The notes beneath the pieces are model-generated. The model was not told where the DNA came from. It saw only the letters and a list, made by a program, of their open reading frames with translations, and did not search any database. From Octopus vulgaris (taxonomy: Eukaryota), in the NCBI GenBank assembly GCA_951406725.2, contig OX597820.1, positions 64,480,001 through 64,544,000 on the forward strand: a stretch of DNA of 64,000 nucleotides. Direction: 5' to 3'. A program made the translations under genes and the position numbers. Below are positions 1 through 64,000 of this stretch, piece by piece. The first letter of the stretch is position 1. Each line of letters opens with the position of its first letter.

Positions 1-450
1 ACAGCTAAGACTCTGCTCCCTGGATAGAAGGTGGGAGTGATATTCATTAATATACATCTGGAAAATCCTGGATGGAAGTGTGCCAAATTTTGGCATTGAA
101 AGCTACACTAATGCTGGAACAGAACTTCACAGTACCAAAGATCCCAGCAACGTTTCAGGACCAGTTACTGCAACAGCCTGGGATTCAGGGGCCCGCCGCT
201 TTTTAATATTCTTCCAATGAACCCGAGGAATCTGCACGAAGTAGACGTAGGCGATTTTAAATCAAATCTGGAATTTTCCTGTCGAGATTCCAGATATACT
301 TACCTCACGCCAAGAGGTGCAAATGAGGGTAGCTACATCAAACTACATTCTTCACCATGTGCCACATATTGGAGGCTCTCAGTAATAGCAGCATAGCAAA
401 AGGGTGGTGCAACAGCATGGCCGCAGCTCTGAGCTGAAACTACAGAAAAA
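1..450 (+). mobile_element. CR1-like LINE 3' end (decayed ORF2 C-terminus plus 3' UTR hairpin tail)
   Basis: Decayed translation (IYIWKILDG.VPNFGI...YCNSLGFRGPPLFNILP) parallels the ORF at 6823-7368; ends GGTGGTGCAACAGCATGGCCGCAGCTCTGAGCTGAAAC plus A-rich tail. Confidence 0.8.
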
Positions 451-496
451 ATTAAAAACAATTATTAATCATCACTCTATTTTCTTATCTCCTTAA

Positions 497-498
<2 letters not shown>

Positions 499-533
<35 letters not shown>

Positions 534-697
534 GCATGTATGCATGCATGTATGTATTTATGTATGTATGCATGTATGTATGTATGTATGTATGTATGTA
601 TGTATGTATGTATGTATGTATGTATGTATGTATGTATGTATGAATGTATGTATGTATCTATGTGTGTATCTATGTATGTATCTATGTATGTATGTAT
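499..697. repeat. (TA)n followed by (TATG)n microsatellite
   Basis: Direct inspection. Confidence 0.95.
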
Positions 698-903
698 TCG
701 AGAGGAGGACTTAAACGACATGCAAAGGTACATGAATCCCAGCTACAACTACAGCCGGCTATTACCGGTAAAGGTTTTAGTTGCCAATCCTGTACAAGAC
801 ATTGTAGATCTTTAGCTATGCTAAAAAGTTACATTCGATCACAGCACCAATAACAGTTAAGCTTCGTGCAATGGGCATACTCGATAACGAGGGGGCAGCC
901 ATC
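698..903 (+). mobile_element. RTE-like LINE 3' end with C-terminal C2H2-type zinc-finger remnant
   Basis: SRGGLKRHAKVH...FSCQSCTRHCRSLAMLKSYIR followed by short 3' UTR and (TATG)n tail. Confidence 0.65.
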
Positions 904-1025
904 ATGTATGTATGTATGCAAGTAAACTCTCATTATTGTTTGCGAGATGTCAGACTTAATCTTCTAACATTTCAATCGATGAAATTAGTCATTGGCTTCT
1001 TTAAACGCAAAGGTCTGAGTATTTC

Positions 1026-1060
1026 TTGATGATGTGACAACGTAACGAAACTCCAGTGTC
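1026..1060 (+). ncRNA. Degenerate hammerhead ribozyme-like motif
   Basis: TTGATGA-T-GTGAC-aac-GTAAC-GAAAC-tccagt-GTC; stem I not evident. Confidence 0.4.
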
Positions 1061-1249
1061 GCTAGAATCCATTCCTCCGATGAGCCGAGTGTGCTATGAA
1101 CACATTGTAGTCTTAGCAAATGAATGAATACTATACATCAGTTCCCAATTCCAGGTACGTATTAAGAAGTAATATGGAAAATCTCACACACGCAAGCACG
1201 CCCAGACACACATATGTGTGTATGTGTATATATATAAATATATATGTAA

Positions 1250-1445
1250 CAACATGTGAATCGTTGGCGATTTGCTTCCTCTGCCATTCTCTGTATTGGA
1301 CTTTCTACTGTTTCTGAAGAAGACCTTTGCTCGAAACGTTAAACCATCTTTCTTTCCCTGAGCATATGATAATACGTTACATGTACCACGTCCTCGTGTT
1401 GTTGTGCCTTTTTTGTGTTTGTTCTTCTTTTGGGGGATTTACTAC
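1250..1445 (+). mobile_element. Short Penelope-like pLTR element with minimal HHR (1314-1341), ending in (TA)n
   Basis: CTGAAGA-A-GAcC-ttt-GCTC-GAAACGTTA; related copies at 39065-39275, 47148-47270(-), 49905-50066. Confidence 0.6.
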
Positions 1446-1470
1446 ATATGTATATATATATATATGTATA

Positions 1471-1555
<85 letters not shown>

Positions 1556-1601
1556 GTCACATCATCAAGAAATACTCAGACCTTTGAGTTTAAAGAAACC
1601 A

Positions 1602-1697
<96 letters not shown>

Positions 1698-2000
1698 TAT
1701 AAGAAAATAGAGAAAACATTTAATCAGCAAACAAAACAATTGACCAACATCGGTTGATTATATTTTAATACAAAATATAAACAACCAACGTTGGTGAATT
1801 TGTTTCTCTGTTGTTTAAAAGTATTCTCCATTATCTGATTACATAAATTTAATACCTGATAAAGATTTGTTTATTCTGTTGTTACCTGTAAACTATGAGC
1901 ATAGTATCCCTGCATACATATACCCAGGAATAGCAGAGGTAATTAATATCGATAGTATACTGTTATTTCTTAGACGCTTATTACAACCGCTAAGTATGCC

Positions 2001-2100
<100 letters not shown>

Positions 2101-2127
2101 TGTTTTTGTGTGTGTGCATGTGTGTGA

Positions 2128-2159
<32 letters not shown>

Positions 2160-2340
2160 TTAATGAAATGGTCCGTAAGCCATGCAAGTGACGTTTATAC
2201 TGTTATTCCGTTATTCCATTATTCAGTCAATATTCGTGTTCTGTGGTACATATCATGAACAATTTTTTAAGCTACAATGACGTCTATACGCACATACACA
2301 TAGATAAATCCGCCCATTAACATATACATATGTGTGTGTA

Positions 2341-2384
<44 letters not shown>

Positions 2385-3801
2385 TGTGTGTGTGTTTGAC
2401 CTTGTGCGTATTTGTGTGTATGCATGTGTGCAGAAATTCCTCCCCCTCACTACATACAAAGCCAGCCGCGTATACGTCGGTGCATGAATGCACGCGACAA
2501 TATACGTATCAGGTTGGTGAAGCGCTGCTGCGCTGCTATTTAGAGTTTCGTGCTCGATGCGATATTTCCGTCGGAAATGAGACTGTAGTCCATTATCACT
2601 GGAGTTAAGAAACAACTCCGTAGAAAATAACATCCTACATATAATGTGTGTGCGTGTTCGTGTATGTGTTTGTCTGTGTGTGTATGTTTATGTATATGTG
2701 TGTATGTGAATATATGACTGAATGCGTAACTCTATGTATTGCTAGATATGTGTTTGCATGTGTTTACGTGAGATGTGTACATACCTGTACGTGTACGTTT
2801 AAGAATTACTGTATATATATCATGGTATATGTACGTACATTTTACATGCAATGGCTCTGACATCATAATTTAAAATTCTTCATATGGTAACGGAAACGAA
2901 ATCGCGGATATTCTTTTAACATTTATTGTTTCTAGCTGCGTTGAGTTTCAAAACGATGTGAAAATTAAATTAATTTACTATTTCACAAAGAAATAATTTC
3001 TCCGAAATTTCACATGGAGAGAAGCTTTAGCGAAGTAAATTAATATTGTGTGATTTTTATCTCTGTACCCACTAGCATCCAGCTGATTTTTCGATTGATA
3101 ATTAGGTTTGTTGCACCTTGTTTTAGCATTAACATTGCTATGATTATTTCATAAAATCACGAGGGATATCTTTGCCGGAAGTTATAGGAAATTTTTTAAG
3201 AGAATTCATTAGAAATCTTACATTATTTGATTTTCATCTGAACTAGATTCCTGCTATTTAAACATTACAAGTTTTTATTCAAGGCTTATTGATAACCTCG
3301 AAATATTATTAAATTCACAGCGGTGATCGAAAATCACGACACACTTCGTATGTATTAGAGAGAGATCGTATCGAACCAAGGCAGGATCTTCAATATGATA
3401 GCTTGGTCTACTCGTTATAGCAAGTAAATCTACATCAAATTGCAGTTCACCATCGCAAAAGTAGAAGAACAAAGAAGAAAGTTTGGTTTTGAGTTGGCAG
3501 TTCCTGATGAAAAGAAGAGTATGGTCACGGATGGAATATTTATTACAATAGATAACTGTTTGTTTACAGTTGCTTTACGGTTATGTATGATGGCATGAAC
3601 TGTAATAGAGAGAAGTTAATGGCACCGACATTGATCCGTACTTCAGCTGATAGTTTTACAGAGACTTGGTTCTGGGTAGAATAACATCTCGTAGCAACTC
3701 CCGAAAGCTCATTTTAGCATTATTTCTAATGGACCAACGCTTTACAAATGAAACTGGGTAAACGGGAATTGACCAAATATGCCGCTTGATATGATATATA
3801 T

Positions 3802-3845
<44 letters not shown>

Positions 3846-3905
3846 CAATTGTTTGTTTGTATTCCACCTGCCTTCGTCTTTTGTCTATTTTCATAACGCT
3901 TCCCG

Positions 3906-3953
<48 letters not shown>

Positions 3954-6036
3954 GTACGTGCATACCCACATGAATGTAGGTATGCACATATGTGCGTGCT
4001 CATTAAATGATAAATATATACAACCACACACATGGATATATGACTAATATGATTACTTATTTAGACCTTCATTGTCAATTAGTACCTCAATGCATTATTG
4101 AATAATAACTTTAACAAATAGATTTTGCAACTGTACTTATATGCTCTCCCTATGTTTCTATATGCACCGCACTTACCGAGGGTCAATGTATATTTTGAAC
4201 AGTTCACCGCATAGTAGAAATCATAATTTCTGCACCATAGATACGAACCTGGGTTGTGTCCTCAAAGTCCTTCTATCGAACATCTTTTCTTCACATACGT
4301 CCAAGACTGTAATAGGAGCATCTTGTTGCGATTCTGAACCGATAACAGCTTATGAATGTTTTAGTGTCTCCAAGCCAAGTATAGGACGTCGTATAGGGTG
4401 TTGAAGATTAATGCCTCATTGTCCACACACTGGACATATAGTAAGTATGCAGGAACATTGGTGAGTATACATCAGCCGGCTGTATACAGAATGCTGAGTT
4501 ACTCCATAAAGAACACTCTTTACCTATTCCGTAATCATCATCAACTACAAAAGGTTTGCAACTTTGATGTTCTATCTCGCAAAACACCGAGATCGATGAC
4601 GAACTGACAGCAGGCGTAATTAAGATACGCGTGTCATCTGTATGACTGTAACTTCGTTTGTAGTCAGAAAGTTGTATCAGGTTGAGTAATAAGATTTTAA
4701 TGTTAATGCTCAACCTGATAACTACTGAACTGTGGTTGCGCCTAGACCCACTTTACGTATCCGTACTTTTCTAAAACACTTCTTTAAAATCTGCAGCCTC
4801 GTCAGAAATAAGAACATCAGCGATTAGCTCATGTAATGGTGTAACACAACATTCACAATGTTCATCAACGTACGTGCACAAAGGTGTGGGGCTGGGCATG
4901 TATCGCATGTGGTCGACGGGCGTATCAGTAAGGCTTTCCTATTCATCTTTTGGGTAACGAGTGCCGATTCCTCCGTGGGTGTTAGAAGTATCACGTCGAT
5001 CCAGTGACCGGGAATGCTGACAGAGGTTCTGCCATAATACACTTTTCAATTTGCGAGGGATTTCACAGCCCAACTGATAGCTTGCTGCGAGGCACAACAC
5101 GATGCCACACACAGGCCATTTCCAAATTCATCAACATCAACCGCATAAGATCAATACCTCTTTTCTGAATGAAACAATTGCAGTGGAGTATGCATAGAAG
5201 TCATTAACGATTGTAAACATAGAAAGAGTTGGATAGAAAGTTTTATCTTTAAATAATTTGAGGGACGAACAACCGTTTCGATACACAAACATGTAGATGG
5301 AACTAAATGCACACATATGGAAGCAAACACGGACGTATATCTATAACCAAACGCATTGGTAAAGTATATACCATATTTGCAGGTACATATCTCATACTGA
5401 CGCATACACCTACACGCACGCATACCAGAACACAGACGCGTTAACATGTACATATACATTCATATTTCCTGGTTTCTATAACTCGAGCAGTAGACCTTGA
5501 TAATAATACAATGCAACAGGCCGTAGCGAAACATGCTGGTGTAATGAAAACCCTTTGGGAAGATGTCCAAAAAGACTTGTTATTCAATGAATCCACAAAT
5601 GATTAAACTCTTTCAAACATATATAAATTCTTACGGCATCATGGTTTGGGGTTTTATAGCAGACAGGGCATTGCTTAACTACAAGGAATTTATAAAATGT
5701 TCTTTGATTATCAGAAATACCATACTACACTTCGTTTCATTATTTCAGAGGCGACATAGAAGAATTTTTACGGTAATATAAATTTCCTCTCCCATAGCCG
5801 TTCATGATTTGGCATGATAGCAGACAGACAGAAGCAGACGATCGAAATTGTATATATTGGCTTGGTTTTACTTTGGCTTCGTATGACTAGGTTTGGCTTG
5901 GCTTATGTAGAAGAATGAGATATTTCAATATTATGATATTCCAATACTTCGATATAGCAGTATGTCTCTCCAAATTAGTCTTTGCATTGTGTGTATGTAA
6001 GTATGAATATATATATACACACACACAGATATATAC

Positions 6037-6092
<56 letters not shown>

Positions 6093-6264
6093 GTATATAC
6101 GTATATATGTGTGTATGTGTGTTTGCATGTATGTACGCATGCATATGTGCGTGCATGAATGTATGTATGTATCTCATTATTCAGTTTTATTTCAAGAATT
6201 CTTGCCAATAGAGAAAGAGCTGCGTTCTAACCGGGATCCAAGACACTTTCATTTCAATATCCAT

Positions 6265-6675
6265 TTCTTTACTGCTCACAAGGTGCTATACAAAGAGGGG
6301 ACAAACAAGGATAGACACACGGATTAAGTCGATCATATCGACACCAGTGCGTAAGTGGTGCTTATTTAATCGGCCTCGAAAGGATGAATGGCAAAGTCGA
6401 CCTCGGCGGAATTTGAATTCAGAACGTAGCGGCAGACGAAATACCTATTTCTTTACTACCCACAAGGGGCTAAACACAGAGCGGGCAAACAAGGACAGAT
6501 AAACGCATTAAGTCGATTATATCGACTCCAGTGCGTAATTGGTATTTATTTAATCGACCCCGAAAGGATGAAAGGCAAAGTCGACCTCGGCGGAATTTAA
6601 ACTCAGAACGTAGCGGCAGACGAAATACCGCTCAGCATTCGCCCGGCGTGCTAACGAATCTCCCAGCTCACTGCC
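6265..6675 (-). mobile_element. tRNA-derived SINE family B, tandem dimer
   Basis: Two units matching the copies at 29927 and 38811 (B-box GAGTTCAAATTCC, GTCGACTTTGCCTTTCATCCTTTCG core). Confidence 0.9.
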
Positions 6676-6824
6676 CTCTTTCATTTCAATGTCGACAACA
6701 TCAACAGGGTAAGTTTTCCTTTATATATATATGTTCAAATTTTAAGTTTTGGTTTTTCGGATGAATCGTCATTCATATATTTGGATGTCTAGACCTGCTC
6801 ATATATCTCTATCTTTTATATTTT

Positions 6825-7368
6825 ATATATTACTGCTTTCAGCCTCGGGCAGAGGTGATGCTAGTGCACCAAATGTAGTTAAACGGTGTTGTTTATGATA
6901 TTGTTTTTGGTGAAATCGTGAGGTGGACGGAGCTTCTCTTCTTTGTCTCTCCTGCCATGATGTGGGTTCATCTGCTATCTTAGGTAGAAACATGTCTAGA
7001 CGTTCCTTGAAAACCTCCACATCAACTCCATGTAGATTATTAAGGTTGCCTAGAAGGATGTTAAACAATTGCGGGCCCTTGAAACTCAGACTATTGCAGT
7101 ACTGTGTCTTTATTTTAGATGGGGAAAAGGGGGACTTTGGTATGATGCAGTGCCGTCCAGTTCGAGGGTTGGTATAGATATCAATTCCAAAATTGGGAGC
7201 TAAAACTTCCAACATCATCCAAATATATATCACCGCATATCTCTCTCTTCTCTCCTGCGAATAGAGACTCAGCTCTTTTAGCCTCTCCCAGTAGCCCATC
7301 TTTTGCATCGAGCCAACTTTCTTTATGTATTGGCGCTGGATTGCTTCGATTCCCACCGTTTCTTTCAC
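6825..7368 (-). mobile_element. CR1-like LINE 3' fragment, ORF2 C-terminus still open (181 aa)
   Basis: IEAIQRQYIKKV..MGYWERLKELSLYSQERRERYAVIYIW..GPQLFNIL..FKERLDMFL, typical CR1-group C-terminus; 3' tail resembles 403-440. Confidence 0.85.
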
Positions 7369-7369
7369 T

Positions 7370-7975
7370 TAAAGGATAAACTGGAAAGTTTTACACAATT
7401 CCATAGTTCAAGTTATGGCTTGGATCTGTAGTCTTCAAATCAGCTTTCTCCTTCCTGGTTTTGGGAAGCCAAATTTCTCAAGATTGTTATTTAGTCAGTA
7501 ACTGCAGTTTTCCCAATAAGTCAGCGCATTTTCTTCTTCGCTCAACTTTAACTCTAAGTTAACATCAGGTGTGTAGTTCACTTTCACAACTGCACTCAGT
7601 TTCTCTTCTCAATGGCAAATAAATATGCCATATCTATTATGTTTACATTTTATCTAGGTTTTCACTGGGACACTCCCTCCAATAGTACTCTTTTTTTATT
7701 ATCAGTGGCAATGGCTTCTACCTTAATGTGGTTTCTGATTTCATTGGCCACGGGGTTATCCTTCCGACAGGTCTCATTATAAGATGTCCTATCTACAGCG
7801 CAATATCTCATCGGCAGATATAATTGTAGTGATATATTCAGACAACGGTTTATGATGTGTGTGATGTCTTCGCCGTTAACTCCACAAAGACTGCATAGGA
7901 TGTCACATTTTGCTGCTTTTCCTGCGTCTCTGACCCATTTGCGCATCGGTAATTTGATAGATATTTGCTGTTCCA
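7370..7975 (-). mobile_element. R4/Dong-like (RLE-type) LINE 3' fragment
   Basis: [15 protein letters not shown] zinc knuckle, then decayed RLE region (CKHNR..YTPDVN..LQIQAIT*TMELCKTF). Confidence 0.75.
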
Positions 7976-8108
7976 CATGTATGTATGTGTGTATGAATAT
8001 ATGTATGTATGTATGTATATATGTATGTATGTATGTGTGTATGTATGTATGTATGCATGGATGGATAGATGGATGGATGGATGCATGCATGATTGCATGT
8101 AAGTATAC

Positions 8109-8190
<82 letters not shown>

Positions 8191-8426
8191 GTGCATATAC
8201 ATATATACACGTATGTATCCAGGTATAATATGCACCCATACATACATGCAGACACAAATATGCATATTTGAGTTTGAGTAGATGTACTAGGTTCTTATTG
8301 TCTTCGCTGAACGCCTTCCGTTGTAATGGTTCATTCTCGACACTCACCGTTTGACCAGCGGTGTGTGTGAAAATAGTTCCTCATATTGGAACTCTAATAT
8401 TTCCCTGTATTTAACTATATCACATC

Positions 8427-8540
8427 TTCTCAGATGAGGGGATATCCTTAATATCCCGGAAGCAGCGGTAACACTATCTTTCTCTTTATAAATGTCCAGA
8501 AAACTCCGCACAGCCTTGGCTTTGTTGTCTCATTTCATGT
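8427..8540 (+). mobile_element. Decayed pLTR-like element with degenerate HHR
   Basis: CaGATGA-G-GGGATAT-cctta-ATATCCC-GgAAgC-agcg-GTA; downstream sequence matches the palindrome arm at 49475-49520. Confidence 0.5.
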
Positions 8541-9098
8541 TACTTATCTGTGTGTGTGTATCTGTGTGTGTTTGTGTCTGCGTGTGTGTGTGTGTGTATG
8601 TGTGTACACATACGCGGGTGCGTGCACACACACACACACACAAATACGCGCGCACAAACACGCACGTAAACACGCACATTTTACATATCTCATACAACAA
8701 AAACGTGCAATAGATTTCAAAATACGTACAGCTCTTAAATCTTCGAGTCAACTCGTCAGATGTTTTGGCTTAGGTTACATAAAACTATACTCCAGCTATT
8801 ATAATCGATATATAATTATGATGATACATGTGTATATGCATAATAAGTTGTAAAAGACACTATTTATACATGATATTATAAAGATCAATTACTTTATACC
8901 GACTTGATTATATGAATAAATTATTGTAATGTATAGTCATAAAAATATATATTTAGCATTGCTTGTTCTAAATTGTCTGGACGAGGATATATCTCCGGAA
9001 ATTTCAATACAATCTATAGCAAACACATGTATATATGTATGTACACACCCACAGCAACCTTTTTATAATTACACATATATACATATATATGTATACAT

Positions 9099-9148
<50 letters not shown>

Positions 9149-9153
9149 ATATG

Positions 9154-9226
<73 letters not shown>

Positions 9227-9231
9227 ATATG

Positions 9232-9299
<68 letters not shown>

Positions 9300-9473
9300 C
9301 TTTGTGTCTGTGCATAATTACACACGCAGAGTACGTATATGAGTGTGTTCATAGCGAGGTATATATATATATATATATATATGTGTATACACACACATAA
9401 ACACACATCTATATGATTTGTATGCACAATTACACATTTATTTATGAATCATATATCTTATAAGTATATATAA

Positions 9474-9526
<53 letters not shown>

Positions 9527-9529
9527 CAA

Positions 9530-9560
<31 letters not shown>

Positions 9561-9879
9561 CTCACACACATACGGACACACACTCGCGCTTAAGTACAGA
9601 GTTATATACGAGCGCACATTCAGGATAGATGAAGCTATCTGGTCCAGGATTTAATGATCTACCTTATTTTGTCCGTTCAAAGTTTGAGCGGAGTGGCGCC
9701 ATAGTCTTCGCGCATTTCATATTGCTTCAGTCTACTGAGATTAACAATACGTACGAGCTTTTATACTGCTTCCTCCTCTTTCCCAGAAGCCTTCATCACG
9801 TATTAGATCGTGGCTATTCCCTTGGTCAACAAAGAATGCTTTCTATTTACGTGTTTACATTTATTCAAGAGGCAGTAGA

Positions 9880-10084
9880 TATTGGTTTCACATTTTGGCG
9901 GAAGGCCAGCAAGTTCGGAGGAGGTGTAATTCAATTACATCTACCCTTGTGTTCAACTGGTTGTTTTTGTTATCGACCCCGAAATGATGAAGAGTAAAGT
10001 CGTGCCGCCGGAATTTGAACTCAGAACGTAAATTCGGAAGAATTTATTCCCGGTGCCGTAACGGTTCTGCCATCTCGTCGCCTT
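9880..10084 (-). mobile_element. SINE family B, diverged copy
   Basis: GGAATTTGAACTCAGAACGTA and ATCGACCCCGAAA motifs shared with other copies. Confidence 0.75.
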
Positions 10085-11557
10085 AGATACAGTGAATACT
10101 ATTGGATTAAAGATAATGTGTCTCCCCACCAGTAAAACAATATTTAAAAAGTCGCCAAGGGAACTGATAGCCCTTCACAAAATATTAAACGTGCAGTTTC
10201 AAACATGAGAAGGCAAAGGGAGTCGTTACATATCAAAATTGTTTCATCACCATCACACTGGAGACATCCAAAATGCTTCAAACCAGTTACTTTGAATTAA
10301 ATGAAGAAATTTCTCCGCTTCTTTTACCCATGTAGCAAATTGTCGAATTATACAGTTCCGGAAAAATATCTAATTTACACTAGGGTGAGTAGCTTTAAAC
10401 GTGGGGGTGAGTATTATATCTATTACCCTGCAAATTGTGGGCGAAATTCGCTGCTATGTCATACGAACGAACACACGCATGCACACACGGATATATGAAG
10501 ATTGATCAATTGCGGCCGTAGGTTACAACTGTTTAGGTATTTAGGTATTTGTGTGCGTATTTGTGTGCGAGTGTGTGCGTGTTTGTGTATGTGTGTGTGT
10601 TTGCCTATGTGTATGTGTATATGTGTGTGTGCCTATGTACGTATGCCTATGTTCGTGTTTTTTTTTCCATTCAAATTGCACTTTGATCATTGAATTCTTT
10701 AGTTTTCCAACTATGGATCAAAATTGTTTCGGCACTTTCAGACGGTATCATTCACCCAACGATTGTTGGCCCTAAATAACTGCGTCTTTGCTTCAACACC
10801 TATTCTTTATGCAGGCGTAATACCGAACGTTTTCAAAGTTGTGAGAAGTCAACCATAGATAAATCATTATTTTGTTTTTAAATATATACTCATTCATGTA
10901 AACACACACTTACGCACACACATCCAGTCTTGTATACATACATACACACACATATTTAATTCATGGTACAACAGCTCTTAGGGAAAAGTCGATTATAACA
11001 GGTTTTGCCATTCCTTTCATCATAGAATTGTGAAAAGCATGAGCAACAAAATAGGTGTAACAAAAAAGACTTGAGGCATACCCAAGCATGCTTTTAATAA
11101 ATAGGGGAAAATTGCTATAAGTATTGATTACTTACACATTTGTTGGTGTCTGTGTGAATGTTTATATAATTACGATTGACAAATGTACATAGGCAATATA
11201 ATTAATTCTGTATTGCATAATTCCATTCTGCAGCTAACCCATATCAAAAGCACTGCACCGTTGTCAAACCTGCATTTTATTTTAGACACAAAAACATCAA
11301 ACCACATTCGAGTCAGAAATTTGACTAAATATTCATATATTGGAATGAATATCATACTATTTATCAATATTACCTTCTGTGAATTATGCGTAAAGGATAT
11401 TTCTGGTGCGAACGATATTTCGGTTTTTGTAAAACTACTTCATCAGAGACACACCTTTTACGTAAGACGTTTCCACTCTTTCCAATACTTTAATAACTGT
11501 CTCCTACGACACCATTGATGTTTACACAATTCTATAAAAATAATAATACACACACAA

Positions 11558-11588
<31 letters not shown>

Positions 11589-11638
11589 TTTATATACATG
11601 TATATATGAATATATGAATGTATACCGGTATATACTTG

Positions 11639-11713
<75 letters not shown>

Positions 11714-11759
11714 TACATATATATATATATATTTATATATACATATATATATATATATA

Positions 11760-11865
<106 letters not shown>

Positions 11866-12082
11866 ATGTATGTATGTGTTTCTGTATGTGTGAATTTGCG
11901 TAGGTGTATATGCATTCATATACAGATTCTTCAACAAATTACATCGATCTTCACATGTTGACTGGGTATCATCATAATTTCGGCATACATGCAACACACA
12001 CACACACATACACACACACATGCGCGCACACAAACTCAAAGTCAAACACAGGTGCATTCATATCACTCTCACACTTTCACAA

Positions 12083-12124
<42 letters not shown>

Positions 12125-12789
12125 TCGTATATATATGCTAACAACATATTTCTGTGCATTTGTGTGTATATATATGCTTGAATGTACGTCCAAATATTTA
12201 TAGGCATATATTGTTTTCATTCATCTTATGATGTCTTACATAATCAAATGCGCATAGTATACCCATTTCTTTGCACTGTTTAAAGGTGTGATCGATATTT
12301 CTTAAACTCGGTGCAAATATGACTTTATATATCAGCCATGGGTTTCGTTCAATGTTCTTTATTGATGACTTCGCATACCGACAAATTTGGCTTCGCTAAT
12401 AACTGATAACTGTAGAAAGTTCCCGCTTTGTACTTGGCGCATATGAATATAGTTACGCTATCGTGTTATTCCTTTTTATTACATGAGAAGCTGATTTTGT
12501 TCAAGGATCGCAAGTTGAATTCTGAACAAGTGCAAATAATGTTATGGTTACTTTGATTGATGTCGTAATCATTTCTTTCACTGTACAATATGCGACATAA
12601 TATTTCGAAATATTTAGATATATTGCTATATGTGGGCGATTTATGTCTTAATTTAATTGTAGTACTGGTGACCTGTTTTATTTCTGTTGTAATTAATACT
12701 ATGAACTTTTTTGACCCCTTACTTTTACTCCCTCCCCTCACTTAGCAGTCATTCAAATAGCTCTTTTGTCTTAATAAAGGTCAATCACA

Positions 12790-12935
12790 CAGTAATTTCC
12801 CTTTGTATAACGGTCATTTTCATAGCATATTTTCCGATGGCCGAATAACTGAAGAGATTTCCACCTCGGTATCCGAAACTCGGAGTTTTATCATGGCTAC
12901 CGAATAATTGTCAAATATCACATTTACAGACGTAT
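12790..12935 (+). mobile_element. pLTR-like element with HHR-like motif (12845-12891)
   Basis: ATAA-CTGAAGA-GAT..ATC-C-GAAACTCGGAGTT-TTAT; same family at 26595-26785 and 55078-55193. Confidence 0.6.
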
Positions 12936-13081
12936 AAATATAAATATATATATATATAACGGGAAGCTTTATGAAAATAAACAAAAGACGAAGGCAGGTG
13001 GATTACAATATATATATTTATATATATAAATAAATAAATGAAAGAATGGAGTCGGACGACGATTTAAGAAAATTCCTTTAC

Positions 13082-13162
13082 TCTCGACATATGTTTCGAA
13101 GACTGCATATTCCTAATTCCGAAGGAATAAGGGGTGCATTATGCCGCCTTCTCATCAGGAAA
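13082..13162 (-). ncRNA. Type I hammerhead ribozyme
   Basis: Reverse-complement twin of 13293-13373 with intact CTGATGA, GAAGGC/GTCTTC stem II and GAAACATATGTC. Confidence 0.8.
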
Positions 13163-13292
13163 GTCAAGGAACTTATGTCGGCATCATGACGAACAAAAAC
13201 TTTTAGATGACTGCCCACACGCACTATGGACTCTGTGTGGACAATAATCTAAAAGTTTTTGTTCGTCATGGTGCTGACATAAGTTCCTTGAC

Positions 13293-13373
13293 TTTCCTGA
13301 TGAGAAGGCGGCATAATGCACCCCTTATTCCTTCAGAATTAGGAATATGCAGTCTTCGAAACATATGTCGAGA
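13293..13373 (+). ncRNA. Type I hammerhead ribozyme, predicted cleavage after C13369
   Basis: TTTC-CTGATGA-GAAGGC..GTCTTC-GAAA-CATATG-TC-GAGA; palindromic stem III ACATATGT. Confidence 0.85.
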
Positions 13374-13582
13374 ATAAAGGAATTTTGTTAAATCGTCGTC
13401 CGACACCATTCTTTCATTCATTTATAGTAAAAAAACACACAAATTTCCTCACGAAAGCACGTGATCTCTGCCCTTGCCAGGTAGCTTCAACCGTGTTTTC
13501 TGGTGTGAATTTGCTACCCAGGTATCGGTTAACCGAATTATCCATACTAGGATAATTCATTCAACTACCTCCTTCCTCCTCT

Positions 13583-14040
13583 TCTGTGATTCTTGAAAAT
13601 TTCATTAACAACCTGAACCGCTACAATATAAGACTGTCATTTTGCTTCTCATTCGGATTCCCTGATATTTTCGCATGATTGTACCCTAAATCTCTCCACA
13701 AAACTGGATTATGAACTATAAGGACATACACAAATTTTGTAAGTTCAAGACTTTTTCATCGGATCTCCAAAAGATCGAACTTATCTGCGATTCTTGTAAA
13801 TTTCAATAACAATCTGTTCCTCTACACGATATGACAGTCACTATGCTTTTACTCTGACTTTCCTCTACATGATATGGCAGTCACTTTGCCGCTTACTCGG
13901 ATTTTCAGAAATTTTGCATGACCGTATCCGAAAATTTCTTCACACAACTTGATCAAATATTCAATATGAGCTATATGTAGACATGCATAAATTCTATAGG
14001 TTTAAAACCTTTCATCGAATCTCCATGAATCGAACTTTCT
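13583..14040. repeat. Diverged tandem duplication (units 13583-13783 and 13784-14040)
   Basis: Both units start TCTG(T/C)GATTCTTG(A/T)AAATTTCA and end ATCGAACTT. Confidence 0.65.
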
Positions 14041-14223
14041 TCAATGCAGTTAATCTTACAACCTCTCTTGTATCTACCCCTTTTGATGTTTGGGAATTCT
14101 CTGATGTTTTTTCGGCTGACGAGTACGGGCCATCTGTATTCACTGCATTTTTTGTAGCTTATTAAAGATGTCCTCGTACGAAACGATCGTACCGAAATTT
14201 TAATCCATTCTTGTTGCTTTTTT

Positions 14224-14259
<36 letters not shown>

Positions 14260-14260
<1 letters not shown>

Positions 14261-14560
14261 GTCACATAAGCTCTATTTCAAAGAGAAAATGAACTCATGA
14301 CCTAGTATAGAATAGATTTCCATGAGAGACTTGTGGGGTTTTAATTGACTGATATGTTATTCATGGTGATGTCATAATTATTTTCTGGACCTTCTGCAAA
14401 CGCCATCACATTTTGTATCTTCGTTTCTTTCCAACATTTTGGCATGGATCTTCTAAATGACACGTTTTTATAGACTGCAAGTTGTTGATGCATTTCTTTA
14501 TGTTGTTTTCTTTGAATGCCAGTTAGGATGTGTGGGCGTTCGGAAACTGTTTTTGATCAA
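14260..14560 (-). mobile_element. Highly decayed LINE RT remnant
   Basis: RSMPKCWKETKIQNV resembles the P..WK.A.I motif upstream of non-LTR RT domains. Confidence 0.3.
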
Positions 14561-15600
14561 GTTCAGTATTTATTTGTAAGTCTAATATTTACCTTGAAAT
14601 TATACGGGGGATTATACCAGGTAACATATCTCGTCAAGATGATTGCTGCTTCTCGATAATGCAAAATTTAATGTTTCTTAAGATATGCTTGTTCCATGTG
14701 TGTGTGAATGTTTATTTCTGCGTGCATATTTAATGGGACTTGATACGACACTATAGTAGTGCCTTTGCACACAAACGCACACTCATACAGATATATTTAT
14801 TTATGCATATACACATGCATATATATGAGTGTATGTACGTGTGTGTGTGTCAGTGTATATGTCTGTATGAGTATGTATATTTAGATATATAAGTATATAT
14901 ATATATATATGTGTATGTGTATGCGTATGTGTATATATATGTGCGCGTACATATGTTATATATATACACAAACACACACATACACATGTATATAAACTTA
15001 ATCTGTATAGACGTCATTTCTTTGTATAAGTCTAAACCATTAAATAGCTTATATATTTAGGCCTGTATACTGAGAGCAAATCCCGTTTAAATGAACAAAG
15101 ATAGGCTTCATTAACTCTCTCCTGATTACATATCCATTTGTAAATAGCTGCTAAGATAAATACCTAAATACCGAAAGGCATACTTTCTCGTGTATATATG
15201 CACATTAGGAACAAGCTTTCAGTGTAGTAGGAATAGTTATACCCTACCCAGTTCACAATTATGAAAAATTAATTACCAACTATTGTTTTTATATTTTACT
15301 TATTTTCAATCACTGGAATGTAATCATGCAGCAGCGATACCAGGAATAATTTATTTGGAAAAATGGAAACATGGTTAAAATCCAATCTTTTTTGTACCTA
15401 GATATCTTTTATTCGAACTGCTAGGTTACGGGAATGTACACAAGTCAATATCGGTTGGCAAGATTTAGTGGAGAATCACAACCACAAGGAAACAACATAC
15501 CCTGTTGTTGATGTTCATATTTCCTATGAAGGATGCTTGGATTTAGGTTAAAAATCGGCGCTTTCTCTATTGTAATTGCAATATATATATATATATATAT

Positions 15601-17166
15601 AGGTTATAAAATGAGATAGGGGTTGAAAATTCAACCCACCATGGGATAATATATATCCAATATACTGCTAGATATTCATTTTGGTATTTGCCTTGTAATG
15701 TGTGATTTTTGAAGTTTTCCAATATTGCATAGTATATTGCAAAGTATATATGTATATCTTGGTTAGATACCTAGCTCTGGATAATGTAATGATATTGTAT
15801 AATATGTAATATAAGAGAGCCTTTTGTGAGTTTGGTGGGTTTAGGTTGAGATTATGGGTTTTTTGTATGTGCTGATTTGGAAGGTTTTTATTATATATTT
15901 GGTCTTTTTGTACTCACCTTAATTTGTATCTTATGCTATTCACTGATAAACCTTTTTCATTTTTTTCATTTTCTCATTTACATGCATTTTGCTTTATAAT
16001 TGTTACCAGCCTCATATATTTAGTTTATATCTATAGTCCTCTGGATCTGTACTTTAAACTATCCTTCCATACCTATTTACTTTCAACAATATAAAATATA
16101 TATATTCACTTTATTTATTTTTATTTATTTCCCATTTTATTGTAATATTATCAATATTTGCATCTAGTCTTCTATTTATTTATTTATTTGCCTATTTAAG
16201 TGTGGATGTTTACATACATATCAAGTCATTTAATTTGTTACCTATTTATTCTTTACTTATTTACTTATACTGGTGTAGTTTTATACATACATATCTATCA
16301 TTTATTTTTATTTAATTTTAATAATATATGAATACATATATACTAGTTTGTACTTATAATTATGTGTATAACCGTATTTATTCCTTCGTATTTATTCCTT
16401 TTTATTTATTTTATCTCTTTTCATCTTAAGTCTTTATAATATAAAATTTATTTAAAATTTCTGTGATGTTCTCATAAGCGTTTACATTAATACTTCCCCC
16501 TCTATTTTTTATTGCCTAAACTGGTATATTTTGGCACTATATTTATTAAGTTAATAAGTGACTTATTTATAATATCTAATTAATATATTTTATATTTTAT
16601 ATTTTATAATTTAGCGTACTTTAAATCATAACAAACTTACGATAAACCTAACAACCGTATGTTTACTCTGCAACAAACCGGTGTTATAAATTTTAAGTTA
16701 CCCATGAAATAATTATCTGAATTAGTAACATACTGATATTTAAAAATACATTTATATCTTAATTAAATATTTTATAGAATGCATGGATGGTTCTTTTTTT
16801 GTTATTGAGGCTCAGTTATAATTTTGAAGGACTTAGTGTTAGCATGGTTGCTTCCCTATTTGTTTATCTAAGTGTTAGTTGTTGCTTATGATTATGTATA
16901 TGTACAAGTGTATGTATATACATATAACTATGTGTGTATGTGCGATTGATCTGTAGATGCGTGTGTGAATATTGGCGTTCCCTGACTAACCAACCGTATA
17001 ATTTTCTTTTGTGATTTAAATTTCAAACCAATAGCCAATCGAATTAATCTAAATTTTCTTTACCTAGTGGTCAGCATTTCTTAACTCATAGTTATTTCGA
17101 TCTTGGAAGGATGGACTTGGTGATAACTTAACTCTATCTATTTTTATTATTTTTTATTATTATTAC

Positions 17167-17200
<34 letters not shown>

Positions 17201-17851
17201 AGTAATTTTTATTAACTTTTATAGCTTTAGTATTTTATGAACTGTACCACGGATTTAATTATTATTATTTTTCATCTCCATATGTGTTAGCCCTTTTTTT
17301 TATTAAAAAAAACTATTAGCTAAATATGTATGATATCGGTACTTATTAATATTATATATACACTGTTATATATTTTGTTTTATTTTGTTCTGGTTACCTT
17401 CCTTTTTGTACAAATGTGTATTATATTATACAAGTGTAGCATTATGATGTATAAGTTTTTATATTTTACTTTTTTATATTTTTATATTTATATGTATATG
17501 ATTATATAATATTTTTCACTATTATAACAAATTTAATTTAATTCTCTGAAGAGGCCGTGGGGCATCTTTGTTAATGCCTCATTTATACCTGCCTTTATGG
17601 CTTATAGGTTAAATGAGGTATGACTGTCCTCACTGCCGAAACAGCTGTCAGTTTTGATTTATTTGCATATTGTATTTGTAATTTTTTACTTATATCTCTT
17701 TATCTTTTTACTTTTACTATTACTGTATATCTCATTTCATTTTATATATTGCCTTTACTCCTATGTAATGGTGTATTAAAGTATGGATTGAGTATCATCG
17801 GATAGTTGATGTTTTATTGATTTAAGTATGTTTCTCCATTCTCTAATTTTG

Positions 17852-17855
<4 letters not shown>
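15601..17855 (+). mobile_element. AT-rich non-coding segment bounded by (TA)n on both sides, with an HHR near its 3' end; candidate non-autonomous Penelope-like element
   Basis: TA tracts at 15581-15600 and 17855-17900; HHR at 17544-17651; no convincing ORF. Confidence 0.45.
17544..17651 (+). ncRNA. Type I hammerhead ribozyme with about 85-nt extended stem II
   Basis: CT-CTGAAGA-GGC...GCC-GAAA-CAGCTG-TC-AG; internal helices GTGGGG/CCTCAC and TGCCTCATTT/AAATGAGGTA. Confidence 0.75.
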
Positions 17856-17908
<53 letters not shown>

Positions 17909-18135
17909 AGTAAACAAGAGAGACAGAGACAGACAGAAACAAGGAAAATGTCGCTTGTATTTGAACACTATACAAATATTATTTTGAAAAAACCTTTTTT
18001 TAATTTTTCTAAATTTAATTGTTTTCCATACTTAGAGTTGAAAAAGTTTCAATAACTGAAACTCGTGCTGAAATGTTCTTTATAAAATTATTTTAGCATT
18101 TTCTATCTTGACTTTTTTCCATATATATATATGTG

Positions 18136-18168
<33 letters not shown>

Positions 18169-18517
18169 ATAATCTTGAAATAAAACTGAATAATGACGTA
18201 TATACATAGAAACATCAAAAACAAACACAATGCCCATTGTATGGATTAGCAGAGAACACTTGTGTCTGAAAAGTTTGACACAAGCATACACAAAATACCC
18301 ATATAAAGAAATTTTCTTTGCTAGAAGTTCATGGCATTCTGCTTTCAAAAATTTAAAATAACGTTTAAGAAAATGATTCATTAAATATTCGTGTGTGTAA
18401 CGAATACTTTTTACAAAATCCTATACAGATAGGATTGTGTGTACGTTGTGTGTGTGTGTGTGTGTGTGAGTGTGTGTGTGTGTGTGTGTGCGTTGTGTGT
18501 GTGGGTGTATAAGTATA

Positions 18518-18645
18518 TCGGCAAAAGAGACTGATAGTATAAGTCTTACAAAGAATAAATCCGGAGGTCAATCTATTCGACTAAAGGCTCTGCTCCAGCA
18601 TGACTGCAGTCAAATGACTGAAACAAATAAAAGGATAAAAGAATA
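18518..18645 (+). mobile_element. SINE family A, 3' part
   Basis: GCAAAAGAGAC..GCTCCAGCATG..CAGTCAAATGACTGAAACA tail. Confidence 0.85.
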
Positions 18646-19049
18646 CATATCTACTATGAAAATAAATTAATGTTATTTAATAATATTCTTCGTAATTTCG
18701 AAGAACTTTGGTACGCAGTTTTAATTCTTCTTATTATTTGCTACCGATTGTAGCTGCACTTGCGCAGTCGATTTACAAAATTATAATGTTTACGAATGGA
18801 ACACGTATGTCTGCGGTGTTGCATAACGATACATCAATTTTAACGCTGTTACTGCTGACGCACGGATGACAAAATATTTTCTTTCCACATTGATGTTGAA
18901 ACACGTTTATAAGGGTAGCTATTGAAATGTTTATATTTTTCATTCCCTTTGTAATTAGTCTTATTCGTGGTTTGTGCTTTAACTGCCCTTTCCATCGTGT
19001 AAGATGTCCTTAAGAAGACACTTCTTTTGTGTATAAAAATGTACACTAA

Positions 19050-19123
<74 letters not shown>

Positions 19124-19315
19124 TATGAAAGAATGGAGCTGAACGACGAATTAACAAAATTCCTTTATTTTCGACATAAGTTTCGAAGGCTGCATATTCC
19201 TAATTGCGAAGGAATAAGGAGTACATTATGCCGCTTTCTCATCAGGAAAAGCAAGGAAATTATGTCAACATCAAAATGCACAAAAAACTTTTAGATGATT
19301 GCTCACACGGAGCCC

Positions 19316-19316
<1 letters not shown>
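19124..19316 (-). mobile_element. pLTR copy of the 13-kb family with HHR at 19169-19249
   Basis: Alignable to 13035-13220; lies between (TA)n and (TA)/(TG)n. Confidence 0.85.
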
Positions 19317-19360
<44 letters not shown>

Positions 19361-20505
19361 CTTGATGCAATCACAATATTTTACAGAAATGTTTTTTTTA
19401 AATATTAGATACTTATCAGCTATTTGAAAAGCTGAACAAGGAAAGCGATTAGATATGAAATATACACTGTATGGAAAAGTCTCCGTAAACGCTTGTGACA
19501 TCCACTGCTCTAAATAATATCTTTTTTAGATATCTAATAAATTGAAAGTTATATTTCTTTTAATATGGGTGCATGGTTTTATATGTGCGTATGTGTTTGT
19601 GTTTATGTGAGAGAGGGGGGTTGGGAGAGAGAGAGAATATCTCGGCTTTCCACTCAATTTCCGTCTTAAATTTCATATTCTATCTCAACATATTAGTCGG
19701 CTTCAGACAACAGTATGAAAAATCTAGGTCTCTTTACAAAGGTAGTACCTTAACAATACAGCCAGGTCTGCGCCTAAATATATGATTTACTGATTTATAT
19801 AAAACGTTGCGTTTTTCTCAAAATATTCTCTTCTACTCTAGACACAAGGCCCGAAATTTTGGGGCACGGAACCAGTCGTTTTGATCGACCCCATACGCGA
19901 CTGTTACTTAATCATTCGACCCAGAAAAGATGAAAGAAAAGGTCACATTGAATAAATAATGTTTGTCGATCTCTTAGAGAGGTTTTAGAACTAGCATTTT
20001 TGCTAGTTCTAAATAAATAAATAAAAATATAAATAATTTAATGTTTACATTCTTTATTTGAAATACGTATGTTATTTAAATTGTAGTTAGGGAGATACAA
20101 TTTAATTTGAGTTGTTAACAATGTACATACATAATGAGTTGTGATGTTATGAAACAAGTATGCCATTAGTTCACCTGAATTTTGAATGAAATTGAGTGTT
20201 ATAAATTCAGAAATTTTTGTATCTCCGTTTAATTTCATTAGATATTGACAAGTTGCTGCATATGTATGATATTACATGTTGATTTATCTATAATGAGAGT
20301 TAATTCTAAAATTGCAATATTCGATGATGCACAATAATAATATATTCCATCGCATTGTTTGGAAAGAGATATAATCGTATACCAAATATTGTAACTTACA
20401 ATGGTGGGCTCTAAATTTTATAGAAATTTTGTGGAAATAGCTCTCAGAAAAAAACAAAAGCAACATCATGTGTATGCAGTCGTACAAACACACAGACACA
20501 CCTAT

Positions 20506-20545
<40 letters not shown>

Positions 20546-20781
20546 TAGATTGATAGATAGATACATACAGACATACATACATACATATAAGAGTTGGTAT
20601 ATAGATAGATATATAGATGAAGATAAGCTGTGCATTGTGTACTCATGGATGCATGTATGGGAATACAAATATATAAAACTTACAAATGTAAGGACATATA
20701 CGTAACGTTTCTGTTTGCTTAACGGTGTTTATATACTTGAATTCCTATCAATCCTATCTAATTTCTTCTATATGTAATGTA

Positions 20782-20829
<48 letters not shown>

Positions 20830-20859
20830 GCATGCATACAGAAATATCTGCATCTTTTA

Positions 20860-21145
20860 CAATGCCGCATCCTAACCATTAGTTCATGCTAGAACACCGC
20901 CTTGAATAATTTTTAGTCGAAAAAGGCAACTCCAGTACTTATTTTTTAAGTTTGGTACTTAGCCTGTTTATCCGTTTGACGAACCGCTAGTTGACACGGG
21001 ATGTTAACACACCAACACCGGTTGTCATAATGTGCTGGGAGACAAAAATAGACACCAAGACATACATAGGAGCTATGCAGTAGGGATGGACCCGGAACTA
21101 TGTTGTTGTGAAGCAAGCTCGTTACCACACAGCCACGCATGCGTC
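20860..21145 (-). mobile_element. SINE family A, diverged
   Basis: CACCGCCTT, CACCGGTTGTCA and ACCACACAGCCAC motifs. Confidence 0.7.
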
Positions 21146-21318
21146 TGAATGTTTCATTAAATACACAACTAGTTTTCTTTTATCGTTTCTCTTTTCATAA
21201 CTTATTAGCTTTGTACAGTTGGTTTGGAACAGCAGTGTTCCTGAAGCCATCCTGCCTTTCTAGACCATCATAGTCTCTTTATCAAGAAGGGAATTAAATA
21301 TATTTAATTTGTGTTGTT

Positions 21319-21680
21319 GGCGAGGTGGCAGAAACGTTAGCACGCCGGGCGAAATGCTTCGCGGTATTTCGTCTGCTGTTACGTTCTGAGTTCAAATTCC
21401 GCCGAGGTCGATAAATTAAGTACCAGTTACGCACTGTGTTGATATAATCGACTTAATCCGTTTGTCTGTCCTTGTTTGTCCTCTCTTTGTTTAGCTCCAT
21501 GTGGGTAGTAAAGAAATAGGTATTTCATCTATCGTTGCGTTCTGAGTTCAAATTCCGTCGGAGTCAACATATTCTTTCGAGGTCGACAAATTAAGTGTCA
21601 GTGAAACACTTGGATCGATGTAGTCGACTATCCCCGTCCACCAAATTTCAAGCCTAGTGGCTTTAATAGAAAGGGTTAAT
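21319..21680 (+). mobile_element. SINE family B, tandem dimer
   Basis: GGCGAGGTGGCAGAAACGTTAGC head; second unit restarts at TATTTC..GTTCTGAGTTCAAATTCC. Confidence 0.9.
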
Positions 21681-22112
21681 ATACTGATCAAAGTCCTGTA
21701 GACTTTACATGTTGATTTGTTATCCACGCTCAAGTCTCGACTAAGAATTACCCTACAAGGAAATATCTACACATTCTATATAATCCCACACGAAAATATC
21801 AGACGTATATTTCACCCCAGTGTCACTCGCATTGAAAAAAAAATAACAATAATGATGATGATGATGATGATGATGATAATTACGATGATGAAGACAATAA
21901 TAATAATCATGTGTACTATACGCACAAGGCCTGGAATTTTGAGGGTAATCGCTAGTCGATCAGATCGACCCTAGTACGTAACTGATACTTATTTTTAGTC
22001 CCCAAAAGACTAAAAACAATGTGGAGCTCGATCGAATTCTAGCACAGTACGTAAAGGATAGGACAGAGATGCTGTTAAGAAGGAGGAGAATTATTTCTCT
22101 TAATGTTACTAT

Positions 22113-22330
22113 CGGCGGCGAGATGGCAGACACGTTAGCGCGTCGGGCGAAATGCTGAGCGGTATTTCGTCTGTCGTTACGTTCTGAGTTCAAATTCCGT
22201 CGAGGTCGACTTTGCCTTTTATCCTTTCTGGGGCGATAAATAAAGTACCAGTTCTGCACTGGTGTCGATGTAATCGACTTAATCCCTTTGTCTGTCCTTG
22301 TTTGTCCCCTCTATGTTTAGCCCTTTGTGT
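22113..22330 (+). mobile_element. SINE family B
   Basis: Near full-length match to the 38811 copy. Confidence 0.9.
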
Positions 22331-22339
22331 GAAGCTATA

Positions 22340-23610
22340 TCAGCTTGCAACGCTTGTTACACTTTAAATCAAGTCGATGGAGTACTGTGCAGGCTTCATA
22401 TTATCTGACGTTGTTGCCTATTTCTTCATCCGAAGTGTTCTTTGGTATGACGCATAATGAATTCTTTCAAAATCCAATAATGCTCTACCATCAAAAATTG
22501 TTTTCTCAACTTTGCTCTCTGAGTTGTTCTTCCAGGTTCTCAAAAGAAATAGCAAATTTCTTCATTCATCTTAAGGATTTTATACCTTTGTTTGTATTCT
22601 TCCCATGTTTCGGAATTCTGGTAATACTCATTCGGAATTCTGTTAAAACTCATTCGAACAAGATGTAAACGCCACCTACAGAAATTCTAAAGTTCTTTTT
22701 TACAGCAAACCCAACACTTCTCACGCACTCACTCACTCACTCACTAACTTTCTAACAGACTCATTCGCTCGTTTTTTTTTCTCTGATTCTCTTTGTCTCT
22801 CTCTCTTACCCTTTGTGTTCTTTTTCCCTGCTTTCCCGTTCCGACAGAACGTACAGCATACATTCACTTCGTTAGCAATTCTAAAAGTCCAGCGATACCA
22901 ATATCTCCTTAATTCATTTGCTAAAAGACTATTTGAATTAGAATATAAGCCATTCTTTCTGGTAAATTTTCACATCCAGAGAAAATATGGTGCAAATATT
23001 CCAATAACCGACCTTCGGATTCATGTTGACGATGTACTTGCATTTTTTTAGCTATCAATCCTTTTCCTCTTTTTATTATTTTACCGCAAAAAACGGACAA
23101 CCATCATTTTCAACATGATGACCAGTTTGAATTCAGATAGACATTTGTTTCGAACAACTATCCTGGTTCCCTCTCACATTGGTTATCACTAGCGAAGTCC
23201 TTAATACGCTGCTTAGTCGTCAAATATGCTACAGAGCTGCTGTCACTACCTGTTTTTTTTTCTTCTTTCAAAACAACATTATGATATCCACTGGAACCAC
23301 CTCTGTGCAATCTTGCAGCTTCGTACATCAAATCTACAAAATTGTACGTGTCCCAAGTCCTCCATCACCATTGGTCATTCAAGAAGAACAAATCATGACG
23401 GTAAACAATTCTTTCCAAACTAACTATGCGAGCTCTCCGCTCTCTCTTCATCGCTAACATGTGAACCACTAAAAAATAATTCATGGGTGGGTGATCGGCG
23501 AAAAAACTGGGAAATCCACCAAGCTTGGAATGTAGGAAGGCGCCTTTTGGACAACCTGACGGTTGAAACACAGGTCGCATCAAAGAGCGGAGAAAAGTCA
23601 ACGATCATTC
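22340..23610 (-). mobile_element. Decayed RTE-like LINE 5' region (5' UTR and AP-endonuclease remnants)
   Basis: KVGYWNICTI..LLANELRRY and VGFAVKKNF motifs of the APE domain, upstream UTR-like segment. Confidence 0.55.
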
Positions 23611-23623
23611 ACTTGTGAGTACA

Positions 23624-23666
<43 letters not shown>

Positions 23667-23732
23667 TTATATATAATAATAATAAATTCATGCATACTCA
23701 CGTATTTATATACACACACAAATATATATATA

Positions 23733-23795
23733 CCGGTGGTGCCCCAGCATGGCCGCGGCCTTCAGGTTAAAACATTTTTAAGGATTTAAGGATTT
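23733..23795 (+). mobile_element. Tail-only insertion of the CR1/SINE-A 3' end
   Basis: GGTGGTGCCCCAGCATGGCCGCGGCCTTCAGGTTAAAAC followed by repeated TAAGGATT, inside a TA tract. Confidence 0.7.
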
Positions 23796-23820
23796 ATATA
23801 TATATATAAATATATATATA

Positions 23821-23871
<51 letters not shown>

Positions 23872-24673
23872 TATTTATATATATATATGAGTGTCTATTT
23901 TCTGCATGTGTGTGTGTGTGTATAAGTCAGTTAAATTTAAGCATTTAGATTAATGCTGCCTTAATTTAAGTTATTTCTACACACCGTTAAGAAATATCGC
24001 AAATATCGCGAAATTAGCTTCATACGTTATACCACAGAATGAAAACCAATATACATCTTCATTCTAGATATTTGTAAAGAAATTCTTCAGTTAAATTTTA
24101 AAATGTCATATACTCACTACAGTATACAAATCACATAATACTTTAAATTGAAGTAGGTGTGATATATCAGACAAATAATAAAAGCAAAATTTGCAATGTA
24201 AATTTCGTAAACATAATTAAAATTATACAATGTAGATAATAAATAACATCACAAATTTTATTATTCAACTGATATCAATCATATAGTATATTTTTTTAAT
24301 TTATCTTAAGTTATGTGAGTTGAATTTGGTATATAGAAACTCTCCAGAACCCCGTTGTATATGAATATATGTGTGTATGCGTGTATATATATATATATAT
24401 ATCTTAGGGTGTGTTTGTGTATGTGTGTTATGTGCGTGCGTATGTATACATCGATAGTTGCACACGCACGCTCATATGTATTGTAACTACTGATATCGCC
24501 CTTTAGATGCTCCTCTCATTGTTTACCTTAAATACATATACACGTGAGCGTGTGTGTGTTTTTTTCATTATTGAAATTAAGTGTAACGAAACTTTAAACA
24601 GCTTACGAATAATGAAATATGAAGGGAAAATTGAAGCTAATACAGAAAATATACATACGTATAAACATTTATT

Positions 24674-24705
<32 letters not shown>

Positions 24706-24724
24706 CATGTATATATATATATGC

Positions 24725-24774
<50 letters not shown>

Positions 24775-25052
24775 GCATATATATATATACATATATATAT
24801 ATATGCATATATATATATATACATACATATATATATACGCATATATATATATACATATATATATATATGCATATATATATATATACATATATATATACAT
24901 ATATATATATACATATATATATATAATATATATTAAATGTATTAATATTATATCAATGTACTTATATATATATATAAATATGTATGTGTAAATAAATATA
25001 TATATATGCACATATACATATGTGTGTGAATATATATATATACATACATACG

Positions 25053-25086
<34 letters not shown>

Positions 25087-25306
25087 AATATATTTGCATG
25101 TATGTATTTATATATGTATATACATTTTTATACACGTTTCCACAATGACTTAACTTTAATACGTTTTATATGTTTTAAAGATTTATACGAGAATTCGAAA
25201 GTTATAATATATTGGAATGGGAAAGTATATTGATTGTATGTAATCAGCGCAATGATTTTTGTGCAATTATACATCGGATGTTGCTATCATGGCATCCAAT
25301 AAAGTG

Positions 25307-25520
25307 ACAGCGAGCTGTCAGAATCATTAGCATTCCGGAAATAATACTTAGCGGCAAAATTCCCGTTTTTACTTTGTGAGTTGGATTTCTGCCCAAGTCA
25401 ACCTTCCCTTTCATATCATTCAGATGACGATAAAATAAGATCCAGTTCAGTTGCGTGGTCGATTTCTTTGACTAGCCCCAGCTTCCCTTCCGATCTCAGG
25501 TCTTGCAGCTATAACCAAAT
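25307..25520 (+). mobile_element. SINE family B, diverged
   Basis: GCGAGCTGTCAGAATCATTAGCA head and CCTTTCATATCATTC core. Confidence 0.65.
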
Positions 25521-25945
25521 GAATTTAGGCGAAAGCCGTGATTGTAGTTGCATAGAGGTCAGTGTTTCTCATACCCATTGTTCTGTTGAGTGATACTTCT
25601 CGACGGCACTTTTAATGATACAGCGCACTGATTGTCAAAGGTACAAAAATTATTCTATGCTGTGACGAAGCAGAAAAGTTAGTTAAAATGATAAATCAGT
25701 GATACTTGTAACGACTCAACTCATTATTGATTGCAACAAAATATCTCGATAGATGTTGCAATGATACAAATGGGTCTTGGTATTAACAGCACAACGAAGC
25801 AATAATTGTAATAACACAGTTAATATTTGATTGTAATGAAATACCTCGGTGTGGTTTGTATGACATGACTTGGTTGTGGTTGTAATGAGATTTGTTATTG
25901 TAACGGATCAGTGGGGTTTGTAATAAGTTAGTCTTTATAAATACA

Positions 25946-26400
25946 GTAGCAGTATAGCCCAGCTTTGCTTGGGTATAAGGTAGGATTATTAAACTAATCA
26001 AGCTCTTTATTTAAAACCAAACTAAGTAACATCGACGTCAAATCTGACCGAAATCCATTCAAATTAGAAAACTTTTGGCTGGAAATGAGTTGCAGACAAT
26101 TTGATTTGGAAACCCCATAAGGAATCGGTTTATCGATTTTTCCACTCATCGATTGTTTTTTATGGTTTTTTTTTCGTTTTTGGAGAACATAAAGCATTCA
26201 TAGATACCATGACTCCTAAGTAATGCTGACATCAAGTTAGAACAAAATACATCAGAATTGGTAAAAGTTATGGTTGAAAATGTGGTGTAGCCAATATTGG
26301 TGGGAATCGGTTTATCGATTTTTTAAAATCCTGATTAAATGGAAAACACCATAGGGAATCAGCTTATTGATTTTTCATCCCAAATAGTACTTAACCGAAC
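25946..26400 (-). mobile_element. Probable Helitron-derived fragment
   Basis: Terminus CCCAAGCAAAGCTGGGCTATACTGCTAc parallels the Helitron 3' end at 53073; three internal GGAATC(G/A)G(T/C)TTAT(C/T)GATTTT repeats. Confidence 0.5.
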
Positions 26401-26520
26401 ACAACATTGCTGATTCAAAAACATATTTATACTTTAAATTTGGTTTTCACACCCAACCCAGTTCTGCAGAATCAGTGTCGCTACGGGAGCGCATGGGTTG
26501 GAAGTTTGATCGGCAGAGGT

Positions 26521-26781
26521 GATCAGGTTGCATATGCCAGCCCTATTGAAAACACCACGCCGCCACCTCTTTAGTTATCGGGCTATCTTTTTTTTTCATA
26601 GCATTTTTTAAATGGCCCGATAACTGAAGAGATAGCGGCGTGGTTTTCCGACCTGATATCCGAAACACGGAATTTTATCTTGGCTCCCGAATAATTGCCA
26701 CATATTACAGTTACAGAAAAATTCCTCTATTTACATAATATCGAGGTCTGATTTATTCTTCTGTTGTCTTAACATTTCTAT

Positions 26782-26785
<4 letters not shown>
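26521..26785 (+). mobile_element. pLTR-like element with HHR-like motif (26619-26679) and upstream inverted partial copy
   Basis: GATAA-CTGAAGA..GAAAC..TTATC; 26548-26586 is the reverse complement of 26612-26648; ends in (TA)n. Confidence 0.65.
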
Positions 26786-26819
<34 letters not shown>

Positions 26820-27360
26820 AGAGAGAGAGATGGTGGGAGAGACAGAGAGACAGACAGATATATATATATATATAGATAGATAAATAGATAGATACATACA
26901 TACATACATATGTACATACCTAGATATACAATTTGGCGCAGATATTACGGTAATTTCCACGATCGTGGTGGTCTACTGGCGCAGATCAGTCAATAGTGTT
27001 GCTTGTGTTATAGTGAAAATCACAGCATTGCTAAAGACTGTCCAGAGTTGCATCCCTTAAGTATTTCCCATTGATGTCGACTTAAAAGCTAGAAGAGCCG
27101 ATATCTGGGAATCCAATAGATCGCAAATCCGGGCAGATATGGTACCTTTACACATGTTTGCCATAAGAGAGAATTTTACTTCACGGTAACTACAGAGAGT
27201 TTGTGTTTAGAATTTACCATATATCACGAACATTTTTTAAGTAAGCTAAAGTTTGCTTATCCCTAAATACCGATAGGCGTTGACAATACGGCAACATTTA
27301 TATGAATATATATATATATATGTGTGTGTGTGTGCGTGTGTGTGTGTGCGTGTGTGTATT

Positions 27361-27690
27361 AAGGTCCTGCGATTATGCATGAGATCGACTAGGAGAATAT
27401 TGCCTGTCATCGCCACAGATGGAGGAAGCAGGTTAAGGGGGGGTAGATAGCTTTGAAATAGGACGTATTTTGCATGAAGATTCTAAGCGGGCTACTCGAA
27501 AGCGCAGTGCTAGCATAGTGAATGGAGAAATCTTGTTTGCAATGTTTGTAGTCGTGTATGCTTGTCAAGAGCAGGGCTCATTAACCACCAACGGATCCTC
27601 AAATTCAAAATACAAATTAGTCCTAGAGCGCACAATGTTACTGAAAGTCATCAATGGTCTTCCTCGGTCACGAGTGGACGGTCATCATCA
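27361..27690 (+). mobile_element. RTE-like LINE 3' end
   Basis: HRWRKQVKGG..KRATRKRS..LVCNVCSRVCLSRAGLINHQR zinc finger; (CAT)n end. Confidence 0.75.
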
Positions 27691-28068
27691 GCAACTTATG
27701 TATAAGATGGTACGAAGAGTGACAGAAAGCTGGAAAATACTTGAAAATGAAGCAAACCAGTTGAACATAGACTTTGAAGACACACACACACACACACATA
27801 CACCCAAACACACACATATATATTTTTTTGTTCATTGAGTTATTGCCTTTCCTATTTCTGATGTTGTTAATCCGTAATTAGTTTTAATTTCTGTAAATAC
27901 ATTCTATGATTTTTAAGTCGTCAAAATAGAACGCCTTTAGGAATACCCTATACATTCAATCTTATTAAATTAAATTCTCCATAGATGTAAATAGATATCC
28001 TCTAGAGTCGCACAGAGACAGCAATACTGATTCGTATATTGCAATACAATGATCCACATGCGTTTATG

Positions 28069-28109
<41 letters not shown>

Positions 28110-28654
28110 GCACGCACACAAACAAACAAACGAAGATGCATATACAGTGGCTTCTCCGAGCATAAAAAACTCATGCGGGATCATTGATATAAGGAGTGAA
28201 CTATATATCATGCAAAATTAGTCATACAGACATGTATACAAATGTACGTACAAGCGTACGTATTCATGCACACATACACACACACATACACTAACACACA
28301 CGCACACACACACACACACAAAAGTACATAAAAAAACACACAGACACAAACGTATATATGTTCCAAATACACGTATATAATTGCACACTGACACACGAAG
28401 ATCTCATATATTTTGGAACTTATTCATTACAAAGAAATATAATGCAATGCAAGGAATTATGCATAACCGTTTCATACTCACCACACCAAAGCGCCAACAT
28501 GCACGTGCGCAAGTGCGCGTGATAGCTTCCATTCACTGACTTTTGAAAAACAGTGGTACAAATTTACATGCATTTTCAGACGTGTCTCTTTGTGTAACTG
28601 GACACTAACATACGTAAATGAATACATAAAAATAAGTACAAACATGCATACATG

Positions 28655-28741
<87 letters not shown>

Positions 28742-28871
28742 ATATATATACATGTATATAGCTATACATACATATATATATATATAACACATACATGAAT
28801 ACATTCAATCACATATATACATGTATATATATGTATGTATATATTTTTATGTATGTACATATATATATCTA

Positions 28872-28991
<120 letters not shown>

Positions 28992-29926
28992 ATACATACC
29001 CACACACACACACATATATATATACACATATAATTATATATACATACTTAAATAAGTATGAGTACATGTGTTTGAGAGTTCGTATATACATGCTTGTATG
29101 CATCTATGTTTGCATAGTCATATATATGTTATATACATACTGCATACTTTCTGCATACATTCTGCATACATGTACATATACAGACAAACACATATGCATA
29201 TATATATGTATACATACACATACAGACACACACACACTTACGCACACACACACATATACAGAGAGACACCCACACCCACACGCACACACGCACACATATA
29301 TGCATCGAAATACAGCCACACGCGTGCATGAGAGTTCGAATATGACTTTCTAGGTCTTGTGATTCATCTTATGTTCTTTATATAATTTATGTATGTGTCG
29401 ATATTTGCCAAGCCATGCACGCTAACACAATATGAACATAGAAAATATTAATGATAAGGTGACCTGGAATTAACCTCTATGTGACATAACACGAATACCA
29501 CATCTTAAAAACATATAGAAAGTAACCTCGACAAACAGCAATCTCTAAATTTTATTACAAAAGAATGATATCCACATTAACCCCAAACCTATATATAATA
29601 ACAACCATGTAGCTAGCAACACAGATAAAATATATATACTATTTCTATTTGGAATCATATCTCTCACTCAGAGATAAAATAAATTCATTACAGATTTTAA
29701 AGCATCTCCCAATTCACTTATCATTACATTTCTTATGTTTGTGCATTTAAATTTTAGTACAGCACATTGTCAGGAATATCTTTATACGACTTCGTTATAT
29801 TTCTGAAATGAAGTTTAGTAGAAAATTCGTCTATATATCTATATCAATTTGTATACATATATATATTTTTTAATTATAGTTCCTCCAATAAGGCTGCAAG
29901 TGGACAATATCATTAGCATACTTGAA

Positions 29927-30340
29927 GGCGGCGAGCTGGCAGAAACGTTAGCACGCCGGGCGAAATGCTTAGCGGTATTTCGTCTGCGTTACGTTGTGAG
30001 TTCAAATACCGCCGAGGTCGACTTTGCCTTTCATCCTTTCGGGGTCGATAAATTAAGTACCACTTACGCACTGGGGTCGATGTAATCGACTTAATACCTA
30101 TGTCTGTCCTTGTTTGTCCTCTCTGTGTTTAGCCCCTTGTGGGTAATAAAGAAATAAGTATCATTAGCATACTGGGCGAAATCCTTAGTGGATTTCTGTT
30201 CATCATTACGTTCTCAGTTCGAATTCCATCGTAGTCGACTTCTTTCATTAATTCGGAGTCGGTAAAATAAGAACTAGTTAAGAACTGGGGACGATATAAT
30301 CGACTTTCCCCTAACACTTAAAATTGCTGGCCTCGATACC
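29927..30340 (+). mobile_element. SINE family B plus a second diverged unit
   Basis: GGCGGCGAGCTGGCAGAAACGTTAGC head, B-box GAGTTCAAATACC, tail TAAAGAAATA. Confidence 0.9.
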
Positions 30341-30914
30341 ATTATATTATTGTAATATTCTCGTATCTTTAGTCAGTATTTTCGCCAAAGACACTTTCTA
30401 TGTGAGACGCTAGAATACAATTTCAGCAGATGGTTCAGTTCTATTATGTTGACCTTCAGTGCTTAGTTTCGACAGTAAAAACGGACGAAATGCCGCTCAG
30501 CATTTTGACCGTCTGCTGACATTTCTGCCAGCTCATCCCCATATTATGACGCAATGATATATAACAGATATAAAGTTAAAGAACTATTCATATATTCTTC
30601 ATGCCAATCGCTTGATTACCGTCAACGCAAACGATACGTTAGTGATTCACAATGGCTGACCTTGAAATATATTATATCCTACACTAATGAGTATGTCCTC
30701 TTTTGCATTCCCGAATATGATGAAAGTAGATTCCACTATACATACGTGTATGTGTGTGTGTGTGTGTTTGTATGTGTGTGTTTCTGTGTGAGCGTTTTTC
30801 TGTATATATGAATGTAGTATTACGTACGTACGTATCTTAACTTTATCTTCTTTCAGTAATTAGACTGCGGCCATTCTGGGTTACCGACTTGAATAATTAT
30901 AATCGAACAAACCG

Positions 30915-31447
<533 letters not shown>

Positions 31448-31459
31448 CGTACCTCACAT

Positions 31460-31950
31460 TTTCGAATTTTATATTGACGATCACGAAGATGGAAATGTGT
31501 AAGTCATCTATTTAGAAGTATTGTGACATACCAGAACGGTTAAGCATTGTTGATACAAGAAAGAAAATGGTATGTATAATAATAGTGATGAGCTGACTTA
31601 CTCATATGAGCTGTTCTTTGAAAATTAAGGACAAATTCCTCGAAACCTTTCGGTTTTCTAAACCTGGATATGTTCACATTGATGCCAATAGTAATTGGTG
31701 GAGAAGATTTTTATTAGTAAATGCCCAAGCTGCAATCTGGAAAATCTAGGGTTTTTCAGAGGAAGAAATCAACCAGATAATTCATGTATTAGAAATACAA
31801 TCTTTTTGCAGAACAGTAAAAATGTGCGAGACTATTCTCGCACAATGTGAACTGATTTTTTGCTACATACATTTCAGCAATGGAGCTTCGTATTGTTGTT
31901 AGATTGCAGCTCCTGTCTTACTTGGAGTCTTCAAATAATTAAAAATAGAA
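31460..31950 (+). mobile_element. R4/Dong-like LINE 3' fragment (RLE domain end)
   Basis: MFTLMPIVIGG..CNLENLGF..EEEINQIIHVLEIQSFCRTVKMCETIL. Confidence 0.65.
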
Positions 31951-32036
31951 GGAACACGTGCACACACACATACATGTAAACATACATGCATTCTAATAAA
32001 TCTCTCTCTTTCTTCCTTTCTCAAACACACACACAC

Positions 32037-32099
<63 letters not shown>

Positions 32100-32100
32100 T

Positions 32101-32487
32101 TTACTCTTTTACTCTTTTACTTGTTTCAGTCATTTCACTGTGGCCATGCTGGAGCACCTCCTTTATACACCAGGACTTATTCTTTGGAAGCCTAGTACTT
32201 TTTCGATCGGTCTCTTTTGCCGAAACGCTAAACACACCAGCATCGGTTGTCAAGCGATGTTGGAGGGACAAACACAGACACAGAAACATACACACACACA
32301 CACATACATACATACATGCATACATACATACATATATATGCATATATACGACGGGCTTCTTTCAGCTTCTGTCTACCAAATCCACTCATAAGGCTTTGGT
32401 CGGCCCGGGACTATAACAGAAGACACTTGCCGAGGTGCCACGCAGTCGGACTGAACCCGGAACCATGAGGTTGTAAAGCAAGCTACT
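32101..32487 (-). mobile_element. SINE family A body; its head continues at 34760-34795
   Basis: Matches 62721-63135; interrupted by a 2.27-kb insert with TSD AAGCAAGCTACT. Confidence 0.9.
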
Positions 32488-32663
32488 ATTTTTCATAAAA
32501 ACTTGCCATAAAGGCATTACAAAGAGTAGCTGCGGGCTGGACATATACCTTGATGAAGTGAATAATGAAATAAGGATGATATTGATGAGAGAAGGCAAAA
32601 ACGCCCGCCGATTTTCTTCTTCTCTAAAACATTGTTCTTTTTTCTAAAACAGAATAAACAAAG

Positions 32664-33006
32664 CGAGGTATTGAACCTCTCACAACAGTTATTACAGTTT
32701 TTGGACTTAATAGTCCATTACAGATATTAATATGCAAAAAATATTCAATATACAATCAACACTATTCCATTTACAAATGAAGCGCTGGGCCTCTTACACT
32801 ATAACAATGAGGCTTTTCAACCTCTTCTCAATTTTTCACCTCAACGAGGTATTGAACATCTTACTACAGTTCTTACATTTATTGGACTTAATAGTCAATA
32901 ACATGCAATAATATATAATGAAATATTCAATATACAATCAACACTAGTCCATTTACAAATTAGGCGCTGAGCCTCTTACACATTATAACACTGAGGCTTT
33001 TCCACC
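32664..33006. repeat. Tandem duplication, period 181 bp, in the element 3' UTR
   Basis: CGAGGTATTGAAC at 32664 and 32845; both units end GAGGCTTTTC(A/C)ACCT. Confidence 0.85.
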
Positions 33007-34205
33007 TAATAATCGCTTGTGTCTGTATACTCTGCTATAGCCCATGCTTCGTTTGAAATGAAGGCGGGCTCCGAGTTGGCGTCACCCGGCCACGATTGAT
33101 ATTCTTCTTTTTGTCCCTTCAGCATCATAAACAGGCGCAACGTTATGACCTCCACAGCTATCTGCGGAGGCCATTCGGGGTCCTTTGTGAACGCCAAAGG
33201 TATTCTCTCGTAGTGTCATTTCACTATCTTTTCTACCTCGCCGCCTCTATAAAAGAAGACCAACAGTTTCAGGTCCATCGGGTCCGTGTCGGTCAATTTT
33301 ACCGTTGGCGGCATAATTCCCGCCAATGGTGTCTCCCCACCACCGGTGGCACAACCGACGAGGCTCCGTGACACTCCGGCGTCATGTCTCCGACTGCCGG
33401 CAATGTCTCATTTCTCCTCCTTTTCCTCTGTTTTTCTTCTCGACTGAGGGAGGGTGCGTCTCCTCCGTAACATGGAGACTCGCTTCCCCTCCCTCATCCC
33501 CAGGATCCTTCGGTGTGCACCCATTATTGCTGTTTCTTTCTTTTGCGGCTCTTCTTTCAGGAGTCCTCCGTCTCTTCGGCCGCCTTCATCCCTCCACTAC
33601 AGAGGTCTCCGTCAACCGCTCCGGGACTTTGCTTTGCTCTTGAGAACAGTGCTTTTTTAAATGGCCAAGCTTCAAACACCGATGACACTTGGTTGGGGAT
33701 CGTCCCTCAAGAATCACCGGATACTTAGATCCGGCCATTCTCAAAAAGTCTTGACTCCTCCCAGTCAGCCGCAGACATAATATTTTCACTAAGGAGCTTG
33801 GTGCTACTGCCACCCGGACCGTGGCGGATAGTATCTCCTATCCACTAGGGCTCAACTCCGGATGGCAAGCCTCAAATCCAAGCCCTCGTCAAACTCTTCC
33901 CACAATAAGTGTGAAGAAACAAAATTTCATTACCCTCCAGGGGCTGACTTTCAAATTCACAGGCTACTTCTGGAGAGTCAAACTGCAACCACACGGTTGC
34001 GCATTTGACCCCCGCGAGTGGTAAACTTAATCGCTGGCTTAAATTCTGCCAGCTCTCTATTGATTATATCCATCCTGAAAACGGCAATGGCACCGAGGGT
34101 TCTAGAGTAGGTCCTCAAAACCACCGTCTTACTTTCAAGGTCTTTTAATCATTTTTGGGGTGGTGTAATTTCCCACTCCACCAACTTTTCATTGTTATTT
34201 GTCAT
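33006..34205 (-). pseudogene. Disrupted ORF1/Gag-like nucleic-acid-binding protein with CCHC zinc knuckle
   Basis: ATG at 34205 (MTNNNEKLVEWEI..), internal stops and frameshifts; PVILEGRSPTKCHRCLKLGHLKKHC. Confidence 0.65.
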
Positions 34206-36675
34206 GTTTTTTAAAAAGAGTCCAAAATATAGTTGTTAAAATATAAAATAATTTAAGAAAATGAAGGAAGAGGAAAAAGGTCCAAACAAAAGGAAGGACA
34301 GAGAAAAAATTAATAGTTCAATAAAGTTTTTAAATCAAAGAAGAGAAAGCAAGAGTTGAAACCACAGCAAAGGCCACTTGGTACTCCAGGCCCAAATTTA
34401 ACACAATTGTAAAACAGTTAAAAAATCATTCCAATTTTCTTTTAGGTACTCCTTAACAGGAACGACACTATTTTCAAACAAAAATTTTGGCAGGACACGC
34501 CCAACAAACCAATAATTTTCACAATTAAGTGAATAATATTTTCACTCAGCCTCAGGTAGACTAGAGTCTAGTGAGGACTTCTTGCTTGTAAAAATAGTTT
34601 GCGGCATACAACTGGTCCCCACTAGACCCCAAAAAGTTTTACCTTACGGCTGAGTATTCAAAAGTCTTCAATTTAAGACGGCTTTCAAAAACACGTCTTA
34701 CATCTTCTGTGTCAAACACAACTCTAATTCGCACATACGCAATGAGGTAGCAATGACGTAAGCAAGCTACTTACGACACAGCCACTCCTACGCCTATATC
34801 TATCTATATATATATATACAAACACATACGCACGTGTGTATCAGTGCGTGCATGCGCGCGCGTATGTATCTATATATGCATATTTGCATACATACATATA
34901 TGTGTGTGTGTGTATGCACATGCGTATGCATACAGATACGCATAAATATTTGCAAATAGGCATGTACACATAGATACTACCTTTTGCTGGTACCAGCCAT
35001 AGGATTGTGGCCATGTTGGAGTACTGCTTTGGAGTGTTTAGTCGAACAATTCCATCTCAGTATTCACTTCTTTCATTCATTCTCTTTTGTGAAAATACTA
35101 AGTTCTAAATTCTAGTTTTAGGAGCAAAATGCGTCTCGCTTTTCGGGTTATGCTCATAAACATGTAACACCGAATAAATCAAAGTAGTAGCATAAGAATA
35201 ATAAATTGAATATTAATGAAGGTGCAAAGAAAAACATCCATACAGAATATAAAAATATAAAGAAATTTCCACCACGATGCATGGCCTAGCAGATCAATTT
35301 GTTATTTAAAAGATACTTCCAGGTATATATTAGCAAGCTGATAAACGTCGTGAACAATGACCAGATGATATGTGCAAGTATTCCTTAGGCCAAAAATACT
35401 CAGACGTCCTACCTGTATTTTATCAAGTACCGGTGGCTTTACTGGTTTCAGAGATTACTTTAATAGCGATTTTAATTAAAAACTGAAGTAGGGGGAATGT
35501 GCAAAATTGCATATGATGCTTTGTGTTGCATGTTTAAAACAATGATTGAGGTTAAATTGCTGGTCTAAATAGTACGTAACACACCTTTGCAGAAGCTGTG
35601 ATGGAGGCACCCAAGTTCGAAAGAATAAGAGTAACAATCAACGAATAAAAATACCAATCAGCTACATACACATATCGCCAAATTTATGACTTTGCTCCAA
35701 ATTTCGAAATTTTTACAAAATAAAGGAAAGGAATACTAGAATATCTTACAATAGAATGAAGTGCTTCGCAGTATTTAGTCCCCGTGTGGAAGCTTTTCGT
35801 ATATGATGACTGATAACGTCGACTGTCCCCCGCCTTCTAAACAAACCATTACTTCTAGTGATAACCCGTAGATGGATACCTCTGATCACTGAATTGTCCT
35901 GTAATTTTAAGATAAATAAAAATAAACCATGATAGTTACTCTAAAAGAGAAACTTAGAAATAACTTGCTGTGCGATCACTAAACAAAATATTTGACATTA
36001 ATAAAAACATGAACTAAAAATTGTCAAAGTTCATAGAATACTTCTGAAATATTATTTCACGATAAAGAAATAAAAAGAGAACTTTATATAAAAAAGTAAA
36101 ATCATAAACTTGAATAAGATCATAGGTGACATTTTGTTATCAAAAAGTGATGAAAAGTTAAGAAGGAAACAGCACATAAAATTGTCTACATCATTGCCAA
36201 CAATCACAAAGCTGGTGATGCTGAATCTGTCATTTGTGTCTCTTTCTTTATATAGTTTCGCTTTGATTTTCTGTCTGATTTGATTCGATTTAATTTTATT
36301 TTTTTGCCTTCTCTTCATTTTTATCTCTTCTTCCAATACGTGTGATATCTGTGACATTTGGTTTATCTTAATAGCAAGTGATATATAAAGTAATAAAGAA
36401 AGGTGAGTTTCAAAAGAAAAAAAGACACTGGTTTCGATTTGATGCTTAGTTTAAATTCATATAATTTTTTTATTCATTTCAGTCACAACAGTCCTCGACT
36501 ATATTAAAGGCACAGCATGAACTTACTGGAGACTGGCGGTCCGGAACCTCATATAATCTGCACTAACTTACGATCAGGAATTTCAAATTCCCGTGGCTTC
36601 CTATCTAGTTTACTGTTACTTTGCACAATACAATATTAATAAAGTTGTATAATTTAAACTAATATATAGGTAACT

Positions 36676-36900
36676 GGAAGCGTGTGGGTTAGTGGTTAGG
36701 ATGTTGGACGCATGATGGTAAGATTGTTGTTTCGATTCCTGGAGTGGGCGACGCATTATGTTCGTAAAGAAAACATTTCATTTTCCGTGTGTTTAGACGA
36801 CTTAGTTGGCTAAAAGAGGGAAACCTGCTAAGGATAGTCGTCTCACCCAGGTGGGTAATATATACCTCATGGAAATCAGGAATCCAGCACTTATGAACTT
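36676..36900 (+). mobile_element. tRNA-derived SINE, family C
   Basis: A-box-like TGGGTTAGTGG and B-box-like TTTCGATTCC. Confidence 0.65.
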
Positions 36901-37334
36901 CACAGGTACTGTATTTCATTTAACTATTTAAGTGAATTTAATATTTGCTGTTTTGAAAGTTTGTTGACCATTGTGTCCTCCCTTGGGTCAGGAAAATCAG
37001 TAACTGAGAAAGAGTTTCGGTGCGTGGGAGAGATTCCGCAGAACCAATGTTGTAACTAATGTTCATACGCTTTAAATACGTCAGTAACCAAAATAGAAAC
37101 GCATAGTGAGAGAAAAGTGCCCTAGGAATATTTCACTGATTCATATTATTTAAATCAAATTTCAGTATGCAAATCAGCACATGATTAGAGCTTACATTTT
37201 AAAACTGATCAACTAAGTATGCTGCTTTATTTGTTGAACCTTCTTATTTTCCACAGTTTCTATTTCTGTTTCCTTGTTCGAGTCTGTCAACGGTCCTTCA
37301 GCAACAACACACACAACAGTGTGTGTGTGTGGGG

Positions 37335-37655
37335 GGGGCGCAATGACTTAGAGGTTTGGGCAGCGGACTCGATTCCCTGACCGGGGGTTGTGAGTGTTAA
37401 TAAAGCGAAAACACATAAAGCTCCACGAGGTTCCTTTAACCACAACTTTCTCTCACATTTTCTTCCTGTTTCTGTTGTACTTGTATTTGAACGCGCCAGC
37501 CTTGTCACACTCTCTGTCATGCTGAATGTCACCTAAGGACTACATTAAGGGAACACGTGTCTGTGGAGTGCGCAGCCACTTGCACGTTAATTTCACGAGC
37601 AGGCTGTTCCGTTGATCAGATCAACTCTAACCCTCGTCGTCGCAGTTGAAGATGT
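37335..37655 (+). mobile_element. tRNA-derived SINE, family D
   Basis: Decayed tRNA head (GGCGCAATGACTTAGAGG..CTCGATTCCC) plus about 250-bp body ending before (CA)n/(TA)n. Confidence 0.55.
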
Positions 37656-37705
37656 TCTACAAAATACACACACACACATATATATATGTATACATACATA
37701 CATAT

Positions 37706-37740
<35 letters not shown>

Positions 37741-38228
37741 ATCAATTTAGGGTAGCAAAAAATTCAATAGAAATTTATCGCTACCAGCGGTCTAGTGGGA
37801 AGGAGAAAATAGTCAAAGACTATATATATAAATTCAACAACAATTAAGGAATGGCCTTAATAGGCCATTCGGCCCACCAGAAGAAGCAGCCAGGACTCAA
37901 ACCGCTAAGTAGTAGTAATTCAGAAATCAAATGAAAATTTTAAAACATTTACCCTAATTCATCTTTAGACGATGCATCGTTTCGGTGTTTTTAATGGCAA
38001 ACCAGCTTAATTAAATTAAATTAAGTCAATCTACCAAAGGCTACACCTCATCAGTAAAGAAACCAGGAGGGACGGATATACACGAGGCATATGTACCAAT
38101 GCCCTCGGAATATCTGCCTAAAATTTTCAAATTGATTTCTGAATTACTACTACTTAGCGGTTTGAGTCCTGGCTGCTTCTTCTGGTGGGCCGAATGGCCT
38201 ATTAAGGCCATTCCTTAATTGTTGTTGA

Positions 38229-38240
<12 letters not shown>
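37741..38240 (-). mobile_element. Penelope-like pLTR element with inverted 5' arm, embedded in (TA)n
   Basis: Arms 37821-37942 and 38119-38240 are near-perfect inverted copies flanking an intact HHR. Confidence 0.85.
37962..38060 (-). ncRNA. Type I hammerhead ribozyme, fully intact
   Basis: TCTTTA-CTGATGA-GGTG...CACC-GAAA-CGATGCATCG-TC-TAAAGA. Confidence 0.9.
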
Positions 38241-38292
<52 letters not shown>

Positions 38293-38329
38293 CTACATAT
38301 AAATATACATATACATGTGTGTGTGTGAG

Positions 38330-39040
<711 letters not shown>

Positions 39041-39064
39041 TATATATATATATATTCATTCAAT

Positions 39065-39275
39065 ATGTGACCGCGTGTGTATTGTTGATGATTTATCTCC
39101 CTCCGTCTTCCCTTCCTTGGATCTTACTTTACCTATTTTTCTAACGAAGAGCTCCGCTCTAAACGCTAAATCCTCTTTCTTTCTTTCCTTTCCTGAGCGT
39201 CCAATAACACTATACTTGTTCCATGCCCTCGCGTTCTGTTTTCTCTTTGTATTTTCATGTTGGGTTGGAAACCAC
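39065..39275 (+). mobile_element. Copy of the 1250-1445 pLTR-like family (decayed HHR at 39141)
   Basis: CTAACGA-A-GAGC-tcc-GCTC-tAAACGcTA. Confidence 0.55.
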
Positions 39276-39478
39276 TATGTGGACACCATTATGCTAGAAA
39301 TAGATCCGCTACGGTCTTACCACTGGTTTACCTCTAATATGTATATAATAAAATTTTACTGAACCTTCAGGTTTTTAACTGCTAGACCGCTTCTGTGAAA
39401 TCGATGTTAATTAAATTAATATCTAATTTCTCACCCACATTTAAAATTTAAATTTATATATATATATATATATATAAA

Positions 39479-39872
39479 GGAGTGGCTGTGTGATAAGTAG
39501 CTTGTTTACCAACCACATGGTTCCGGGTTCAGTCCCACTGCGTGGCACCTTGGGCAAGTGTCTTCTACTATAGCCTCGGGCCGACCAAAGCCTTGTGAGT
39601 GGATTTGGTAGACGGAAACTGAAAGAAGCCTTTCGTATATATATATATATATATGCGTGTGTGTTGTGTGTCTGCGTTTGTATCCCTAGCATTGCTTGAC
39701 AACCGATGCCGGTGTGTTTATGTCCCCGTTATTTAGCGGTTCAGCAAAAGAGACCGATAGAATAAGTACTGGGCTTACAAAAAGAATAAGTCCCGGGGTC
39801 GAGTTGCTCGATTAAAGGCGGTGCTCCAGCATGGCCGCAGTCAAATGACTGAAACAAGTAAAAGAATAAAAA
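39479..39872 (+). mobile_element. SINE family A, full-length
   Basis: tRNA-like head (B-box GGTTCAGTCCC), CCTTGGGCAAGT CORE-like motif, internal (TA)/(TG), CR1-like tail. Confidence 0.92.
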
Positions 39873-40237
39873 GTATATGAAATCGAGGGATCGAGGTGTA
39901 GGAAAAAAGTTAGTTTCAAGCAATCCGAGCAATCCGTAATATATATAAAAACAACTTTGGTTCTATAGTGGTCTATTAAGTCGAAGTTAGTGGATTTTTC
40001 CTTATTAAAGTACGGCATTCTGATTCAAACATCCATGTGTTAACATGTACCAACTTGCGACAATGTAAATTGTCGTTTAATCAAGATATCCCTGGCCTGA
40101 AGTGTATCCTGCGGTATAAACCTCACTTGGATATTTACCACTTGCGTACTTTTATTTTCTCTCTCTGGACCACGTCTATACTGTGACACTATCTTTATAC
40201 GTTCTAGGTAGTTATGTACCCGACAGTAGATTATCCA

Positions 40238-40269
<32 letters not shown>

Positions 40270-40273
<4 letters not shown>

Positions 40274-40725
40274 TTAATAAACAGGGTTCAGCAAAGATTT
40301 GCTTTACCACATACCGAAGTTTTGAAATAGCAGCCAAAAAACGTTAGCTATTTCTTCTACTTTAAAAAGGGGTCCTATGCTGAAGAGGAAAACGGTTGGT
40401 AAAGTATTTTTCTATATTCTTTATTCCAACCTAATTCCGAAATGCGCGTCCATAGGTGACCAGATATTGATTGATTTTCGTTACTTTTCCTCTCTGCCTG
40501 TGTGGATTGTTTTCAAGTATTTTGGTTTTGCTGGGACTCCCTTTTTAAAGTAGAAGAAATAGCTAACGTTTTTTGGCTGCTATTTCTAAACTTCGGTATG
40601 TGGTAAAGCAAATCTTTGCTGAACCCTATTTATTAAGTATGAAATGGTCCTTTTTCCATGCCGAATTCTACTTGGTGAAATTATTGATTACTTCTTAATT
40701 AATTAATTTTACCCTTTGTTATTAT
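40270..40725 (+). mobile_element. Penelope-like pLTR element with inverted 5' arm, embedded in (TA)n
   Basis: Arms 40270-40372 and 40539-40640 inverted; HHR between them. Confidence 0.85.
40374..40456 (+). ncRNA. Type I hammerhead ribozyme, predicted cleavage after C40450
   Basis: CCTATG-CTGAAGA-GGAA...TTCC-GAAA-TGCGCG-TC-CATAGG. Confidence 0.85.
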
Positions 40726-42503
40726 ATATATATATATTCACGGGTGACTTCAAATCCTGGAGCAAACTGTGAGTTGTGTGTTCCTGAGTAACAAAAAAAT
40801 TTTCATCTGACTTAGTTCTGTGGTCTCCTTCACAGCCGATGTGAGGCACACCGTGCATATGATCAACCAACGTGGATTTGACGGAGAGAATAAGCTAATG
40901 TACAACACAAATTATGTAAACAAACTTCTTTGTGGCGGGGAGCGACAATGTGTTTCATATTCTGAGTCTCGTGTGCGAGTCCCGTGGCTGTCTACCGTCA
41001 ACTTCTTCCGTCTTGTAAGGGTATGATGCCCAAACTTTATGCTGTATAATGTATGCGAAATACTACTTTCTTGTCAGTATAATACAGCACAAATATTCTA
41101 TTACTGTAAACAACACATTTCTTCAGTTTTTTCGGCAAAGAATGGAGAAACCATATTTCTCGTTCTACGTGAGAATACTACATACATATATTTTCTCAAA
41201 ACGAAGTGCCCAAGGTTAAAGTATATAATTGCTTTTGGACTCACCGATTTGTCATGAATACACACGCTTACAAGCACATACACAAGCTTCCTGGCAGTTT
41301 CCGTCTAGTAGATTTCATACAAAAGTCTTTAGTAACAACACCATAATAGAAGATATTTGCCCAATCGTTCGAGCGCTGAAATCCAACGTTGATCCAAGCG
41401 TTTGCGTAACGAGCTTATTAGCAACACATTTATGTTTGTTCTCATATTAAACTTTAGGATCCAGAAATATATAGGATTTTTTTTATGTTGTCACAATCTA
41501 GGATTTCCACTTCAATTTTCACCTAAATGCATCAAAATTCATTCCACTGGAAGAATGATATTTTATTAGAATTCTTCGCAAATAGATAAATAAATACAAA
41601 TAATAAAAAATATATCATTTAACCACACCTGGATGGGTTTGATTCAGTTTACGGCTGCCTACCCCATTTAGGTATGTGAGTCATAAATATATTAAAGGAA
41701 GGAAAATATATGTGTATTCGAAAGGGAGAGAGAGGGGGGAGAGAAGGAGAGTGTGAGTTAGGGAGAAGAAAAGAAAGAGAGAGACAGAGTTAGAAAAGGA
41801 GAGAGAAATGAGAAAGAGAAAGACAAGAACGAAAATTATGCTGTAATTTTTGGCGTTTCATTTCAAGGTCGTTGACGCAAGACAGAGCTAAAAAGAAAAT
41901 TTTAAAATAGGTAAACTTCGCGAGAAAGAAAAGTAGTCGTCAAACAACGAAGGCAACCTCCATTTGATAGCTCAAGCACCTCATAAAATATATACATAAA
42001 CAAACACATTGAAAATATATAAGGGTAAGGCTTGGAACAATGCGAGAACATATGAAGTAAACTACAAAAAGAAAACAAAACAAATCAGGGTTGGAGTTTA
42101 ACCTTATATTTCTCTAATTCGGGTCTATGTCCCTTTTTTCGGGACCTGTAGAAAAAAGCAAAGAATGGAATAGGTCGGTTCAACTTAAGAGATGAGATGA
42201 AACAGAACAAATTTAATATTAGCAATTGGGACAATGAAATCACAAAGATAATGACAAACACATATACATAAAGGGAATTTAAGAAAAGAAACCGCAGGTA
42301 AGTATTGGTCCCTACGTACGTTTCTCCATTGCAGATATTTGGAACTCACAATTGCTTATTTCCGCCGCTTCTGGCTGCTTCACGGCCGTGGATCGTTGCG
42401 GGTGCTTATTCTGGTATTTTGTTGCATAGATATAATGTCGGAAATTAGACATACGGTGATGTATTGTATACGTATTTAGGGAAGAAGAAACCTCCACACA
42501 CAA

Positions 42504-43976
<1,473 letters not shown>

Positions 43977-44796
43977 TACATACATACATGAATAACAAAT
44001 AAAAGACAGAAGATCGAATATATGAGTATATATCATAAATCACAACAATTGTTTCGACATACTCCTCTTGTGTGTCTACATACATAATGCACACATATAT
44101 ACATAGGTGCATGTACATTCATACATACATACATACATACTTACATACATACATAATGTGCGAGCGAAATTTTTTTTATTCTTATCCGTGACATCATATT
44201 TCTTACATCAGGATAGGTTACATTTGTTTCTGTGGAAGCAAATGAAATTATTTCTTGATTAATAAAACATGCAAGGAAAATTTGAATCCTGCAGTAATTT
44301 AATATTGTGTTTCCGGGGAAAAAATTTCCTTCATATTGTCTCGAATATTCTCCACGTGAAATCTAGTTAAAGTGTTTTGTGCAGTTGTCACTTTTTATAC
44401 AAATTGTCGTCGCTCGTTATCATATTTTCATATCTCATAAATATAGGTCACGGCAATTATATTTATGCTTGACTTGAAAGTAAGACAACTTGGAGTTTCT
44501 CAGAGTTACAAGCCACAAATGTATAGGAAAAATGAAATGAAAAACAATCAGTGATGGCGTTTTTATACACCAAACTGATAAAGATTTTATGAACACCCAA
44601 ATACAGTTTCTTAAAACTTGTAACGTCTTACAGCGTAAAGAAGAAACAAAAATCATTCGTTAACGTCATCGTTATGAGTAATTGTAAGAAATTGTGGCAA
44701 ATCTCGGAAATATATAAAAGCCTTCCTAAAATACTTCAGGAAACGTCGTGGAAGAAAAAAGAAAGCACATGAGCAATACATATAACAACAATACAT

Positions 44797-45013
44797 ATTT
44801 CTTTACTACCCACAAGGGGCTAAACACAGAGAGGACAAACAAGGACAGACAAACGATAATTCGACCCCATTGTGTAACTGGTACTTATTTAATCGACGCC
44901 GAAAGGATGAAAGGCAAAGTCGACCCCGGCGGAATTTGAACTCAGAACGTAGCGGCAGACGAAATACCGCTCAGCATTTCGCCCAGCGTGCTACCGATTC
45001 TGCCAGCTCGCCG
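44797..45013 (-). mobile_element. SINE family B
   Basis: Reverse-complement match to 38811-39040. Confidence 0.9.
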
Positions 45014-46259
45014 CATAATAAAATGGAGAATAGTTATGACTCGGTAATTAATGCTAGAAGTCTTTGGCAGTTACTCCGAGATGGGATCTTGGAAGATGAC
45101 ACAACTTCGCTGCACTAGAGATGAAGGTTGAATGTTGCGGATCCAATGATTTTTATCCTTGCACTGTATTCATGTTTATTCACTCTCATACATACACATA
45201 CACTCATACGCAAACATATAGATATCATATATGTATGTACCCATCTACCAATTTCCCCGTCGATATAAATACAAACACACACACACACACATAGTGAAAT
45301 AGAAGGACAACATGACAGCAGAAAAACAGACAGTAAGATAGTCAGAGAGACAGCTAAAAAGGAGAGAGATAAAAAGTGTCGAGATGTAGACAAAATTATC
45401 AGTATCTGCGTATACATACTCATTCATGTATCATCTATACTTTTACTAACACATTCATGCGTATTCATACATATATACATACGTAGAAGATCGTATTCAT
45501 ATACACTTGCATGTATGTACAAATACAAACATGTATATATACACACATACATGAATACATAGATAAAATATTTACTTATATATATATGTAGAGGGAAGGA
45601 GATAAAGAGGTAGAGCTAGGAGGAGACATAGGTAGAGAGAGGGTTGGTTAGTTGGATTTTTAATGGGTGGATGAAGAGAGTTTGATAAGGAAGTAAATAA
45701 TAGATAGTTTGATGCTATAGATAAAAGGATGGTTGTTCGCATGAACGTGATATAAAACGTGGGATGGCTGTAAGGATAGGGGTGATGTGACGAATGGATG
45801 GACACCACACGGTGTAAGGCAGGTTAAATTCGGTGTTGTTTGACACGTGACACAAGGGATATTAACAGGCAAGCTTAGATATCTAGGAAAATAGTATTAA
45901 AGCAGGAACCAAACGCAAGTTGTTTGTCACTTGGGATTGAAGCGTGCTGTTGGCTTTCTTGCCTACAGGACCATCTGTAGCTCTGTTTAGAGTTCCGTGC
46001 TTCGTAGACATAACAGTGTGCAACATACGTGATCATGGCGATCATTCGATGTGTGGATTTAATGTAAGTGTGAATGTATGGATATAATGTAAGTTTGCAT
46101 GGAATGTATGTAAATATATAAGTATGTGTGCATAGGTACGTATGATTATGTCAAAGTATATTAAGTATATACACGATATGTTTATGTGTATGTGTGTATG
46201 AGAATGCTTGTGAATATGTATGTCTGCGTATAGATGTGTATGCGTGTGCATGTATATAG

Positions 46260-46325
<66 letters not shown>

Positions 46326-46335
46326 ATGCGTGTGC

Positions 46336-46368
<33 letters not shown>

Positions 46369-46380
46369 CGTGCGCATATG

Positions 46381-46760
46381 CAGGCTTGGGTGCGTTGTAA
46401 GAAGCTTGTTTCCTATCCATCTGATTCTGGGTTCAGTCCCACTGAGTGGCATCTTCAGAAGTTTCTGCCACCGTAGCCTCGGGTGAGCTAAGATTTTGCG
46501 AGTGGATTTGGTAGACGGAAACTAAAAGAAGCCCGTCGTATATATATGTGTATATATGTATGTCTGTGTCTGTCCTTCCACCATCGCTTTACAACCGATG
46601 TTGGTGTATCTATGTTCCCTTAACTTAGTGGTTCTGCATTAAAAAAAACGCTAAAAAGTATTAGGCTTACAAAGAATAAGTCGTGGGTTCATTTGTTCGA
46701 CAAAAGGCGGTGCTCCAGCTCGGCAGCCGCCAGATGACTGAATGAAGTAAAAGAATAAAT
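46381..46760 (+). mobile_element. SINE family A
   Basis: Match to 39479-39872. Confidence 0.88.
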
Positions 46761-47095
46761 GAATTATAAAATATATGTAAGTGTGAATGTATACACATAC
46801 AAAACACACACATACACACACGTATATATGTATATATATATATTTATGCATATATATATATATACATACATATATATACATATATATATATATTTATATA
46901 TGTATATACGTATATACATATATTTATATATATTTATATATGTGTGAATTTATGAATACATGTGTGTGCGTGCGCGTGTATAAATTTGGTGGGAAGGCGT
47001 GCTTGTGTGGATATCTGTTTATGTAGATATATATATGTATATGTATATGTATATCACCTAACTGTCCGGATGTTTTGTGTTCTTATCCCATGTTG

Positions 47096-47147
<52 letters not shown>

Positions 47148-47150
<3 letters not shown>

Positions 47151-47270
47151 AGAATTCACAAAAAAGCAAAAGACGAAGACAGTTGGTGTAGACAACAGAC
47201 AGATGTATTAGTATAACGCTCGGGAATTGAAAAAGTCTTTAACGTTTCGAGCCTACGCTCTTCCACTGAA
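47148..47270 (-). mobile_element. pLTR-like 3' end with decayed HHR core
   Basis: cagtgga-A-GAGC-gtag-GCTC-GAAACGTTA; ends at (TA)n; matches 49905-50066. Confidence 0.6.
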
Positions 47271-47716
47271 AATAATAAGCCAGGAGAGAACTTTGTTCCT
47301 CTGCCTATGTGTACGTTCGTGTGCTACTGCGTAATAGTGGTGGACGTGGCCGTGGATATTTCTGTTTTATAAACGAAAACCTGTGTGCTCCTTGTGCGAA
47401 GCAGACAGTAAAAGAGGACCTGTATCCGAATATACGAGTTTATATTTGTGGACAGCAAGAAAAAAAAAAAAAACTAACGCAAAATCACACACGCTGACGC
47501 AAACCAGGAGACACGCACTTATACGCACACATTCACACATTCACGGACACACATATTTATGATGTAAGATTCGGAGTGCATATTTTGATCGAAAATTCTA
47601 ACTAATAATCTGCTTTGCGTATATATAGAGAACGCATATAGAAATTAACAATAAATCACTTTTCTCCCTCTCCGTTCCATCTATCTCGATTCTTCCTGTA
47701 TTTATGAGTATATATA

Positions 47717-47785
<69 letters not shown>

Positions 47786-47931
47786 ATATGTGCGCATGTG
47801 CCTCGGATCCTATGTACATGATCATATTAAAATATATTTATGTATATGTGTGTATTGACAGACAGATAGACACATTGAACAAATGTGTACGCACACATAT
47901 GTATACATAAATACATTCACATATATGTATG

Positions 47932-47984
<53 letters not shown>

Positions 47985-48038
47985 ATATGTATATATGTTT
48001 ATAGCTACATATGAATATATATATATATATGTATATAC

Positions 48039-48086
<48 letters not shown>

Positions 48087-49347
48087 GTACAAATTATATG
48101 TCTATATATATATATATAACGAGAATATGAAAACATAATTTATTTTGTATGTCTTCAATAGAGGTTAGTTCGCCATATGTATGCGATTCTGAGTACATGC
48201 GTAATTGTCTAATTCAATAGAGGAGGACGTTAAGTACCTGTATGATAATGAGCCCGTCTGCCATTACGAGTTTTAATGGCTTTTCAGACGGTGCTAATAT
48301 CTGGTTCTTTATTCGCTGTTCTGTATATCTATAAATCTCTCTACGATTGATTTTGCGTCTAATTGTCTGGATAACAGTATGTTTATCTATCTCTCTATCT
48401 ATCTTCCACCCTACTTTCCTACATATTTATCTATTTGTGTGTCTGTCTATCTGTCTGTATGCCTAGCTATGCATGTATGTATATATGTATATTTGTATTT
48501 ATGTATGTATCTAGTTATCTATCTACATATATGTATGTACGTGGATACGTTTGTATAATCACTTATCTCTTTTTTCTCTCTATCCATCTATCTTCATCTG
48601 TCTCAGTCTCTCTTTCTCTCTTTCTTTCCTTATCTCTCTCTCTGTCTGTAATTCTAACTTTCTCGCACTATATCTCTCTGTATCACTCCCGGTTGCTCTT
48701 TCCTAATATATACACACGAGTGCACCCCTACACGCACAATCACACACACACGCACACAAATACACACACATACACACACGCACAAGCACACAAACACTCT
48801 CACACATACCCACACATAAACATACATACAGGTAGAGAAGCATATACACAGCATGACCCATTTAAGAAACCAAATACAACTGTTTTGGACATCTAAAGGC
48901 AATCTAAACTCTGCAGTAAATTCACCAAAATTTTCCGTATTATTATAAATGGAGAGTGAAATGCAACCATCATACATGACACCACGTTAAGCATTACTAA
49001 AGTTTTTTTTTTTAATTCCTCAACTAAACGGCAAAGCAATGTTGATATGATTATCATTGTTGCCAAGATTTTGGTGACTCTAATCGGAAAATGTGTTTTG
49101 AAGTCCTACTGCAGCAGTTATGAAACAGTTTTAACGGACATTTGAGCACGAATTAAGAACATGCGAAGTGCCATTAATAGCCAAAGAAACTAAAATACTC
49201 CCAACATATAGCACAAGGAGCTGATAAGGAGTGACGACCTTGCATCCTTTCCTCAACTTCCCTCTCTGCCTTTCAGTTTCACTGTTTGTATCAATCAATC
49301 TATCTCTCTATCCATCTATCTATCAGTCTGTCTGTCTGTCTATGTAT

Positions 49348-49409
<62 letters not shown>

Positions 49410-49430
49410 GCATACATATGGTTTTTTTCA

Positions 49431-49520
49431 GAATGAGATATAAAAAACCAAGGCTGTGAAGATTTTAGAACATTTATAAATGTTCTAAAATCTTCACAGC
49501 CTTGTGTTTTTATCTCATTC
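49431..49520. repeat. Spacerless palindrome (perfect 56 bp at 49449-49504)
   Basis: CAAGGCTGTGAAGATTTTAGAACATTTA|TAAATGTTCTAAAATCTTCACAGCCTTG. Confidence 0.95.
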
Positions 49521-49724
49521 TCAAATTCTTTTTATATATACACACATGATATATGACCTACGTTGGACTCATTCGTATAATTGCCGAACCTGGAGCTTAA
49601 CTATGGTCTATCCATTGCACTTACCCACCATTACCCAACACCTTTGGGTCCTATTGAAACCATTACCCCTCATAACCTCTCTCTATCTCTCGCTCTCTCT
49701 CTCTCTATATATATATATAGACGG

Positions 49725-49729
49725 ATAGT

Positions 49730-49762
<33 letters not shown>

Positions 49763-49782
49763 ATAGATAGATAGATAGATAT

Positions 49783-49871
<89 letters not shown>

Positions 49872-49885
49872 GAGATAGAGAGATA
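49725..49885. repeat. (AGAT)n microsatellite
   Basis: Direct inspection. Confidence 0.95.
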
Positions 49886-49904
49886 GGTTGTTAGCCACTA
49901 CACA

Positions 49905-50063
49905 CATTTTTTTTTTCTCTCCTTGTTTCCTGTATTCCTTTCTGTAAAAGAGCGTAGGCTCGAAACGTAAAATAGTTTTTCTATTCCTGAGCGTTATACT
50001 AATACATCTGTTTGTTTTGTACACCACTTATCTTCGCCCTTTGTTGTCTTTTTCGTAAACTCT

Positions 50064-50066
<3 letters not shown>
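49905..50066 (+). mobile_element. pLTR-like 3' end with decayed HHR core
   Basis: CTGtaaA-A-GAGC-gtag-GCTC-GAAACGTA; followed by (TA)n; tail-only relatives at 3843-3907 and 12957-13007(-). Confidence 0.6.
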
Positions 50067-50162
<96 letters not shown>

Positions 50163-50264
50163 TACATATCTATATCTATACATATATCTGTGAATATATG
50201 TGTGTAAAGATATTGTATATGTATGTAAGCATATGCATATATGTATGGTTTTGTCATTGTATTT

Positions 50265-50480
50265 TTGTGTGTCCTCCACCACCACTTGACATCCGGTGCA
50301 GGTTTGTTTACCACCCATAAGTTGACAGTTCAGCAAAAGTAACCGCTAGAATAAATGCCAGATTTCAAAAATATAGTGAGTAGTGTTATCGATCTGTTCA
50401 ACTAATACTCCTCGAGGTGGTGCCCCAGCATAGCCGCAGTTTAATGACAGAGAGAAGTAAAAGATAAAGAGTGATAAAAG
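50265..50480 (+). mobile_element. SINE family A, 3' half
   Basis: GGTGGTGCCCCAGCATAGCCGCAG tail. Confidence 0.75.
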
Positions 50481-51505
50481 ATATACTACATGGTTTTGCT
50501 GCTGCATAACTGACGTTTCTGAGGTCACCATTCGTATATCCCCACACTAATTCCAAAACATATTTAGAATTTGAAAGATCTTTAAATCTGTCCTGTCACT
50601 TACTTACACAATTGAAGAATTTTATGGAAGAACTTTTCGATGCATGATATGTAACTGTTGAATTCAATGATCAAGACTGTTAACAGTCATTTCTCTTTCC
50701 ATCTGCTGACATGTGCAGTCTATAGAAGTAATAATTAACGACTAAATATAACAGCAGTTCAGAATTTATTATGCAACCAAATAGTTATCTAAAAATATAA
50801 ACGCAAATATATGTGTGGCTGTAGAAGTATTGTTAATACATTAATTCATTTGTATTTGCCTCGTCACTAAAACTTTCACACACAGTTATACAATCTTCGG
50901 TGCGGGGAAAATTTTGTATTTGCTAGACCTAATTCAATTTACATGTCTGGCTAGGTTTCTTTAGATTATCAAATTAATGAGGTTGTAGCACGTGTGTTCT
51001 TGTTCTAAATATGTGATCGTCTGCATATGTATGAGCGTACGTGTGTTTGTCCATGTGTAGGTGAGTGTGCGTACCTATGCCCACCAGTGTGCGAATGTGA
51101 GCGTGTCTTGATGTACAAGTAGGAATAACTATTGGCAATACACGTAGTAGATTTTATTCCTTCGCTTCATACTGATCATTTCTTCGCTCTTGTCACTTCT
51201 CCAAATACCTCGTTGTGTTCACCACGTTTAGTGTCCTGGTATATCTATCGTTATGGCGTGTGTAAATGCACTGAGATAAACGCTTTGCCTTTAGTTTTTA
51301 TTGCCTTTTCATTCCGCTGTAACGTAAATTATATCGCGAGCCAATACATCCTCGGTAAATCTGTCTTCAAATGTTTTCCTTTTTTTGTTTTTGCCTTAAC
51401 AACAGTGTTGTTTATTTAAACAACATATATTAGTTAAACCTTCTATGCATAATAAATATATCGCTCATTTAATTAACAAGTGAAAAAAAGACAACGAGAG
51501 ATAAC

Positions 51506-51515
51506 TGATGATGAC

Positions 51516-51558
<43 letters not shown>

Positions 51559-51836
51559 CTGATGATGATGAAGATGATGATGATGATGATGATGATGAAG
51601 ATGATGATGATGATGATGGTGGTGGTAGTGGTGGTGGTGGTGGTGATGACGATGGTGGTGGTAGTGGTGGTATTGGTGATTATGATGATGATGATGATGA
51701 TGATGATGATGGTGGTGGTAGTGGTGGTGGTGGTGGTGATGATGATGATGATGATGATGGTGGTGGTAGTGGTGGGTGATGATGATGATGATGATGATGA
51801 TGATGGTGGTAGTGGTGGTGGTGGTGGTGGTGGTGG

Positions 51837-51875
<39 letters not shown>

Positions 51876-51930
51876 CGATGACGATGATGATGATGATGAT
51901 GATGGTGTTGTAGTTGTTTTTTGTTGGTGG
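51506..51930. repeat. Compound (GAT)n/(GGT)n microsatellite
   Basis: Direct inspection. Confidence 0.95.
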
Positions 51931-52971
51931 TAGTCTGGTAGTTCGAAAAATGTTGGTAAGACGTTCTCCAATTTGTTGCAAATGATATAAACAAATGATT
52001 TGTCTATAGTGAACAAATGATTGTGCTGTCCAATTGCTCACTTCCTCCATTAAATCGACGTAACCTGAACAGGTGTACGTTATACCACGCAACAGGTGTC
52101 GACGCAATCGCAGGGCAACGTGAAATGAGGATTTTTTTTTACTCAAGAACACAAGGTTCAACACTACCCGGTTCAAGAATTGAAACTACAATCTCGCGAT
52201 CGGGACTACATCAACCTACTTCTAGTTTATGAACCTCAGACAACAAACAATTATTTGCATCAAATCTACTCATAATATATACTTCAGACAACGTTGGTAA
52301 CGTTGGTATTATATATACTTCAAAGTTGGTGGAATAAAGAATCACCAAAATATACATTAGAGAAAACACTATTTAAATTTAAAGAAAGACGCGAAATTCT
52401 TCAGAGACATATTATTATTTCGGAAGTTTCATATTCATTGAATTCTGTCTGTCCGATTAATGTATTTCTTTTTGTGGTGTGTAATTTGTACAGCAGCAAG
52501 TTATACAATTATTATTTCGTTTCTCGTGTGTTTCTTTCACAAGATTTTTAAACAATTTCAGATTGAAGAAATATTAATATTGTTTTAAAGTTCCACACCG
52601 AACAGAAGGTGAGAATTAGAAGAGAATCGCTGTCCCAAGGGAATATACGAAAACGTGGGTAACTGTGACAAAGATGGTGAGGGTAAATGGCCCTGCACTG
52701 AGCATGCGCATGTAGATTGAAGAACAACAGTTGGGTAAGGACTTGTGCCTTCGATGTTCGGGTGATTCTTGATTAGTCTTAGTTGTTTTTTTTTTTATTT
52801 CTGTTTAGAGGAATAAATACTTTTATCACATTCATTTGTCATTTCTATTTATTTCTCCTCATGGCTTAGGTAAACTCCCCTGCAATACAGGCGGCCTTGT
52901 GATGTTCCTTTCATCTATGCTCCTGTGGTAAATAAATGAAATCATCATCACCATCATCATCATCATCATCA

Positions 52972-53013
<42 letters not shown>

Positions 53014-53072
53014 ATTTGGTTTTGAAATAGTCTTTTGATTTCTAATTAGCTGTGATATATTTACTGATACAA

Positions 53073-53466
53073 CTAGCAGTATCGCCCGGCATTGCTCGGG
53101 TTTGTAAGGGAAATAACTATATAAGCATTTTTAGAGATGTAAAGTATAATAGCCATCTCAATATGGCTAACCACAAAGCGGGGGGTTAATATAGGTTTTT
53201 ACGTTCTGAAATTTAATAATACATTTTTAGAGAGTTACTTCCCTTATATAATAGCAAACAAAAGCATTAAAAATGGGAAAAAATGATGGTAATTTTTTTT
53301 TAAATCGTAGCCTCATCGTAGACGCGCGCTAATACCCAGAAGGGCTCGATATGAATCACGACTATAAGATACCCGGTTTTGGTTAAACTGCACCGCAAAA
53401 TGTGGGAGTAGTTAGGAATCTAAATCGTAGGAGACAGACACACAACCTTACTTTTATATATAAAGA
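53073..53466 (-). mobile_element. Complete non-autonomous Helitron, 394 bp
   Basis: 5' TC (TCTTTATATATAAAAG), 3' hairpin CCCGAGCAATGCCGGG followed by CTAG, inserted between A and T with no TSD. Confidence 0.85.
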
Positions 53467-54378
53467 TGTTACACAATGTATTGGATATTTACCGTCCCCC
53501 TCACCTCATGGACAAGGGCATTTACCTCTGAGGACAACGATTAATTATTTAAAAGAGGAGAGAAGTAATTAACCAAGGAGAGGGGGTAATTGTCCCAGGG
53601 AGTAGTTGCCGTGGGGGGAAATTGTCGTAGTGGGGTAATTGTCCTGATATGATTTAGTCTGTGGATAAAAAATATAACGTTTAAATTACGACAACAAAAT
53701 TGCGTATAAAAAGAGAGAAACAAAAAATAAGTAAATAAACAGATAGATAGGGATACTGGCTAAATACACAAATTTATCAACATCAGTCAATGATTGTCTC
53801 ACATTAGGCTTCACCCAGTGTAGTTTGGCACGTTTCGATTGTCTTTTTCAAGCTGATTATTAGATACACCAGGGGCCCCTAATTGTAGGGGCCCCAAATG
53901 ACGCCTAATTGTAGTATTTTATATATAAATATGGATATTCAATTAAATTAACACAATTGTCAATGTCATCTAGTGGTTGTGTTTTGAGTGAGATGTGACG
54001 TCGGTCATCGTTTGTTACTGAAAGAACGCTGGTTCACACATGCATTCACATACTTTCCTTGTACACGCACATACATTCACACATATACACATATACTCAA
54101 ACGCTGTTTGATTTTTCTTTTCATCGTTGAATGTTCACCCTCCCACTTCCAGTGTACATAAACACACACACACGCACGCACACATACACTCACACACAAA
54201 CATTCATATAACTCTCTTTTAAATACACACATATATACTCACACAGAGTTGAAACGCTGTTCGATTTTTTCCATCTTTTCCTTCCTTATTCATCCTTATT
54301 CATTAGTAATTAATAATTCTACCAAGTAGTGTTCAGCATGATAAAAGGACCATTTACGGTAAACTTAAACATTATATA

Positions 54379-54438
<60 letters not shown>

Positions 54439-54440
<2 letters not shown>

Positions 54441-54810
54441 TAATTGAATGAATTATCTTATTAAGGATAATTCGAAAGCTAACCGATACCTGGGTAGCAA
54501 ATTCACATCAGAAAGAACACGGTTGAAGCTACGTCCCTAGGCCATAGACTACGTGTCTTCGTGCGGAAAATTGTATGTTTATTTTAAAATTATAAGTATA
54601 TGAAAGGATGGAGTTGAACGACTAGTTAACAAATATCCTTTATTCTCGACATATGTTTCGCAGGCTGCGTATTCCTAATTCCGAAGGAATAAGGAGTACA
54701 TTATGCAGATTTCTCATCAGGAAAATCAAGGAACTTATGTAGACATCAAAATGCACAAAAAAACTTTTAGCTGACCGCTCTCAAGGAGCCCATGGCGATA
54801 ATGAGTGTCT
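54439..54810 (-). mobile_element. pLTR copy of the 13-kb family with HHR at 54644-54724, 3' end fused to (TA)n
   Basis: Alignable to 13235-13568 on the opposite strand. Confidence 0.85.
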
Positions 54811-55077
54811 CTTTATATTGAGTGACGTCAGAGTGGTTGAATGTAGAAGAATCTAGAAGTTTCTAAAGGTTCAAGAGTTCAAACGAAGTAGGAGGAGGGA
54901 GGCATAAGAATAGTAAGGTGAGAGAGTGCAGGTCAAAAGAATGGTGGGTTTAAATGATTTCTTTTGTGAATGAATGCCTGTGTGTGTGACTGTATATAAC
55001 TGTCTTAATGTGTGTATGTGTGTGTCTGAATGCGTGATTGTGTTTATGGATGGGTAGATGTCAGAAAACTTACAGCT

Positions 55078-55189
55078 GTGAGTTTCATCAGAGCTACCGA
55101 ATAATTGTCACATATTACATTTACAGATAAATTCCTCTATGTACATAATATCGAGGTATCTTTCATTCTTTTGTTTTCTTACCATTTTT

Positions 55190-55193
<4 letters not shown>
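55078..55193 (+). mobile_element. 3' fragment of the 12790/26595 pLTR-like family
   Basis: GCTACCGAATAATTGTCACATATTACATTTACAGA..AATTCCTCTAT shared; ends in (TA)n. Confidence 0.75.
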
Positions 55194-55256
<63 letters not shown>

Positions 55257-55374
55257 CTTTATTAAAAATATATATTTCTTTATATATATATATGTACATA
55301 CAAATATATACATAGATATATATACAGAGAGAGAGAGAGAGAGAGAAAGGGAAAGAGTAAAAGAGAACGGAGAT

Positions 55375-55750
55375 GCTGACTGGTTCAGTCCAGTGCATGG
55401 CACGTTTAATATGTATTACTATACCCAGATACCGAGCAATATCTTGTGAGTGGCTTTAGTAGATGGAAACTGAGAGAAATTTGTCGTGTGAGTGTGTGTG
55501 TCTGTGCATGCACACGCGCATTCTTGTGAGTGTAATTGTTTGTGCCCGTGTCAGTGTTTGGCCCCCGACACCGCGGGACAAAAGGTTGGCGTGTTTACGT
55601 TGCCGTATAAAGAAAAGACACCGAAAGACTAAGTACTAGGCTTAAAACAAAAGGCCCATATGTCGAGTCATTTGGCTAAAATTCTTTATTACGATGCTCT
55701 AGCAGGGTTGCAGTCTAATGATTGAAACTACTGAAAGATAAAAGATAAAG
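55375..55750 (+). mobile_element. SINE family A, diverged
   Basis: GGTTCAGTCC, TTGTGAGTGG..GGAAACTGA and tail motifs. Confidence 0.75.
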
Positions 55751-56091
55751 TTATACATAAAAACACACATACAAACACACACTTGCACTCTGAGTCCCTG
55801 TATTACATCCGAATGCTATTAGCGTTCGTCGAAGGACCACAGATTCGCGTTAAGGAATATTTTCAAATGAAACTGGAGGCACATGAATTGCTCCAATAGA
55901 ATTTTAAGCAAATAGCAAATACCATAAGCTCTGTTCTATGTTCATAAAAGGGGATAAATTTTGGTATTAAATTTCTTATTTTTTTCTTTCTTTATACAAC
56001 TTGTTCCTTGGCCATACACCCAATTAAATCTCAGTACAAATATTTACAGTCTTACGCAGTTGTCTGCGTTAGAATATATGTGTATGTATGC

Positions 56092-56181
<90 letters not shown>

Positions 56182-56332
56182 GTATGTATGAATATATATA
56201 TATATATTTTTATATATATATATACACACACATATATATATATGCATAGGTGTTTGTATATATATGTATATATATATATATATGTATATTTATATATGTA
56301 TATATATATATACATATATATGTATGTATATA

Positions 56333-56373
<41 letters not shown>

Positions 56374-57114
56374 TCACATATACACACACATATCAGTATG
56401 TAAATATATATTTATGAGGCATGTTTGAATATGTTTGTGCGTGTGTGTGTGTGTGTATATGTGCGTGTGTGTGTGTGCGCACGCGCGTGTGTTTGCACAT
56501 ATCGCCATGTTTACATGTGCAAATACAATATACGCGCCCAATCGCAAACACATACATACTCATCATATATATCAGAGCACGACTTTCTTTCTAGAAAACG
56601 CTCATTATCGTCTCCGGTTGCTATTATGTGGTAATCCTGTACCCTAGCTTTTATGTAGAGAGGTTGACTAGTAATTTCTATTAACTTCAGTCCCTTACAG
56701 TCCCTTACAGAATGTTAGCATTCTTCACAATTGTTTCGTTTTTTTTTTCTGTTTTTTTTTTGTTCTAATTCCTTTTTACGCTGGCATTAAAAAACATTAA
56801 AAAATATATATATATATAATGATAATAACTAAGAAATAAAATAAAATAAATGGAACAAAATAAAAATGAGCACGAAGTAAAGAAAAAAATTCCCCCACCA
56901 ATTACAAACAAACCGAAATACGTTGCCGAAACGACAACCTTTAAATAAATCATAGCTAATAAAAGGCTTAAAGGAACAGAAAAGCACAGATGAATACGCG
57001 TTTTAAATACGAGATTTCGTTTAGGTCACTTGCATTGAAGTCAGGCACGAATTTAAGATTTCAGGAACAAAACGATGTGAACTTAAGCGTCAGTGTCGTC
57101 TATTTTTTAACTAC

Positions 57115-57414
<300 letters not shown>

Positions 57415-57720
57415 TTTTAGGTGTTAGTTATTGGTTGTTTATTTAAATTCAAGAGACACATGTTCCATCCGTAGCGAATCTAAGTCAGTTGTTTATCTAT
57501 TTATTGACACGTTTAATTGAAATTGGTCTTGGTAGGAATATTATAAGTGGAGGAAAACGCGTACATACTAACACAACCGTGTTATACGCTTCATACGCAC
57601 ACACACATACGCACACACACACACACACACGCGCGCACACGCACACACACACACACATATTTATATATATTTATATCCAGTCAAGAAAATCTCCATACGA
57701 GATGAAAGCAAACATTCAAA

Positions 57721-58404
57721 CTGACAAGCAATGTTTATCGCCACCTAAACACGGCTGTTACTTAGGAACCGATGATACTGATATTTTTAATACCAGGAGG
57801 ACACCTCTTCCAGCTGGATATATGTTGCAAACGTGGAGAGAACTCCCTACTATTTTATCCCCGAAACCATCAGGCCGTACGGTTTCGACCGTGATATGGT
57901 GATCCTCGCTGATGGATAATCGTCCGCAAGTCATAGCAGTACTTCATGCCAGCTCGCAATATGTATATATAAATAAGTGATAAACAATCACTGATCCAGC
58001 TGGTCAACAAACGTTCTATAAGAGATGGAAGAAATATATTTAGGTATTTTTCTTTTAACTTAAACTTGTTTCAATCATTTTACTAAGTCCACTCTGGGGC
58101 ACCGCCTTGAAGGATTTGTCGTCAAATGAATCAAGACCAGTACTTGCTCCTTTTTTAATGTGGAATTAATTTTATCTGTCTCTTTTGCTGAACAGCTCAG
58201 TTACGGGAGGAAAGATACACAAACACCATATAAAGGTCGAAACCGTACGGACTGATGGTCTCGGGGCTAAAATTGTAGGGAATTCTCTCCCTGCTTGCAA
58301 CATATATCGAGTGCAGATCGCACTGTATAACCAGCTGGAAGAGGTGTCCTCCTGGTGTTAAAAATAGCAGTATCGTCATTTCCTAAGTAACAGCTGTTTG
58401 TCAG
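57721..58404. repeat. Inverted repeat (57721-57901 and 58224-58404) carrying a degenerate HHR (57867-57915, minus)
   Basis: CCATCA-gcGAGGA-T-cACC..GGTC-GAAACCGTACGGc-C-TGATGG. Confidence 0.75.
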
Positions 58405-58602
58405 TGTCAAGCGGTTGTGTATGAGGTATATCCACACACACACGCGCGCGCGGAGGTTTCTTTTAGTTTCCGTCTGACAAATACATTCTCAAGGTTTTGG
58501 TCGAGCCGAGGCTAAATCAAAAGATACTGGCCAAAAATGCCATGAAGGAGGATTGAACCTGAACCATGTGGTTGGAAAGCAAATTTCTTCCCATGCAGCA
58601 AC
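58062..58602 (-). mobile_element. SINE family A, interrupted by the inverted-repeat arm 58229-58404
   Basis: SINE sequence stops at AAACACCA and resumes at TGTCAAGCG. Confidence 0.75.
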
Positions 58603-58603
58603 A

Positions 58604-58663
<60 letters not shown>

Positions 58664-59257
58664 GTATATATATCAAGGCGGTGCCCCAGCATGGCCACAG
58701 TCTAATGACTGAAACAATAAAAGTTAACATATATACATATATATATATAAATATATCTACATATATTTATATATACATTTATATATATATATATACATGT
58801 TGACCTACATATATTCATGTATAGATAATGCTTTTCGCGCCTCAGTGTTCGGTAACACAACCCACAGTACATATTGTATACAATCAACATGTGATACAAA
58901 AGTGCATAACAGAGATCATCACACATCATACTATAAACTCTCTACAAAAGAACATAATTCACACGTTACATCAGAACAACATCAGACGAAATACTATAAT
59001 CACACCAGACACAGGACAACAAATCATATTATAAAGGTAAAACGTGTAGCATACAAATTCGATTCTATAGACTTAAAAGCTGATGGTAAAATCTCTCTCT
59101 AGGAAAACGGCAGTGGAATTGGTATTTCTACTAGAAACTCGTATAAAACTGTCGAAAACATCAGCATCAGTATCATCATCGTCATCATCATGTAACATCA
59201 TCATCATCTTATTTATTTATTATTATTATTATCATTATTATTATTATCACCATTATT

Positions 59258-59809
59258 GAAGGAGAGAGCAGAGCATGCCATCAAAGTGACACTGGGGTAA
59301 AATATACGAAGCACAGTATACCCGTCATAACTACCCGTCTAATAAGGGTACACCGGGCACATGCATCACAACCATATGTGCGTGACACGGTGATTTCATA
59401 TCAAGATAAACAGCTCATGGCTTTGCAGTTGGGAACCAGTTAGAATTTTCTTCAGGGCGAGTAGCCCATCCAGCTCAAAAGGTCCCTGTATAGGGGTTGT
59501 TTAATGATGACGCACAAAACATCTATGCATCTAAAGGTGAATTATACAAACCCCAGAGAATTTCTCTCAACACATGTCTATGATGCTACCCCACTACTTC
59601 TGCTCTTGATAAGAGATGCACATATAGTTAGCCACTAAGGAACATGGTCAACTGGTTATGGTCAAACAACTAACAAGCAAATCTGTGGTATTGAGCAGAA
59701 TATTTGCCGTTTTTTTTTATACCAAGACAAAACAATGTACATGATAGCACTTCCAATCAGTTAAGATCAGAAGACATGAGAGCCACTGCCTGGTACTGCA
59801 TCAGGGCAT
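59258..59809 (-). mobile_element. About 550-bp non-coding interspersed element at (AAT)n, copy 1
   Basis: End-to-end alignable with 59996-60551; strand inferred from (AAT)n tail. Confidence 0.8.
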
Positions 59810-59921
59810 AAGTGGTTGGCGGGTTACTACTTGTAACGTTAGGTGTCCACTAGTATTTAAAAAGCTTAGAACCATCTTGATAATCTTTCCAGTCCATCAG
59901 AGGAAAACTTTCCCTAGAAGC

Positions 59922-59995
<74 letters not shown>

Positions 59996-60551
59996 GAGTG
60001 AGAGAGCAGTTCATACTATCAAAGTGAAACTGGGGTAAAATATACGAAGCCCAATATACCCATCATGACTACCCGTCTGATAAAGGTACACCAGGCACAT
60101 GCATCACAACCATATGTGCGCGACATGGTGATCTCATATCAAGACAAACAGCTCATGACCTTGCAGGTGGGGCCCAGTTAGAATTTTCTTCAGGTTGAGT
60201 AGCCCATCCCGCTCAAACGTTCCCTGAATAAGGGTTGTTTAAGGATGTTGAAAGAACCACCCATGTTTCCAGAGGTGAACTATTCAAACCCCAAAGAATC
60301 CCTCTCAACACATGGCTATGATGCTCCCCCACTACTTCTGCTCGTGATCAGAGATGCACATATCGTCAGCCACTAAGGGACATGCTCAACTGGTTAAGGT
60401 CAAACAACTGACAAGCAAATCTGTGGTATTGAGCAGAATATTTGCTGTAGCCCATCTTTTATACCAAGACAAAACAATGTACATGATAACACTTCCAATC
60501 AGTTAAGATTAGAAGCCATGAGAGCCACTGCCTGGTACTGCATCAGGGCAT
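59996..60551 (-). mobile_element. About 550-bp non-coding interspersed element within (AAT)n, copy 2
   Basis: Same termini as copy 1; (ATT)n on both flanks. Confidence 0.8.
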
Positions 60552-60838
<287 letters not shown>

Positions 60839-62610
60839 CGTCCACTGGGACTGCTATATTGATGAAGAGGCATGATGTTTGTCTGAAACCTTCAATATAA
60901 TATCTCGCCTATTTGCATCTATCTTTCTGTCAGTTTCATGAGTGATGTTCCAAAGGAGTGAGGTGTGCATTAGAGTTTGTTTGTGTGCACTAGATTTTGT
61001 TTGTGTTCCCACCAGTTTTTATAATGAGGCGGGTCCAAGTCTTTGCAACTTACCCACTGCCACTGTATCATGCATTTTGAGATATTCTCTAGGCGCAAGA
61101 AGATTGCACATGGGGACAACATGATCAATGGTTTCATTTTATTGTTTACATACACAATACGTTGGGCTACTGCCTTTCTTTAAGATGTTGACCTGGTAGC
61201 TTCTTGTAGGTAGGTATTGATCTGTGGCTGCGATGATACACCCTTCTGACTCTGACACTAAGCCAGAAGAGACTAACCATTGATGTGGGTAAGGGCTTTC
61301 CCAAGAACGGTACTGTTAGGTATTTTGGGGCATTTGCCATCGAGAGCTTTCTTTTGCCATTTATCAATAAAAATATCTAAGACAGCTATTTCAACACGAG
61401 ATTTTCATACGCTGAGCCTTGTCTCTGCTTGTTTCCAGTTTGGGATTTGTTGTACTTGGAATTCACTGAGTTATGCCTTTCCCCATTTTATTATTGAGTA
61501 TGATGTTTTCTAGTTTTCATAATTTAACATCCAGTCATCACGGTTTTTCAGGTAAGTGTTTAGGCCAATTGCGGCAATCTTCATTAGTAATTCCAGCTAT
61601 AAAAGTCCACGGCCATCCTCTTTTCTTGCCTTCGGGTGGTGTATTTTTCTGTCAAGATTACACATCTCAGTAATTGACCAGCTAATAATATTGACATTGT
61701 AAGTTACGATAGGTATAGCTAAAGCATTCATCGCTTCGATCCTATGTCATGCATTCAGCTGTGTCTTGAGTATTGCCCTTACCCTGCGATAACATTTTTT
61801 CTGATCTTTTCCTTTCATCATTGAATGTTTGGCTCCATCACCTTCAAATATTTCTAGTGTTTTTTTTTTAGCTCTCCGCTGGTTCTAACTTCTTTATGTC
61901 ATTCTGTTGCTCAAGATTGATGTTGGATGTTGCTGTCATTTCCCCTCTGATAACGGTAGCGTTATTGAGGCCAAATTAAATCTTGATGTCACCACTGAAC
62001 TGCTTAACAATTGCTAGCAAGCACTGTAGTTCTTGGCCATTTTTTGCAAATAGCTTCAATTCATCCATATAAAAAAAATATTTATATTTTTATAAAAGAT
62101 TTTATAGCCATATTGTACATCATCGAGCAGTTGCGAAAGAAGCATTACTGCTAGACAACAGAGGAATGGGGATAGAATGTCACCCTAGAAAATGTCACAT
62201 GAAATTCTTCGAGAGATTCATTGTCAATGTGATTTTCCATGATCTCGAATTTACAAATAAGAAGTTTCGCAGACTATGTTTTATTTTATGTATTTCCAAA
62301 TATTTCTTAATCCAGCTATGTAGTAGATTATCAAAAACGTTTTTATAGTCTATACAGGCTATCGACAAGTTTTTGTGTTGTTTGTGACAATCTTCCAACA
62401 TCATCTCATTGATGAGTAGTTGATCTTTACAAACTATAGTATCCACGTTTACGTCATTTTTCCTCATTAGGGAAGATGCCACGTTCTATCAAAAAACTAT
62501 AGGTGTATTCATTCAAGACTCATGTTAGTATTATATAAATTGTTGTTAATCAGGTTATGGGTCTATAATATTTGGTCAATCACTTCATTTTTCATAAATG
62601 GAAAAGTAAC
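60839..62610 (-). mobile_element. R4/Dong-like LINE, decayed RT, CCHC and start of RLE
   Basis: CKDQLLINEMMLEDC..IDYKNVFDNLLHSWI; YMDELKLFAKN; QWLVSSGLVSESEGCIIAATDQYLPTR; CVC..ETIDHVVPMC; CLFINIAVPVD. Confidence 0.85.
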
Positions 62611-62720
62611 ACCATTATTTAAAGTCATGGACTTCAGTTGACAAAAGATTCAGGACTATGGTGAAAGCAAAGAGTGGTGAGCTTGAATTGTAAGCATATT
62701 TATTGACAATAATTTACATA

Positions 62721-63135
62721 GGAGTGGCTGTTTGGTAAGTAGCTTGCTAACCAGCCACATGGTTCCCGGTTCAGTCCCACTGCGTGGCATCTTGGGCAAC
62801 TGTCTTCTGCTATAGCCCCGGGCCGACCAATGCCTTGTGAGTGGATTTGGTAGACGGAAACTGAAAGAAGCCTGTCGTATATATGTATATATATATATAA
62901 GTGTGTGTGAATATGTTTGTGTGTCTGTGTTTGTTTCCCTAGCATTGCTTGACAACCGATGCTGGTGTGTTTACGTCCCCGTCACTTAGCGGTTCGGCAA
63001 AAGAGACCGATAGAATAAGTACTGGGCTTACAAAGAATAAGTCCCGGGGTCGATTTGCTCCTCGACTAAAGGCGGTGCTCCAGCATGGCCGCAGTCAAAT
63101 GACTGAAACAAGTAAAAAGAGTAAAAAGAGTAGAA
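62721..63135 (+). mobile_element. SINE family A, full-length
   Basis: Close match to 39479-39872. Confidence 0.92.
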
Positions 63136-64000
63136 GAGTATATTGTAAACATATGTGGAACATTGTCTATAAACACAAACGTTCAACCAGTAAACTTAAT
63201 TTTCATTTTATGATAAAATGAATAATGGATAAACATATGCCCAGCAATCGGTGATGCATATAAAACAACACACACAAACATGCTCACACACTCTCTCTCA
63301 CACATACATACACTAAAACAAACATATATATATATATATGTAATTCCTGAAGAGTGATAGTCGAGACAAGATATATTTAGTCGGACTAACGATTATGGAT
63401 TGTCTGTTTTATATATCAGAGTATACAGAAACACTCAAGTCTTTCAGCTTTTCCAAGAATACCTACTACCTCTTTTCACATACTTCTAACACTTTAAATG
63501 ATAATGTTGACGACAACGGCGATATTAACATTGTCGATGGCGGCAGCAGTGACGATGAAGATATAATGTGGCATATATAGTACTGGGTGTGAGTCACGTA
63601 TAAGATATATACAAACATTGGCAAGTGTGTTTGTTTAGATATGTGTTATGTATATATCTTTACTAGTATAGAATTTCATCGAAAATATTATTCCTTTCTT
63701 TTTAACCACTCGTATATTCCTCCCTCTGTCTCTATCTGCTGAGTTCTTCCTGAAATTTTACAGTGGGTTATGAATTTATTCAACGTGCTTTTAATTACAC
63801 ATATCCCTCTCACTATCCCATTCTTCAAATCTCGAATGAGACGCCACCTAGGTATGAAGGCAGGGAATTGTCATTTTCTCCTTTTTCTCCTTTCGGAGCT
63901 TGATAAAGAAACCACCTGTCCGAAAGGTAAGTTAGTGGAACTGTTAGAATATTCTGCAGATTCTTTACGGTACCTATGCTAGTCAAAATCCTTCTGAATT

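What the first reader, a model, noticed from the sequence alone, without database searches (positions are those of the whole stretch)
37741..38240. Best-preserved ribozyme: intact hammerhead looped out between near-perfect 120-bp inverted arms
It has a perfect 6-bp stem I (TCTTTA/TAAAGA), canonical core, GGTG/CACC with an extended stem II, 12-nt palindromic stem III (ACGATGCATCGT) and a GUC site. The arms differ by very few bases, implying a young insertion. The ribozyme lies in the loop, so it stays free to fold, and cleavage would open a long dsRNA stem.
Basis: partly seen in the sequence, partly recalled or inferred. Interest (0 to 1): 0.75.

Follow-up and report, generated by a model that had tools for sequence, protein, structure and literature searches.

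The report
Penelope-pasted hammerhead retrozyme, twin-primed copy
This is one partial copy of a small, protein-free jumping repeat that carries a hammerhead RNA motif predicted to cut itself; its mirror-image arms obey a strict two-start-point rule seen in 64 of 65 comparable copies, which likely records how Penelope-type enzymes paste such RNAs into DNA.

Summary
The hammerhead and the inverted arms are real: type I motif on the minus strand, C17 at 37968, arms 110/110 identical. But this is not a special hairpin gene or the end of a full-length Penelope element. It is a 0.8-unit copy of an ORF-less ~474-nt tandem repeat with one hammerhead per unit, a non-LTR retrozyme (known class), inserted in (AT)n. 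Across 138 insertions, 3' ends fall at two AT tracts ~84 nt apart (A, B). Two-armed insertions with both ends intact are 64 A+B, 1 A+A, 0 B+B; single arms are mostly B (42:14). In 21 of 58 neither arm contains the other, so fold-back alone cannot explain them. An intact 781-aa Penelope-like element in the genome shows the same two-end rule. Best reading: a Penelope RT/endonuclease primes both target strands on one RNA. The ribozyme lies in the loop by accident of truncation. Cleavage, circles and expression are untested. The class, the Penelope link and the one-sided 'tail' are published; I found no count of this exclusivity in print. The scan noted the same pattern before in other families of this genome.

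The parts
37739..38131 (-). Long arm (type A end): 393 nt of the retrozyme unit, monomer positions m310-474 then m1-229, read through the cleavage site
38132..38241 (+). Short inverted arm (type B end): monomer positions m38-147, 110/110 identical to 37821-37930
37962..38060 (-). Type I hammerhead motif; stem I can extend to about 37952-38068; predicted cleavage 3' of C at 37968
37969..37980 (-). Palindromic stem III; hairpin -1.0 kcal/mol, intermolecular duplex -18.7; one pair is G-C in 67 and A-U in 32 of 102 copies, keeping the palindrome
37821..37830 (-). Site B: internal (TA)5 tract, 3' end of most single-armed insertions (m141-148)
37739..37820 (-). 'Tail' between site B and site A, present on one arm only; site A (m225-240) is an ATT-rich stretch ending at about 37739
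38119..38140 (.). Inversion junction at 38131/38132; exact microhomology 0, beside an 11-nt imperfect match between the two arms
37666..37738 (.). Left (AT)n-rich target microsatellite
38242..38290 (.). Right (AT)n target microsatellite

Best explanation
This is a truncated copy of an ORF-less 474-nt tandem repeat with one type I hammerhead per unit (a non-LTR retrozyme), likely pasted into an (AT)n tract by a Penelope-like reverse transcriptase/endonuclease that likely primed both cut DNA strands on the same RNA, one at each of two AT tracts 84 nt apart. Shown: unit structure, hammerhead anatomy, (AT)n flanks, two fixed 3' ends, one end of each type per two-armed insertion, read-through of the cleavage site, and the same two-end rule in an autonomous Penelope-like family. 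Inferred: both strands of (AT)n are nicked; the first strand usually primes at B and copies away from A, leaving A free for the second strand; priming at A first covers B and gives a single arm; the two cDNAs are joined head to head by short microhomology. The template is a circle or an uncut multimer. The family's ribozyme likely serves to cut multimers into monomers; this copy, with one ribozyme and 0.8 unit, is likely a dead end.
For: Closed 470-474-nt unit in tandem with no ORF; up to 6.9 units (L219). Of 138 insertions: 64 A+B, 1 A+A, 0 B+B, 14 two-armed with an end elsewhere, 2 complex, single arms 42 B, 14 A, 1 other; 64 of 65 vs 50% gives p 2e-18. In the 39 new loci found with an end-neutral motif: 10 A+B, 6 other two-armed, 22 single B, 1 single A, 0 B+B. 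180 of 201 A/B ends are followed by (AT)n. In 21 of 58 simple A+B loci each arm holds sequence the other lacks. Junction microhomology >=2 nt in 23 of 39 non-insertion junctions vs 17% by chance, p 5e-9. 107 of 159 arms that pass m65 cross the cleavage site. Copies within a locus differ by 2.2% on average vs 8.3% to the median other locus; 8 of 80 loci share alleles found nowhere else. Compensatory pairs in stems II and III. Autonomous RT + GIY-YIG ORF of 781 aa has two ends ~30-39 nt apart; 3 of 3 resolved inverted loci are A'+B', single ends 22 B' and 4 A' by my count. In vitro, an anole Penelope-like protein cuts and extends both strands, prefers AT-rich DNA, starts at two internal sites that bound the tail, and is predicted to be a dimer (PMC11167929).
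Against: No DNA homology ties the unit to the autonomous family, so the partner enzyme is not identified. One A+A exception (L207) and 14 two-armed loci with an end outside A/B. The nearest other locus is on average closer (1.2%) than the sister copy within a locus (2.2%; sister closer in 17, tie 25, farther in 38 of 80), so one RNA molecule is not proven. Junctions cluster at mirror-symmetric points (16 of 58 within 25 nt vs 6.4 expected), which fold-back also predicts. In the anole element initiation is at a site not homologous to the cut DNA, and ribozyme mutants still insert. Only 1 of 9 predicted Xenopus retrozymes cleaved in vitro. The sample is incomplete: only the first 100 matches were listed, and two searches enriched for tail-bearing copies.
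Confidence: 0.65

Rival explanations
1. Fold-back (self-priming): one cDNA is made, its 3' end folds back and copies itself until the next AT tract anneals to the far side of the target.
For: Proposed for Penelope inverted repeats in PMC3846280. Symmetric junctions are enriched (16 of 58 near offset 0, p 5e-5) and four are exact palindromes (L027, L045, L053, L235). The window copy fits: its B arm lies wholly within the A arm, beside an 11-nt imperfect match.
Against: 21 of 58 A+B loci have sequence unique to each arm. Short B-primed cDNAs, the commonest single arms, would fold back to B+B, and none was seen.
Confidence: 0.15
2. Two separate RNA molecules, one per protein subunit, are copied from the two nicks; an asymmetric dimer forces one to start at A and the other at B.
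For: Overlapping arms need no strand displacement. Sister arms are not closer than the nearest other locus. The A+A locus L207 fits two RNAs.
Against: Arms never come from distant subfamilies on average (1.8% arm-arm vs 8.3%); 5' ends of the two arms are coupled at offsets 0 and one full unit (16 and 6 of 58 vs 6.4 and 2.0); the anole protein showed no strand difference in start site.
Confidence: 0.12
3. One reading: the terminal repeat (pLTR) of a full-length autonomous Penelope-like element, with the hairpin and looped-out ribozyme as a functional unit.
For: Inverted structure, tail and type I hammerhead are PLE hallmarks; Xenopus retrozymes are homologous to pLTRs, so descent from a pLTR is plausible.
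Against: 36 loci read unit into unit; tblastn with the 781-aa protein hits 4 of 138 regions, all at least 380 nt from the element; arm lengths are uncorrelated; a different family shows the same layout at 40270-40725.
Confidence: 0.06

Closest known systems
Metazoan non-LTR retrozymes (PMC7229834; bioRxiv 10.64898/2026.07.22.740005)
   Same: ORF-less, low-GC tandem repeat with one canonical type I hammerhead per unit; dispersed monomers to multimers; coexists with PLEs, which both papers name as the likely mover.
   Different: Unit of 474 nt is above the 150-450 bp given in PMC7229834 but within the 51-972 bp of the preprint; long extended stem II and 12-nt palindromic stem III. The passages read do not analyse insertion ends, inversions or (AT)n targets. 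No pLTR homology found here, unlike 21 of 57 Xenopus families.
EN+ Penelope-like elements: tandem/inverted pLTRs with a one-sided 30-40-bp tail (PMC3846280, PMC8557442); Poseidon PAc in vitro (PMC11167929)
   Same: Head-to-head inverted arms, tail on one arm only, two initiation sites, microsatellite targets, 5' truncation with microhomology.
   Different: No RT or endonuclease; tail ~84 nt; both start sites are AT tracts that match the target, whereas PAc starts in an AC-rich stem-loop without homology.
LINE-1 twin priming (PMC2837659, abstract start only; details recalled)
   Same: Both target strands prime on one RNA and give an inverted, truncated insertion.
   Different: Here both primers start at fixed internal sites and the arms overlap as long inverted repeats; in L1 (recalled) the first primer uses the poly(A) tail and the arms scarcely overlap.

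Membership tests
Type I hammerhead ribozyme | Core CUGANGA...GAAA...UH with three stems, stem I open | tested here: met
   (0 strict hits in 150 shuffles); G10.1-C11.1 present
Type I hammerhead ribozyme | Compensatory base changes in stems among relatives | tested here: met
   stem III G-C 67 / A-U 32; stem II G-C 91 / A-U 7 of 102 copies (related copies, so few independent events); first stem II pair broken in 40 or more copies
Type I hammerhead ribozyme | Self-cleavage at the UH site | not testable with these tools
   active fold predicted 2.1 kcal/mol above the minimum
Type I hammerhead ribozyme | Loop I-loop II tertiary contact | not tested
   bulge in stem I and internal loop in stem II are present; contact not examined
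Non-LTR retrozyme | Tandem repeat of a few hundred bp with one type I hammerhead per unit | tested here: met
   for the family; the window copy itself is under one unit, so it fails the preprint's 'active' rule of two motifs
Non-LTR retrozyme | No protein coding; low GC | tested here: met
   no ORF >=90 aa overlaps 37739-38241; no adjoining PLE ORF in 138 regions; AT-rich unit
Non-LTR retrozyme | Expressed as self-cleaved, circular RNA | not testable with these tools
   no run on record as RNA; contigs only
Autonomous Penelope-like element | RT plus GIY-YIG ORF between pLTRs | tested here: not met
PLE-mobilised non-autonomous element | Tandem/inverted arms with a tail at one end only | tested here: met
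   64 of 65
PLE-mobilised non-autonomous element | Microsatellite insertion bias shared with an autonomous PLE of the same genome | tested here: met
   180 of 201 ends; autonomous family ends in (AT)n
PLE-mobilised non-autonomous element | Sequence homology to the pLTR of the partner | tested here: not met
   20 autonomous loci compared, chance-level matches only; other PLE families not searched

The most novel reading that the evidence does not exclude
Each two-armed insertion is written by one Penelope RT dimer running on one ribozyme-made RNA circle from two target-matching AT sites in fixed order; the trailing polymerase stops where it meets the leading one, which is why arm ends coincide at offsets of zero and one full unit. 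This would explain the long-puzzling Penelope tail and head-to-head inversions and be direct genomic evidence that Penelope enzymes copy retrozyme circles.
Probability: 0.35. Interest if true: 0.68.

Novelty: new member of a known kind. Interest (0 to 1): 0.42.

Why it matters
The locus itself is ordinary: one dead-end copy among hundreds. The family is useful because papers infer Penelope mobilisation of retrozymes only from co-occurrence and pLTR homology, and call the origin of the tail and inverted arms an open question. A 474-nt protein-free RNA with two mapped start sites, a known target and a candidate intact enzyme in the same genome makes twin priming and circle-versus-multimer directly testable in the existing in vitro system.

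Tried and rejected
Rfam scan of the whole window gave only microsatellite-driven miRNA matches below threshold among the 150 of 230 rows shown. Expression: no RNA holder listed; four runs guessed to be RNA hold family contigs, but they are contigs of uncertain kind and show neither strand, ends nor circles. Polymorphism: four DNA-like runs from three coded organisms hold family pieces, none bridges the 38131/38132 junction; a hole in contigs proves nothing, and the empty site was not tested. A first arm-identity test with free end gaps (part 3) was biased and was replaced; both failed to show sister arms closer than the nearest other locus. Stops near the cleavage site are only about twofold enriched (30 of 137 in m34-1 vs 12 of 107 in the next bin, p 0.04), against a generally falling hazard, and could be a structural pause, so I do not count them as proof of cleavage. 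Loss of the tail after insertion by slippage between (TA)5 and the flank was rejected: it would leave A+A in young copies and some B+B. My hammerhead descriptor found no canonical motif within the autonomous family's repeated ends. No tree was built, so 'Neptune-type' rests on the Cys linker only. Search by sequence in earlier findings returned nothing.

Full report
Observation. The motif is as described: a type I hammerhead on the minus strand, 38060 to 37962, with C17 at 37968. A strict descriptor finds 4 motifs in the window and none in 150 shuffled windows. Rfam scores it weakly (Hammerhead_3, E 5.5). The arms are 110 of 110 identical; the apparent mismatches in the 121-nt repeat are the junction. 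Stems I and II form alone and inside the long hairpin, but the minimum-energy fold pairs part of the core with stem III; the active fold is 2.1 kcal/mol higher, and the palindrome would pair far better between two molecules (-18.7) than as a hairpin (-1.0).

Context. The window is C7:64480001-64544000 of a 2.8-Gb genome in 227 contigs. Size and microsatellite load suggest an octopus; that is recalled, not tested. The 179-nt loop gave 871 candidates, of which 40 were scored and gave 44 matches at 92-100%. Neighbouring matches lie 470-474 nt apart, and loci L010 and L015 show a closed unit in head-to-tail tandem with no ORF. I use the natural L010 unit as ruler, m1 being the first base after C17. 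The window copy is m310 to m229 through the cleavage site on the minus strand (37739-38131), plus m38-147 on the plus strand (38132-38241), between two (AT)n tracts.

Family census. I fetched 233 loci from six searches (with fetches 28, 30, 33, 35, 36), which merged to 138 insertions (a few output lines were cut, counts come). Exact motifs matched 33, 146, 63 and 196 places; for the 146 and 196 only the first 100 were listed, so later chromosomes are under-sampled, and enrich for tails. Outer 3' ends pile up at m147 (105) and m227-238 (89). I call m141-148 site B, a (TA)5 tract, and m225-240 site A, an ATT-rich stretch. 180 of 201 such ends run into (AT)n. Of 79 two-armed insertions, 65 have both ends at A or B: 64 A+B, 1 A+A (L207), 0 B+B; 14 have an end elsewhere and were left out of that ratio; 2 more are complex. 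Of 57 single arms, 42 are B, 14 A, 1 other. The 39 new loci found by an end-neutral motif gave 10 A+B, 6 other two-armed, 22 single B, 1 single A. Independence is rejected at p 2e-18 or lower.

Arms and junctions (58 simple A+B loci). Arm lengths are uncorrelated. In 21, each arm has sequence that the other lacks, so both were copied from RNA. Junctions: 19 have insertions; 23 of the other 39 have microhomology of 2 nt or more, against 17% by chance. The two 5' ends coincide more than permutation predicts: 16 at offset 0 (6.4 expected), 6 at one full unit with B ahead (2.0 expected, p 0.009), 1 with A ahead. 107 of 159 arms cross the cleavage site, 16 twice; stops just short of it are about twofold enriched. 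Copies within a locus differ by 2.2% against 8.3% to the median other locus, but the nearest other locus is closer still (1.2%); 8 of 80 loci share otherwise unique alleles between their copies. This shows a common source, not one molecule.

Ribozyme across the family. Of 102 copies in 76 loci, 55 have the canonical core and 44 have C in place of U4. Stem III swaps G-C (67) for A-U (32) while staying palindromic; a stem II pair is G-C in 91, A-U in 7; the first stem II pair is broken in at least 40. Copies are related, so these are few events, but they point to selection on the source lineages.

Candidate enzyme. A GIY-YIG search gave 148 matches among 150 scored of 6136 candidates, many in 781-aa open frames. 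Four ORFs tested all carry RT and C-terminal GIY-YIG; L141 has the DKG motif and a CX4CxxC linker, which PMC8557442 ties to Neptune/Nematis. Among 40 loci examined, ends fall at two sites about 30-39 nt apart, followed by (AT)n; L133, L146 and L148 are inverted and each has one end of each type; by my count single ends are 22 short and 4 tailed after removing two duplicate loci, and L147 was not resolved. The unit has no DNA homology to 20 of these loci, and the protein hits 4 of 138 regions, none adjoining. It is a candidate partner only.

Mechanism. Shown: the points above. Inferred: both strands of (AT)n are nicked; the first 3' end pairs with site B and copying runs away from A; the second pairs with A on the same RNA; the cDNAs are joined head to head. 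Priming at A first buries B and gives a single arm. One A and one B per unit explains the lack of A+A and B+B. Read-through needs a circle or an uncut multimer; I cannot tell them apart, though coupling at one full unit leans to a circle. Fold-back may make part of the symmetric subset, and the window copy alone fits either route. This copy has one ribozyme and 0.8 unit; a cut in the loop would leave a nicked 110-bp duplex, and no transcript of the locus is shown.

What is known. PMC7229834 (passages) defines metazoan non-LTR retrozymes, shows circles in coral, mussel and axolotl, names PLEs as strong candidates and has no mention of octopus. bioRxiv 10.64898/2026.07.22.740005 (parts 1-3 of 5, introduction to discussion; supplements closed) argues PLE origin from co-occurrence and pLTR homology, includes no mollusc, and found cleavage in 1 of 9 elements. 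PMC3846280 (8 passages) and PMC8557442 (12 of 21 passages) describe the tail on one inverted pLTR; the first favours self-priming. PMC11167929 (parts 1-2 of 4, whole main text; supplements listed, not read, and its Fig. S2 may bear on tail counts) maps two RT start sites bounding the tail and shows both strands cut and extended. PMC4209133 (12 passages) covers palindromic helix III, dimers and a circle model. PMC2837659 was seen as a search listing only. Searches found no paper naming this family or counting end exclusivity; subscription journals, including the 2005-2006 Penelope reviews, are not in the library.

Verdict. The end rule is a quantitative sharpening of a published qualitative trait and makes a mechanism testable. 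I had written this reading, which showed that other follow-ups in this genome reached it for other families; those notes are not independent support. Interest 0.42.

Noticed in passing
window 40270-40725: A different hammerhead family with the same layout: 107-bp inverted arms (97%), motif on the plus strand at 40374-40456 in the loop, an ~85-nt tail on one arm only, (AT)n on both sides.
   Followed up: partly
window 13030-13425, 19095-19318, 54440-54793: A third family: two hammerheads head to head at 13080-13164 (-) and 13293-13373 (+), with relatives at 82-88% elsewhere in the window.
   Followed up: partly
window 14110-14197: A fourth type I hammerhead family with a GUA site, ending in (AT)n; a similar motif occurs in L149.
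   Followed up: no
L010, e.g. 1560-1660: 44 of 102 hammerhead copies of this family have CCGAUGA in place of CUGAUGA, so a U4C variant lineage amplified well.
   Followed up: partly
L219:1088-4347: Single-armed array of 6.9 units; two units compared differ at 0 of 453 sites.
   Followed up: partly
L207:1407-2366: The only A+A insertion among 65; it may come from two RNAs or from a multimer.
   Followed up: partly
L141:2945-5290 and other loci L141-L157: Young Penelope-like family with many intact 781-aa ORFs, preceded in several copies by an overlapping open stretch of 250-480 codons that contains ~138-bp repeats; no canonical hammerhead found in its repeated ends.
   Followed up: partly
window 43098-43298: About 200-nt inverted repeat; Rfam MIR2646 match far below its gathering score.
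   Followed up: no
window 6823-7368 (-): 181-codon frame that by recall resembles the C-terminal end of a LINE reverse transcriptase; not tested.
   Followed up: no
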